Positions 1 to 38,986 of a stretch of 38,986 bases of DNA are shown piece after piece. Under the pieces are notes generated by a model. The model had not been told where the DNA came from and did no database searches. It was given only the letters and a program-made list of their open reading frames with translations. The DNA is from a virus (taxonomy: Duplodnaviria; Caudoviricetes): the IMG/VR virus record IMGVR_UViG_3300016474_000415, positions 1 through 38,986 of that record, one strand, 5' to 3'. The translations under genes and the position numbers were made by a program. Position 1 is the first letter of the stretch; every line of letters starts with the position of its first letter.

Positions 1-251
1 TTGGCTGCCGTTGTGCTGTTGGAACTATTGATGCACGCACCAGCGCCTCCGCCTGGACCGCCATTGGCAGATATTCCACCCCCGCCGGACGTTGATACGT
101 TGGGGTGGCTGCCCCCAGCGGCGCCGCCATCTTGCGAGCCATATCCATGGCCAGTGCTTTGAACGCCAGCGCGTGCCCCAAACTCACCAAAACCTTGGCC
201 TCGATAGGTCAACGTGCCGTCGCTCACGCTTGACACCTGAATGCCCCCACC
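1..251. repeat. Terminal direct repeat, left copy (circular assembly overlap)
   Basis: 1-251 matches 38736-38986 (ttggctgccg...atgcccccacc); the tail fibre ORF reads in frame through the junction. Confidence 0.95.
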
Positions 252-1034
252 ATCTCCGCCACGGTTGCTGACCGTTCCACCACCCTCGCCAGCCGCCCCA
301 CCGTAAGCGGTCGCTAGCGCTCCAAAGGTAGACGACCCCCCACTGCCACCGCTGTTTCCGTCTTGGTTGTCGCTTCCTGGCACCGTACCGCCGCTGCCTC
401 CGGCGCCAATGGTCACAGTCACGCTGGCGGCCAAATCACTGGCCTTGAACAGGCGCGTGATCTTGCCGCCGCCGCCGCCACCACCGCCGCCAAAACGGTC
501 TGTGCCGGCGGCGCCACGCCGGCCGGAGCCACCACCACCACCGCCACCCCAAAGCTCCACCATCACCGTGCTCACCCCGGCCGGCTTGGTCCAGGTGCCG
601 CTAGAGCCAAACTCTTGCAGGTCACGGATGATTTGCCAGCTTGCATTGGTGCCGTCCGTGGTGACGTACTTGCCCGCGTTGCCGGTTTGCGTCGGCAGCG
701 CCGATGTAAACGCCGCGGCCGCCACAAATGCGGTGGTGGCCACCTGCGTGGTGTTGGTCCCTGCGGCTGCCGTGGGCGCCGTGGGCGTGCCGGTGAACGC
801 CGGCGAGGCCGTCGGCGCCTTGGCGTTGAGCTGCGTCTGAATGGCCGAGGTCACCCCGCCCACGTAGTTCAGCTCCGCCTGCGTCGGCGTCACCGCCCCC
901 GTCAGGTTGGGAAACGTCGCCTTCACCGTGCTCTTGATCAGGCGCAGGTGGTCGTCGCCCTCGCTCTTGGGATCGGAAGCCGCCGGATACGTGGCGTTCA
1001 ACCCGTTGATGTAGGTTGCGGTTTCAACGGTCAT
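1..1034 (-). CDS. Glycine-rich tail fibre, 5' part (continues across the junction to 38459; about 436 aa)
   Basis: ATG 1034 overlaps the adaptor stop; MTVETATYINGLNATYP..EGDDHLRLIKSTVKATFPN anchor, PAFTGTPTAPT motif, TWTKPAGVSTVMVELWGGGGGGG Gly-rich domain; in frame with ORF 38459..38971; missed by the ORF track. Confidence 0.85.
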   Translation of the reverse strand, partial: MTVETATYINGLNATYPAASDPKSEGDDHLRLIKSTVKATFPNLTGAVTPTQAELNYVGGVTSAIQTQLNAKAPTASPAFTGTPTAPTAAAGTNTTQVATTAFVAAAAFTSALPTQTGNAGKYVTTDGTNASWQIIRDLQEFGSSGTWTKPAGVSTVMVELWGGGGGGGSGRRGAAGTDRFGGGGGGGGGKITRLFKASDLAASVTVTIGAGGSGGTVPGSDNQDGNSGGSGGSSTFGALATAYGGAAGEGGGTVSNRGGDGGGIQVSSVSDGTLTYRGQGFGEFGARAGVQSTGHGYGSQDGGAAGGSHPNVSTSGGGGISANGGPGGGAGACINSSNSTTAA

Positions 1035-1648
1035 AGCGTCCTCACTCTCATGGCCGAGCCGCTGCGCAGCGCCGTGTCATCCGCCTCTTGCAGGCTGCGC
1101 ACATCGGCTTGGTACTTCGCCTCCCAGGTCGGGATGCGCTCGTCGTTGAACAGGTAGCCGCTTGCTTCAGCGAGGGCGGCAAACAGGTAGACGTTCGGGT
1201 GGTTGGTCAGCAGCCAGTTGGTGCTGGCCGTGCTCAGCGCCGCAAAGCGCTGGTAGTAGTCCAGGCTGACCGAATACACCGCGTCGGGGGTGGGCCCAAA
1301 CAGGATCTTGTCGCCCAGCAGGGCGTACACGCGCGGCTGACCCGTGACGTAGGCCTCGGGGTACTTGCGGTCCAGGATCTCGGGCGTCACCACGCTCAGC
1401 GCCCCGGGTGGGGTGGTGTTGCTCAAGGAGAGGTTTTCCGCCTCGAGGAAGTCGCTGGGCAGCGTCACGCCACGGGTGCCGGCCACCGTGCTCAGCGTGG
1501 TGTTCACCACTTGCTTGCGCAGGCGCAGGTCGCGCGCGATGCGGGCCTCGGCCAGCGTGATGAAGTCCGGGATGATGGACGTCAGGTCGCTGCGCTTGAG
1601 CCAGTTGGCAATGGAGGTCTGCAGGTCGGCATACGTGGCGATCGCCAT
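1031..1648 (-). CDS. Head-tail adaptor protein
   Basis: MAIATYADLQTSIANWLKRSDLTSIIPDFITLAEARIARDLR, typical podovirus adaptor; lies between head and tail genes. Confidence 0.75.
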   Translation of the reverse strand: MAIATYADLQTSIANWLKRSDLTSIIPDFITLAEARIARDLRLRKQVVNTTLSTVAGTRGVTLPSDFLEAENLSLSNTTPPGALSVVTPEILDRKYPEAYVTGQPRVYALLGDKILFGPTPDAVYSVSLDYYQRFAALSTASTNWLLTNHPNVYLFAALAEASGYLFNDERIPTWEAKYQADVRSLQEADDTALRSGSAMRVRTL

Positions 1649-1651
1649 GGC

Positions 1652-1960
1652 TTACACCCTGCCCTTCCAAATACGGAAATGCGCCAGCGCGGGGTCGTTC
1701 AACAGGCGCTTCTGGTGCTCCTGGCTGCGCCCCAGCTCCTGCAGCGTGATGCCGTGGGTGTTGAGGTAGCGCTCCACCAGCACCACCGGGATGGAGGCCG
1801 CCAGGCGCATGTCCGACGAGCCGTGCCGGCCCTCGTTGTGCATCGCCTGGGCGCGCTCCACGTAGGGTGTGCAGTCCTGCGTGGTGCCGGTGATCAAGGC
1901 CCCGTCTTGCAGCGCCACGGTGGTCACCACCCCGGGCGCAGCGGTCAGGTCCGTGCGCAT
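1652..1960 (-). CDS. Conserved phage head-module protein (102 aa)
   Basis: ATG 1960 in TGATG overlap; MRLAASIPVVLVERYLN..LLNDPALAHFRIWKGRV. Confidence 0.7.
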   Translation of the reverse strand: MRTDLTAAPGVVTTVALQDGALITGTTQDCTPYVERAQAMHNEGRHGSSDMRLAASIPVVLVERYLNTHGITLQELGRSQEHQKRLLNDPALAHFRIWKGRV

Positions 1961-2274
1961 CAGGAGTTGTCCAGCGGCGAGACGTTGACCAAGCCCGCGG
2001 CCGTGCCCTGGATGTAGGCAATGTGCGTCAGGCCCTTGGGCACGTGCATGATCACCGAGTCGGCGGGCTGCACCAGCACGTCGTTGGTGGTGGCCGTCAC
2101 GGTGGAGTCGCCCACCTTGACGTAGCACTCGTTACGCGCAGCCACCCGGATGTAGTTGGGGGCGCGACCCGAGGAGTCGTTAGGGATGGCGGTGCGCGCC
2201 GAAGCGGCACCCGTGGCCGCGGAAAAGCCGCTGGCCGTGACGCTGATGAAGGCGCCACCAAAGATCTGAGCCAT
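1960..2274 (-). CDS. Putative capsid decoration / minor head protein (104 aa)
   Basis: ATG 2274 after GGAG; beta-rich; visibly similar to the N-terminus of 6618..8144. Confidence 0.6.
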   Translation of the reverse strand: MAQIFGGAFISVTASGFSAATGAASARTAIPNDSSGRAPNYIRVAARNECYVKVGDSTVTATTNDVLVQPADSVIMHVPKGLTHIAYIQGTAAGLVNVSPLDNS

Positions 2275-2306
2275 TAAGATGCTCCGACGTCTCACGACGC
2301 TGGGAG

Positions 2307-2333
2307 AAAAGAAAAGGGGCCCCGAAGGGCCCC
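2307..2333 (-). terminator. Intrinsic terminator after capsid/decoration genes
   Basis: GGGGCCC-TTCG-GGGCCCC followed by TTTTCTTTT on the minus strand. Confidence 0.85.
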
Positions 2334-2355
2334 CACGAACGATGCGCGGTGCGGC

Positions 2356-2784
2356 TTAGGCCGGAGCTAGGTGCACCGTGATCGAGCCCACCGCTGAGGT
2401 CGCGGTGCCTGTCAGGTCGTAGGAGAGCGCGTCCCCTACAGCCAGCAGCAGGTCCGACGCTGTGGTCGACAGCGTCAGCGCCTGGTTGGCGTTGGCGGTG
2501 CCCACCAGGTTGTAGGAGCCTGAGTGCAAGACCGTGCCGCTGGCCGGGGCCGTGGCGGTCGGGGTCTTGCGGATCTGCGCCGTGCACGCGCCGCCCGTGC
2601 CGGCCACATCGACGCGGCCACGGATGGCCTTGACGACGTAGGCGCGGTCAGCGACGAAGAACGTGCAGTCCGGTGTGGAGGCGGTGTAGTTGATGGTGAC
2701 GGGCACAAAGCCCGCCCCACCCGTCGAGGCGTTGCCCACCAGCTCCATGGAGGAGTCGGCGGCTTGTCGAATGTCCACAGACAT
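2356..2784 (-). CDS. Putative head decoration (cement) protein
   Basis: 142 aa Ala/Thr/Gly-rich beta protein right after the capsid gene; SD AAAGGAA. Confidence 0.65.
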   Translation of the reverse strand: MSVDIRQAADSSMELVGNASTGGAGFVPVTINYTASTPDCTFFVADRAYVVKAIRGRVDVAGTGGACTAQIRKTPTATAPASGTVLHSGSYNLVGTANANQALTLSTTASDLLLAVGDALSYDLTGTATSAVGSITVHLAPA

Positions 2785-2842
2785 GATCTGTTCCTTTCAA
2801 GTGAAAGGGGCCAGCGCCTTGTGAGCACCAGCCCCGTCAGGT

Positions 2843-3622
2843 TCAGAGGATGTCGTACACGGCGCCGTGGGCCTTGGGCGCACGGCACTCCAGCGTCCAC
2901 TCCACCACCAGCTCGCGCTGCTCGGCGTCACCCGTCTTGGCCAGCTCGATGGTCTGGAAGGGGCGCAGGTAAGCGATGGCCAGCTTGTCGGACTGCAGCA
3001 CGAAGACATCACGCGCGGCCATGAAGCGGTTCGGTACGCACTGCAGCGTGCCGAAGTCGCTCACGTAGAAGTCCACCGAGCTGTAGAGCTTGGCGTCCTC
3101 GCTCTTGTCGAAGCGGGTCGCGTTGCCGGTAAAGCCGGAGAACGTCTGCTTGGCCGCGGGCGGCAGCATGATCATGTCGGGCTCACCGCCGGCGGTGTAG
3201 ACCTGCTGCAAGACGTCCTTGACCTGCGCCTCGGTGAAAGCGCGCTGCGTGCCGGCGGTGTAGCCGGTGTTGGCGGTGTAGGAAGCCAACGTGCCGCCGT
3301 TGCGGTTGACGTTGTCCACCACCCAACCACGCAGGCCGCGCGACTGCCGCGGCGAGGTCGCCAGCACGTCGAGCTGCGTGGCGCTGCTCTCCATGTCGCG
3401 CTTGATCTCCAGGCTTGCCAGGCTGAGCTGGTAGGCCAGCTCGTCCTTGCGGCCGGCCGGATTCATGGCCTGCTGCGTGCCCGAAACCACCACCTTCTTG
3501 GCGCTGATCTGCGTGCGGTTGGTCAGACGCGCCGTGACCGTGACGGTCTTGGCGGTCAGGTCGTCGCCTTCAGCCTGGGCGTTGTTGGTCACCGCGGCGG
3601 CCAGCTCCTGGGTTTGCCATTC
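2843..3622 (-). CDS. Major capsid protein, exon 2
   Basis: EWQTQELAAA..NRTQISAKKVVVSGTQQA..EIKRDME..YVSDFGTLQCVPNRFM; joins exon 1 to give KATNTLH|EWQTQEL, 307 aa in total. Confidence 0.9.
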   Translation of the reverse strand, partial: EWQTQELAAAVTNNAQAEGDDLTAKTVTVTARLTNRTQISAKKVVVSGTQQAMNPAGRKDELAYQLSLASLEIKRDMESSATQLDVLATSPRQSRGLRGWVVDNVNRNGGTLASYTANTGYTAGTQRAFTEAQVKDVLQQVYTAGGEPDMIMLPPAAKQTFSGFTGNATRFDKSEDAKLYSSVDFYVSDFGTLQCVPNRFMAARDVFVLQSDKLAIAYLRPFQTIELAKTGDAEQRELVVEWTLECRAPKAHGAVYDIL

Positions 3623-4472
3623 CAATCTGTTACTTGATGACCTGCTTGCGCAGGCGGGCAGTCATTTCTGCTGCCTCTGCAACTTTCGCTGCAGTTCGGG
3701 CTATATCATCCGCCGGTTATGCGGCCAAGCATATAGTCTCTGAGGATAGTCTACGGCTGTTCCACTCATCAATACGCGCTTGTTTGCGCTGAATCTTGAA
3801 ATACGCGCCTTCGCGTACCCAAGATTCTATCTTGATGTGAAACCGCATCGGTGTCTTGTAGCCGTCCTTGTAAGGCGGACAAACCGACAGCTTGCCGGTT
3901 TTAATGCCCACAGACTCCACAAGTCGCACGAATTCCGGAACCCAAGATTCGCAGCATTTGAACCCCATGTAGAACGATGTGTCCTTCTGGTGGTTCTTGC
4001 TGACGAACCCTTCGCTGTCCATCAACCCGGCAATAAAAGCCAATTTCTCGGCTTTGGACCATTGCCAAACGTAGGCAGGAATGATCTTCTTGGAGTCGGT
4101 GTCGTCCACCAGCCTCTTGCAAAGATCGGGGTCACCGCAGCGAAGCGAATGATTCGGCTTGCTGCTCTTCTTGACTTCGTGCGTGCAGATGTTCACCGGC
4201 CTGTCAGTCAACTCAGCCAACGCCGTCTTGACGGACTCTGCAAAGTCCGCATCAATGGTGTTGAGTCTGAACACCGGATACCACTGTGTTTGTGGTCCGC
4301 TGTTGTGACTAACCTGCAGGGTGACGCACCCGTCACCTAAGTACACCCCTAGGATGTACGCGTAACTCTTTCCTGCTGATTGTCCAATTTCCATTACTTT
4401 TCCTCTGCGGGGAATGGAACTCTAAGGAGTTTCCAGCATTTAGCTCGGTTTTACCTGCACAAATTATAGGCT
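3623..4472 (-). ncRNA. Group I self-splicing intron (850 nt) in the major capsid gene
   Basis: P1 exon CCUGCAU / intron GUGCAGG with U.G at the 5' splice site; P AAUGCUGGAAA, Q AAUCAGCAGG, R UCAGAGACUAUA, S GAUAUAGCCC; P3 CCGAGC/GCUUGG; P9 with GAAA loop; terminal G at 3623; removal restores the frame. Confidence 0.93.
3717..4394 (-). CDS. Intron-encoded double-motif LAGLIDADG homing endonuclease / possible maturase
   Basis: Motifs YILGVYLGDG and FIAGLMDSEG; lower GC than flanks; lies inside the intron. Confidence 0.88.
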   Translation of the reverse strand: MEIGQSAGKSYAYILGVYLGDGCVTLQVSHNSGPQTQWYPVFRLNTIDADFAESVKTALAELTDRPVNICTHEVKKSSKPNHSLRCGDPDLCKRLVDDTDSKKIIPAYVWQWSKAEKLAFIAGLMDSEGFVSKNHQKDTSFYMGFKCCESWVPEFVRLVESVGIKTGKLSVCPPYKDGYKTPMRFHIKIESWVREGAYFKIQRKQARIDEWNSRRLSSETICLAA

Positions 4473-4616
4473 ATGCAGGGTGTTGGTGGCCTTCGATTTT
4501 GAGGCCATATTCAAAACTGGGGTTTGCGTCGGACTTATCCTATAAATAATGTCCGTAAGATCCTCGCGATTACCAATCGCGGAGGTGGTCAGGAAGGTAT
4601 TGGTTGGTGCAGCCAT
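4473..4616 (-). CDS. Major capsid protein, exon 1 (48 aa)
   Basis: SD AAGGAGG, ATG 4616, MAAPTNTFLTTSAIGNREDLTDIIYRISPTQTPVLNMASKSKATNTLH; the unspliced frame stops two codons into the intron. Confidence 0.9.
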
Positions 4617-4641
4617 TTCGCTGCCTCCTTTCGTGTGAAGT

Positions 4642-5583
4642 TCAGAGGATCGTGGCGAACGCGCGGGCGGCGTCTTCGACCTTGCCCGACTTGTTCAGCT
4701 TCAAGAGCGCCGCAGTGCGTGGCTCGATGCCGGTGTTGCCCCCCATGCCGGGGCGCTCCACCTTGGTGGGCAGCGTGGCCACTTTCTTGGCCGCCGCCGA
4801 TGCCTTGCCGACCATCTGGTCGTACAGCATGGCTTTGCGGGCCAGGATCACCGCGCGCGCGTCGGCGATGTTGTTGATGGCGTCAGGCTCGTAGCCCTGC
4901 TGGGCCAGGTAGTCCCGGATCGCCACCTTCTCGGCCTTGCTCTTGGCTTCATCCCTCCACTCCGGCAGCTTGGCAAGAAGATCCTCCTGCTGCGCCTGCA
5001 AGTGGCGCAGATGCGCCTGTTGAGCCTCGGCCTGCTGAAGAGCGCTGATCCGTTGCTGTTCGGCGTACACCTGACTCAGCTGGGCTTGCCGGGCTTGCGC
5101 CTGGTGCTGCTGTTTCAGGTACTCCACCGGGTCGCTCTGGAGCAACTCTTCCCAGTTGGTCTGTTGCTGCTGCTGCAGCGCGCCTTCCAGTTGCGCCTGC
5201 ATGCGTTGCAGGTTTGCGGCGTAGGCTTGCCGCTCCTGAAGCGCTTGCGACCTTTCAGCCTCGGCAGCTCTGCGCTGCTCGGCGGCTTCCATGGTCTTGC
5301 GCGTGTAGTCCGCCTGGCGCTGGTAGCCGTTCTTCAGCTCGCTCAGCGGAACTTCCACGTCCTTGCCGTCAATCTTGACGGTGACCGTGGGTTCTGCCTC
5401 GGGAGCCTGCGCTTCGGCCTCTGGCGGGGCTTCGGCGGCTGCAGGTTCGGGCGGGGCCGCTTCAGGTTCAGCGGCCGCCTGCTTCTCATCAGGCTCGGGA
5501 GCGGGCTCCAGGGCGGCTGAAAACAGGCTGCTGGCTTGGTTGACGTCAAGCGGACCGTTGGATCCCTCGGAAGGGTTGTCCAT
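4642..5583 (-). CDS. Capsid scaffolding protein
   Basis: Acidic Pro-rich N-terminus, TVKIDGKDVEVPLSELKNGYQRQADYTRKT motif, coiled coil; SD GAGGAG before ATG 5583; directly upstream of the capsid gene. Confidence 0.85.
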   Translation of the reverse strand: MDNPSEGSNGPLDVNQASSLFSAALEPAPEPDEKQAAAEPEAAPPEPAAAEAPPEAEAQAPEAEPTVTVKIDGKDVEVPLSELKNGYQRQADYTRKTMEAAEQRRAAEAERSQALQERQAYAANLQRMQAQLEGALQQQQQTNWEELLQSDPVEYLKQQHQAQARQAQLSQVYAEQQRISALQQAEAQQAHLRHLQAQQEDLLAKLPEWRDEAKSKAEKVAIRDYLAQQGYEPDAINNIADARAVILARKAMLYDQMVGKASAAAKKVATLPTKVERPGMGGNTGIEPRTAALLKLNKSGKVEDAARAFATIL

Positions 5584-5633
5584 GCTTTTCACTCCTCGGG
5601 CGGCGCATCACTGCGTTGACCCATGCAGACAAC

Positions 5634-5657
5634 AAAAAAGCCACCCGCAGGTGGCTC
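5634..5657 (-). terminator. Intrinsic terminator
   Basis: AGCCACC-TGCG-GGTGGCT followed by a T-run on the minus strand. Confidence 0.85.
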
Positions 5658-5688
5658 TTCTAAGAGGGTTGTCCTTCCTCTGAAGACT

Positions 5689-6030
5689 TCAGAACTCGTG
5701 GCGCTGGCCGTGGCTGTCCAGCCAGCCCAAGGGGCCGAGCTGCACCGGCACGTTCCAGTTGCCGTGGATCAGCTCCGCCTCGGGCGCGGGGTGAAACGCC
5801 ACGCGAATCGACCCGCCGTGCGTGTGCTTGATCACGCCACGCGCGAAAGCATCCCAGTCCCCCACTGCTTGGCGCGGTCCATCAGGGTTTGCTGGTGCTG
5901 CAGGTCCACCTGCGCGAGCTTGCCCGTCTCCAGCGTCGAGACCAAGTGCGCACGCACCTTCCTCAACAGGTGCAGGTAGCTCCACAGCTTTTCGCGGCCG
6001 TCCTGGTCTCTTGCGGGGCTGTTCGTCCAT
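5689..6030 (-). CDS. Hypothetical protein with AT-hook-like motif, partly overprinted on 5832..6137
   Basis: MDEQPRKRPGRPRK start; its 3' end fills the gap up to the terminator. Confidence 0.45.
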   Translation of the reverse strand: MDEQPRKRPGRPRKAVELPAPVEEGACALGLDAGDGQARAGGPAAPANPDGPRQAVGDWDAFARGVIKHTHGGSIRVAFHPAPEAELIHGNWNVPVQLGPLGWLDSHGQRHEF

Positions 6031-6137
6031 TGCTCAATCACTTCCTTTTCAATCGCCTCAAACGCTTCGATGAAGGCCTCGTTTTCCAGCACCTCTTTGG
6101 CGCGGGAGCCGGCGTGCAGGCGTTGTTCCAGGGTCAT
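5832..6137 (-). CDS. Conserved small helical head-module protein
   Basis: RAKEVLENEAFIEAFEAIEKEVIEQW..REKLW, typical of the gene between portal and scaffold. Confidence 0.75.
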   Translation of the reverse strand: MTLEQRLHAGSRAKEVLENEAFIEAFEAIEKEVIEQWTNSPARDQDGREKLWSYLHLLRKVRAHLVSTLETGKLAQVDLQHQQTLMDRAKQWGTGMLSRVA

Positions 6138-6541
6138 GCCCAGGCCCTGGACGGGGTTTGCGGATGCACTTGGAAGGCCGCCAACTCAGGCGCTTCGTCC
6201 GTGTGCCGCACGTTCACATGCCAGCCCTCCAGCGGAGCCATCTCAGGCATCTCGCCTTCATCGGTGGTCAGCGTCTTGCCCGTGGGCTTCCAGATCACGC
6301 CGATGACATCGACAGCGGCGTACTTGGGAACCTTGACGGTTTCCACCACATCGCCTTGCACGTTGGTCTGATCGGTGAACAGGATGCTGTCAGCTTCGGC
6401 TTGGTCAGCAAATTTCAGGAAGTAATCTGTGTACATGGTGTCTCCGTAAAACTGTTGTTTGACCCACTCCTGGCCCGCTGCCAGCACCTCTGGTGGCGTT
6501 TCGGATATCAAAGCGTTGAATGGGTCGAAGGGGTCGTTCAT
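6134..6541 (-). CDS. Hypothetical protein, possible chaperone of the upstream fibre (alternative start at 6436)
   Basis: DYFLKFADQAEA..VDVIGVIWKPTG..GWHVNVR..VHPQTPSRAWA; ATGA-coupled start at 6541, GGAG-preceded ATG at 6436. Confidence 0.65.
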   Translation of the reverse strand: MNDPFDPFNALISETPPEVLAAGQEWVKQQFYGDTMYTDYFLKFADQAEADSILFTDQTNVQGDVVETVKVPKYAAVDVIGVIWKPTGKTLTTDEGEMPEMAPLEGWHVNVRHTDEAPELAAFQVHPQTPSRAWA

Positions 6542-6615
6542 TTGCGTTTCCTGATCCACCGCACCAGCGGCATAAACGCCAAGCTGTCTAGGAAGCCTCG
6601 GAGGAAGTGGGTCAT
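6538..6615 (-). CDS. 25-aa basic amphipathic peptide
   Basis: MTHFLRGFLDSLAFMPLVRWIRKRK fits exactly between the upstream stop and an ATGA overlap. Confidence 0.4.
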   Translation of the reverse strand: MTHFLRGFLDSLAFMPLVRWIRKRK

Positions 6616-6617
6616 GA

Positions 6618-8144
6618 CTAGCTCGTTATGCTGACCAACTCGGCATTGCTCAAGCGACGAGGGTAGTAGGTGATGCGGCGGAGGTAGCCGTTGAGGAAGT
6701 TCCCATTAAGCTGATTACCTAGATTAAAAGCTGTAACCGATGGAACCGTTCCAGACGTATCTGTCAAAACAGCACCACCGTTTGTTGATAACGCAAAGTC
6801 ATTTGTGGCATAGGCAGCTGCCATTTTTGCCACATTGCCTGCTGTGTAAGTGCTGCTTGACAATCCTACTTGTGCAACACCGCCATCCGACACGAAGTAA
6901 TCTAAAGCATTGATGGCATCATTAAGGTACGCCGGGTTTATCCTGTTGTTTATCGTTCCGTTATTAAACGAAGTTGCTGTCGGGAATCCGCTAGTTGGCG
7001 CTGTCGAGTTAATGACAAACTCCGAATACACCGTCCCAGCAGTCGCATTAAACCAAGGGCTCAACGTATTCACCGACGCTTGATCTGCGTTGCGGGTCAG
7101 GGCTGTTGTGGTGGTGGGGATCACGCTCGTTGCAAACGCGCCTTGCTCAAGCTGCGGCAGGCCGATGCGGAGGGTGATGTCGATGGCGCCTGCAGTCACA
7201 TTAAACGCTATATACGGAAGCGCGTATATGGTTGCAGCAGCCGTAAAGGTTCTGGTAGCGGAAGACCGGACCAAAGTTCCTGTAAGGGGCAAATTGGTAG
7301 CTGTTGCGCCAAGCTCGTTGGTGGCATCGCGTTCTGAACTTTTTATCTGGACGTTACTGACATTTGTCGTTGTTCCACCAACCAATGCCGTCCAAACAGA
7401 GGATGTCCACGTTTGCCCAATCGACGCAGAAATAAATACACTGCTATCTAAATTTACTGATAATACATTGCTTGATGCAGCAGTTCCAAAAACACGTATA
7501 TCAACGTACGTAATTCCGTTGGAAACTCCCGTTCCTACAACTTGAGTTGAAAGCGTTAATGGGTTGTAGTAACCCCAATTTGTCGGAGCCGTCCCCGGCG
7601 TCCCAGCCACCGCACCCTGCATCGTGTTGTTGCGGATGCTGTTCGTCCTCGCCTCCTCAATCAGCAGCCCCCGCACTGCCAGGGTGGCGGGGTCGAAGTC
7701 CCGCCTGGACTCGTTGATCGCTGCGCTCGTCAGCACTCCGGCGCTGTTGAAGTAGGTGGCCGTGCTGGCGCGGGTGAAGGTGACACGGGGGTCGAGTACC
7801 CCGGCATCTACAAACACCAAGTCCAGGCTCGCCGCCGACCCTGACACGCCCGTGGACAGCGCGCCGACGTTGACCGTGCTGCTCGCGCCGTCGCTCAGCA
7901 CCGAGACCCAGCGCCGGCCTTGCACGCTCAGCACCACATGGTCGCCGCCTTGCACCAGCACATCGGCATTTGTGGCCGCGCTGGCGTCGTTGCTCAGGCG
8001 CACGTAGGCGCCCTGGCCGGTGGCTTTGACCACCACTTGCGTGGGCAGCTTGCGCGTGGTCTGGTCCCACGGGGTGTAGGAGGACACGGCTGTCCCGGTG
8101 GATGTGAGCGTCACCGAGTCCACCACAAAGAGCCGATTTAGCAT
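6618..8144 (-). CDS. Putative head fibre/spike with C-terminal concanavalin/LamG-like lectin domain
   Basis: FTRASTATYFNSAG, GLLIEEARTNSI, QLEQGAFATSVIPT, LNGYLRRITYYPRRLSNAEL motifs; decoration-like N-terminus. Confidence 0.7.
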   Translation of the reverse strand: MLNRLFVVDSVTLTSTGTAVSSYTPWDQTTRKLPTQVVVKATGQGAYVRLSNDASAATNADVLVQGGDHVVLSVQGRRWVSVLSDGASSTVNVGALSTGVSGSAASLDLVFVDAGVLDPRVTFTRASTATYFNSAGVLTSAAINESRRDFDPATLAVRGLLIEEARTNSIRNNTMQGAVAGTPGTAPTNWGYYNPLTLSTQVVGTGVSNGITYVDIRVFGTAASSNVLSVNLDSSVFISASIGQTWTSSVWTALVGGTTTNVSNVQIKSSERDATNELGATATNLPLTGTLVRSSATRTFTAAATIYALPYIAFNVTAGAIDITLRIGLPQLEQGAFATSVIPTTTTALTRNADQASVNTLSPWFNATAGTVYSEFVINSTAPTSGFPTATSFNNGTINNRINPAYLNDAINALDYFVSDGGVAQVGLSSSTYTAGNVAKMAAAYATNDFALSTNGGAVLTDTSGTVPSVTAFNLGNQLNGNFLNGYLRRITYYPRRLSNAELVSITS

Positions 8145-8145
8145 G

Positions 8146-8835
8146 TCAGACCGCCAGCAAAAGCATTTCAATGTCCTCCTCGTCCTGTTGCATCTGGTCG
8201 AACAGGGCCATCAGTTGTTCAAAGTGCCGCGAGTTGTACGCAGCCGTGTAGTCCTCCAGGCGCCCCGCCAGCTCGGCGTAGGCCTGCAGCGCGGGCAGAT
8301 CCACCACCTCGGGCTGGCCAGCCTCCTGGGCGGGCTCCTGGGCCGGTTCTGAGGCGTCCTCAAGCGCCTGCAGCGCCGCGGCCTGGCTGGCGTACACCAC
8401 CAGCTTGCCGTTGCGCTCCACCACGTAGCGCTTGCGCTTGGGCTTGTCGTCGTCGTAGCCGCCACCCACCGCGGTGGTGCCGACCTGCGCGGCCAGCACA
8501 TCCGCACCCTCGGCCAAGTCGGCTGAGAACTGCAGCGAGCCCGCGCTCACGCTGACCGCCGCCGCCAGCACATCGGCGCCTTCGCTCAGGCTGGCGCTGC
8601 TGGCCATCACCGGGCCGGCTTGCGCTGCCAGCGTGTCTGCGCCTTCGGTCTGCGCCAGCGAGGCGGCTACCTGCGGCCCAACTTGGGCGGCCAGAACATC
8701 AGCCCCCTTGGTTTGCGCCAGGCTGGATGCGACTGAAACGCCGACCTGTGCCGCCAGCGTGTCAGCGCCCTCGGTGAGCGCCGCGCTGAAGGATGGTGCG
8801 CCGCCGCTACTTTGAACGGCCAGCAGCAGGGACAT
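8146..8835 (-). CDS. Repeat-containing putative virion protein
   Basis: Five (T/S/A)(E/K)GAD(T/V)LAA repeats; acidic C-terminus DEEDIEMLLLAV. Confidence 0.7.
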   Translation of the reverse strand: MSLLLAVQSSGGAPSFSAALTEGADTLAAQVGVSVASSLAQTKGADVLAAQVGPQVAASLAQTEGADTLAAQAGPVMASSASLSEGADVLAAAVSVSAGSLQFSADLAEGADVLAAQVGTTAVGGGYDDDKPKRKRYVVERNGKLVVYASQAAALQALEDASEPAQEPAQEAGQPEVVDLPALQAYAELAGRLEDYTAAYNSRHFEQLMALFDQMQQDEEDIEMLLLAV

Positions 8836-8843
8836 GGTCTAGC

Positions 8844-9479
8844 TCAGTAAGCCGACGTCTCGAAATACTCGCAGCCAACGTGGAGCTGGATCACGCCGGC
8901 GGCGCCCATCGCAATCAAGTTCGTGATGACGAAACCTTCGTTTTGGGCCAGCACCAGCGGATAGTCTCCGGCGTCGTTCTCCAGCAGGTCGGTGATCGGC
9001 ATGGAGGTGCCGACGCCCGTGGAGCTGCCCCCCGCAATCGCCATGCTCACCGTCTCCAGCGTGCGGGTGCCGGCGGTCAATGCGGCTGTCGAGGAGATGC
9101 GGATGTCCGGCGCGCTGGTGATGTTCGTGAACGAATTGCGGTGCTTGTTCGCGCCCGCCACATAGAGCGCCGTGCCGCCTGAGTCGGAGGCCGTAAAGCT
9201 GTTGGCCCGCAGCAGCGAGTAGCTCAGACCTTGGGCCGCCGTAAAGGCTGTCGTGGTGATGAAGCCGATGCGGACGTTTCGAATGCAGATCAGATTGGCG
9301 CCGGTGTTGCGAAACGAAACCACGGGGCCAGCCGCTGCCACGCCGGTGAGCGCGCCCGAGGTGCCTGCGACTGAGTAGTAGCCAATCAGCTCCGCGGCGC
9401 GCAGAGAGACCCGCTGCGTGCGAAAGGTTGCGTCCACCTCGGCGACCGTTCCGCCGTTGCCTTGAAGTTGAATCGCCAT
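8844..9479 (-). CDS. Putative structural protein (beta-rich)
   Basis: MAIQLQGNGGTVAEVD start, tight operon packing, phage-like codon usage. Confidence 0.65.
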   Translation of the reverse strand: MAIQLQGNGGTVAEVDATFRTQRVSLRAAELIGYYSVAGTSGALTGVAAAGPVVSFRNTGANLICIRNVRIGFITTTAFTAAQGLSYSLLRANSFTASDSGGTALYVAGANKHRNSFTNITSAPDIRISSTAALTAGTRTLETVSMAIAGGSSTGVGTSMPITDLLENDAGDYPLVLAQNEGFVITNLIAMGAAGVIQLHVGCEYFETSAY

Positions 9480-9480
9480 G

Positions 9481-9813
9481 TCAGTTCCAGACCCAGGCAA
9501 CGGTCCAGAGACCGTAGACCCGAGGGTTGTCAATGTTGAGAATGAGCCGCGAGTCGCTGCGCTGGCCGATGTCGCTGCGTTTCTTTGCGACCGCGTAAAT
9601 CGTGAAACCTGTTCCGGCGCTCACGTTGCCGGCAAACACCTCAGGCGGATCGACCCAGTGCTCGTCGGCGCTGTGATCGACAGTCGCGGTGGGGAAGATC
9701 CAGGCTTCGACCAGGCTGCTGCCGGTGATGGCGGTCTGGCCGGTGACGGTCGCGGTGACGTCGGTCTTGCCGGGAAAGGCCCCGAAATCCACCGTAGTTG
9801 TGCCCTGCGCCAC
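9481..9813 (-). CDS. Putative structural protein
   Basis: MAQGTTTVDFGAFPG..YGLWTVAWVWN; packed in the late operon. Confidence 0.65.
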   Translation of the reverse strand: MAQGTTTVDFGAFPGKTDVTATVTGQTAITGSSLVEAWIFPTATVDHSADEHWVDPPEVFAGNVSAGTGFTIYAVAKKRSDIGQRSDSRLILNIDNPRVYGLWTVAWVWN

Positions 9814-9814
9814 C

Positions 9815-10210
9815 TCAAGCCCCGAAAGCCGTCACGGTCAGGCTGGTGAACGTGCAGGCCTGGCCGGAGTTGATGGAGGTGTTGGTCACGATCATGTCGG
9901 CGCTGGACGTCCCTACCGTGCCCTGCACGACAGCCGTGCCGCCCGAGGTGTTGATGCGGAAGTACCCCGCCGTGCCGGTGCCCGAAGCGTTGGCGCTCGC
10001 CACCGCGGAGGCCGTCAGCACGCCACTGCTCACCGTGCCAAACCCACCCGCATTGCCAGCAAACTGCACCAGCAGCGTGCCCGTGGGGGCGGTGCCGACG
10101 TTGGCCGGCGCCGTGCCCGAATAGATTTGGATCTGCGCGTTGGCCCCAATGTCGGTGTTCAACTGCGTCATCGAGTTGGAGCGCGCGGTCGTGCTGTACT
10201 GAATGGCCAT
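9815..10210 (-). CDS. Putative structural protein
   Basis: IQIYSGTAPAN..ASGTGTAGYFRI..QGTVGTSSADM; TGATG coupling to portal. Confidence 0.7.
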   Translation of the reverse strand: MAIQYSTTARSNSMTQLNTDIGANAQIQIYSGTAPANVGTAPTGTLLVQFAGNAGGFGTVSSGVLTASAVASANASGTGTAGYFRINTSGGTAVVQGTVGTSSADMIVTNTSINSGQACTFTSLTVTAFGA

Positions 10211-12630
10211 CAGGCGATCCCTTGTGCACGGCCATCAGGGCCGCGGATGATGGTTCGGGGCGCGCGCATCTGCGCCAGCGCTTCGGTGAAGCCCTGCATG
10301 GCCATGGCCAGCGCGGCGTTGGGGCTGGGCTCTTCCACCCCCCCTTCAGCCAGTTGCTCGGCGGGGCTCTCCACCTCGGGCTTGGCCTTGGCTTGAGCGG
10401 CGATCTGCGCCACCAGCACCTTGGTCTCGGCCTCCAGCGTGGCGCGCCAGCGCTCCATCTCCAGCTTCTCGCGCTCCAGCTGCGCCTTGGTCTCAGCCTC
10501 CACCTGCTTGAGTTGCGCTTCCATCTGGATGCGCGCTTGCTCTCTGGCCGCGTCACGCTCGTCGTTGGCCTGCTGCACCTGCAGGGCAGCTTCCTGCTCC
10601 GCCTGCTTGGCCTGCGCCTCCATCTGGATGCGCTGCATCTCGATCTGCTGTTCGGCCTGGAACTTCTGCGCATCGGCCTGCTGACGCATCTGCTCGAGCT
10701 GCATGGCGGCCTGGGCCTTGATCTGCTCGGGCGTGGGCGGCTGCGGCCGCGGCGGGGCCTTGGCGGGGTCGCTGAAGAACTTGTCCGCCGTCTTGAAGCC
10801 CAGCGCCTTCACCAGCTCCGCCTGGCTCTGGTAGACGTTTTCCGGTGTCGCGGTGCCGATCTGCAGGCCCATCTGCTGCTGCTGCAGCAAGGCCATCAGG
10901 TGCGCCACCTGCTGGTCGCGGTTGCCCGTGCCCAGGCCCACGTTGACCGTGCAGTCGAACTGGTTGCGCCATTCCCGAGGATCCACGTTGACCCAGGTGC
11001 CGCGCAGGCGGATGAACGCCTCCTTGTCGCAGTATTGCGAGACCAGCTTCAGGATCAGGCGGAACAGGTCGCGGAAGCCCTCGGCAAAGTTCCGGGCGAT
11101 CAGGTCCAGGCGCATGTCGGCCCGGTTGGTGACGATGTTGACACCCGTGGCCGTGTTGTTCAGGCTGTCACCGTCGCCGCCTTGGTTGTAGCGCGTCCAG
11201 CCGGTGGAGTCCTCCAGGAACCCCTGCATGGTCTCCATCATGCTCATGCCGAGCTGGGAGTCGCCCATGCCCTGGTCCAGGCGCCCAGCCGCACCGGGCT
11301 GCTTGACGCGGACCACACCACCCGGCCTCGAGGCCAGCAGGTCGTCCAGGTTGACCTGGCCATCCACCGCGAAGTAGCGGCCGTTGATGCTCAGGTACAT
11401 GTTGTCCAGCATCCCGCGCAGGATGTTGGTCTTGATCTTCTGCGCCTCCAGGGCCAGGTCCGCCACGCTCAGGCCAAAGAACTTGTGCGGCATGGGGACG
11501 GGCGTGATGGCCACGAACGGCGCGCAGTCCACGATCTCGTTTTCGAGGATCTGGTTGCCGGCCCGCACCACCTTGCGCAGCTCAGAGATGCCGTCGCCGT
11601 CGTAGTCGCAGCGCACGTAGCACTCGGTGACCCAGATCACGCGCTGGCTGTCGTCGGGCGTGGACAGCGTGTCGGCCTGCAGGTAGGCCAGCTCGTCGTC
11701 GTAGCCCAGGCGCTCAATGCGCTCCATGTTCAGCGCTGTGGCCTGGTCGTCGCCGCTGATCTGGTCGACATTCTTGTAGCCCATGGAAACCAGATCCGAT
11801 TGCGTGCGCGCCACGCGGTGCGCCACAAAGCTCGCGTCCTGGATGCTCTTGGCCTTGCGGCTGATCAGGAACTCTTCGGGCGGGACGTTTTCCACCTTCA
11901 CGCAGCCGCTGATGCGCGTGCGCCGGCAGGCCACGTCATAGGCCAGCACCGGCGGTGCGCTCTGAATCTGCGCCATCTGCTGTTGCAGCGCCATCACCGC
12001 CTGCTGCGCCTGAGGATCCCCCGCCTGCGCAGCCTGGGCGGCCTGCTCAAGCTGCTGCTGGAGCTGCTGCAGGGCCTGCTGGCGGTTTTCGGCGTCTTCC
12101 TCGTCGGGGTAGCTCTTCTGCTCAATGACCTCCACCTCGTCGTCGTCCATGAGCTGCGCCAGCTCGACGTCGTTGAGGTTGCGGTACTCCTCGCGCTTTT
12201 CTTCCTTGCGGTCGTCCCACCAGACCTTGACGATGCCGTTCTTGCTCAGCAGCGCGTCCTTCATCCAGTTGTAGATGATGCGCTCGCCTGGGTTGTGCGT
12301 GTGCAAGACGTGGTTGACGTAGTCGGTGGCCTGCTCGGCCTTTTGCTCGTCGCCAGGCTTTTGCGGCTCAAACTCCACCACGCGCTCGGAGCCGGCGAAC
12401 TTCACCATGAGCTGCGGCAGCATGCTCTCAATGGTGTTGCGGACATCAGGCGACACCACGGAGCTGCGGCCCTCCACCTCGGGCGGCGTCAGGTCCAGCG
12501 TGGGCTGCCCCAGGTAGTAGGCCATCGCCTTCTGACGCTGGGCGGCCAGCTTGCCGCTGTACCAGCCCACCGCCTGGCGCATCTCCTGGTCCGTGATGGA
12601 CCGGAGCTGATCTTCAGACATGCGTGCCAT
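10210..12630 (-). CDS. Portal protein (P22-like, long C-terminal coiled coil)
   Basis: 806 aa after terL; GRSSVVSPDVRNTIESMLPQLM, KDALLSKNGIVKVWW, Gln-rich barrel. Confidence 0.9.
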   Translation of the reverse strand: MARMSEDQLRSITDQEMRQAVGWYSGKLAAQRQKAMAYYLGQPTLDLTPPEVEGRSSVVSPDVRNTIESMLPQLMVKFAGSERVVEFEPQKPGDEQKAEQATDYVNHVLHTHNPGERIIYNWMKDALLSKNGIVKVWWDDRKEEKREEYRNLNDVELAQLMDDDEVEVIEQKSYPDEEDAENRQQALQQLQQQLEQAAQAAQAGDPQAQQAVMALQQQMAQIQSAPPVLAYDVACRRTRISGCVKVENVPPEEFLISRKAKSIQDASFVAHRVARTQSDLVSMGYKNVDQISGDDQATALNMERIERLGYDDELAYLQADTLSTPDDSQRVIWVTECYVRCDYDGDGISELRKVVRAGNQILENEIVDCAPFVAITPVPMPHKFFGLSVADLALEAQKIKTNILRGMLDNMYLSINGRYFAVDGQVNLDDLLASRPGGVVRVKQPGAAGRLDQGMGDSQLGMSMMETMQGFLEDSTGWTRYNQGGDGDSLNNTATGVNIVTNRADMRLDLIARNFAEGFRDLFRLILKLVSQYCDKEAFIRLRGTWVNVDPREWRNQFDCTVNVGLGTGNRDQQVAHLMALLQQQQMGLQIGTATPENVYQSQAELVKALGFKTADKFFSDPAKAPPRPQPPTPEQIKAQAAMQLEQMRQQADAQKFQAEQQIEMQRIQMEAQAKQAEQEAALQVQQANDERDAAREQARIQMEAQLKQVEAETKAQLEREKLEMERWRATLEAETKVLVAQIAAQAKAKPEVESPAEQLAEGGVEEPSPNAALAMAMQGFTEALAQMRAPRTIIRGPDGRAQGIA

Positions 12631-12639
12631 GGTGTTGCT

Positions 12640-13902
12640 TTAGGCCACGCTCAGGCGTGGGTAGTTGATGACGCCGCCCCACTCGTCGTTGCTCATCTGG
12701 TCAACGGTCAAAGCGAGGTAGCGGAAGGCGTCAGCGCCGTGGCTGAACTCGTCGTGCACCGGATTGCCGGGCTCATTGGTCGTCGTGTTGATCTGTCGCC
12801 GGTAGCGCTTCAGGCACTCCACCAGGCGGGCCGTGCGCTCTTTGTTGAAGTACACGCGGCTGAAGATGTCGCGGGCGCGCTTGATGCCCTGCTCCACGTC
12901 CATGTTGGGCGTGCGCTGCACGCTCCAGCCCAAGCCCTGCAGGATCTCGGCGTCTTGCTTGCCGGTCTGGTGGCGCTTGGCAAAGCCGTCGTGCGGCAGG
13001 TAGTGGTGCCCCCAGTTCAGCGGCTCCCCATCCAGGCGCAGCGCTTTGAGCTCAGCCGAGTAGTCCGCCAGCGTGCGCTGCGTGCCCTCGATGTAGTGGA
13101 TGACGCGGATCTCGCTGGCCACCTTCTGCGCCAGGATGATGGACATGCTGTCGTTGAAGCCCAGATCCCACACCGCGTGCACCTTCAGCAGCGGGTCATG
13201 CGGTACGTTCAGGATGCGTGAGCCCGCGTTGGCCATCTGGTCGAAGTAGATGGCGCCATCCACTGCCGGCTTGCACTGGCCTTCCCAGATGTGCGCGTAG
13301 TCCTCGCGCTTCATCGTCGCTTCGGCGTGTTGGCGTTCAGCCTCCAGCACCGCTGGAAAGCGCCGGTTGTCGGCGTGGTTCATCTCGATGCTGACGCAGT
13401 CCGGCGGCGGGCTCGTCACAAAACGCCGGTAGGTCTCATCGCTCTCCAGCTGCGGGTTGAAGCTGACCCAAATCTCCGAGCCGTTCTTGCGGATGGTGGG
13501 GATCAGGATGTCCCAAGAGCGCCGGCTGATCGCTTGCGCCTCTTCGCACCAGCACACGTCCACGCCTTCAAAGCTCTTCAAGCTCTCGGCCGTCTGGTCG
13601 CTCAGGCCACTGAAGAAGAACTGCGAGCCGTTCTTGCCGCGGATCTCGGTCTGCAGCACCTCGTACTGGCCACCCAGGCCGAGCGCCTTGATTTGGTCGC
13701 GCAGCAGCTGGTGCACCGACTGCTGGATGCTCTTCTGAATCTCTCGCGTGCACAGCACCCGCAGCGGGCGTTGCGCCGCCATGATCAGCAAGGCACGCGC
13801 AAAGCCCCAGCTCTTGCCAGAGCCCCGGCCGCCGCGCACCACCTTGTAGCGGTGCGGCGCAAACAGGAACTTGAGCTTCTCAGGAAACCAGGCCTCAACC
13901 AA
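12640..13902 (-). CDS. terL: Terminase large subunit (PBSX family)
   Basis: Walker A GGRGSGKS, Walker B WCEEA, SFNP, WDLG, SHGADAFRY. Confidence 0.95.
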   Translation of the reverse strand: MVEAWFPEKLKFLFAPHRYKVVRGGRGSGKSWGFARALLIMAAQRPLRVLCTREIQKSIQQSVHQLLRDQIKALGLGGQYEVLQTEIRGKNGSQFFFSGLSDQTAESLKSFEGVDVCWCEEAQAISRRSWDILIPTIRKNGSEIWVSFNPQLESDETYRRFVTSPPPDCVSIEMNHADNRRFPAVLEAERQHAEATMKREDYAHIWEGQCKPAVDGAIYFDQMANAGSRILNVPHDPLLKVHAVWDLGFNDSMSIILAQKVASEIRVIHYIEGTQRTLADYSAELKALRLDGEPLNWGHHYLPHDGFAKRHQTGKQDAEILQGLGWSVQRTPNMDVEQGIKRARDIFSRVYFNKERTARLVECLKRYRRQINTTTNEPGNPVHDEFSHGADAFRYLALTVDQMSNDEWGGVINYPRLSVA

Positions 13903-14164
13903 AGGTCACCTTGATTGAGTGCTGCACCGCGCCGCCGCCTTCACCAGTCACCTGGATCGGCAGCACCTTGCCCACCAGGCCCAGGAACGGCCCGGGGTTG
14001 CTCTGCGCCACCTGCACGAGGTAGTCCACCCCGCCGGCTTGATCCAGCGCCTGGGCGACCATCTCACGGATGAGCGCGGTGTTCTTGTTGGGCATCCCCT
14101 TGGGGCGGCCCTGGTTCGGCCTTTTCTCGCCTTTCTTGAAGGCGCCTGCGTTGACTGTTGCCAT
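13895..14164 (-). CDS. terS: Terminase small subunit
   Basis: GRPKGMPNKNT..GGVDYL..FLGLVGKVLP; overlaps the terL start. Confidence 0.75.
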   Translation of the reverse strand: MATVNAGAFKKGEKRPNQGRPKGMPNKNTALIREMVAQALDQAGGVDYLVQVAQSNPGPFLGLVGKVLPIQVTGEGGGAVQHSIKVTFG

Positions 14165-14330
14165 GGTGCCGGGTTCCCGAAGGATTGTCCGAAGGTGAAA
14201 GTGCCCATCGCCCGCCGCTGTCCGCGGGGAGACGCGCGGGGCTCGTTCCGCGTCGATGGGCTGCGGCTCATTTGCCGGTGGCGCCGCGGGCCGGTGGGCG
14301 TTGCGCCCAGACTGGCAACTGCTCGCCAGA

Positions 14331-14365
14331 AACGAAAAAGCCCGCCGACATCGCTGCCGCGGGCC
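14331..14365 (-). terminator. tR'-like terminator in the late leader
   Basis: GCCCGC-GGCAGCGATGTCG-GCGGGC then TTTTTCGTTT, just downstream of the late promoter. Confidence 0.65.
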
Positions 14366-14393
14366 CAAATTGCAGAGACACCTCCGCGGCCGA

Positions 14394-14423
14394 ATTACAG
14401 CACAGCGAAAAAACGGGCGTCAA
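14394..14423 (-). promoter_or_regulatory. Late promoter (pR'-like)
   Basis: TTGACG-18 nt-TGTAAT with extended TG, upstream of the terminator and terS. Confidence 0.65.
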
Positions 14424-15326
14424 TCATTTAGTCAGGCCGCCACCGGCAAGCAATCGCCAAGCGGTTGCGGCACACAGGGGCACCTGTCCGTTGCCAATGG
14501 CTTTAAGTCGGTCCACCCGAGCGGCCACCCCATGAGCCACTCGACCCACGTCGGGTTCAGACTGCCACCAATCTGCTCGCTCAAGGGCCTGGAGTTCTTG
14601 TCGTGCGTTGCTTGGCTGGCCTTGCCACTTCTCCAGTCTCTGGCGGTCGGTGTCGCGCACTTGGTCACTGCGGTCGCAAGCCCATCTCCGCTGCTGGCGC
14701 TTGCCCCCTTTCGGTTGTAGTTGCCACACACTGTCGGCGTCGGCCATCTGGCTGGCGTGTTCACCATCTGCGTCAGGCTGATGCCCGTCATGTTCTCCGT
14801 GATCGTCCCGCCTCTCTGCCCGTCCGTGGCTGACGGAGTGGCCCACAAGCCAAAACCTGTCCCGCTGATGCGGCGCCCCGACATCGGCAGCTCCCAGCAC
14901 TGTCCATCGGCAGTCATACCCGAGCGCGGCCAAGTCACCGAGGACTCGCCCAAGTCCTCGAGTAAGGAGGGCTGGGCTGTTCTCCACGTAGACGTAGCGG
15001 GGTCGAACCTCGCCAACGATCCGCGCCATGTGGCTCCACATGCCTGATCGTTCCCCGTCGATTCCTGCGCCTTTGCCGGCCACGCTGATGTCCTGGCAAG
15101 GGAACCCTCCAGACACCACGTCAACACAGCCGCGCCAAGGTCGTCCGTCAAAGGTCTGAACGTCATCCCAGATCGGGAAGGGCGGGAGAAGGCCGTCATT
15201 CTGTCGGGCGGCAAGTACGCTAGCTGCGTAGGGTTCCCACTCGACAGCGCACACGGTTTCCCATCCAAGCATGTGGCCGCCGAGGATGCCTCCACCAGCG
15301 CCTGCGAAAAGAGCCAGCTCATTCAC
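14424..15326 (-). CDS. C5-cytosine DNA methyltransferase, catalytic (alpha) polypeptide
   Basis: LFAGAGG (motif I), GGFPCQDIS (IV), YVENS (VI), HQRDRFW (VIII), RLKAIGNGQVP (X). Confidence 0.9.
   Translation of the reverse strand: MNELALFAGAGGGILGGHMLGWETVCAVEWEPYAASVLAARQNDGLLPPFPIWDDVQTFDGRPWRGCVDVVSGGFPCQDISVAGKGAGIDGERSGMWSHMARIVGEVRPRYVYVENSPALLTRGLGRVLGDLAALGYDCRWTVLGAADVGAPHQRDRFWLVGHSVSHGRAERRDDHGEHDGHQPDADGEHASQMADADSVWQLQPKGGKRQQRRWACDRSDQVRDTDRQRLEKWQGQPSNARQELQALERADWWQSEPDVGRVAHGVAARVDRLKAIGNGQVPLCAATAWRLLAGGGLTK
14432..15322 (-). CDS. Overlapping-frame methyltransferase (beta) polypeptide with TRD-like repeats and motif IX
   Basis: WATP/WPTP/CATP repeats and LNPTWVEWLMGWPLGWT; open for 296 codons inside the alpha gene; true start uncertain. 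Confidence 0.7.
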   Translation of the reverse strand: MSWLFSQALVEASSAATCLDGKPCALSSGNPTQLAYLPPDRMTAFSRPSRSGMTFRPLTDDLGAAVLTWCLEGSLARTSAWPAKAQESTGNDQACGATWRGSLARFDPATSTWRTAQPSLLEDLGESSVTWPRSGMTADGQCWELPMSGRRISGTGFGLWATPSATDGQRGGTITENMTGISLTQMVNTPARWPTPTVCGNYNRKGASASSGDGLATAVTKCATPTARDWRSGKASQATHDKNSRPLSEQIGGSLNPTWVEWLMGWPLGWTDLKPLATDRCPCVPQPLGDCLPVAA

Positions 15327-15685
15327 ACCCGCTCCACAAACATCTGCACCGCATCCGCCACCAGCTCGGCGCGATCGTCGTCGTTCTCCGGCAGCCTGGC
15401 TGAGCGCCACACGCTCACCCCTGTGGCGCGGTTGCGTGCCACCAGGTACAGCGCCGTGCGAAACGGGTCCGGAATGCTGGCCACCACCTGGCCAATGTGG
15501 CGGATGAGCAAACCGCGCTCGTCGGTGTCCAGCGCGCCGTTGGCGTCGTCATACTGCCGAGAAGCCCGCCAGCCGCGAGTGCTTGGGCACTCCACGGGGT
15601 AGCCCTCCACGGGCGTCCAACCGCGCTCGGCGCGCCACCACAGCACCAGCAGCTCGAGCGGGTCGATCTCGGGCGTCAGGGCCAT
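15323..15685 (-). CDS. Putative late-gene regulator (Q-like antiterminator)
   Basis: 120 aa LELLVLWWR..VVASIPDPFRTAL; upstream of a pR'/tR'-like element. Confidence 0.5.
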   Translation of the reverse strand: MALTPEIDPLELLVLWWRAERGWTPVEGYPVECPSTRGWRASRQYDDANGALDTDERGLLIRHIGQVVASIPDPFRTALYLVARNRATGVSVWRSARLPENDDDRAELVADAVQMFVERV

Positions 15686-16038
15686 GCGAGCCACTTCTCC
15701 CGGATGGCCTGGGCTGCGCCCACGATGTCGGTCTCGCGCCATTGGTTCTGCGATGTGTGCACCCATGCCGTCCATTGCTCCCGGTTGCGTCTGAAAAGCA
15801 GCATGGGCTCGGCACCCACACGCTGCGCTTGCTCGCAGGCCTGACGCCACCAAGTCGGGCGGCTCAGGCGCTCCTGGCGCTTGATCTCAATGGCCCAGCC
15901 CTTGACGGCCAGGCAGTCGGCGCCACCCTCGCGGGTTTGCGTGAGGTTGCGCGTGAGCAGCTGCCCCAGCTCTTGGCCCAGCAGCTTGAGCACCTCGCGT
16001 TCGGCGGCGGCGCCCTTGCGGCGTTGCATGGCGCTCAC
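15676..16038 (-). CDS. Holliday junction resolvase-like PD-(D/E)xK nuclease
   Basis: RKGAAAEREV..GGADCL..AIEIKRQE..WWRQA. Confidence 0.75.
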   Translation of the reverse strand: MSAMQRRKGAAAEREVLKLLGQELGQLLTRNLTQTREGGADCLAVKGWAIEIKRQERLSRPTWWRQACEQAQRVGAEPMLLFRRNREQWTAWVHTSQNQWRETDIVGAAQAIREKWLAWP

Positions 16039-16142
16039 TGGCACCCCTTGCACACGTACTGCTTCACGCCCTTGACGAGCTGCAACTTGCGGCCCAGCGT
16101 CATGCGCGGCTGGCGGCACTTGGCGCACAGGAAGTTGCTCAT
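16035..16142 (-). CDS. Small Zn-ribbon protein
   Basis: MSNFLCAKC..YVCKGCQ; overlapping start and stop codons on both sides. Confidence 0.55.
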   Translation of the reverse strand: MSNFLCAKCRQPRMTLGRKLQLVKGVKQYVCKGCQ

Positions 16143-16402
16143 CAGTCCAACGCCACGCGGGGCGGCGAACCGGTGGCCTTGGCGCTGGCTGGTGTCGCTG
16201 TTGCTCGGGGTTGTGCCCACAGGTTCCTCATCGTCTGTTTCAGTTGATCCACATGCGCCTTGCCGCGCCGCTTCTCCAGGCTGGCCAGCCAAGCCCGGCG
16301 CTCGTCCAGGCTGGGCAGCTTGAGGATCCAGCGCGCTTCGCATTCATGGCGCCAGGCCTCGCTGCTGCTGCTGACCTCGGTGCCGTCATGCAGCGCGGGC
16401 AT
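16142..16402 (-). CDS. Conserved phage hypothetical protein
   Basis: SEAWRHECEARWIL..RRAWLASLEKRRG. Confidence 0.65.
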   Translation of the reverse strand: MPALHDGTEVSSSSEAWRHECEARWILKLPSLDERRAWLASLEKRRGKAHVDQLKQTMRNLWAQPRATATPASAKATGSPPRVALD

Positions 16403-16712
16403 GTCGGGCGCAGCGCTGGGCGTAGTGCCAGATGCTGCTGACCTGCTCAATGCTGGGCGGGACCACGCGCGGCGGGGTGGTGGGCTGCGTGAAGGGCTTG
16501 TCAGCGTGCCAACGCGCGCCCGACTTGTTGCCGCTGCGCCAAATCTGGCCAGACCGGTTGATGAACATCAGATGCACCGTCACCGTGGACGGCGCGCAGC
16601 CAAACTGCAACGCGATCTGCTTGTTGGTGCACGGCTGGTTCACCCGGATGAACTCCAGGATGGCCTGCTGGCGGGCGGTGAGTTTGGTTGGCTCTCGCGT
16701 TGGGGTCGTCAT
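16386..16712 (-). CDS. Winged-helix DNA-binding protein
   Basis: LTARQQAILEFI..TNKQIALQFGCAPSTVTVHL. Confidence 0.7.
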   Translation of the reverse strand: MTTPTREPTKLTARQQAILEFIRVNQPCTNKQIALQFGCAPSTVTVHLMFINRSGQIWRSGNKSGARWHADKPFTQPTTPPRVVPPSIEQVSSIWHYAQRCARHARAA

Positions 16713-17632
16713 GCGGCAAGTCGGTACGGTTCCACCGCGCTGATGCGGTCGTCACAAAAACGCAGCGAGGCCGCGTCCCACCACAGGGCCACTGCGCCCT
16801 CCCAGTCGCCGTTGCGCTGCTTTTCCACGGCCACCCGGGCGTCGGGCTTGGCCAGGGCCACGGCGTCGCTCGGATCCTTCTGCAGCGCCAGGTGCTTGTC
16901 CTTGTTGGCCCACACCGTGACCACGTTGTGCGCCTGGTCGCTGATGGCGGCCGAGCCGCGCAGGTCGTACTTGGTGGGCGGGGTGGTCTCGCCGTTTTGC
17001 GGTTTGCGGCAGTGCGTGATGAGGTGGATGTGCAGCCCCGTCTCCTGGGCCACGCGCACCAGGTCGGTGACGAACTGCTTTTGCTCGTCCATGCTCTCCT
17101 CGGAGCCGCAGACCATCATCATGGAGTCCACAAACACCTGCTGGCCCTTGAGCTCCTCCGCGAAGTAACGCAGCACCGCCAGGCACACCTCGGGGTTGAT
17201 GCGGCCCACGTGGTCGAACATCCACAGCCGGCCATCCGTCCAGCGGCTGAAGGCCTGCAGCGACACGCCCGCGGGCTTGAGCAGCCCGAGCGCTTGGCGC
17301 GCCATGCGGGCCAGGGAGCGGCTGGGCTGCATCTCGAACGACATCAGCAGCGTGCGGTAGCCGGCGGTCATCAGGTCCAGCGCCACCTGGCCGGTGAACA
17401 TGCTCTTGCGGTGGCCGTTGTAGCCCGCCCAGGCCGTCAGCTCCCCCGGGCGGAACTCCATGCGCCCGCGCAGCTTGGTGGAGAACATCTCCGGCGGCTT
17501 GTGCTTGGGGTCACGCGGGGCAAACTCGGCCAGCAGCTCGTCGGTGAAGACGCTGGCGGCCTTGACCTTGACGCGGGCCTCGGTGGACTTGGCGTAGCTC
17601 GCCCAGTCGATGGTGTCGGGGATCAGTTGCAT
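16709..17632 (-). CDS. DnaB-like (SF4) replicative helicase
   Basis: GELTAWAGYNGHRKS, SFEM, FVDS, LRGSAAISDQA, EKQRNG motifs; start MQLIPD. Confidence 0.85.
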   Translation of the reverse strand: MQLIPDTIDWASYAKSTEARVKVKAASVFTDELLAEFAPRDPKHKPPEMFSTKLRGRMEFRPGELTAWAGYNGHRKSMFTGQVALDLMTAGYRTLLMSFEMQPSRSLARMARQALGLLKPAGVSLQAFSRWTDGRLWMFDHVGRINPEVCLAVLRYFAEELKGQQVFVDSMMMVCGSEESMDEQKQFVTDLVRVAQETGLHIHLITHCRKPQNGETTPPTKYDLRGSAAISDQAHNVVTVWANKDKHLALQKDPSDAVALAKPDARVAVEKQRNGDWEGAVALWWDAASLRFCDDRISAVEPYRLAA

Positions 17633-17961
17633 GGCACTCCGTGGCGAAAACACTCCGTCCAAGGCGCTCCGGCCGCGCGATTCCACTCGCCGCCCACCAC
17701 CCGGGCCGCTCCAGCGGTGACCGCGGCCATGCACAGGGCGCGCACCGTGCGCTGGTGGCCGTCGTCCTGCTCGGCGGCCACGATCACGTCCAGCCCCACC
17801 AAGGGCCGCAGGTCCAGGCGCTCCAGGCGCTCGTCCGGGGCCACCGTCAGCTCCAGGGCGGTGCCGGTCTGGCAGGGCGCGTCGGTGGTCACGTGGATGG
17901 CCACGGCGGCGGGCCTCACCCCTCGACCTCTCAAGGCCACCAGGGTCTCCAGGCCTCTCAC
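17623..17961 (-). CDS. Replication-module hypothetical protein
   Basis: ERLDLRPLVGLDV; coupled between initiator and helicase. Confidence 0.55.
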   Translation of the reverse strand: MRGLETLVALRGRGVRPAAVAIHVTTDAPCQTGTALELTVAPDERLERLDLRPLVGLDVIVAAEQDDGHQRTVRALCMAAVTAGAARVVGGEWNRAAGAPWTECFRHGVPCN

Positions 17962-18710
17962 ATCGCCCCCGCAAAAACGTCGTCCATGGGCTGGGCAGAG
18001 ACCTCGTCCTCCCAGCGCCGACCGTTCAGCCAGGTGCTGGGGTGGGGGATGAACTGGCCGTCATCGCGCTGCCACTGGGCGCTTTGGCGCTGCAGGGCCA
18101 GGGCGGCCAGCATGCGGCTGAGCAGCGGCTCGTCAGGGCGCAGCCGGGCAAAGGCCTTGGCGGCCTGCGGCTTGGCGGTCTTGCGGGGATAGGCCTGCCA
18201 GAAGCGGTCGAAGCCGGGCGGGAATTCGTGGACCTTGGGCTCAGCAGGGCGGGGCGGAGGATCCTCGGTCGCCCCGACCCCCGAAAGGGGTAAGGGGTTA
18301 ATACTTCCCTTCCCTTCCCTTCCTCCCTGCGCGTCCTCTTCGCGTGGTGACGCGTCGGCCACGCGTGGGGCACGCGTGCGTTTTGGTGCCGTTTTGGGGT
18401 CCGGTAAAACGCTGGCAGTCTCGCGGGGGTTGATGTGCTGGTGCTTGGCAAAGCTCGGGATGTAGGCGAGGGTTCCTCCCTCGTACAGCAGCACCAAACG
18501 AGCGTTCAGCAGCTCATCTGCCAGCGCCTCGATGTCGCAGTTGTCGCCCGGCAGATAGCGCAATTTGAAAGTTTTTGGCTTCCAGGCAAAACGCCCTTCC
18601 TTGTCGGCCTCGCACCAAAGTGCGATGTAAAACAGTCTGGCCAGCGGCGACAGTAAAACGATGTCCTCGGAAGTGAAAAAATCCGGTTTTATCGTGCGAA
18701 TGCGGGCCAT
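17958..18710 (-). CDS. Replication initiator (O-like)
   Basis: MARIRTIKPDFFTSED N-terminus; FDRFWQAYPRK..FIPHPSTWLNGRRWEDE C-terminus. Confidence 0.85.
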   Translation of the reverse strand: MARIRTIKPDFFTSEDIVLLSPLARLFYIALWCEADKEGRFAWKPKTFKLRYLPGDNCDIEALADELLNARLVLLYEGGTLAYIPSFAKHQHINPRETASVLPDPKTAPKRTRAPRVADASPREEDAQGGREGKGSINPLPLSGVGATEDPPPRPAEPKVHEFPPGFDRFWQAYPRKTAKPQAAKAFARLRPDEPLLSRMLAALALQRQSAQWQRDDGQFIPHPSTWLNGRRWEDEVSAQPMDDVFAGAM

Positions 18711-18919
18711 CAAAACCTCCCCGCAAGTTCGTAAGCGATGTCCGCTGTCTTCCTTGTGATGTGGCCTGAGCCAATCAACGCAGCAATCGTGCGCTGCAAC
18801 CTCATCGCCTCTAAAGAAGGGTTAAGGCCACACGGTTCTGCCAGCCAATCTGGCTTTGGAGCCGCAACTAGCACTACGCTCGTCTCTTCCTGCTTGTGTA
18901 GCTTCAAGCCGCCCTCCAC
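18710..18919 (-). CDS. Hypothetical protein
   Basis: Lower-GC ORF filling an operon gap, TGATG-coupled to the initiator. Confidence 0.5.
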   Translation of the reverse strand: MEGGLKLHKQEETSVVLVAAPKPDWLAEPCGLNPSLEAMRLQRTIAALIGSGHITRKTADIAYELAGRF

Positions 18920-19206
18920 TCGCGTTCTGCCCGGCCTGCCGTTGACAGCACGGTCTTGCCGGTGGGTTGAATGAGGCCGGCGCGTGCCAGCTCGGCGGTG
19001 CGGCGGGCCACGGCCACCCCGGTGAGGCCAGTCCTCGCCGCAATGCCGTCCTTGCCGAGAGGCCCAAAGCGCTTCAAGCAGCCCACGATGGTGCGGTGGT
19101 GCTGCGCCTGCAGCTCCTTGGCGCTGGCGGCGGCCTGGTGGCTGGTCACGGGGTCACGGCGCCGGGCCATCGGCGCAACGTCGAACAGCGCCATCTGATT
19201 CACCAC
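18904..19206 (-). CDS. Winged-helix protein
   Basis: ARRRDPVTSHQAA..RRTAELARAGLI..GRAEREW. Confidence 0.7.
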   Translation of the reverse strand: MVNQMALFDVAPMARRRDPVTSHQAAASAKELQAQHHRTIVGCLKRFGPLGKDGIAARTGLTGVAVARRTAELARAGLIQPTGKTVLSTAGRAEREWRAA

Positions 19207-19412
19207 CGCGCCTCCTCCTGCTGGTTGGTATCCATCGGCTGCGGCTCGATCAGCTCGCAGATCTCGCGCGCCATCACCACGGCCTTGGGAAAGGGCCAGT
19301 TCGGTCGGTTGACCATCAGCACCAGCTCGCCCTTGTGCTCACCCACCTGGGTGCCCACGGCGCCGTCAGGCAGGCGCCATTGAGCAGGCTCACCATTGCT
19401 GCGCCGCGTCAT
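19200..19412 (-). CDS. Hypothetical protein
   Basis: 70 aa, overlapping start and stop codons with neighbours. Confidence 0.55.
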   Translation of the reverse strand: MTRRSNGEPAQWRLPDGAVGTQVGEHKGELVLMVNRPNWPFPKAVVMAREICELIEPQPMDTNQQEEARW

Positions 19413-19633
19413 TCCCCCGCCTTTCCGTTGCCATCCACGTCCGATGGATTGCGGCCGACCATGCGAAGGAGCACAGTCGCTCTATGGATCTGACGATCAG
19501 CCTCGGCCTGCAGCACCTGGATCACCCAATCAATGCGTGAGCCGGTGCCGTCAACTTGGGACAAGGCATCGATCTGGGCCATGAGGCTGCGAGGAATCAG
19601 ACCCCGCAATTCGGTGTCTTTTGCGTCAGCCAT
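19409..19633 (-). CDS. Ribbon-helix-helix-like regulator in the cII position
   Basis: TELRGLIPRSLMAQIDAL..SRIDWVIQVL; follows cro. Confidence 0.6.
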   Translation of the reverse strand: MADAKDTELRGLIPRSLMAQIDALSQVDGTGSRIDWVIQVLQAEADRQIHRATVLLRMVGRNPSDVDGNGKAGE

Positions 19634-19717
19634 GGGAGTGAAAGAAAAAAGTGCCCCCGGCCTTGCGGCTGGGGGCCAAAAGCGCCAAAGCGCTCAGGGA
19701 GGATTTCCATGCACACA

Positions 19718-19945
19718 TCAGGCGGCCTCGCGCACGGGGCTCAGCGCTTCCACTTCCACCCCGTGTTCGCGCGCCAGGCGCAGCAAACCGGCGGCCAGCG
19801 TGAAGCGCGGATCTGTGGTCTTGCCACGCGCGATATCGCTCACGGTGGCCTGCCCACAGTTCAACTGCAGCGCGATTTCTGGCTGAGTGACACCGGCCGC
19901 TTTGAGGCCACGCAGCAGCGCGGGCCAGTCAACAAGAGTGTTCAT
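19718..19945 (-). CDS. cro: Cro-like XRE HTH repressor
   Basis: GVTQPEIALQLNCGQATVSDIARG; divergent from cI. Confidence 0.85.
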   Translation of the reverse strand: MNTLVDWPALLRGLKAAGVTQPEIALQLNCGQATVSDIARGKTTDPRFTLAAGLLRLAREHGVEVEALSPVREAA

Positions 19946-19951
19946 GCCGGC

Positions 19952-20011
19952 AGAATATCGGCATACCGGTCACAAGTCAACAGGTCAGCCAATATCGGTT
20001 TGGCGTACGCT
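19952..20011. promoter_or_regulatory. OR region: pR (minus), pRM (plus) and operators
   Basis: Minus TTGACT-17-TATTCT 6 nt before the cro ATG; plus TACGCT 6 nt before the cI ATG; TATCGG-N4-CCGGT operator at 19956 and a half-site at 19993. Confidence 0.75.
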
Positions 20012-20017
20012 CACGGC

Positions 20018-20626
20018 ATGAAGACTCGATCTGAATACGGGTCACGCTTGAAGCAGGCGCGCCAGCACGCCAAGCTGTCGCAGAAGCAGTTGGCGGCGCT
20101 TGCCGGCATGTCGCAAGGCAACTTGTCGGAGCTGGAGACCATTGGGCACAGCAGCGGCATGACATTGCAGCTTGCGATGGCCTGCGGCGTGGACGCGCAT
20201 TGGCTGGCTACCGGGCAGGGGCAGATGCTGCAAGAGTCCGGGCAATCCCAGGTAGGACTTCCCCCAGTGGCTCATCCAGTGATACTGGATGAAATTACAG
20301 TGATTCCCAGAATAACTTGGGAGGATCTGGTGAGTCGCGCTTCTCTTCCGTTGGCCTTTGAGGTGGCTGCGCCCGATGCGTCCATGGCACCTAAAGTGCC
20401 GCAGGGCACGGTCGTGAAATTTGAGCGCGAGCTAGAGGCGCGCCCAGGCGACGGGGTGCTGGTACGTGACCGAGAGGGGCACCATTACCTGCGCATCTAC
20501 CGCGAGAAGCGCCCAGGCCACTGGGAGGCCTATGCCATCAACGACGCTTACTCCCCGCTGGACAGCCAGGCCGATGGCCTGACGGTGGTGGCCGTGCTCA
20601 CGGCGGTGGCGGGGCGCTGGGCGTGA
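20018..20626 (+). CDS. cI: CI-like repressor (XRE HTH plus degenerate S24 domain)
   Basis: RLKQARQHAKLSQKQLAALAGMSQGNLSELE; DASMAP..RPGDGVLV..AINDAY. Confidence 0.9.
   Translation: MKTRSEYGSRLKQARQHAKLSQKQLAALAGMSQGNLSELETIGHSSGMTLQLAMACGVDAHWLATGQGQMLQESGQSQVGLPPVAHPVILDEITVIPRITWEDLVSRASLPLAFEVAAPDASMAPKVPQGTVVKFERELEARPGDGVLVRDREGHHYLRIYREKRPGHWEAYAINDAYSPLDSQADGLTVVAVLTAVAGRWA
20285..20300 (+). promoter_or_regulatory. LexA (SOS) box inside cI, overlapping a putative -10
   Basis: CTGGATGAAATTACAG fits CTG-N10-CAG with AT-rich spacer; TGATACTGG overlaps it. Confidence 0.65.
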
Positions 20627-20658
20627 TCTCAGTGGAGGGTGCGGCGCTCGGCTAGACA

Positions 20659-20862
20659 GTGGCTGCTGGCGCCATTGCGGTGGCTGTCGGTCTGGCCGTC
20701 AAGCTCGGCACACTCATCGGCGAGCTGAAGAAGGAACGCGAGATCACGGCGGCGCTGCGCGCTGAGGTTGCCAAACTCAAGCAGCACCACCACCAGGCCG
20801 AAACAGAACAGGCCGTACGCATGGCCCAGCCCTTGAAGTACCCGCGCCAACACTCGGCGTAA
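20659..20862 (+). CDS. Small membrane-anchored coiled-coil protein co-transcribed with cI (possibly 5'-interrupted)
   Basis: Hydrophobic N-terminus then coiled coil; followed by a terminator; in-frame TAG at 20653 upstream. Confidence 0.5.
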   Translation: MAAGAIAVAVGLAVKLGTLIGELKKEREITAALRAEVAKLKQHHHQAETEQAVRMAQPLKYPRQHSA

Positions 20863-20883
20863 CCACCACATCACCACCTCCCC

Positions 20884-20907
20884 AGCCCGCCGCGTGCGGG
20901 CTTTTTT
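20884..20907 (+). terminator. Immunity operon terminator
   Basis: AGCCCGC-CGCGT-GCGGGCT-TTTTT. Confidence 0.85.
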
Positions 20908-20937
20908 GCGTCTCAGGGTTTGCACTGACCCAAAATA

Positions 20938-20980
20938 TATCGGAATGCCTGTTGACACTCTCGCACGGTTTTCCGATACT
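20938..20980 (+). promoter_or_regulatory. pL-like early promoter with two operators
   Basis: TTGACA(20952)-17-GATACT(20975); TATCGG-AATG-CCTGT and inverted ACGG-TTTT-CCGATA match the OR operator. Confidence 0.8.
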
Positions 20981-21018
20981 GCGTCCATGCGCTGCACGGT
21001 GCGGCGCGGGAGAGACAG

Positions 21019-21423
21019 ATGGACGCAGCCTTCAGATCCGCGCAGTCACGTTGGGATGCCATGCTCCCGCTGGACCGTGACACCGAGCCCACCAACTGGG
21101 AACTGAGCCAAGCCCGCGACGAGTTCCTGACCGACACCTGGGCCACCAGCGACTGGCTCAACTGGTCGCTTAAGCAGCCCGAGCTGCAGACCACCTACGT
21201 GCCGCTGCGCGCCGAGGACATGACCGCGCTGACGGTCGACCAGCTCTGGGTGCTGATCCTCACCGGCACCAACCCGCAACTGATTGCCGCCCGCCACGAG
21301 CTGGTGGAGCGCATGTGCGCCGAGCGCGCCGACGACATTGAGGCCCGCGTGCCGGCCATCCGCGCCAGCAACCTGCAGGACGCCGCCGAGTACATGGCCG
21401 AGCTGCAAGCGGAGGCCGCATGA
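21019..21423 (+). CDS. Early hypothetical protein
   Basis: SD GGGAG, first gene after pL. Confidence 0.75.
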   Translation: MDAAFRSAQSRWDAMLPLDRDTEPTNWELSQARDEFLTDTWATSDWLNWSLKQPELQTTYVPLRAEDMTALTVDQLWVLILTGTNPQLIAARHELVERMCAERADDIEARVPAIRASNLQDAAEYMAELQAEAA

Positions 21424-21632
21424 GCTTTGCCCGCATCTACGCCGACGGCCTGGAGGTGCTGCCCGGCACCGTGCCGCACCTGGGCTCCCGCCACTACGTG
21501 GAGCTGGAGCTGGACATGACCACCGCGCAGTGGCGCGAGGCCCTGGCCTTCCTCATCAGCCAGACCAGCGCGCAGGAGATGCGCGAGCTGCTGCAAAGCG
21601 ACTTCCCCGACCTGCTGGAGGTTTCAGCATGA
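21420..21632 (+). CDS. Hypothetical protein
   Basis: ATGA overlaps on both sides. Confidence 0.7.
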   Translation: MSFARIYADGLEVLPGTVPHLGSRHYVELELDMTTAQWREALAFLISQTSAQEMRELLQSDFPDLLEVSA

Positions 21633-21808
21633 ACGACACCATCCGCCGCTTTCCGCGCTCACTGCAGGAAGCCTTTCCGCAAGACCGCCAGTGGGCCTAC
21701 GCCGTGGAGCGCTACAGCAACCGCTACGACCAGGTGGGCTCGGTGTTGCTGGCTTGCGCCATCGGCCTGGGGCTGGCCTTGGCCTTGGTGCACTGGTGGT
21801 CGGCATGA
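21629..21808 (+). CDS. Small membrane protein
   Basis: RRFPRSLQEAF then a C-terminal TM segment. Confidence 0.65.
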   Translation: MNDTIRRFPRSLQEAFPQDRQWAYAVERYSNRYDQVGSVLLACAIGLGLALALVHWWSA

Positions 21809-22095
21809 GCGCCGCACACACCCCAGGGCCGTGGGAGTTCGTCCAGGCCGGCAGCGGCGACTTCCCAACGTGGAATGTGCGCATTGGTGAGCGCGGCCTC
21901 ATCACCCTGCCGGCCACGGCCAGCATGGAGACGATGGACGCAGACGCCCGCCTGATCGCCGCCGCGCCGGAGCTGCTGGAGGCGCTGCGTCTCTGCAAAA
22001 GGTACATCGACGGCGGTCACGGCCTGTACCCGGGCTTGCATCACGAAGCCTACGTAGCCGCCCGCGACGCCATCGCCAAATCGGAGGGCCGCTGA
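21805..22095 (+). CDS. Conserved phage protein (HTPGPW..ARLIAAAPELLEAL family)
   Basis: Characteristic motifs. Confidence 0.75.
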   Translation: MSAAHTPGPWEFVQAGSGDFPTWNVRIGERGLITLPATASMETMDADARLIAAAPELLEALRLCKRYIDGGHGLYPGLHHEAYVAARDAIAKSEGR

Positions 22096-22096
22096 C

Positions 22097-22303
22097 ATGG
22101 AGCGCCACTACTCGAACGGCACCGAGCCCTATGTGCTCCCGCACTGGGAGTGCCACGGCCCCTGCCGCCAAGGCCGCGCGGAGTGCCCCACGCCCGAAGC
22201 CTGCGAGCGCCCACCGGGTGACCCGGATGGCCTGGAGCTGCTCGGCGGCCTAGCCGTGGTGCTGCTGGTCATCTTCGTGCTTGGCCTGCTGGTGGCGGCA
22301 TGA
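22097..22303 (+). CDS. Small Cys-rich membrane protein
   Basis: CHGPCRQGRAECPTPEAC plus C-terminal TM. Confidence 0.65.
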   Translation: MERHYSNGTEPYVLPHWECHGPCRQGRAECPTPEACERPPGDPDGLELLGGLAVVLLVIFVLGLLVAA

Positions 22304-22416
22304 GCAAGCTGCACCTGACCCGCGCCGTGCTGCGCGCCCTGATCCGCCGCGACTGGCCGGTGGCCCGCATGTGGGCCGGCGTGCTGCGCGATTCGTTCAA
22401 ACCCACCCCATTCTGA
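22300..22416 (+). CDS. 38-aa hypothetical protein
   Basis: ATGA overlap, MSKLHLTRAVLRALIRRDW; ends at the next gene's SD. Confidence 0.45.
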   Translation: MSKLHLTRAVLRALIRRDWPVARMWAGVLRDSFKPTPF

Positions 22417-22426
22417 GGAGACCAGC

Positions 22427-23113
22427 ATGAGCGAGCTGCTCAAGATCAACGTCAACGACCACACCGAGCGAAAAAACGGCCTCACGTACCTGTCTTGGGC
22501 CTGGGCCTGGGCCGAGGTGCTGAAGCTGGACCCTGCGGCCACCTGGGAGGCGCAGGAGTTCAACGGCCTGCCCTGCATCGTCATGCCCGACACCACCTGC
22601 ATGGTGAAGGTCAGCGTGACCATCAAGGGCGACCGCAAGACCTGCTTGCTGCCGGTGATGAACCACCGCAACCAGGCCATCAAGAACCCCGACGCCTTTG
22701 CCGTCAACACCGCGCTGATGCGCTGCCTGGCCAAGGCCATCGCCATGCACGGCCTGGGCCTCTACATCTACGCCGGCGAAGACCTGCCCGAGCAGGACGA
22801 GCCCAAAGCCACCGACACCAAGCCCGCCGAGGTCAAGCCCCTCAAGCCGGGCGTGATCAGCGCCACCGACGGTGCCGCCGATGCGCTGCAAGAGCAGGAG
22901 CGCAACGAGCTGACCGAGGTGGCTCTTCACATGATCGACTGCCACAGAAATGGGCGCGACCTGGATGCCATCCGCATCTGGTACGACCCCGCCACGTTTG
23001 AGAGCAACGAGCAGCGCGTGTTTGTCTGGTCGCTCTTGAAGACCGAGTCCAAGCTCCGCGCCGTCATCAAGGCGAATTCCCCGTCCAACCAAAAAGAGGT
23101 GGCGAATGCCTAG
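22427..23113 (+). CDS. sak: Sak / Rad52-like single-strand annealing protein (DUF1071-type)
   Basis: LTYLSWAWAW..LPVMNHRN..MRCLAKAIAMHGLGLYIYAGEDLP. Confidence 0.85.
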   Translation: MSELLKINVNDHTERKNGLTYLSWAWAWAEVLKLDPAATWEAQEFNGLPCIVMPDTTCMVKVSVTIKGDRKTCLLPVMNHRNQAIKNPDAFAVNTALMRCLAKAIAMHGLGLYIYAGEDLPEQDEPKATDTKPAEVKPLKPGVISATDGAADALQEQERNELTEVALHMIDCHRNGRDLDAIRIWYDPATFESNEQRVFVWSLLKTESKLRAVIKANSPSNQKEVANA

Positions 23114-23567
23114 GTCTGGTGTCAATGCTTTGCCGGAGTACCCCGTCTTGGCGGCAATGGTGCAGCGCTGCACAAACCCAAATGACAGGTCATGGCAGCG
23201 ATATGGCGGCAATAGTGTAACGGTATGCGATCGCTGGCGCAAGTTTTCCAACTTCTATGCAGACATGGGCCCGCGCGAAAACGGTCAATCGTTGGACCGT
23301 ATAGACAACAAGAAGGGCTACAGCAAGGAGAACTGCCGGTGGACAACGGTAGATGTTCAAGCGCAAAACAAAGGCCCATACAAGACCACTCCGTTTGGCA
23401 TGAACGGGGTTGTTTGGCGCCAAGACTGCAAAAAGTACCGGGCACAGATTGGTACTCAAGGTCGGCAGATCATCCTTGGGCATTTCAAAACGATAGACGA
23501 AGCAATTGCTGCGCGCAGGGCCGGCGAGCATCGCTACTGGAACAAACCCGTCGCGGAGGCCGCGTGA
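23106..23567 (+). CDS. HNH-AP2 free-standing homing endonuclease
   Basis: MVQRCTNPN..YGG..VCDRW..SLDRIDNKKGYSKENCRW plus AP2-like GVVW..YRAQI..LGHFKTIDEAIAAR; lower GC. Confidence 0.8.
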   Translation: MPRSGVNALPEYPVLAAMVQRCTNPNDRSWQRYGGNSVTVCDRWRKFSNFYADMGPRENGQSLDRIDNKKGYSKENCRWTTVDVQAQNKGPYKTTPFGMNGVVWRQDCKKYRAQIGTQGRQIILGHFKTIDEAIAARRAGEHRYWNKPVAEAA

Positions 23568-23746
23568 TCAAGACTGAATACATCCACCCGCCGGTCGGTG
23601 TCCGCCATTTTGATTGGATGGCCTACATCCCCGACAACGAAGGCGAAGGCCCAACGGGCTACGGCGAGACCGAGATCGAGGCGCTGCACGACCTGTGCGA
23701 GCAGCTGGCCGAACAGTTGTTCAACGAAGAGAAAGCAGCAGCATGA
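23564..23746 (+). CDS. Hypothetical protein
   Basis: FDWMAY..GYGETEIEALHDL; GTGA and ATGA overlaps. Confidence 0.6.
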   Translation: MIKTEYIHPPVGVRHFDWMAYIPDNEGEGPTGYGETEIEALHDLCEQLAEQLFNEEKAAA

Positions 23747-24045
23747 AGATCACCATCAAGTGGTTTGGCGACCAGTTCAACATCGGCCTGGCCTCCGCCG
23801 AGGGCCGCGAAGAGTTCCTGTCCATCAAGGGCTGCCGCCTCAAGAGCGGCGAGCGCGGCGACTTCGTGAGCTGGCCCGCGCAGAAGAAGGACGACGGCAC
23901 CTACTGGCGCCACGTGTGGGGCTCTGACGACTTCCAGGCCGCCGTGATCCGCGAGGCCAAGAAGGGCCAGCCCGCCGCCAAGCCCGCACGGCAGAAGGAT
24001 GAGCGCTGGCAGGCCGTGACCGAGGACGAGGATTTGCCTTTTTGA
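23743..24045 (+). CDS. SpoVG-like single-stranded DNA binding protein
   Basis: IKGCRLKSGERGDFVSWPAQK; acidic DEDLPF tail. Confidence 0.7.
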   Translation: MKITIKWFGDQFNIGLASAEGREEFLSIKGCRLKSGERGDFVSWPAQKKDDGTYWRHVWGSDDFQAAVIREAKKGQPAAKPARQKDERWQAVTEDEDLPF

Positions 24046-24051
24046 GCTGCC

Positions 24052-24306
24052 ATGCAAAACCGCATCAACCCGCGCGAGCGCGCCCACCTGGCGCGCGTCA
24101 AAGCCTTGCCGTGCTCTGTGTGCGGCGCTCCCGGCCCGTCCGAGGCGCATCACATCAAGCAGGGCCTGCAGTTCACGGCCGTGGCCCTGTGCGAGAGCTG
24201 CCACCGCGGACCGGTGATGGGCTGGCATGGCCAGAAGCGCTCCTGGGCGGTGCACAAGATGGACGAGCTTGAGGCTCTGAACGAAACCATTAGGGGGCTG
24301 GCATGA
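24052..24306 (+). CDS. Zn-binding HNH-like nuclease (Ref/DUF968-like)
   Basis: LPCSVCG..EAHH..LCESCH. Confidence 0.7.
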   Translation: MQNRINPRERAHLARVKALPCSVCGAPGPSEAHHIKQGLQFTAVALCESCHRGPVMGWHGQKRSWAVHKMDELEALNETIRGLA

Positions 24307-24503
24307 AAGAAACAGGTGGTGCGGCATTTCCGTTCGTCTACGACGACAAGAACCAGAGGCACATCCATGGCGGTATGACATTGCGCGACTACTTCGCCGC
24401 CAAAGCGTTGCAAGTGACTTGCGAAGATTTCATGCCAGACGATGCGGCAACGCTGGCCTACGAACTCGCAGACGCAATGCTGGCGGCCAGGAACCAGCAA
24501 TGA
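24303..24503 (+). CDS. Conserved phage protein
   Basis: TGGAAFP..GMTLRDYFAAKAL..AYELADAMLAAR. Confidence 0.75.
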   Translation: MKETGGAAFPFVYDDKNQRHIHGGMTLRDYFAAKALQVTCEDFMPDDAATLAYELADAMLAARNQQ

Positions 24504-24892
24504 CCCACACCACCACCCTGCACAACCCGCAGGAGGCGCACCAGACGCTGCAGCGGCTGTGGGGCTGGCTCAAGCCACGCCTGCTGCAGGGCCACCGCAT
24601 CACGCTCAGCGTGGAGGAGGAGCGGCGCAACACGGCGCAAAACGCTTTGCTGCACGCCACGCTGCAAGACATCGCCCAGCGGCGCGAGTGGGCCGGAAGG
24701 AAGTGGGACGTGCTGACCTGGAAGCGGCTGCTTACGGCCGCGTGGATGCGCGCCCGCGGCGACCAGGTGCTGGTGGTGCCCGCCCTGGACGGCCACGGCT
24801 TCGACGTGGTGTTCGAGCACACCAGCAAGCTCAGCAAGGCGCAGATGGCCGAGCTGATCGACTTCATCCAGGCGTGGGATGCCCAAGCATGA
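24500..24892 (+). CDS. ninB: NinB/Orf recombination protein
   Basis: RNTAQNALLHATLQDIA..WKRLLTAAW..TSKLSKAQMAELIDFI. Confidence 0.85.
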   Translation: MTHTTTLHNPQEAHQTLQRLWGWLKPRLLQGHRITLSVEEERRNTAQNALLHATLQDIAQRREWAGRKWDVLTWKRLLTAAWMRARGDQVLVVPALDGHGFDVVFEHTSKLSKAQMAELIDFIQAWDAQA

Positions 24893-25533
24893 ACAACACG
24901 TTGTCGGCAATCCCCTTGGTTGTGGATTGCGAGGTCACCGAGATCAAGGTCTTGAAGGTGCCGATCCACACCATCAGACTGACCCCGTTCAATCCATCGT
25001 CTCGCACAGCAGATGGCGCACGGCTGCAGAAGTTGGTGGATGCGATTCGAAAACACGGGCTGTCTTACCCCGTGCTGATCACCACCGACCGCGATCTGGT
25101 TGATGGGCATCGCCGCTTGCGGGCGTGTCAGTTGCTTGGACACACCCACATCAACTGCATCGTGACACCCGTAGAGCGCGATGAGCTGTTCGGCGACGTC
25201 AACGACACCGCGCTGCCGATGGCCAGCCGCGGTTGGCTACAGGTGGCGCGCGGTGGTGGCAAGGTGCCGGCGCGCTACAAGGCTCAGTACGACGAGTTGC
25301 TGCGCCTGGTCGGCACCTTCGGCATTGACACCCTGATTCGCAATGGCTTGGGCATGAACTGCTTGGGCCTGTGCAAGCAGGTGTGTGCGCTGGACGGCAA
25401 GTACAACCTGGCCGACATCATCATGGCTGCCGCCGCGCGCAAGCTCAGCAACAAGCTGAACGCTGTCATTCGCAGCGGCCAATCACGCGAGGACAAGGTG
25501 AGCGAGATCGACGCCATCTTGACGCAGGCATGA
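24889..25533 (+). CDS. ParB-like N-terminal domain protein
   Basis: LVDAIRKHGLSYPVLI..LVDGHRRLRACQLLG. Confidence 0.75.
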   Translation: MNNTLSAIPLVVDCEVTEIKVLKVPIHTIRLTPFNPSSRTADGARLQKLVDAIRKHGLSYPVLITTDRDLVDGHRRLRACQLLGHTHINCIVTPVERDELFGDVNDTALPMASRGWLQVARGGGKVPARYKAQYDELLRLVGTFGIDTLIRNGLGMNCLGLCKQVCALDGKYNLADIIMAAAARKLSNKLNAVIRSGQSREDKVSEIDAILTQA

Positions 25534-25721
25534 CCGAAACCCTGACCTGGACCCCCGCGTCCACCAAACCCGACGCCGACACCACTGTGCTGTGCTGGCG
25601 TGACACCGGCGAGTGGTTCAGCGGCTGGTGGGATGACCAGGCCGGCGCGTGGTTTGATGCGGCCAGCGGCGGCATCGTGGACGGCGTAACGCACTGGGCC
25701 GATGTGGGGGGTCCGCAATGA
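25530..25721 (+). CDS. DUF551-like small protein
   Basis: WTPASTKPD..VLCW..VTHWA. Confidence 0.65.
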   Translation: MTETLTWTPASTKPDADTTVLCWRDTGEWFSGWWDDQAGAWFDAASGGIVDGVTHWADVGGPQ

Positions 25722-26017
25722 ACCTGCGCGACCTGGAGCAGCAGATCACGGCCCTGCAGCAGCAGGCCGAGGCCATGCGCACCACGCTGGAAGACCCGGA
25801 GCTGCCCGCGGCCTGGCGCAAGTTGCAAAACGGCGCCAACTGGTACAGATACCTGCAGCTCACTCCGGCGCAGGGCGAGCTGTTTAAGCGCGATGGCTGG
25901 GAGCCGCTGTACCGCCGCCAAAGGCCCATGGACAGCGAGCTGGCGCGCAACCTGGCGCGCAACTACCGCGGCGTGGGGCTTGTGCGCGAAGTGGAGAGGC
26001 ACCATGGCATCCACTGA
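25718..26017 (+). CDS. Hypothetical protein
   Basis: ATGA coupling; C-terminal VREVERHHGI. Confidence 0.65.
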   Translation: MNLRDLEQQITALQQQAEAMRTTLEDPELPAAWRKLQNGANWYRYLQLTPAQGELFKRDGWEPLYRRQRPMDSELARNLARNYRGVGLVREVERHHGIH

Positions 26018-26045
26018 AGCCCGGGCAACCGCACGGCCTCACCCC

Positions 26046-26177
26046 ATGGCCCCGCACCAGTTCTTGCGCCGCTGCTTTGACTGCAACCGCAACCTCCGCG
26101 ACCATGAGGGCAGCAGCTTCCAGCACCGGCTGTGGCGCTGCGCCGCTTGCACCAACGCTTTGAGGGGGCGCGCATGA
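26046..26177 (+). CDS. Small Zn-finger protein
   Basis: CFDC..WRCAAC. Confidence 0.5.
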   Translation: MAPHQFLRRCFDCNRNLRDHEGSSFQHRLWRCAACTNALRGRA

Positions 26178-26374
26178 CGTTTAAGGTCAACACAGACAAG
26201 ACGGCGGTTGTAAGCACCGAATACTTCTGGCAGCCGCTGGAGACCTGCCCGCTAAGCGCCAAGGTGCAGCTGCTCACGCAGGGCGGGATTTCGGTGTATG
26301 GCCAGTACAGCAAGGGCCAGCCGGGCTTTTTGGGCTGGGCACCGTTGCCGAAGAAACCGGAGTGGATGCGATGA
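26174..26374 (+). CDS. Hypothetical protein
   Basis: YFWQPLETCPLSAKVQLL..GWAPLP. Confidence 0.65.
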   Translation: MTFKVNTDKTAVVSTEYFWQPLETCPLSAKVQLLTQGGISVYGQYSKGQPGFLGWAPLPKKPEWMR

Positions 26375-26550
26375 ACCGCGACGTCTGCGAACACTTCACC
26401 CCGCTAGATCTGCCGTGCGACAAGTGCAAGGAGCCCCCCTTGCCACGCACCCTCACCGACGAAGTCATTGCCGAGCTTTGGCACCAGAACGGCGGCTTTC
26501 ACCATCACTTTGCCCGCGCCATTGAGCGCTGGCTGCGAGGTCACGCATGA
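26371..26550 (+). CDS. Hypothetical protein
   Basis: LTDEVIAELW..FARAIE; ATGA overlaps. Confidence 0.6.
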   Translation: MNRDVCEHFTPLDLPCDKCKEPPLPRTLTDEVIAELWHQNGGFHHHFARAIERWLRGHA

Positions 26551-26792
26551 GCACCGCCATCAACAAGGCGCGCACCGGCCTGGTGGAGATCACCGAGCGC
26601 AAGGGCCAAAAGATCACCGCCCGCGATGTGGCCACCGCCCACCTGGCCATGGCGGCCCTGGACAACATGCAAGAGCGCGCAGCACACGACTCGCGCGTGT
26701 ACGGCAGCGTGCTGAGCGACTCGGTGGAACGTGGCATCCAGCTCGACGCCGTGCGCGAGATGCTGGTGCAGATCAGGGAGATTTTGGAATGA
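26547..26792 (+). CDS. Hypothetical protein
   Basis: ATGA overlaps on both sides. Confidence 0.6.
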   Translation: MSTAINKARTGLVEITERKGQKITARDVATAHLAMAALDNMQERAAHDSRVYGSVLSDSVERGIQLDAVREMLVQIREILE

Positions 26793-27013
26793 GCCTGATG
26801 ACACAAGCCTGGCTGCTGGACAAGTTCGGCCCGCGGCTGAGTGTGGACGACATGGCCGAGGTCTTCGGCATGGCCCGCGCCACCATCAACAACGAGATCA
26901 GCGACGGCAGCTTCCCGGTGCCCACCTACCGCGCGCACGGCAAGCGCTGGGCGGACTACCGCGACGTGGACGCCTACCTGGACCAGTGCCGTGAGGCAGT
27001 GGCAGGCGTCTAG
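26789..27013 (+). CDS. xis: Excisionase-like HTH protein
   Basis: LLDKFGPRLSVDDMAEVFGMARATINNEISDGSFPVPT; converges on the integrase (shared CTAG stops). Confidence 0.7.
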   Translation: MSLMTQAWLLDKFGPRLSVDDMAEVFGMARATINNEISDGSFPVPTYRAHGKRWADYRDVDAYLDQCREAVAGV

Positions 27014-28014
27014 CGGTGCAGATCCTCGGGCTTGAGGTTGGTGTAGCGCTTCAAGTGCCGCCAGTCCTTGTGCCCGGTCACCAGCGCCACCTGCTGCACC
27101 TCGTAGCCGGCTTCGAACAGGCGCGAGGTGCCCTCATGCCGCAGATCGTGAAAGTGCAGATCCGGGATGCTGAGCGCCTGGCAGGCCCAGCGGAAATACT
27201 TGCTGAGCGTCTGCTCGTGCACCGGGAAGATCAGCTCCCCCTTGGCCTGGCGCTGCACGATGGCCCAGGCGTCACCCAGCAGGGGGATCCACTCGTTGTT
27301 GCCGACCTTCTTGCGCGGGTGCTTGCGGTCGCGCACCAGCACCAGCTTCTTCGCCGCGTCCACATCCTCCCAGCGCAGCCGCACGATCTCGCCGCGGCGC
27401 ATGGCCGTCAGCACCGCAAAGCGCACCACGTCGGCGTAGAGCGCGCCGTGCTCGCGCTCCAGGTGCTCCACCAGGCGCTGCAGCTCGTCCTCGGTCGGGC
27501 GCCGCTCGCGCTTGCCGCCGCCGCCGATCAAGCCCAGGTGCGTCAGTAGCGGCCGCGCCTGGCCCACCACATCAGGCAGCGTCACCTTGGCCGCCAGCGC
27601 CGCGTAGCGCAGCACCGTGCCGAGCTTGCCGATGTCCATGTTGCAGGTGTAGGGGCCAGCGCCATCGTCGCGCCGCGCGCTGCAGTAGCCCACCAAGTCC
27701 TCCGGCGTCAGGCGCTGCGCGTCACGCGCGCCCAGGTGGTGCTCCAGGTGGCGCAGCGTGTAATGCTCGGTGGACGCATCGCTGATGGGCCGGGCCCGCT
27801 CGCGCATCTTGCGGTACGTGGCAATCAGGTCGGCCACCCGCACGCTCTTGCCCTGCCCCGGCTTGGGCTGCAGGCCGCGGTCAATGTCCACCTCCATCTG
27901 CCGCGCCCAGCGCTCGGCCTCGGTTTTGGAGTCAAAGGTGCGCGTGTAGACTGGATGCGCCTTGCGCCGTACCTGCGCCCGCCACTTGCCCTTGACCTCG
28001 ATGATGCTGGCCAC
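27010..28014 (-). CDS. int: Tyrosine integrase
   Basis: TAMRRGEI, FHDLRHEGTSRLFE, TGHKDWRHLKRY (R-H-R-H-Y). Confidence 0.95.
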   Translation of the reverse strand: MASIIEVKGKWRAQVRRKAHPVYTRTFDSKTEAERWARQMEVDIDRGLQPKPGQGKSVRVADLIATYRKMRERARPISDASTEHYTLRHLEHHLGARDAQRLTPEDLVGYCSARRDDGAGPYTCNMDIGKLGTVLRYAALAAKVTLPDVVGQARPLLTHLGLIGGGGKRERRPTEDELQRLVEHLEREHGALYADVVRFAVLTAMRRGEIVRLRWEDVDAAKKLVLVRDRKHPRKKVGNNEWIPLLGDAWAIVQRQAKGELIFPVHEQTLSKYFRWACQALSIPDLHFHDLRHEGTSRLFEAGYEVQQVALVTGHKDWRHLKRYTNLKPEDLHR

Positions 28015-28025
28015 ACAACCTCCAC

Positions 28026-28198
28026 AGTGCTACCGGTAGCAGTTGGTAGCACTGACCCGGTGAATGGGGCTGATTGTGGGGCCTGCGGTGGTGATGACTT
28101 GCGAGGGAAAACGAGGTACAGTCGAGGGGCAGCCCGCCGTAGTTCAATGGGAGGAATCAACTAGGAATAGCCACAGCGGTAGCACTTTCGGTAGCACT
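28026..28198. mobile_element. attP: arm-type repeats flanking a tRNA-5'-like core
   Basis: GGTAGCA(C/G)T x5 (28026 inverted, 28035, 28045, 28178, 28190) around CCCGCCGTAGTTCAATGG (28133-28150). Confidence 0.75.
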
Positions 28199-28254
28199 CA
28201 AGGCGCCAGCATGGCGCCGTTGCATGCCTTACGCGCTTGTGCAAGAATCTCAGC

Positions 28255-28410
28255 AGCTGGCCGCCATTTGTGGCGAGAAGTGCGAGCTGTGGCGTGCAGC
28301 GGCAACGGTAGCCGAAAGGCGCGAGTGACCAAGAGGTGGTTCGATTCCACCCCGCCACAGGTAGCCGGATCAAGCCCCTTCAGTCTTACCGCTGACGGGG
28401 TTTTTTCTTT
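28255..28410 (+). ncRNA. Candidate structured small RNA with tRNA-like acceptor stem and T-arm
   Basis: TTGCAT-17-AAGAAT promoter; CTGTGGCG/CGCCACAG stem; GGTGG-TTCGATT-CCACC; GAAA and GCAA hairpins; terminator at 28372-28410. Confidence 0.6.
28372..28410 (+). terminator. Intrinsic terminator
   Basis: AAGCCCC.TCAG..CTGA.GGGGTTT followed by TTTCTTT. Confidence 0.65.
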
Positions 28411-29153
28411 GGTGCCGGCAGCCCATCTGGCACGACGCTGACAAGTTTGAAACCATCTTCCGTCAGCTCCAATGGCACGGTTGCATCGTACAGACGCCCC
28501 GTCACTGGGTCCGTTACACGCTGATTGACTAGCGCTGGATGCTGGTTCTTTGAGGCCGGGTCCATCAAGGGACGGGATCTCCTTTGCATACCCTTATCCG
28601 CCACGTCACCGACTTGTGTAGGCGAGTACCCGTCTCTAAGGATTCGAGCTTCGTAGACGTGCCAAAACCTGTCTGGAGTCAGAAAAACATCGCTTGTGCT
28701 TGGCGTCTCCTTTCCAACTAAGCCTGCCAGCCCTTTGGTTTGCCCGTCTGTGACATCACCCATGCGGTACGGAGCCTCCGTCCTTCCTGCCGTCAGTTCC
28801 TCAATAAACTTCTTCTTTGCGAACGGGTCTATAACCCCAGCCTCGGACCGCAACAAGCTCGGCGCGGCTGAATTGGCCTCCACCTGCAGCAGCCCCTTGG
28901 CAATCTGTGGCGCCTTGGCTGCGGCCACCATGGGGCTGAGCAGGCTCACCGTCTCGCCGGCCAGCGAGGCAGCCGACTGCGGCACATCGCGCTTGAGGCC
29001 TTGCTGCTTGAGCCACTCCGAGCCGCCTATGGCGTTCTGCGGCACCGGCACGCCGGCCTTGCGCAATGCCCAGGCCAGCAGGTCCACCGGCGCGGCCACG
29101 GTGTCGGCGGCCGTATTGCTGGCCGATTGCAAGAAGTCCAACAGTCCCGCCAT
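28386..29153 (-). CDS. Two-domain protein: ejection-protein-like N-terminus plus lower-GC C-terminal domain (possible BECR-type nuclease)
   Basis: MAGLLDFLQ..APVDLLAWALR..GGSEW; composition shift near 28850; FWHVYEAR..FKLVSVVP. Confidence 0.6.
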   Translation of the reverse strand: MAGLLDFLQSASNTAADTVAAPVDLLAWALRKAGVPVPQNAIGGSEWLKQQGLKRDVPQSAASLAGETVSLLSPMVAAAKAPQIAKGLLQVEANSAAPSLLRSEAGVIDPFAKKKFIEELTAGRTEAPYRMGDVTDGQTKGLAGLVGKETPSTSDVFLTPDRFWHVYEARILRDGYSPTQVGDVADKGMQRRSRPLMDPASKNQHPALVNQRVTDPVTGRLYDATVPLELTEDGFKLVSVVPDGLPAPKKKPRQR

Positions 29154-29602
29154 CACACCCCCAACAACGCCGCCTCTGCGGCTCTACGCTTGACCAATCC
29201 CGGCAGCACCCGGCCGCCGCCCCGCACCCACTTCATCAGCTCCACCCGCGCTCCGGGCACGTCGTCGGCGTTGATGCGCCGGCGCAGCGTGCTGCCCGCC
29301 AGCGCGCCCGTGCCGCAGTTGAAGGCGAAGTCCAGCACCGCTCCCGTGGCCACCTCGCCCCAGTCGGCCAGGCCGGGGCACAGGCGCTGCACCCGGGGCA
29401 GGCACTGCAGCAGCTCGTGCTCCAGCAGCGCCATGGCGCGCTCGCGGGTGATGGGCGGGTCGGCTAGGCTCACGCGGCGCCCGTCCTCGTAGAACGTGCT
29501 GCCCACGCCGATGGTGGGCACCGCTGCCGGGCACAGGTAGGGCTTGAGGTACAGGCCTTCAAACACCATGCACAGGCCGCGGGCGGTCTCGACGGCGCTC
29601 AT
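29153..29602 (-). CDS. Endolysin, GH24 lysozyme
   Basis: FEGLYLKPYLCPAAVPTIGVG (E-x8-C-x5-T), DFAFNCG, LPGLVKRRAAE. Confidence 0.92.
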   Translation of the reverse strand: MSAVETARGLCMVFEGLYLKPYLCPAAVPTIGVGSTFYEDGRRVSLADPPITRERAMALLEHELLQCLPRVQRLCPGLADWGEVATGAVLDFAFNCGTGALAGSTLRRRINADDVPGARVELMKWVRGGGRVLPGLVKRRAAEAALLGV

Positions 29603-30066
29603 TTGTTGCGCTTGCCCAGCGAGCGGTCGGCAAAGAAGAAGCCGAGCACGGTGCCCGCCAGGGTGACGTCCCACTCGTCCATCTTCCAGCCCTGGTGGTT
29701 GAGCTTCAGCACCCACAGCGCCAGCGCGATGGTGGCCGCGCTCGGGCGGATGATGCCGTTCCAGATGTCCACCACCGCCCATCCCGTGGGCTTGAAGGCG
29801 CTGTCCATCACCTTGGCGAAGGCGGCGGCTTCAGCGGTGGCCACATCGGCCTCGGCTTTGGCCGCCACCATCTGGATGCCGAGCTCGTGCTGCAGGGTGA
29901 GCGTGGCCTGCATGCGCTGGTGGGCCAGGTCTTCCAGCCGGGCCTGCTGCTCCAGGCGCTCCATCTCGTGCTGGTGGTCCTGCTTCTTGTTGTACCAGGC
30001 CGAGACCTCGCCCCAGATCATGCGGAACACTGATCCGCCGAGGAAGGAGAACAGGGCTTCGATCAC
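29599..30066 (-). CDS. Holin-like membrane protein
   Basis: KKQDHQHEM coiled coil, NGIIRP, two C-terminal hydrophobic segments, FFFADRSLGK. Confidence 0.65.
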   Translation of the reverse strand: MIEALFSFLGGSVFRMIWGEVSAWYNKKQDHQHEMERLEQQARLEDLAHQRMQATLTLQHELGIQMVAAKAEADVATAEAAAFAKVMDSAFKPTGWAVVDIWNGIIRPSAATIALALWVLKLNHQGWKMDEWDVTLAGTVLGFFFADRSLGKRNK

Positions 30067-30326
30067 TTGACCCACCTTGACCCGAACTGCACCAGCGTGA
30101 ACAGCACGGCCGCTGCCGCCCACACGCCGATGCCGCGGTTGATCCACTGGTCCACCTTGCGGTCGGTCTTGTGGATGGAGGTGTCGTGCACCGCGATTGC
30201 GGCTTCACACTTGCCGATGCGCTCACCCTGGGAACTCTGTCGTTCCTCAATCAGAATCAGGCGCTGGATGGCGTCGGTCAGCTTGTCGACCTTGGATTCG
30301 AGGCGGCGGAAGTCGTCGTCGGTCAT
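30063..30326 (-). CDS. Lysis-module coiled-coil plus TM protein (holin/antiholin-like)
   Basis: MTDDDFRRLESKVDKL..GIGVWAAAAVLFTLV. Confidence 0.65.
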   Translation of the reverse strand: MTDDDFRRLESKVDKLTDAIQRLILIEERQSSQGERIGKCEAAIAVHDTSIHKTDRKVDQWINRGIGVWAAAAVLFTLVQFGSRWVK

Positions 30327-30332
30327 GGCGTG

Positions 30333-30355
30333 AAAAAGCCCGCGCGAGGCGGGCT
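30333..30355 (-). terminator. Intrinsic terminator after the ejection genes
   Basis: AGCCCGC-CTCGC-GCGGGCT-TTTT on the minus strand. Confidence 0.8.
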
Positions 30356-30366
30356 GGGAGTGGTGG

Positions 30367-30462
30367 ATGGCGAAGTGGTACGGGCTGGACCCGATCTTTT
30401 GTGGCTGGCTGGTGGTGGCCGTTATCGTGTGGGCCATCCAGTCATGGCGAGACCGAAAGTAG
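30367..30462 (+). CDS. 31-aa antisense single-TM peptide
   Basis: MAKWYGLDPIFCGWLVVAVIVWAIQSWRDRK; GGGAG upstream. Confidence 0.45.
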   Translation: MAKWYGLDPIFCGWLVVAVIVWAIQSWRDRK

Positions 30463-32625
30463 CCCCGGCAGCAGCAACGGATCCCACGGGTTGGTGGGTT
30501 TGGGTGGGGTGACGTTCAGCAGCCCGCGCGGCACGTTGGTGGCGCCGCGCTCCATCAACGAGATGGTGATGTTGTTCAGTGGGTCACGCACGGCCGCATC
30601 GCCAAACGGCAGCTTGGCAGCAAACGGTGCCACGTACTTGCTCAGGCCTTGAACCAGGTTGGCCACGCCCGCTGCGGTGTTGGAGTTGTTCACCGCTGAA
30701 CCCCGCGGCTGGAAGGTCTCGATGCTGCCAGTGCGGCCGATGGCCTTGAGCTGCTCGAGCTCCTCCGCGCTGAAGAACAGGCGCAGCTTGCGGTCGCCGA
30801 TGTCGTCCAGCGCCCGCAACCACTGCCGGCCCGAGAAGTTGGCCGTCTGCGTCTGGTTGCCCTTGCCGATGGCCGCGTCCTTGAGCTGCTGCACGATGGT
30901 GCCGCGCACGGCCTCGAGCGCCGGCTGACTGCTGCCGATCTCGCCGGCCAGCTTCTGCACGTCCTGCAGGCCTGCGGTCTTGCTCAGGATGTTGTTGCGG
31001 ATCCAGGTGTCAGCGTTCGCGCCCTCCACCGCAGACTGCACCCCGGGTGCGCTCTCCTGCCAGGTGCGCCACTGCCGATTCGCTGCGCGCGCCTGGTTCA
31101 GCGCATCCATCAGCGCGGCCGGGCCTTGATCCGCCGCCGCCATGGCCTGACCTTGGGCCCCGCTGACCACCTGGTTGCCGCCAAAGGCGGACTTTGCCGG
31201 CATCACCGCATCGCTGTCCAGCACGGTGCGGATGGTGGACAGGGCGTTCTTGGTGCGGCCGTCGGCGCGGCGCATGGCGTCGGCAATGTCGGACTTCAAC
31301 TCGTCCAGCACGTTGACGTTCCAAGGCACGTCGTAGGTTCTGCCCTCGCGCGTGACCGTGCCCTTGCTGATGGCGTCGATCTTGGCCATGATGTCCGCCG
31401 GCACCGAGCCCAGACGGTTGGCCTTGATCAGGTCATCGTAGACCCGCTGAATGACGCCGCGCTCCAGCGGGATGTCCCCGCCGGCCATCTGGTTGGCTTG
31501 CTTGTACAGGCCCTGCTTGGTGGCCTCCAGTTGGGCGTTGCGGCTCAGGATGGGCGACATGGCCGTCTGACCCGCGCCAAACGGGTCATTCACCGGGCGG
31601 AAGCCTTCCACTGCATCCAGCAGGGTGCGGTTGTTGCCTTGGGCGATCTGCGGCAGGCGCGCGTCCTGGTTGCCCGTGGCGGCGGCCATGCGCATGGCGT
31701 TTTGCTCGCGCGTGACGTCCATCGGGTCCAGCGTCAGCCGGCCGCGAGTGGGCGTGAGCCCCAGGCGCCGGTAGTCGGCCAGGCGCGCTAGGGCATCCTC
31801 GTTGAGCGAGCCGCCCGTCTTCAACGCCTGGCGCACATCGTCCATCAGCGCCTGCTTGAGCGCCGGGGTGATGCTGGCCGGGTCGATCCCCTGGTTTTGC
31901 AGAGCAATGGTGATGCGCCGCTCCACGTCCGCCGGCGCGGTCTTGGGCGTGATGAGGTTGCCCAGGGCCGAAGCCCCGGAGCGCGCGGCTCCGAGCGCAC
32001 CAGCCGCCCCCAAGCCGCCCAGCACCGAGGAGGCCATCTGGCCACCAAAGCCGGCCCCGTTTTCGGCGGCCTGCTGCCCCGCCATGCCCGACCCGGCGCC
32101 CGCCACGGTCTGCATCAACGGATCAGCGCCCAAGCGGTTGAACACCTCGCGCGTGGTGCCGCTGGTGAGCTTGCCAGCCTGGTTGGCCAGACCCGCACCA
32201 CCCGCCGCGCCCAGGCCCGTCTCCACGCCCTGCGACACGATGCGCTGCGTGGGGGTGTCGGGTTGGGGCAGTCCCATCTGCGTGAGCAGGCGGTCCAGCT
32301 GCGGCAGTTGCTGCTGGAAGCGCACACCCCGGCCTTCACCCAGCGCCAGGTCTTGCGCCTTGTTGGCCACGCCACCGAGGGCGTCCACAAACATGGCCGG
32401 CAGGGCTGCAGCGGCCTTGATGCCGGAGCGGGCGAAAAGGCCCGCTTGCGAGGCGAGGGTGTTGTTTTGGGTGGTGCCTTCGGGCTTGCTCTCGGCTTTG
32501 CTGTCCTGCAGCCACTCGGTCGGCACGTTGTAGCCGTTGCGTTGCAACTTGGCCACCAGCTCGGCCTTGGTTGTGCCCTCGGGCACGTTTTGGATCAGGG
32601 TGCCATCCGGCAGGCGCACATCCAT
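30442..32625 (-). CDS. Internal virion / DNA ejection protein (727 aa)
   Basis: MDVRLPDGTLIQNVPEGT start, Gly/Ala-rich helices, VNNSNTA near the C-terminus; podovirus position. Confidence 0.75.
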   Translation of the reverse strand: MDVRLPDGTLIQNVPEGTTKAELVAKLQRNGYNVPTEWLQDSKAESKPEGTTQNNTLASQAGLFARSGIKAAAALPAMFVDALGGVANKAQDLALGEGRGVRFQQQLPQLDRLLTQMGLPQPDTPTQRIVSQGVETGLGAAGGAGLANQAGKLTSGTTREVFNRLGADPLMQTVAGAGSGMAGQQAAENGAGFGGQMASSVLGGLGAAGALGAARSGASALGNLITPKTAPADVERRITIALQNQGIDPASITPALKQALMDDVRQALKTGGSLNEDALARLADYRRLGLTPTRGRLTLDPMDVTREQNAMRMAAATGNQDARLPQIAQGNNRTLLDAVEGFRPVNDPFGAGQTAMSPILSRNAQLEATKQGLYKQANQMAGGDIPLERGVIQRVYDDLIKANRLGSVPADIMAKIDAISKGTVTREGRTYDVPWNVNVLDELKSDIADAMRRADGRTKNALSTIRTVLDSDAVMPAKSAFGGNQVVSGAQGQAMAAADQGPAALMDALNQARAANRQWRTWQESAPGVQSAVEGANADTWIRNNILSKTAGLQDVQKLAGEIGSSQPALEAVRGTIVQQLKDAAIGKGNQTQTANFSGRQWLRALDDIGDRKLRLFFSAEELEQLKAIGRTGSIETFQPRGSAVNNSNTAAGVANLVQGLSKYVAPFAAKLPFGDAAVRDPLNNITISLMERGATNVPRGLLNVTPPKPTNPWDPLLLPGLLSVSP

Positions 32626-33884
32626 TACTTCAGGCTCCCAAAGTCCACCGCCGGAGCTTCCGGCATTTGCACCTTGTAGAAGGGCACGAAGGGCGCGAAC
32701 TGTGGGCCCACGTTCTTCAGCGCCGCGTCATGCTGCTGCACCTTGAAACTGTTGACCTTGCGCAGCACGGTGGACAGCGACTGAATCTCCGGCACCGTCA
32801 TGCTGTCAATATCGCCACCCGCAGCTCGGCTGATCAGCGCGCGCTCGCCCTCGGTGATCTGCCCTTGGCCGGCCAGCAACTTGGCTCCGTCGGCCGCCAG
32901 TGACGCTGCACCCTGCAGCAGCTTGCGCGTGTTGCCCAGCACTTCAGCGTTGTCTTTGCCGGTCACGCCAAGGCTTTGTCCAAGTTGACGCCCGAAAGTC
33001 TCAAACTTGGCCGTGGGGCCCACCGCCACCTTGCCGCTGTTGACCGCCTCATCAATGCGGTTCAACGTGCGCAGGTTGTTGGCGGCGGCTTGTGCTTGGT
33101 CGCGCGAGGTGGCCAGCATGGACGCCGCGTCCTTGGCAAACGCAGCACCAAATCCTTGGTCCATGCTGACGCTGACGTTGGTGGCGCCGGCTTTCTTCTG
33201 CTCTGTCTGGAACTGTTGGAAGGTGCCCTTGTAGCCCTGATTCACCGCAAACTGGTACTCGCGGATCGCCGCCGGTGTGTCGCTGGCTTTGGGCAGGCCT
33301 TGCGCCAAAGTCTTGTAGCCCGAAGACCTGCCGCTGAGCAGCACCTCATCAGGCCCGAGCTTGATCGGCGCATCGTCTTTGGCCGTGGCCGTGAGGTACT
33401 CCATCGGCTTGAGCTGGCGGGCCTGCAGGGCTTCGTACAGGAACTGATTGCGCGGATCCACTGCGGGCATGCGCGCGGCGTTTTCCACGGTGGGGCTGGC
33501 ATTAGCCCCCAAGGACTGCAGCGCCTGCGCCTGTGGGCTGGGCAGGCTTTTGATGAAAGCGTCGTCGCGCTCTTTCTGCGCCTGCGCTTCGGCATCAGCA
33601 CGTGCGGCCTGATTGAGCTGCAAACCACCGAGCTGCTGCTGCAGAACGAACTGCTGCTGCGCGCGCAGCTCCTGCGCGGCGCGCTGCGCGAGCAAGGCCT
33701 TGCGCTCCTCCTCTTCCTGCTGCGCCTTCTTGGCCGCGCCCATGGTCGCGCCGTAGGCGTTCAGCCCCAAGGCCAGGCGCTGCATGGTGTTGCCTTGCCC
33801 ACCAAGCAGGCCGCCGGCAAGCTGCAGCGCGGCCATCGTCTTGGGGTCGTCCCAACTGGTGCCCAGAATGTCCAGCAGTCCCAT
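32625..33884 (-). CDS. Internal virion / DNA ejection protein
   Basis: MGLLDILG start, PAAIREYQFAVNQGYKGTF, GQGQITEGER. Confidence 0.7.
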   Translation of the reverse strand: MGLLDILGTSWDDPKTMAALQLAGGLLGGQGNTMQRLALGLNAYGATMGAAKKAQQEEEERKALLAQRAAQELRAQQQFVLQQQLGGLQLNQAARADAEAQAQKERDDAFIKSLPSPQAQALQSLGANASPTVENAARMPAVDPRNQFLYEALQARQLKPMEYLTATAKDDAPIKLGPDEVLLSGRSSGYKTLAQGLPKASDTPAAIREYQFAVNQGYKGTFQQFQTEQKKAGATNVSVSMDQGFGAAFAKDAASMLATSRDQAQAAANNLRTLNRIDEAVNSGKVAVGPTAKFETFGRQLGQSLGVTGKDNAEVLGNTRKLLQGAASLAADGAKLLAGQGQITEGERALISRAAGGDIDSMTVPEIQSLSTVLRKVNSFKVQQHDAALKNVGPQFAPFVPFYKVQMPEAPAVDFGSLK

Positions 33885-33888
33885 GTGC

Positions 33889-34782
33889 TTACCTCCGAAA
33901 TGGGTTGCCCGCCACGCCGCCGCCAAGCAGGCCTTGGCCGACGTTCATCATGTTGGTGTAGCCCTGCGCGTAGGCGGGGTTGAGCAGGTAGTTCTTCTGC
34001 ATGTCGATGCCCTGGCGCTGCAGCTCGTTCAAGCCGCCGGTGGCCATTTGGTCGTTGAACAGCTTGGTGGCCGAGCCCAGCAGGCCGCCGGTGCCGTCAG
34101 CGCCGTAGACGTAGTTGGCCAGGCGCGGGTCCATCTCCTTGGTGGTGTTGGAGGTGGTGGTCTTGCCGCCCGAGGTGCCGCCCAGCACGGCGCCGGCAAT
34201 CGGCAGGGCCGCTTTGAGCAGGCCCCCTGCGGCGCCAGCGCCGGCGGCGGTGGTGAGCGCTCCTCCCAATGTGGTCGCCGGCAGCCCAGCCTCAAAGGCG
34301 GACACGGCGGCGGGCGTGACTCCAGCCGTCAGCGATCCGACACCGAACTCGCCCGGCAGCCCAGCCTCAAAGGCGGACACGGAGCCCGGAGTCACGCCGG
34401 ACGTCAATGAGCCAGCCTCGCCACCACCCAGCAGGCCGCCTGCACCAAACACGCTGGGCTGCCCCAGCATGGCGCCCAAGCCATTGGCTCCCAGCGCTGC
34501 CAAGGCCAAGGGGGCCATGTCTTTGGCAAATTGGCCCGCTAGTTGAAACGCGTTGCCGGGCTTCTTGAACTGCGCTTCACCAATGTACGAGCCGTCAGGC
34601 GCGTAGCTGTACCAGGTATCGCCGTAGCTGCTTCGGGTCGGGTCGTAGAAAGCGTAGCCAGTCAGTTCATCGGTGCCGCCTTGCTCAGCAGACACAGGCC
34701 GGCTGATCAACGGGTCCAGCTTCCAACCCGGCCGCTCTGCAAGCAGCTTTGCGGTCAGTTCTTGTAGTGCCTTTGCGTCCAT
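33889..34782 (-). CDS. Internal virion protein (Gly/Ala-rich)
   Basis: Hydrophobic Gly-rich segments, GGKTTTSNTTKEMDP; internal 25-aa duplication. Confidence 0.65.
   Translation of the reverse strand: MDAKALQELTAKLLAERPGWKLDPLISRPVSAEQGGTDELTGYAFYDPTRSSYGDTWYSYAPDGSYIGEAQFKKPGNAFQLAGQFAKDMAPLALAALGANGLGAMLGQPSVFGAGGLLGGGEAGSLTSGVTPGSVSAFEAGLPGEFGVGSLTAGVTPAAVSAFEAGLPATTLGGALTTAAGAGAAGGLLKAALPIAGAVLGGTSGGKTTTSNTTKEMDPRLANYVYGADGTGGLLGSATKLFNDQMATGGLNELQRQGIDMQKNYLLNPAYAQGYTNMMNVGQGLLGGGVAGNPFRR
34278..34410. repeat. Intragenic tandem duplication, 75-bp period
   Basis: ccggcagcccagcctcaaaggcggacacgg occurs twice (SLT.GVTP..VSAFEAGLP x2). Confidence 0.8.
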
Positions 34783-34789
34783 GCTGCCC

Positions 34790-36334
34790 TCACGGCTTGT
34801 TGAAGATGTTGTAGAGCTGCGCACCCACCAGCGCGCCGCCCAGCGCGCCCGCCCCGGCGTTGCCCGGGGTGGAGGTGCTGGTGTTGCCGAAGCCGGTGAA
34901 TGGGCTCACGGTGTTGGTGTAGTTGCCCACCACGTTCCACGGCGCTTGCTGCTGCGTCAGGCCCAGGTTGTAGAGCCCCTGACCCTGCTGCTGCATGCCG
35001 GTGTTGCCCTGCTGCACCAGGTTGGCGCCCAGTTGAGTGGCTTGCAGATCCTGACCGCGCTGGTTGGTGTAGAAGTTCTGCAGGCTGTTCTGGTAGCCCA
35101 GGCCGAGGTTCCCCATGCCCAGCGCGTAGTTCTGGTTGCTGTTCTGGAACCCGAGCGCCAAGTTACCCAGGCCCATGTTGTAGTTTTGGTCGCCCTGGTA
35201 CTTCTGCAGCCCCCGGCTCATGGCGTTGTTGTAGTCCTGGCCGTACAGGTTGGCCAGCGCCCCCGACAGCCCGGTGTTGGCGTCCTTCAGCGCGTTGGCC
35301 TCCACCACACCCTGGCGTGAGCCACCGTAGCCGCCCGCCGCCACCGCCGCGCTGCCGATGCCCGGCAGGATGTTGCGCTGCAGGTTGTCCGTCACCTGCT
35401 GGCGGATGGTGTCTGCCATCTGCCCTAGGTAGGGGTTGGGCGTGTAGGTGAAGGGGTTGCCCAGCGTCTGCGGCATGTAGGGGTTGGCCGTATTGCCGCC
35501 CGCACCCCCTGCTGCAGCACCACCTGCCGCGCCCCCTGCCGCTCCAGCAGCTCCACCGGTTGCGCCACCCGCAGCGCCGCCAGCGGTGTTGCCGCGCTGC
35601 GCCGTGGCCAGGGTGGTCAGCGCCTGCCAGTCGGCATCGGTTTGCTGCCCTAGGTTGTTGTTGACATTGGTGCGGATCTGCGCGTCGGTCAGGCCGTTGC
35701 TCAGCCCCAGGTTGTAGACCTGCGCCTTCTGCTCGGGCGTCAGGTTCTGCGCGATGCCCTTCAGCGCGTTCCAGTCGCTGTCGGACTGCATGCCAAACAA
35801 GCCGCTGGCCTCCATGCGCACCTGCTCGTCGGTCTTGCCGCCCGCCAATCCGCTCAGGTAGGCCTGCGCCTTCTGCTGCGGGGTCAAGCCCTGCAGGTTG
35901 GCTAGTTGCTCCGGGGTCAGAGTCTGCCGCTGCGCTAAACCACGCAGATACGCCCACTCATTGTTGCCTTGCGCATCAATCGCCGCCTGGGTTTCCGCAT
36001 ACGGGCTTCGACTTCTTTGGGTGCCGGCGGGCAAACCGATGTTGTCCGCAGCTTGGCGGATTTCCGCATCCGTGAACCCATCTTGCCGCAGTCGGTTGTA
36101 CTCCCGCGCTTTGCCCTCCGCGGTTGTCATGTTGGCGGGATCAAAAACAATCCCGGTGTTCTGCTGCGCCAGACTCTTCAAAGCGTTCCAGTCGCTATCC
36201 GTTTGTGCGCCGAATTGCGTGCTTGCCGCTTGCCGAATTGCCGCGTCTGAGTAGCCTTCGCCAAGCAGCCGGTTGTACTCCCGGGCCTTTCCGACGGCGC
36301 TTTTCATGTTGGAAGGATTGAAGGTGATCGGCAT
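34790..36334 (-). CDS. Internal virion / pilot protein with N-terminal helical repeats
   Basis: Four KA..Y..G.TDA.IR..Q.D.DW.AL repeats; NPYLGQM..AGGYGGSRQGV Gln/Gly/Asn-rich domain. Confidence 0.7.
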   Translation of the reverse strand: MPITFNPSNMKSAVGKAREYNRLLGEGYSDAAIRQAASTQFGAQTDSDWNALKSLAQQNTGIVFDPANMTTAEGKAREYNRLRQDGFTDAEIRQAADNIGLPAGTQRSRSPYAETQAAIDAQGNNEWAYLRGLAQRQTLTPEQLANLQGLTPQQKAQAYLSGLAGGKTDEQVRMEASGLFGMQSDSDWNALKGIAQNLTPEQKAQVYNLGLSNGLTDAQIRTNVNNNLGQQTDADWQALTTLATAQRGNTAGGAAGGATGGAAGAAGGAAGGAAAGGAGGNTANPYMPQTLGNPFTYTPNPYLGQMADTIRQQVTDNLQRNILPGIGSAAVAAGGYGGSRQGVVEANALKDANTGLSGALANLYGQDYNNAMSRGLQKYQGDQNYNMGLGNLALGFQNSNQNYALGMGNLGLGYQNSLQNFYTNQRGQDLQATQLGANLVQQGNTGMQQQGQGLYNLGLTQQQAPWNVVGNYTNTVSPFTGFGNTSTSTPGNAGAGALGGALVGAQLYNIFNKP

Positions 36335-36338
36335 GTTG

Positions 36339-36584
36339 TTACCCCAAAAAGCGCCATGCTCCGGCGCGGTATCCGTAGAAGCCACCCCCGCTGCCGGGGT
36401 TCCAGCTCGTGCCATCCGCCAGCACCACCATGCCGTCTCTGGGCTTGGCCGGGGCCACGTACAGCATCTCCAGGCTCAGAAACTGGTTGCCCTCCAGCGT
36501 GGCGCGGGCGATGTTCAGCAGCTCTTGCTGCAAGAACGCCGGCAGGTCCGCCGGGTCGGGCGGTACAGCACGCGGTTGGTACAT
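36339..36584 (-). CDS. Small tail-associated protein
   Basis: APAKPRDGMVVLADGTSWNPGSGGGFYGY. Confidence 0.7.
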   Translation of the reverse strand: MYQPRAVPPDPADLPAFLQQELLNIARATLEGNQFLSLEMLYVAPAKPRDGMVVLADGTSWNPGSGGGFYGYRAGAWRFLG

Positions 36585-38113
36585 CAGTACGCCCCCGTGC
36601 TCACCACGTCCAAGTCAAACGACCGGACGCGAAAGGGCACATTGGCCGACATCTCCACCGCCAAGAATCGGCCCTGCGCGAACGCATCGGCCTTGATGGC
36701 CGAGCCGATGGTGAAATTGACGGGGCTGGACCACGTCACGCTCTGATCGGCGTTCATCGCTGCGCCCACGCGCACTGCAACAGTGCTGCCCGCCGGGCCG
36801 TCAATGCGTGGATAGACCGCGCGCACCAGCTTCATGGCGTAGGGGTCGTCCAGCGTCATGCCCGTGCGTTGCAGCGTGCCCGTCAGGCCCGTGGCGCCGT
36901 CGTCGGTCGCCCCCACGTCAAAGGCCTTGATGGCCGTGGTGGTGGACAGCAGCAGGCGCGCCTCGTTGGGCGCGTAGTCGTTACCGGTCCACGTGGTCTC
37001 GTCCCAGTCCCAAGCGTCGGGGTCAGCGGCCCAGGTGGTGGCGGTGCTGTAGTCCAGCTGGCCGCTGGCGCCGTAGGTCACATCGGTAAGGTCACGCAGG
37101 CCCCACAACTTGGTCTGCCAGTTCCAGACGCAGGCCTTGTTGCAATAGCTTGAGCCGCTGAACGGGAAACAGATCAGCACCTCGTTACGCTGCGGGTTGC
37201 TGGTGACAAACGCGCGCTTGTAGTTGTCGCTGGACAGGTTGTTGAAGATGTACTTTCTCACCAACCCATCGGCGATGCTCACCATGCCCTGGCCGGTGTT
37301 CAGAATCACATCTCCAGCGGCCAGCACCACGTTGCCCACCGGCGTGTTGACGCCACATCCTCGAGCCAACATGCCGTACTCGCCGGGCATGCGCCGGAAC
37401 TGGAAAATGAAGGGCTGACCGACAAAGCGCATCTCGTAGCACGAGCGCTCCTTGTAGACCGCCAGCACGTCGCCCAAGGGCAGGGCGTCCACCAGCAGGT
37501 CAGGCGTCTCGGCGAGGTCTTGCTCGCCGGCGTCCTTGGTCGCGTCGGTCTCGTCCCAGCTGGACGGGATGGTGCCCGCCACCGCGGCGTGGCTCCACTT
37601 GACCATGTGCGGGTAGGCTGTGCCGCTCTTGGTGATGTTCAGCGCCACCAAGTAGTTCTTGAACGGGATCAGCGACTGGCAGCGCCAGTTCGCATTCCAG
37701 CCCGTGAGCGTGGCGAGGTCGTTGGCGACGTTGCCGCCCCAATATTGCGGCTGGTCCACGCCGTTGTTCATCACCAGCACGCCACCCAGCACGCCGCCGG
37801 TCCAGCGGTCGTCTTGAGCGCCGGTGAACAGGCTGGCCGGGGTGATCTCGGTGCGCGTGGTGCCGTCGTCCACAAACACCTTCTGCGTGCCGGCGTGCAC
37901 CCAGAACTTCTTGGTGGTGGTCTGGTAGGCCTGGATCCAGTACGGCGTGATGCTGGGCGCAGTGAAGACCGACGACGTGCCCCTAAAGCGCTGAGCGTAG
38001 CCGTTCAAGAAGCGCATGTTGGACACGCTGGACCACATGCCCGACTCCAGCTCTTCGGCCGACAGGTCTGGGTTCCAGCCCCTGCCGCAGTCGTTGATCT
38101 TGACGATGGGCAT
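36584..38113 (-). CDS. Tail nozzle / DNA-stabilization protein (P22 gp10 / tail tubular B-like)
   Basis: 509 aa beta-rich; start MPIVKIND; VKWSH, GRFLAVEM; position after the fibre chaperone. Confidence 0.7.
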   Translation of the reverse strand: MPIVKINDCGRGWNPDLSAEELESGMWSSVSNMRFLNGYAQRFRGTSSVFTAPSITPYWIQAYQTTTKKFWVHAGTQKVFVDDGTTRTEITPASLFTGAQDDRWTGGVLGGVLVMNNGVDQPQYWGGNVANDLATLTGWNANWRCQSLIPFKNYLVALNITKSGTAYPHMVKWSHAAVAGTIPSSWDETDATKDAGEQDLAETPDLLVDALPLGDVLAVYKERSCYEMRFVGQPFIFQFRRMPGEYGMLARGCGVNTPVGNVVLAAGDVILNTGQGMVSIADGLVRKYIFNNLSSDNYKRAFVTSNPQRNEVLICFPFSGSSYCNKACVWNWQTKLWGLRDLTDVTYGASGQLDYSTATTWAADPDAWDWDETTWTGNDYAPNEARLLLSTTTAIKAFDVGATDDGATGLTGTLQRTGMTLDDPYAMKLVRAVYPRIDGPAGSTVAVRVGAAMNADQSVTWSSPVNFTIGSAIKADAFAQGRFLAVEMSANVPFRVRSFDLDVVSTGAY

Positions 38114-38114
38114 G

Positions 38115-38444
38115 TCAGACGGTGGGCCAGGTGATGCTGTGCGGGAAGCCCGGCTGCGCAGGCAAGTCCCGCAGGGCCTGCCGGTAGGCCGCCCACGCGG
38201 CTTGGTCCACCGGGGCGTCGGCCACCTGCGTCCAGTCGCTTTGCGCCAGCAGCTGGTCTCGCCGCTGGCGCGCTGCGGCGGCCAGCTCGGCGGTGCGGTC
38301 CGGGGCTTGCCAAACCTGGCCGTCGTACAGCCATCCAGGCGAGCAATCGTCCGGGCAAGCCACGGCGCCGATCTCGGCAGCAAAAGCGGCATCGGCCACG
38401 ATGACGTTGAGCACCTGGCCTTCATTGATCACTGCGTAACGCAT
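38115..38444 (-). CDS. Tail fibre assembly chaperone
   Basis: RQRRDQLLAQSDWTQVADAP..WAAYRQALRDLPAQPGFP..WP. Confidence 0.85.
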   Translation of the reverse strand: MRYAVINEGQVLNVIVADAAFAAEIGAVACPDDCSPGWLYDGQVWQAPDRTAELAAAARQRRDQLLAQSDWTQVADAPVDQAAWAAYRQALRDLPAQPGFPHSITWPTV

Positions 38445-38458
38445 GTGGGTCTCCTGTG

Positions 38459-38986
38459 TCACCAGCTTGTGATGCGGGCGTAGCCGTTGCCGCCCGCGCC
38501 ACCCGCGCCAGAGTTGAAGCCGTTGAGCGAAGCGCCACCGCCGCCCCCGCCGGCCGCCACGCCGCCGGCACCACCTGCGCCGGCGGCGACTGTCGTGCCA
38601 TAGGAGCCGCCGCCGCCGCCGGTGCCTGACACCTTGCCGGTGACACTGGAGCCCGCAGACCCGGCGCCGCCTTGGCCGCTGCCGGCTGCGCCACCACCGA
38701 GCGCGCTGACAAAATCCGTGATTCCACCGCCTTGATTGGCTGCCGTTGTGCTGTTGGAACTATTGATGCACGCACCAGCGCCTCCGCCTGGACCGCCATT
38801 GGCAGATATTCCACCCCCGCCGGACGTTGATACGTTGGGGTGGCTGCCCCCAGCGGCGCCGCCATCTTGCGAGCCATATCCATGGCCAGTGCTTTGAACG
38901 CCAGCGCGTGCCCCCAACTCACCAAAACCTTGGCCTCGATAGGTCAACGTGCCGTCGCTCACGCTTGACACCTGAATGCCCCCACC
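38459..38986 (-). CDS. Glycine-rich tail fibre, 3' part
   Basis: Gly-rich, ends GGAGGNGYARITSW; continuation of 1..1034. Confidence 0.85.
   Translation of the reverse strand, partial: GGGIQVSSVSDGTLTYRGQGFGELGARAGVQSTGHGYGSQDGGAAGGSHPNVSTSGGGGISANGGPGGGAGACINSSNSTTAANQGGGITDFVSALGGGAAGSGQGGAGSAGSSVTGKVSGTGGGGGSYGTTVAAGAGGAGGVAAGGGGGGASLNGFNSGAGGAGGNGYARITSW
38736..38986. repeat. Terminal direct repeat, right copy
   Basis: Duplicate of 1-251; unit genome about 38,735 bp. Confidence 0.95.

Follow-up and report, generated by a model that had tools for sequence, protein, structure and literature searches.

We consider it very probable that the window, here meaning the whole 38,986-base stretch that was analyzed, carries a mobile group I intron in its sole major capsid gene, that this intron likely self-splices out of the late mRNA to restore a capsid protein of 307 residues, and that the intron is copied into intron-less alleles after its LAGLIDADG enzyme, as predicted, cuts them. 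Both splicing and DNA cutting are what we infer from sequence. The window is an entire virus record, IMGVR_UViG_3300016474_000415, rated 100% complete. Its genes include those for an integrase, a terminase, a portal, and a scaffold, along with a single major capsid gene of the SU10 type, and together they indicate a small temperate phage. The nearest relatives of the capsid (77-80% identity) are proteins in Delftia acidovorans and Pseudomonas genomes, and the host is probably proteobacterial on that basis. Elsewhere in the genome, a free-standing HNH endonuclease gene of lower GC content (55%) overlaps the end of a Sak-like annealing gene (23106-23567, plus strand). Open reading frames (ORFs) of lower GC content (56-58%) within the morphogenesis region (6618-8171 and 6134-6559, minus strand) are possibly an exchanged tail-fibre or decoration module.

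The intron occupies 850 nt of the minus strand (4472-3623), lies between the codons for His48 and Glu49, and has its terminal G at 3623. Exon 1 (4616-4473, minus strand) comprises 48 codons and ends with the His48 codon CAT, the last U of which pairs with G in P1. Exon 2 (3622-2843, minus strand) comprises 259 codons, begins with Glu-Trp, and matches the PHROG major head protein. The exons tile the 292 positions of the Pfam SU10_MCP model, exon 1 matching positions 5-43 and exon 2 positions 44-290. GC content was 51% for the intron versus 67% for exon 2. The original prediction had placed the insertion exactly at the His48/Glu49 junction of the major capsid gene, and the adjoining matches to SU10_MCP bear this out. 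Among the best 80 of 165 capsid loci found, the His/Glu junction was contiguous in 75, interrupted by the same intron in 2, and cut before exon 1 in 3; homologues naturally starting at EWQT with exon 1 as a separate gene, which the prediction had named as evidence against it, were not seen among the 75 informative ones. The claim that capsid production needs splicing is likewise supported; there is a single capsid gene, and exon 1 lies within the capsid in 75 of 75 informative intron-less homologues. The His48 codon was CAC in 61 and CAT in 13 of the 74 intron-less alleles with enough sequence. In the window it is CAT, which supplies the U required by the U·G splice site.

All elements of the ribozyme could be placed on the minus strand. 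P1 (4479-4454) has 7 bp, formed by exon positions 4479-4473 with the guide at 4460-4454, and a U·G pair at the splice site. An in-frame TAA at 4466-4464 is the third intron codon, and the P10 guide at 4464-4461 forms 4 bp. The 5' strand of P3 (4448-4443) pairs with 3730-3725. The P4-P5-P5a/b-P6-P6a 5' domain spans 4438-4362 and includes a Shine-Dalgarno-like AGAGGA (4406-4401) just ahead of the start codon of the ORF, which lies within the P5a stem. In the 3' half, P6a'/P6', P7, P3', and P8 lie at 3754-3698, with P7 formed by 3740-3734 and 3703-3698, followed by P9.0, P9 (GAAA loop), P9.1, P9.2 (GCAA loop), a conserved GUAACA, and the terminal G at 3697-3623. P2 is absent because P3 begins 5 nt after P1, a spacing shared by 80 of the 82 related introns described below. 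Only 3 nt separate position 3734 of P7 from position 3730 of P3', hence P7.1 and P7.2 are absent. Introns of subgroup IA2, including those of the T4 type, have P7.1/P7.2 between P7 and P3'. Subgroup IB introns (IB4-like) have no P7.1/P7.2 and possess a P5a/b extension, and the IB introns of rRNA genes resemble the window intron in having no P7.1/P7.2. The intron is thus not of the usual phage IA2 type; by these features its architecture is IB-like.

Covariation was examined in a MAFFT alignment of 26 5' domains from introns inserted after the His codon (site A), with the structure drawn from the window. Across P1, P4, P5, and P5a, 94.5% of 650 cells were paired and 15 of 25 pairs had two-sided changes; none of 500 shuffles paired as highly and slid controls reached 31-47%, with the proviso that related sequences can beat shuffles. 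The P1 U·G was present in 26 of 26 introns, four P1 pairs showed two-sided changes, and P5a, which is also found in ORF-less forms, showed them at 7 of 7 pairs. The 6 bp of P3 were fully paired in 72 of 76 introns through 32 different 5' strands (mean of 5.8 of 6 pairs, versus 3.7 with shuffled partners and a shuffle maximum of 4.5). The G-binding pair was G-C in 76 of 76. The P7 pair beside it is a mismatched A·C in 9 of 76 introns on separate tree branches, namely the window intron and 8 others, a non-canonical detail absent from the original prediction. The hallmarks that had been listed there (P1 with U·G, P/Q/R/S, P3, P8, P9, a terminal G, and no P2) were all present, and covariation in P1, P3, P4, P5, and P5a was above chance.

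A scan against Rfam, proposed along with the prediction, gave a divided result. The window intron was matched by RF00028 in two pieces of 17.8 and 14.9 bits, both below the cut-off of 50, since the core is split by the ORF. Of five relatives that have no ORF and share the insertion site, two passed the cut-off (L240 and L250, 63.2 and 60.6 bits), and the other three scored 25-26 bits. A model built from the five ORF-less introns matched both halves of the window intron (63.7 and 53.4 bits) and nothing else in the genome.

The intron contains a sense ORF of 225 amino acids (4394-3717, minus strand) for a two-motif LAGLIDADG endonuclease, with its body in the P6a loop, its start in P5a, and its stop in the P8 loop. 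The protein matches PF14528 above the cut-off, as do 39 of 39 aligned family members (39 proteins among 120 matches listed; 516 were found). Residues D21, K102, and E128 are invariant in all 39, and D21 and E128 are the catalytic acids of the two motifs, both intact in the window ORF. The AlphaFold model (pLDDT 90) matches PI-PfuI (E 1e-8, TM 0.71), PI-SceI, and I-DmoI. The identification of the ORF as a LAGLIDADG endonuclease is supported by profile, catalytic residues, and predicted fold. Ratios of dN/dS were about 0.07 against L002 and 0.08 against L087, and the ORF is under purifying selection by these sequence comparisons, its ends being constrained by RNA structure as well. An ATG or GTG lies in frame 12-27 nt 5' of the Q element in 79 of 82 introns, and in 72 of 76 the stop falls downstream of where R begins; judged from these positions, overlap of the ORF with the core at both ends is the rule across the family. 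Such overlaps go with tight translational control (PMC3984707), and by analogy the window endonuclease would be controlled in this way. We also considered whether the endonuclease ORF is held to the reading frame of exon 1 and rejected this, since the two share a frame in the window but frames are mixed among relatives. The endonucleases of L128, L134, L136, L141, L146, and L148 are longer (270-300 amino acids) and have, ahead of the core overlap, an additional C-terminal segment rich in Cys and His.

Scans for the endonuclease recovered 138 loci, 103 of them non-redundant, and capsid exons flanked 94 of the 103. Among the 9 that were not capsid-flanked, 2 keep the ribozyme and junction, and 5 of the other 7 were inspected, all of which are without a ribozyme. 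Free-standing endonuclease relatives without a ribozyme include L116, L125, L163, L201, and L216, as well as L126 and L152; L201 lies in a phage head module. Host capsids of the related introns range from 25 to 100% identity. Removal of 11 loci with too little upstream sequence or no P element or P1, and of 10 with no His-type junction, left a set of 82 introns. Fifty of these are at site A, and the other 32 use site B, which lies inside the Trp codon 4 nt farther downstream; site A was called by the CAT codon, and the presence of CAT in all site-A introns is accordingly not counted as a test. An in-frame stop occurs within 6 codons of the intron start in 82 of 82, and in site-B introns its first base is the splice-site U.

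Sites A and B were interleaved on the endonuclease tree, which came from a quick IQ-TREE search. The site-B intron L087, whose enzyme is 82% identical, has a near-identical core and ORF start (L087:395-600 versus 4500-4290 of the window); beginning at P4, about 85 nt agree with the window at every position, yet its P1 differs. A shared core with another P1 and insertion site points to guide exchange, and a swap of the P1 guide by recombination between sites A and B is likely on this sequence evidence. A separate search with the junction pattern returned 29 loci: 20 with the same enzyme, 5 that were ORF-less, 2 with another ORF, 1 that was too short, and 1 chance match. The ORF-less introns (L240, L243, L248, L250, and L252) are 249-256 nt long and occupy the same site as the window intron; L243, L248, and L252 carry two compensatory changes in P7. 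In the 2 with another ORF (L261 and L266), a 681-nt intron agrees in site and ribozyme type, and its L6 holds a LAGLIDADG-like ORF of another sort, single-motif and about 165 codons long. Some capsid genes have two or three inserts: L088, L102/L177 (near codon 35), and L134, L136, L144/L145, and L193 (more inserts in exon 2); L144 has a second P7-like core.

The endonuclease had no match at E 1e-3 by tblastn against 50,697 GenBank phage records, the intron 3' domain had none by blastn, and the 5' domain of a relative matched in pieces of 24-57 nt only. In the literature searched, which included PMC12350094 and PMC10580990, no account of this SU10-capsid intron family came up; supplements of the papers may name more introns in capsid genes. 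The family is apparently uncatalogued.

The last intron base was G in 54, A in 12, and C in 1 of 67 called 3' ends (13 of 67 non-G). Introns L128, L134, L136, L141, L143, L144, L146, L193, and L195 end in A and L148 ends in C; these ten form one clade (SH-aLRT 99, quick tree). The remaining non-G introns, L149, L150, and L181, are at site B, end in A, and fall outside that clade, with the near-identical pair L149/L150 on a long branch. Both pairs of P9.0 could form in 12 of 13 non-G introns, with varied compensatory letters, compared to 21 of 54 G-ending introns, and the first exon base was paired in P10 in 13 of 13 compared to 39 of 54; neither set of counts is independent of descent. The G-binding pair was unchanged in the non-G introns. 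Two ORF-less introns, L248 and L252, also end in A, and the junction differs from that of the near-identical, G-ending L243 (all about 250 nt) by one missing G. A shifted P9.0 register that uses the first exon G as the terminal G was rejected; it gave two pairs in 0 of 13 introns compared to 12 of 13, and would break the frame. We favor, with moderate confidence, the view that the window intron belongs to a large capsid-specific family, absent from the cultured phages searched, whose single ribozyme-endonuclease core repeatedly swaps its P1/P10 guide between sites 4 nt apart and has dropped the near-universal terminal G at least three times. Members ending in A or C would then join the exons of an essential, highly expressed gene by means of P9.0 and P10, their G-binding site being unaltered.

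Intron-plus and intron-less alleles occurred together in the contigs of 3 of 4 DNA runs (X2, X6, and X9), and X4 had intron pieces only; runs with a small share were not taken as evidence of habitat. An IMG/VR contig holds a near-identical intron-plus allele with 7 differences in the intron, and runs from other studies hold further ones with 1, 22, and about 10 differences. Exon 1 includes an AT-richer tract (4583-4494, minus strand, about codons 12-41) in which changes from the nearest intron-less allele are nearly all synonymous. Compared to that allele, L008 (92% over the region), 25 of codons 12-40 differ in the window, 23 synonymously and 2 non-synonymously; three of the first four exon 2 codons also differ, and there are few changes elsewhere. 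Third-position GC is 47% in the tract versus 92% in exon 2, and the tract is linked to intron-plus contigs in other runs. The tract is likely co-converted DNA from a lower-GC donor; a degenerate pattern for the tract matched the near-identical contig only and yielded no donor. Codons 42-47 are unchanged compared to L007, however, so six codons separate the tract from the intron, and one-step co-conversion alone does not explain them. This suggests nested tracts from successive hosts. A requirement of the intron for the AT-rich tract was rejected, since a sister intron 87% identical (L038) is without it over the last 28 codons compared. Among the codons of the tract are AGG and ATA, in a gene whose expression is high. 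On its plus strand, at about 4542-4549, is TATAAATA, which resembles a T4 late promoter, presumably by chance.

The proposed sequence of events is as follows. Ribosomes would halt at the TAA of intron codon 3, leaving the core free to fold. Exogenous G would attack at the P1 U·G, and the terminal G, P9.0, and the P10 guide would then direct ligation of His48 to Glu49. Because the start codon is in the P5a stem and the ORF spans P4, P6, P7, P3, and P8, folding and endonuclease translation should be mutually exclusive, and the enzyme would be made at a low level or from excised or unfolded RNA. The monomeric enzyme would cut near the conserved His-Glu-Trp codons when phages co-infect a cell or when a lysogen is infected, and repair would copy the intron and some flanking exon. 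The predicted cutting of intron-less alleles has indirect support in the dN/dS ratios, the fidelity of the insertion site, and the co-occurrence of both alleles. No sigma-70-like promoter was found in 3500-4800. No spliced RNA was found in the contigs of the RNA runs. The junction-skipping contigs of X17 and X18 are intron-less relatives; that of X17 has a CAC/GAG junction and 38 other differences from the window, and that of X18 has 72+38 differences. The X19 contig stops short of the junction, and X15 is probably DNA.

The A·C pair beside the G site and a P10 of only 4 bp indicate that splicing of the window intron may be slow or in need of protein help. These same two features speak for a rival reading in which efficient splicing needs the intron's own LAGLIDADG protein as maturase, or else chaperones of the host; capsid output would then depend on the intron protein. 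Maturase-like activity has been reported for the LAGLIDADG protein of a Thermotoga 23S intron (PMC3984707), and the A-ending relatives may require help. However, five ORF-less introns at the same site, two of them A-ending, indicate that the ribozyme family can persist without an ORF in cis, and the peripheral domains of the ribozyme are complete. We regard dependence on such a protein as a minority possibility, behind self-splicing.

The P7 mismatch, in a temperate phage with an integrase, could also be read as decay of the intron in a defective prophage that makes no capsid. This is very improbable, as near-identical intron-plus alleles exist in the IMG/VR contig and in other studies' runs, 9 of 76 introns on separate tree branches share the mismatch, and the ORF is under purifying selection. 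Even less credible is an absence of splicing, with exon 2 translated alone from the TTG at 3625, or with the insert being an intein or a free-standing endonuclease cassette. A TTG-started ORF of 260 amino acids does exist, and some endonuclease relatives are free-standing; nevertheless, the capsid protein includes exon 1 in every one of the 75 informative intron-less homologues, and the RNA covariation would be left unexplained. We rejected an intein in particular because the insert of 850 nt is not a multiple of 3, contains in-frame stops, and has no Hint domain match in Pfam. A self-splicing, mobile intron remains our preferred reading.

Phage introns mostly carry GIY-YIG, HNH, PD-(D/E)xK, or EDxHD enzymes and reside in polymerase, reductase, or terminase genes (PMC3984707), and IA2 introns are over half of viral introns (PMC11835236); the background given with the original prediction was fair in this respect. 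Its implied novelty of a LAGLIDADG intron in a capsid gene was not supported. The temperate mycobacteriophage LittleE has an 819-bp capsid intron with an antisense LAGLIDADG ORF, for which Pope et al. (2013) reported efficient splicing by RT-PCR and protein sequencing (PMC3706429), and a capsid-gene intron in lactococcal phage Tuc2009 is cited in the same article. Yutin et al. (2021) described group I introns in the major capsid protein (MCP) genes of Delta and Zeta crAss-like phages, several per gene (PMC7886860). Those are large gut phages whose introns were found by protein domains, and the likeness to the window lies in the presence of group I introns in major capsid genes. LittleE and the window are alike in intron length (about 820-850 nt), location in the major capsid gene of a temperate phage, the U before and G at the end of the intron, and a LAGLIDADG-type ORF; a 27-nt stretch of LittleE P9-P9.1 is 89% alike to the window. 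In contrast, the LittleE ORF is antisense, 177 amino acids long, I-CreI-like, and 3' of the core, with about 25% identity over 79 amino acids to that of the window, which is sense, two-motif, intein/I-DmoI-like, and located in L6, with core overlap at either end, in a gene for an SU10-type capsid. The intron-in-capsid arrangement with a LAGLIDADG ORF is therefore already known, and what is added here is the family of related capsid introns.

Other known introns share single features with the window. Nawrocki et al. (2018) found that all 39 IB4 and IA3 introns with LAGLIDADG ORFs in archaea and bacteria were in rRNA genes (PMC6125680); they resemble the window intron in cargo and, for IA3.1, in a P6 insertion, whereas the window family is in phage mRNA. 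The IA2 introns of the T4 td/nrdB/nrdD type also have a core-overlapping ORF whose translation is controlled and an in-frame stop after exon 1, but carry mostly GIY-YIG or HNH cargo (PMC3984707). In hexacoral mitochondria, the ND5-717 intron ends in A and ligated exons in vivo at lower efficiency, and the ORF of COI-884 reaches into the core at both ends as does the window ORF (PMC6545197). Those introns are mitochondrial and vertically inherited, however, and the window intron ends in G, with A ends in its relatives only.

For annotation, the capsid of this phage would be called truncated, and the same is likely in many environmental SU10-type phages. The capsid gene is a major, under-catalogued target of group I introns with intein-like LAGLIDADG cargo, in contrast to textbook accounts, which lean toward genes of DNA metabolism and toward GIY-YIG/HNH cargo. 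The family is a source of about 500 putative meganucleases and of compact 250-nt ribozymes, and provides natural material on how an ORF is expressed when both of its ends overlap the core. Two-site switching and the A-ending members are its most interesting part. They offer natural material on how a site shifts by guide exchange and on what selects the 3' splice site when the terminal G is missing, and the near-identical L243, ending in G, and L248/L252, ending in A, make loss of the terminal G directly testable.

What the first reader, a model, noticed from the sequence alone, without database searches (positions are those of the whole stretch)
20272..20626. Repressor that may encode its own SOS-induced antirepressor: LexA box, promoter and internal start inside an apparently non-cleavable cI
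Seen: the cI linker holds an AT-rich island with CTGGATGAAATTACAG (20285-20300, CTG-N10-CAG) overlapping TGATACTGG (extended -10-like). A strong SD GGGAGG (20319-20324, formed by Trp-Glu codons) lies 5 nt before an in-frame GTG at 20330, which would give a 98-aa protein consisting only of the S24-like C-terminal domain. That domain keeps the Ser (DASM), but has HYLRIY where the catalytic Lys is expected and IPRITWEDL where the Ala-Gly cleavage site normally lies. Known: lambdoid CI is induced by RecA-stimulated autocleavage and oligomerises through this domain; phages with non-cleavable repressors (186, N15, Gifsy) use separate LexA-controlled antirepressors. Inference: DNA damage releases LexA, the DNA-binding-less fragment is made, and it poisons CI oligomers. 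This would be a one-gene induction switch. I saw no stand-alone antirepressor gene and know of no description of this design.
Basis: partly seen in the sequence, partly recalled or inferred. Interest (0 to 1): 0.88.

Follow-up and report, generated by a model that had tools for sequence, protein, structure and literature searches.

The report
Phage repressor encoding its own antirepressor
A phage repressor gene that has lost the residues for cutting itself carries conserved internal start signals that likely make its non-DNA-binding half after DNA damage, and this half would switch the repressor off and wake the dormant phage without a separate trigger gene.

Summary
The cI (20018-20626) is one of a Burkholderiaceae prophage repressor family whose catalytic Lys is Arg in 31 of 31 divergent loci and whose Ala-Gly loop is deleted. 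All 31 keep an in-frame ATG/GTG/TTG 3-5 codons after the linker Trp (background 25%); Val and Leu there always use GTG/TTG; 30 have the SD. The family-wide control element is not the LexA box (6 of 31) but a palindrome, GCTCA-N5-TGAGC (24 of 31; 0 of 29 conventional repressors), 11-12 nt before a -10. The same palindrome precedes a host WYL-domain regulator gene (21 of 22 close orthologues) and recA in 16 of 18 Roseateles-group genomes, with DriD/DdaA-like geometry. A damage-induced C-terminal-domain protein is therefore very likely (~0.9); that it inactivates CI is inferred (~0.65) and untested. Eight literature searches found no such design.

The parts
20018..20626 (+). cI-like repressor, 202 aa: 434-type HTH, linker, catalytically dead S24 domain
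20270..20284 (.). WYL-regulator-type palindrome GCTCA-N5-TGAGC, here GCTCA-TCCAG-TGATA (left arm perfect, right arm 2 mismatches), encoded by Ala-His-Pro-Val-Ile
   Evidence: best hit of both window strands on a host-promoter matrix but 13.0 bits against 26.6-39.6 for the 16 host sites
20285..20300 (.). LexA (SOS) box CTGGATGAAATTACAG, overlapping the predicted -10
20296..20301 (+). predicted -10 hexamer TACAGT, 11 nt after the palindrome; predicted +1 near 20308-20309
   Evidence: same 11-nt spacing in 16 of 16 host recA sites; xAxxxT at spacer 11 in 15 and at 12 in 10 of 28 phage loci, against 0 and 2 on the reverse side
20300..20338 (+). predicted mRNA stem that buries the internal start codon in the full-length message and is cut away in the internal transcript (tentative)
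   Evidence: mixed support
20319..20324 (+). Shine-Dalgarno GGGAGG formed by Trp101-Glu102-Asp103 codons
   Evidence: SD-like word in 30 of 31 representatives
20330..20626 (+). internal in-frame ORF, 98 aa, C-terminal domain only; starts at Trp+4, the position of the Gly of the Ala-Gly bond in 434/P22-type repressors
20381..20383 (+). Ser122, catalytic Ser column (Ser 17, Ala 13, Glu 1 of 31)
20492..20494 (+). Arg159 in the catalytic Lys column (Arg in 31 of 31 and 135 of 135)
19718..19945 (-). divergent cro-like HTH gene
20884..20910 (+). intrinsic terminator-like hairpin closing the cI unit, after a variable 67-aa ORF (20659-20862)

Best explanation
The repressor gene, which lacks the catalytic Lys and the cleavage loop, carries in its linker a conserved palindrome, -10-like hexamer, SD and in-frame start that likely form a DNA-damage-induced internal unit, whose predicted 98-aa product would act as an antirepressor by pairing with full-length CI. 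Step 1 (shown by alignment): CI cannot autocleave. Step 2 (shown as conservation, binding inferred): a host wHTH-WYL-WCX regulator binds GCTCA-N5-TGAGC over the -35 position and, sensing single-stranded DNA like DriD, DdaA and PafBC, turns the promoter on; in this phage's clade the right arm has decayed and LexA sits on the -10, so the promoter needs LexA cleavage, alone or together with the WYL protein. Step 3 (selection shown, translation inferred): the short transcript is read from the Trp-encoded SD and the start at Trp+4. Step 4 (inferred): the product is the oligomerisation domain without the HTH, a gene-encoded copy of the RecA cleavage product; made in excess it forms mixed dimers or higher oligomers that cannot hold the operators, and the prophage induces. 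Because nearly identical C-terminal domains sit on unrelated HTHs, one fragment could also induce co-resident relatives of other immunity.
For: Non-cleavable: Lys column Arg in 31 of 31 loci and 135 of 135 further cluster representatives, Ser column Ser 65, Ala 66, other 4; about 20 residues with the Ala-Gly bond deleted. Start: 31 of 31 have ATG/GTG/TTG at Trp+3..+5 against 25% of other 3-codon windows; at Trp+4 Val is GTG 4 of 4 and Leu TTG 4 of 4, at Trp+3 only 0 of 4 and 4 of 14; Met at Trp+3..+5 in 95 of 126 held-out proteins against 6% background. Palindrome: at most 1 mismatch in 24 of 31, against 0 of 91 control windows in the same genes and 0 of 29 conventional repressors. Host link: upstream of the WYL gene in 14 of 14 close orthologues and 0 of 5 distant WYL genes, 7 of 8 more; before recA in 16 of 28 relatives of G001, each with TAxxxT 11 nt on; once before a cas3 gene. 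All 7 host genomes checked that hold a prophage with an intact palindrome encode the orthologue, against 13 of 46 in the family sample. DdaA box CGWCA-N5-TGWCG, DriD box CGAC-N7-GTCG at fixed distance from the -10 (PMC12392091, PMC13010146, PMC13004042). LexA box on four separated branches, with a decayed or absent palindrome in 5 of 6 against 2 of 25. Promoter points to the C-terminal ORF, and in L002 and L060 a terminator follows about 40 nt after the stop, leaving no other gene to drive. Fold matches lambda CI, 186 CI and the lambda C-terminal domain 1f39. Predicted binding of fragment to full C-terminal domain: weak support, 0.34 against best control 0.00, runs agreeing in at least 95% of contacts, partner pLDDT at least 86; that mark was reached by 116 of 157 solved and 2 of 215 mismatched pairs, but at 0.60 or under by only 18 solved pairs and both mismatches, and like dimers are solved, so it shows likeness only.
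Against: Nothing here shows a transcript, a protein, binding or derepression. The window's palindrome scores far below host sites. CTG..CAG can arise from the promoter's own geometry: Leu codon CTG follows the palindrome often and TACAGT is both a -10 and a LexA half-site; three relatives have the left half without the right (L021, L028, L060). recA carries the palindrome in only 1 of 30 genomes of the broad family sample, and five genomes with the orthologue lack it at recA, so the damage link is best in the Roseateles group; this phage's host is unknown. Three representatives have no recognisable palindrome and two of them no LexA box either (L059, L072). Hosts of LexA-type copies still encode the WYL protein (G277, G838), against my guess that LexA replaced a lost regulator. 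The Trp is partly a protein-level inheritance. Many relatives have a further ORF coupled to the cI stop. The invariant Arg suggests the dead site has some other retained use that this model does not explain.
Confidence: 0.63

Rival explanations
1. The internal product is made after damage but does something other than inactivate CI: a decoy that binds activated RecA or an unknown antirepressor, damps the SOS response or blocks induction of competing cleavable prophages, or stiffens repression.
For: S24 domains bind RecA filaments (solved entries among the fold hits); the former active site keeps an invariant Arg; binding to CI has only weak predicted support.
Against: It leaves a non-cleavable repressor of an intact-looking temperate phage with no induction route: no antirepressor family among 66 ORFs. 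The internal signals occur only in the non-cleavable family, not in 29 conventional repressors.
Confidence: 0.15
2. The switch is mainly transcriptional: activator, LexA turnover and polymerase at the internal promoter cut full-length cI transcription, and the fragment is a secondary helper.
For: The sites lie in mid-gene, where bound protein or a strong promoter could block elongation (sequence; inference).
Against: Does not explain selection on the SD and on start codons; already made, stable CI would still need removing.
Confidence: 0.1
3. The promoter exists to express the gene behind cI (often a signal-peptide or membrane protein) during damage; the internal ORF only couples translation.
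For: In about a third of the representatives an ORF overlaps the cI stop; the window has a 67-aa ORF before the terminator.
Against: Those ORFs look unrelated to each other, and L002 and L060 have a terminator about 40 nt after the stop with full internal signals; contigs of run X3 join the cI stop to the terminator across 22-30 other letters.
Confidence: 0.07
4. The signals are by-products of protein conservation and are not used.
For: Trp, Pro and hydrophobic residues of the linker are conserved in S24 proteins generally; the bare LexA pattern is at chance level.
Against: Codon-level bias (Ala always GCT in 27 of 28 against 13%, GTG/TTG at the start position), the same palindrome and spacing in host non-coding promoters, and absence in controls.
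Confidence: 0.05

Closest known systems
LexA-controlled antirepressors of non-cleavable repressors: Salmonella Gifsy GfoA/GfhA, coliphages 186 and N15 (PMC3121763, passages read)
   Same: Repressor not cleaved; damage switches on a small protein that inactivates it; LexA box on the antirepressor promoter; possible cross-induction of other prophages.
   Different: There the antirepressor is a separate gene outside the immunity region and the Gifsy repressors are short. Here the candidate is the repressor's own C-terminal domain from the same reading frame, and most of the family uses a WYL-type palindrome instead of LexA.
Lambda/P22/434 CI, RecA-stimulated autocleavage (PMC3121763 passages; fold hits)
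   Same: HTH plus S24 fold, lambdoid cI-cro layout; the internal start falls at the position of the cleavage bond of 434/P22-type proteins.
   Different: Lys replaced by Arg, Ser often Ala, cleavage loop deleted; the fragment is translated de novo and full-length CI is not destroyed.
Tn5/IS50 inhibitor protein (PMC4265352, passages read)
   Same: One locus makes a protein and, from a second overlapping promoter and its own start codon, an inhibitor that dimerises with it into an inactive complex (that Inh is the N-terminally shortened transposase is recalled).
   Different: A transposase, constitutive brake; here a phage repressor and a damage-gated trigger.
WYL-domain damage activators DriD, DdaA, PafBC (PMC13004042, PMC12392091, PMC13010146, PMC11804915; passages read)
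   Same: wHTH-WYL-WCX protein; 15-bp palindrome with 5/7-nt spacer at fixed distance from a -10 with no clear -35; site next to own gene in a divergent promoter; recA and cas genes among targets.
   Different: Different outer bases (GCTCA-N5-TGAGC), Burkholderiaceae hosts, and a site inside a prophage repressor gene; the passages read treat DdaA as anti-phage, not as a prophage trigger.

Membership tests
Autocleaving lambdoid CI (S24) | N-terminal HTH plus S24-fold C-terminal domain | tested here: met
Autocleaving lambdoid CI (S24) | Ser-Lys catalytic dyad | tested here: not met
   Arg in the Lys column 31 of 31 and 135 of 135; Ser column about half Ala
Autocleaving lambdoid CI (S24) | Ala-Gly/Cys-Gly cleavage loop | tested here: not met
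   about 20 residues deleted after the IPxIxW strand
LexA-controlled antirepressor systems (Gifsy, 186, N15) | Non-cleavable repressor | tested here: met
   by sequence; no biochemical test
LexA-controlled antirepressor systems (Gifsy, 186, N15) | LexA box on the promoter of the inducing protein | tested here: met
   window and 6 of 31 representatives; score within host range; binding not tested
LexA-controlled antirepressor systems (Gifsy, 186, N15) | Antirepressor is a separate gene outside the immunity region | tested here: not met
   no antirepressor family among 66 ORFs; the only high-scoring LexA box of the window is inside cI
LexA-controlled antirepressor systems (Gifsy, 186, N15) | The induced protein binds the repressor and releases it from DNA | not testable with these tools
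   needs pull-down and reporter assays; prediction is weak and by likeness
WYL damage-activator regulon (DriD/DdaA/PafBC type) | wHTH-WYL-WCX regulator in the host | tested here: met
   Pfam WYL, WCX, HTH and PafBC as best solved match; present in 7 of 7 hosts with an intact site; this phage's own host unknown
WYL damage-activator regulon (DriD/DdaA/PafBC type) | Palindromic site at fixed distance from the -10, also before the regulator's own gene | tested here: met
   decayed in the window itself
WYL damage-activator regulon (DriD/DdaA/PafBC type) | DNA-repair genes in the regulon | tested here: inconclusive
   recA in 16 of 28 close relatives but 1 of 30 in the broad family; most other targets unnamed
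WYL damage-activator regulon (DriD/DdaA/PafBC type) | ssDNA-dependent binding and activation | not testable with these tools
   inferred from the family literature
Internal-start dominant-negative inhibitors (Tn5 Inh type) | Own promoter, SD and in-frame start giving a product without the DNA-binding end | tested here: met
   as conserved sequence; expression not shown
Internal-start dominant-negative inhibitors (Tn5 Inh type) | Inactive mixed oligomers with the full-length protein | not testable with these tools
   weak only

The most novel reading that the evidence does not exclude
A third route to prophage induction beside autocleavage and separate antirepressors: a widespread family of Burkholderiaceae prophages has replaced RecA cleavage by a gene-encoded cleavage product, wired to the host's ssDNA-sensing WYL regulator (so RecA- and LexA-independent in most members), with LexA added as a second gate several times independently, this phage being one such case; shared C-terminal domains let one prophage's fragment induce heteroimmune neighbours.
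Probability: 0.5. Interest if true: 0.93.

Novelty: new variant of a known kind. Interest (0 to 1): 0.86.

Why it matters
It would explain how a large family of seemingly uninducible repressors (197 clusters at 50% identity with E up to 1e-30) is switched off, by a one-gene design that annotation cannot see. It would tie prophage induction to a WYL ssDNA sensor, a class so far read about here as DNA-repair and anti-phage regulators, and it names a new host regulon motif with its candidate regulator. It shows an evolutionary path from self-cleavage to a translated fragment and repeated rewiring between two damage sensors. It is directly testable in cultured, harmless hosts that carry such prophages (Roseateles depolymerans DSM 11813, R. 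aquatilis).

Tried and rejected
Extended -10 TGATACTGG, or GATACT as -10: not conserved in other LexA-bearing lineages (L014, L073) and no good -35; kept only as a minor possibility for this clade. Antisense promoter from the same palindrome: no -10 signal on the reverse side. Bare CTG-N10-CAG count: chance level. RNA evidence: of three RNA-labelled runs laid (X18, X19 probably DNA; X20), all are contigs; X20 has one 169-nt piece over 20290-20458, which shows neither start, strand nor level. Prediction that hosts of LexA-type copies lack the WYL gene: not borne out. SD-occluding hairpin: opening the SD costs 8.8 against 3.6 kcal/mol on average in long against short context (22 of 25 lower by 1 or more), but any truncation lowers it; against synonymous recoding 22 of 31 are above the mean (p 0.03); covariation is above shuffles in one register (1 of 500) and not in the next (370 of 500); in the window the long form buries the start codon rather than the SD: tentative only. 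Isolated phages: only a conventional relative (Acidovorax phage Aval, 32%) and two HTH-only hits among 50,697 records. Family outside Burkholderiaceae: found in 1 of 400 class-level genomes, the seed itself; 7 of 401 family-level genomes. The gene divergent from the WYL gene has no Pfam, NCBIfam or named Atlas family. Sixteen database proteins of 96-106 aa begin at the internal start; without DNA context they may be gene-caller choices, so they were not counted as evidence. L241 was fetched but not analysed. Earlier findings: nothing by sequence or for the WYL motif.

Full report
Setting. The window is a whole 39-kb virus record with integrase, excisionase, replication, terminase, portal and head genes. 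The finding lies in a lambdoid immunity region: cro-like gene 19718-19945 on the minus strand, cI 20018-20626 on the plus strand.

The repressor is dead as a protease. The model (mean pLDDT 86.5) matches lambda CI, 186 CI, the lambda C-terminal domain, LexA and UmuD'. Profile alignments place R159 on the catalytic Lys. I collected 61 loci, 42 distinct; five were dropped before counting (L074-L076 lack the anchoring Trp, L058 has a stop at that codon, L066 is a domain remnant with no linker, start or palindrome), and the other 37 were reduced to 31 representatives under 80% identity, median 45%. The Lys column is Arg in 31 of 31, the Ser column Ser 17, Ala 13, Glu 1. In 135 further cluster representatives, the new ones among the best 150, it is Arg 135 of 135 and Ser 65, Ala 66, other 4 (ranked by a profile that contains these columns, so somewhat enriched). 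Conventional relatives read V-P-x-I-S-W-V-x-A-G; the family reads V-P-x-I-x-W-E-x-L-M and lacks about 20 following residues. The internal start thus stands where the Gly of the Ala-Gly cleavage bond stands (cleavage at Ala-Gly: PMC3121763).

The internal start is selected as a start. An in-frame ATG (22), GTG (4) or TTG (5) lies 3-5 codons after the Trp in 31 of 31, against 709 of 2832 other three-codon windows; 30 of 31 have an SD-like word beginning in the Trp codon. Where the residue at Trp+4 is Val or Leu its codon is GTG 4 of 4 and TTG 4 of 4, while one codon earlier it is 0 of 4 and 4 of 14. In 126 of the 135 held-out proteins with an anchoring Trp, 95 have Met at Trp+3..+5 (background 6%) and 119 have that or Val/Leu at +4; 7 do not. 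Two new loci not used to find the pattern both have palindrome and ATG, one without a clear SD (L175, L185).

The family-wide element is a palindrome. Distant relatives mostly lack the LexA box but share GCTCA-N5-TGAGC, written into Ala-His/Gln-x-Val/Leu/Met-Ser: at most one mismatch in 24 of 31, at most two in 28, against 0 and 5 of 91 windows elsewhere in the same genes. Of 32 distinct conventional HTH-S24 genes from the same host family, 29 could be anchored; 0 of 29 have it in a three-times-longer stretch and 1 has a LexA-like site. An xAxxxT hexamer follows at spacer 11 (15) or 12 (10) of 28 on the sense side, 0 and 2 on the other. In the window this is GCTCA-TCCAG-TGATA, 11 nt, TACAGT.

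The palindrome is a host site. Carriers include Roseateles depolymerans, R. aquatilis and related genomes. The exact palindrome occurs 15 and 8 times in two of them against 1 and 0 for the reversed control, notably before recA and between a wHTH-WYL-WCX gene and a divergent gene; the WYL protein's best solved match is PafBC. It precedes the WYL gene in 14 of 14 orthologues at 53% or more and 0 of 5 at 37-47%, and in 7 of 8 more. It precedes recA in 16 of 28 relatives of G001 (16 of the 18 that one search lists in its genus), always with TAxxxT 11 nt on and a LexA box further down, but in only 1 of 30 genomes drawn from the whole family, where five genomes with the orthologue lack it at recA. 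Among 21 sites in five further genomes, named targets are recA, the WYL gene, a cas3 gene and a few unrelated genes; of 15 products scanned 11 have no Pfam family. Seven hosts with an intact prophage site (G001, G002, G031, G211, G836, G839, G840) all encode the orthologue; G138, whose prophage has no site, gave no match. The geometry is that of DdaA (CGWCA-N5-TGWCG, before recA and cas genes; PMC12392091, passages and one section) and DriD (CGAC-N7-GTCG; PMC13010146, passages; site over the -35 position at fixed distance from the -10, also in a divergent promoter beside its own gene; PMC13004042, passages); ssDNA activation of PafBC is in PMC11804915 (passages). That this protein binds this site and senses damage is inference.

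LexA as a later layer. Six of 31 representatives have a LexA box over the -10; on a partly resolved tree they lie on four separated branches. Five of the six have a decayed or absent palindrome, against 2 of 25 others (Fisher p 0.0007, but three of the six are one clade). The change to TGATA gives the box a TA flank at the cost of the palindrome. Against this, part of the box can fall out of the promoter's own letters, and the hosts of two LexA-type copies keep the WYL gene. I put the box being functional here at about 0.75, and cannot tell LexA-only from a double gate.

What the product does. The promoter faces the C-terminal ORF, downstream genes vary, and two lineages have a terminator about 40 nt past the stop, so the 98-aa protein is the conserved output. 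It corresponds to the part of lambda CI that was crystallised as dimer and octamer (1f39, 1kca). The repressor needs some route of inactivation and no antirepressor family was found among 66 ORFs. A shortened partner that poisons the full-length protein has a precedent in the Tn5 inhibitor (PMC4265352, passages). The complex prediction gave weak support only (0.34 against 0.00; counts and caveats under the best explanation). P0006 has the same C-terminal domain (100%) with a 51% HTH, and several proteins at about 80% have unrelated HTHs, so cross-induction is possible, as among Gifsy phages. A stem that hides the initiation region in the long message has mixed support.

Novelty. Eight searches of the held library listed no paper whose title or abstract start describes a repressor-internal antirepressor or WYL-driven prophage induction; only the six papers cited were opened, as passages, none whole, and no supplements were read. 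The library lacks most subscription and older papers, and supplementary regulon tables could hold the motif.

Verdict. Real, conserved and richer than reported: internal damage-responsive unit about 0.9, antirepressor role about 0.65, whole model 0.63. The logic is that of known antirepressor systems, the build and the sensor are new.

Noticed in passing
L030:1501-1515, L107-L119, L124, L242-L249; recA loci L131-L149: An apparently undescribed host regulon: palindrome GCTCA-N5-TGAGC with a -10 at 11 nt, tied to a PafBC-like WYL regulator, before recA in the Roseateles group and before a conserved 350-450-aa gene of unknown family divergent from the regulator.
   Followed up: partly
L218 (G010:C1:44029-44061): The same site precedes a cas3 gene, next to a second, more distant WYL gene (L125), recalling DdaA control of cas genes.
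   Followed up: no
L035:1501-1581 (G001:C1:285576-285656): Three copies of the palindrome 33 bp apart between a catalase-peroxidase gene and a Fic-domain gene.
   Followed up: no
L058:2774-2776 region: A family member with TGA in place of the linker Trp codon, splitting the gene into an HTH-only ORF and the C-terminal ORF with palindrome, SD and ATG intact; natural split or sequencing error.
   Followed up: no
window 20492-20494: The Arg replacing the catalytic Lys is invariant in 166 divergent sequences, which suggests a retained structural or binding role for the dead site.
   Followed up: no
window 19945-20018: Both cro and cI start a few bases after -10-like hexamers with no SD, so both look leaderless, whereas the internal ORF has a strong SD; this would favour excess of fragment over full-length CI.
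   Followed up: no
window 20659-20862 and the same slot in relatives: A variable slot between the cI stop and the terminator, often holding a signal-peptide or membrane ORF overlapping the stop codon, empty in some lineages.
   Followed up: partly
window 14424-15410 and 14432-15322 (both minus strand, different frames): Two almost fully overlapping ORFs in different frames both hit DNA-methyltransferase-labelled PHROG families.
   Followed up: no
window 20273-20291: An 8-3-8 inverted repeat bridging the palindrome and the LexA box; imperfect in close relatives.
   Followed up: no
L074-L076: Distant non-cleavable relatives in G122, G389 and G277 without the Trp but with Leu-Met at the same place; their upstream signals were not examined.
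   Followed up: no
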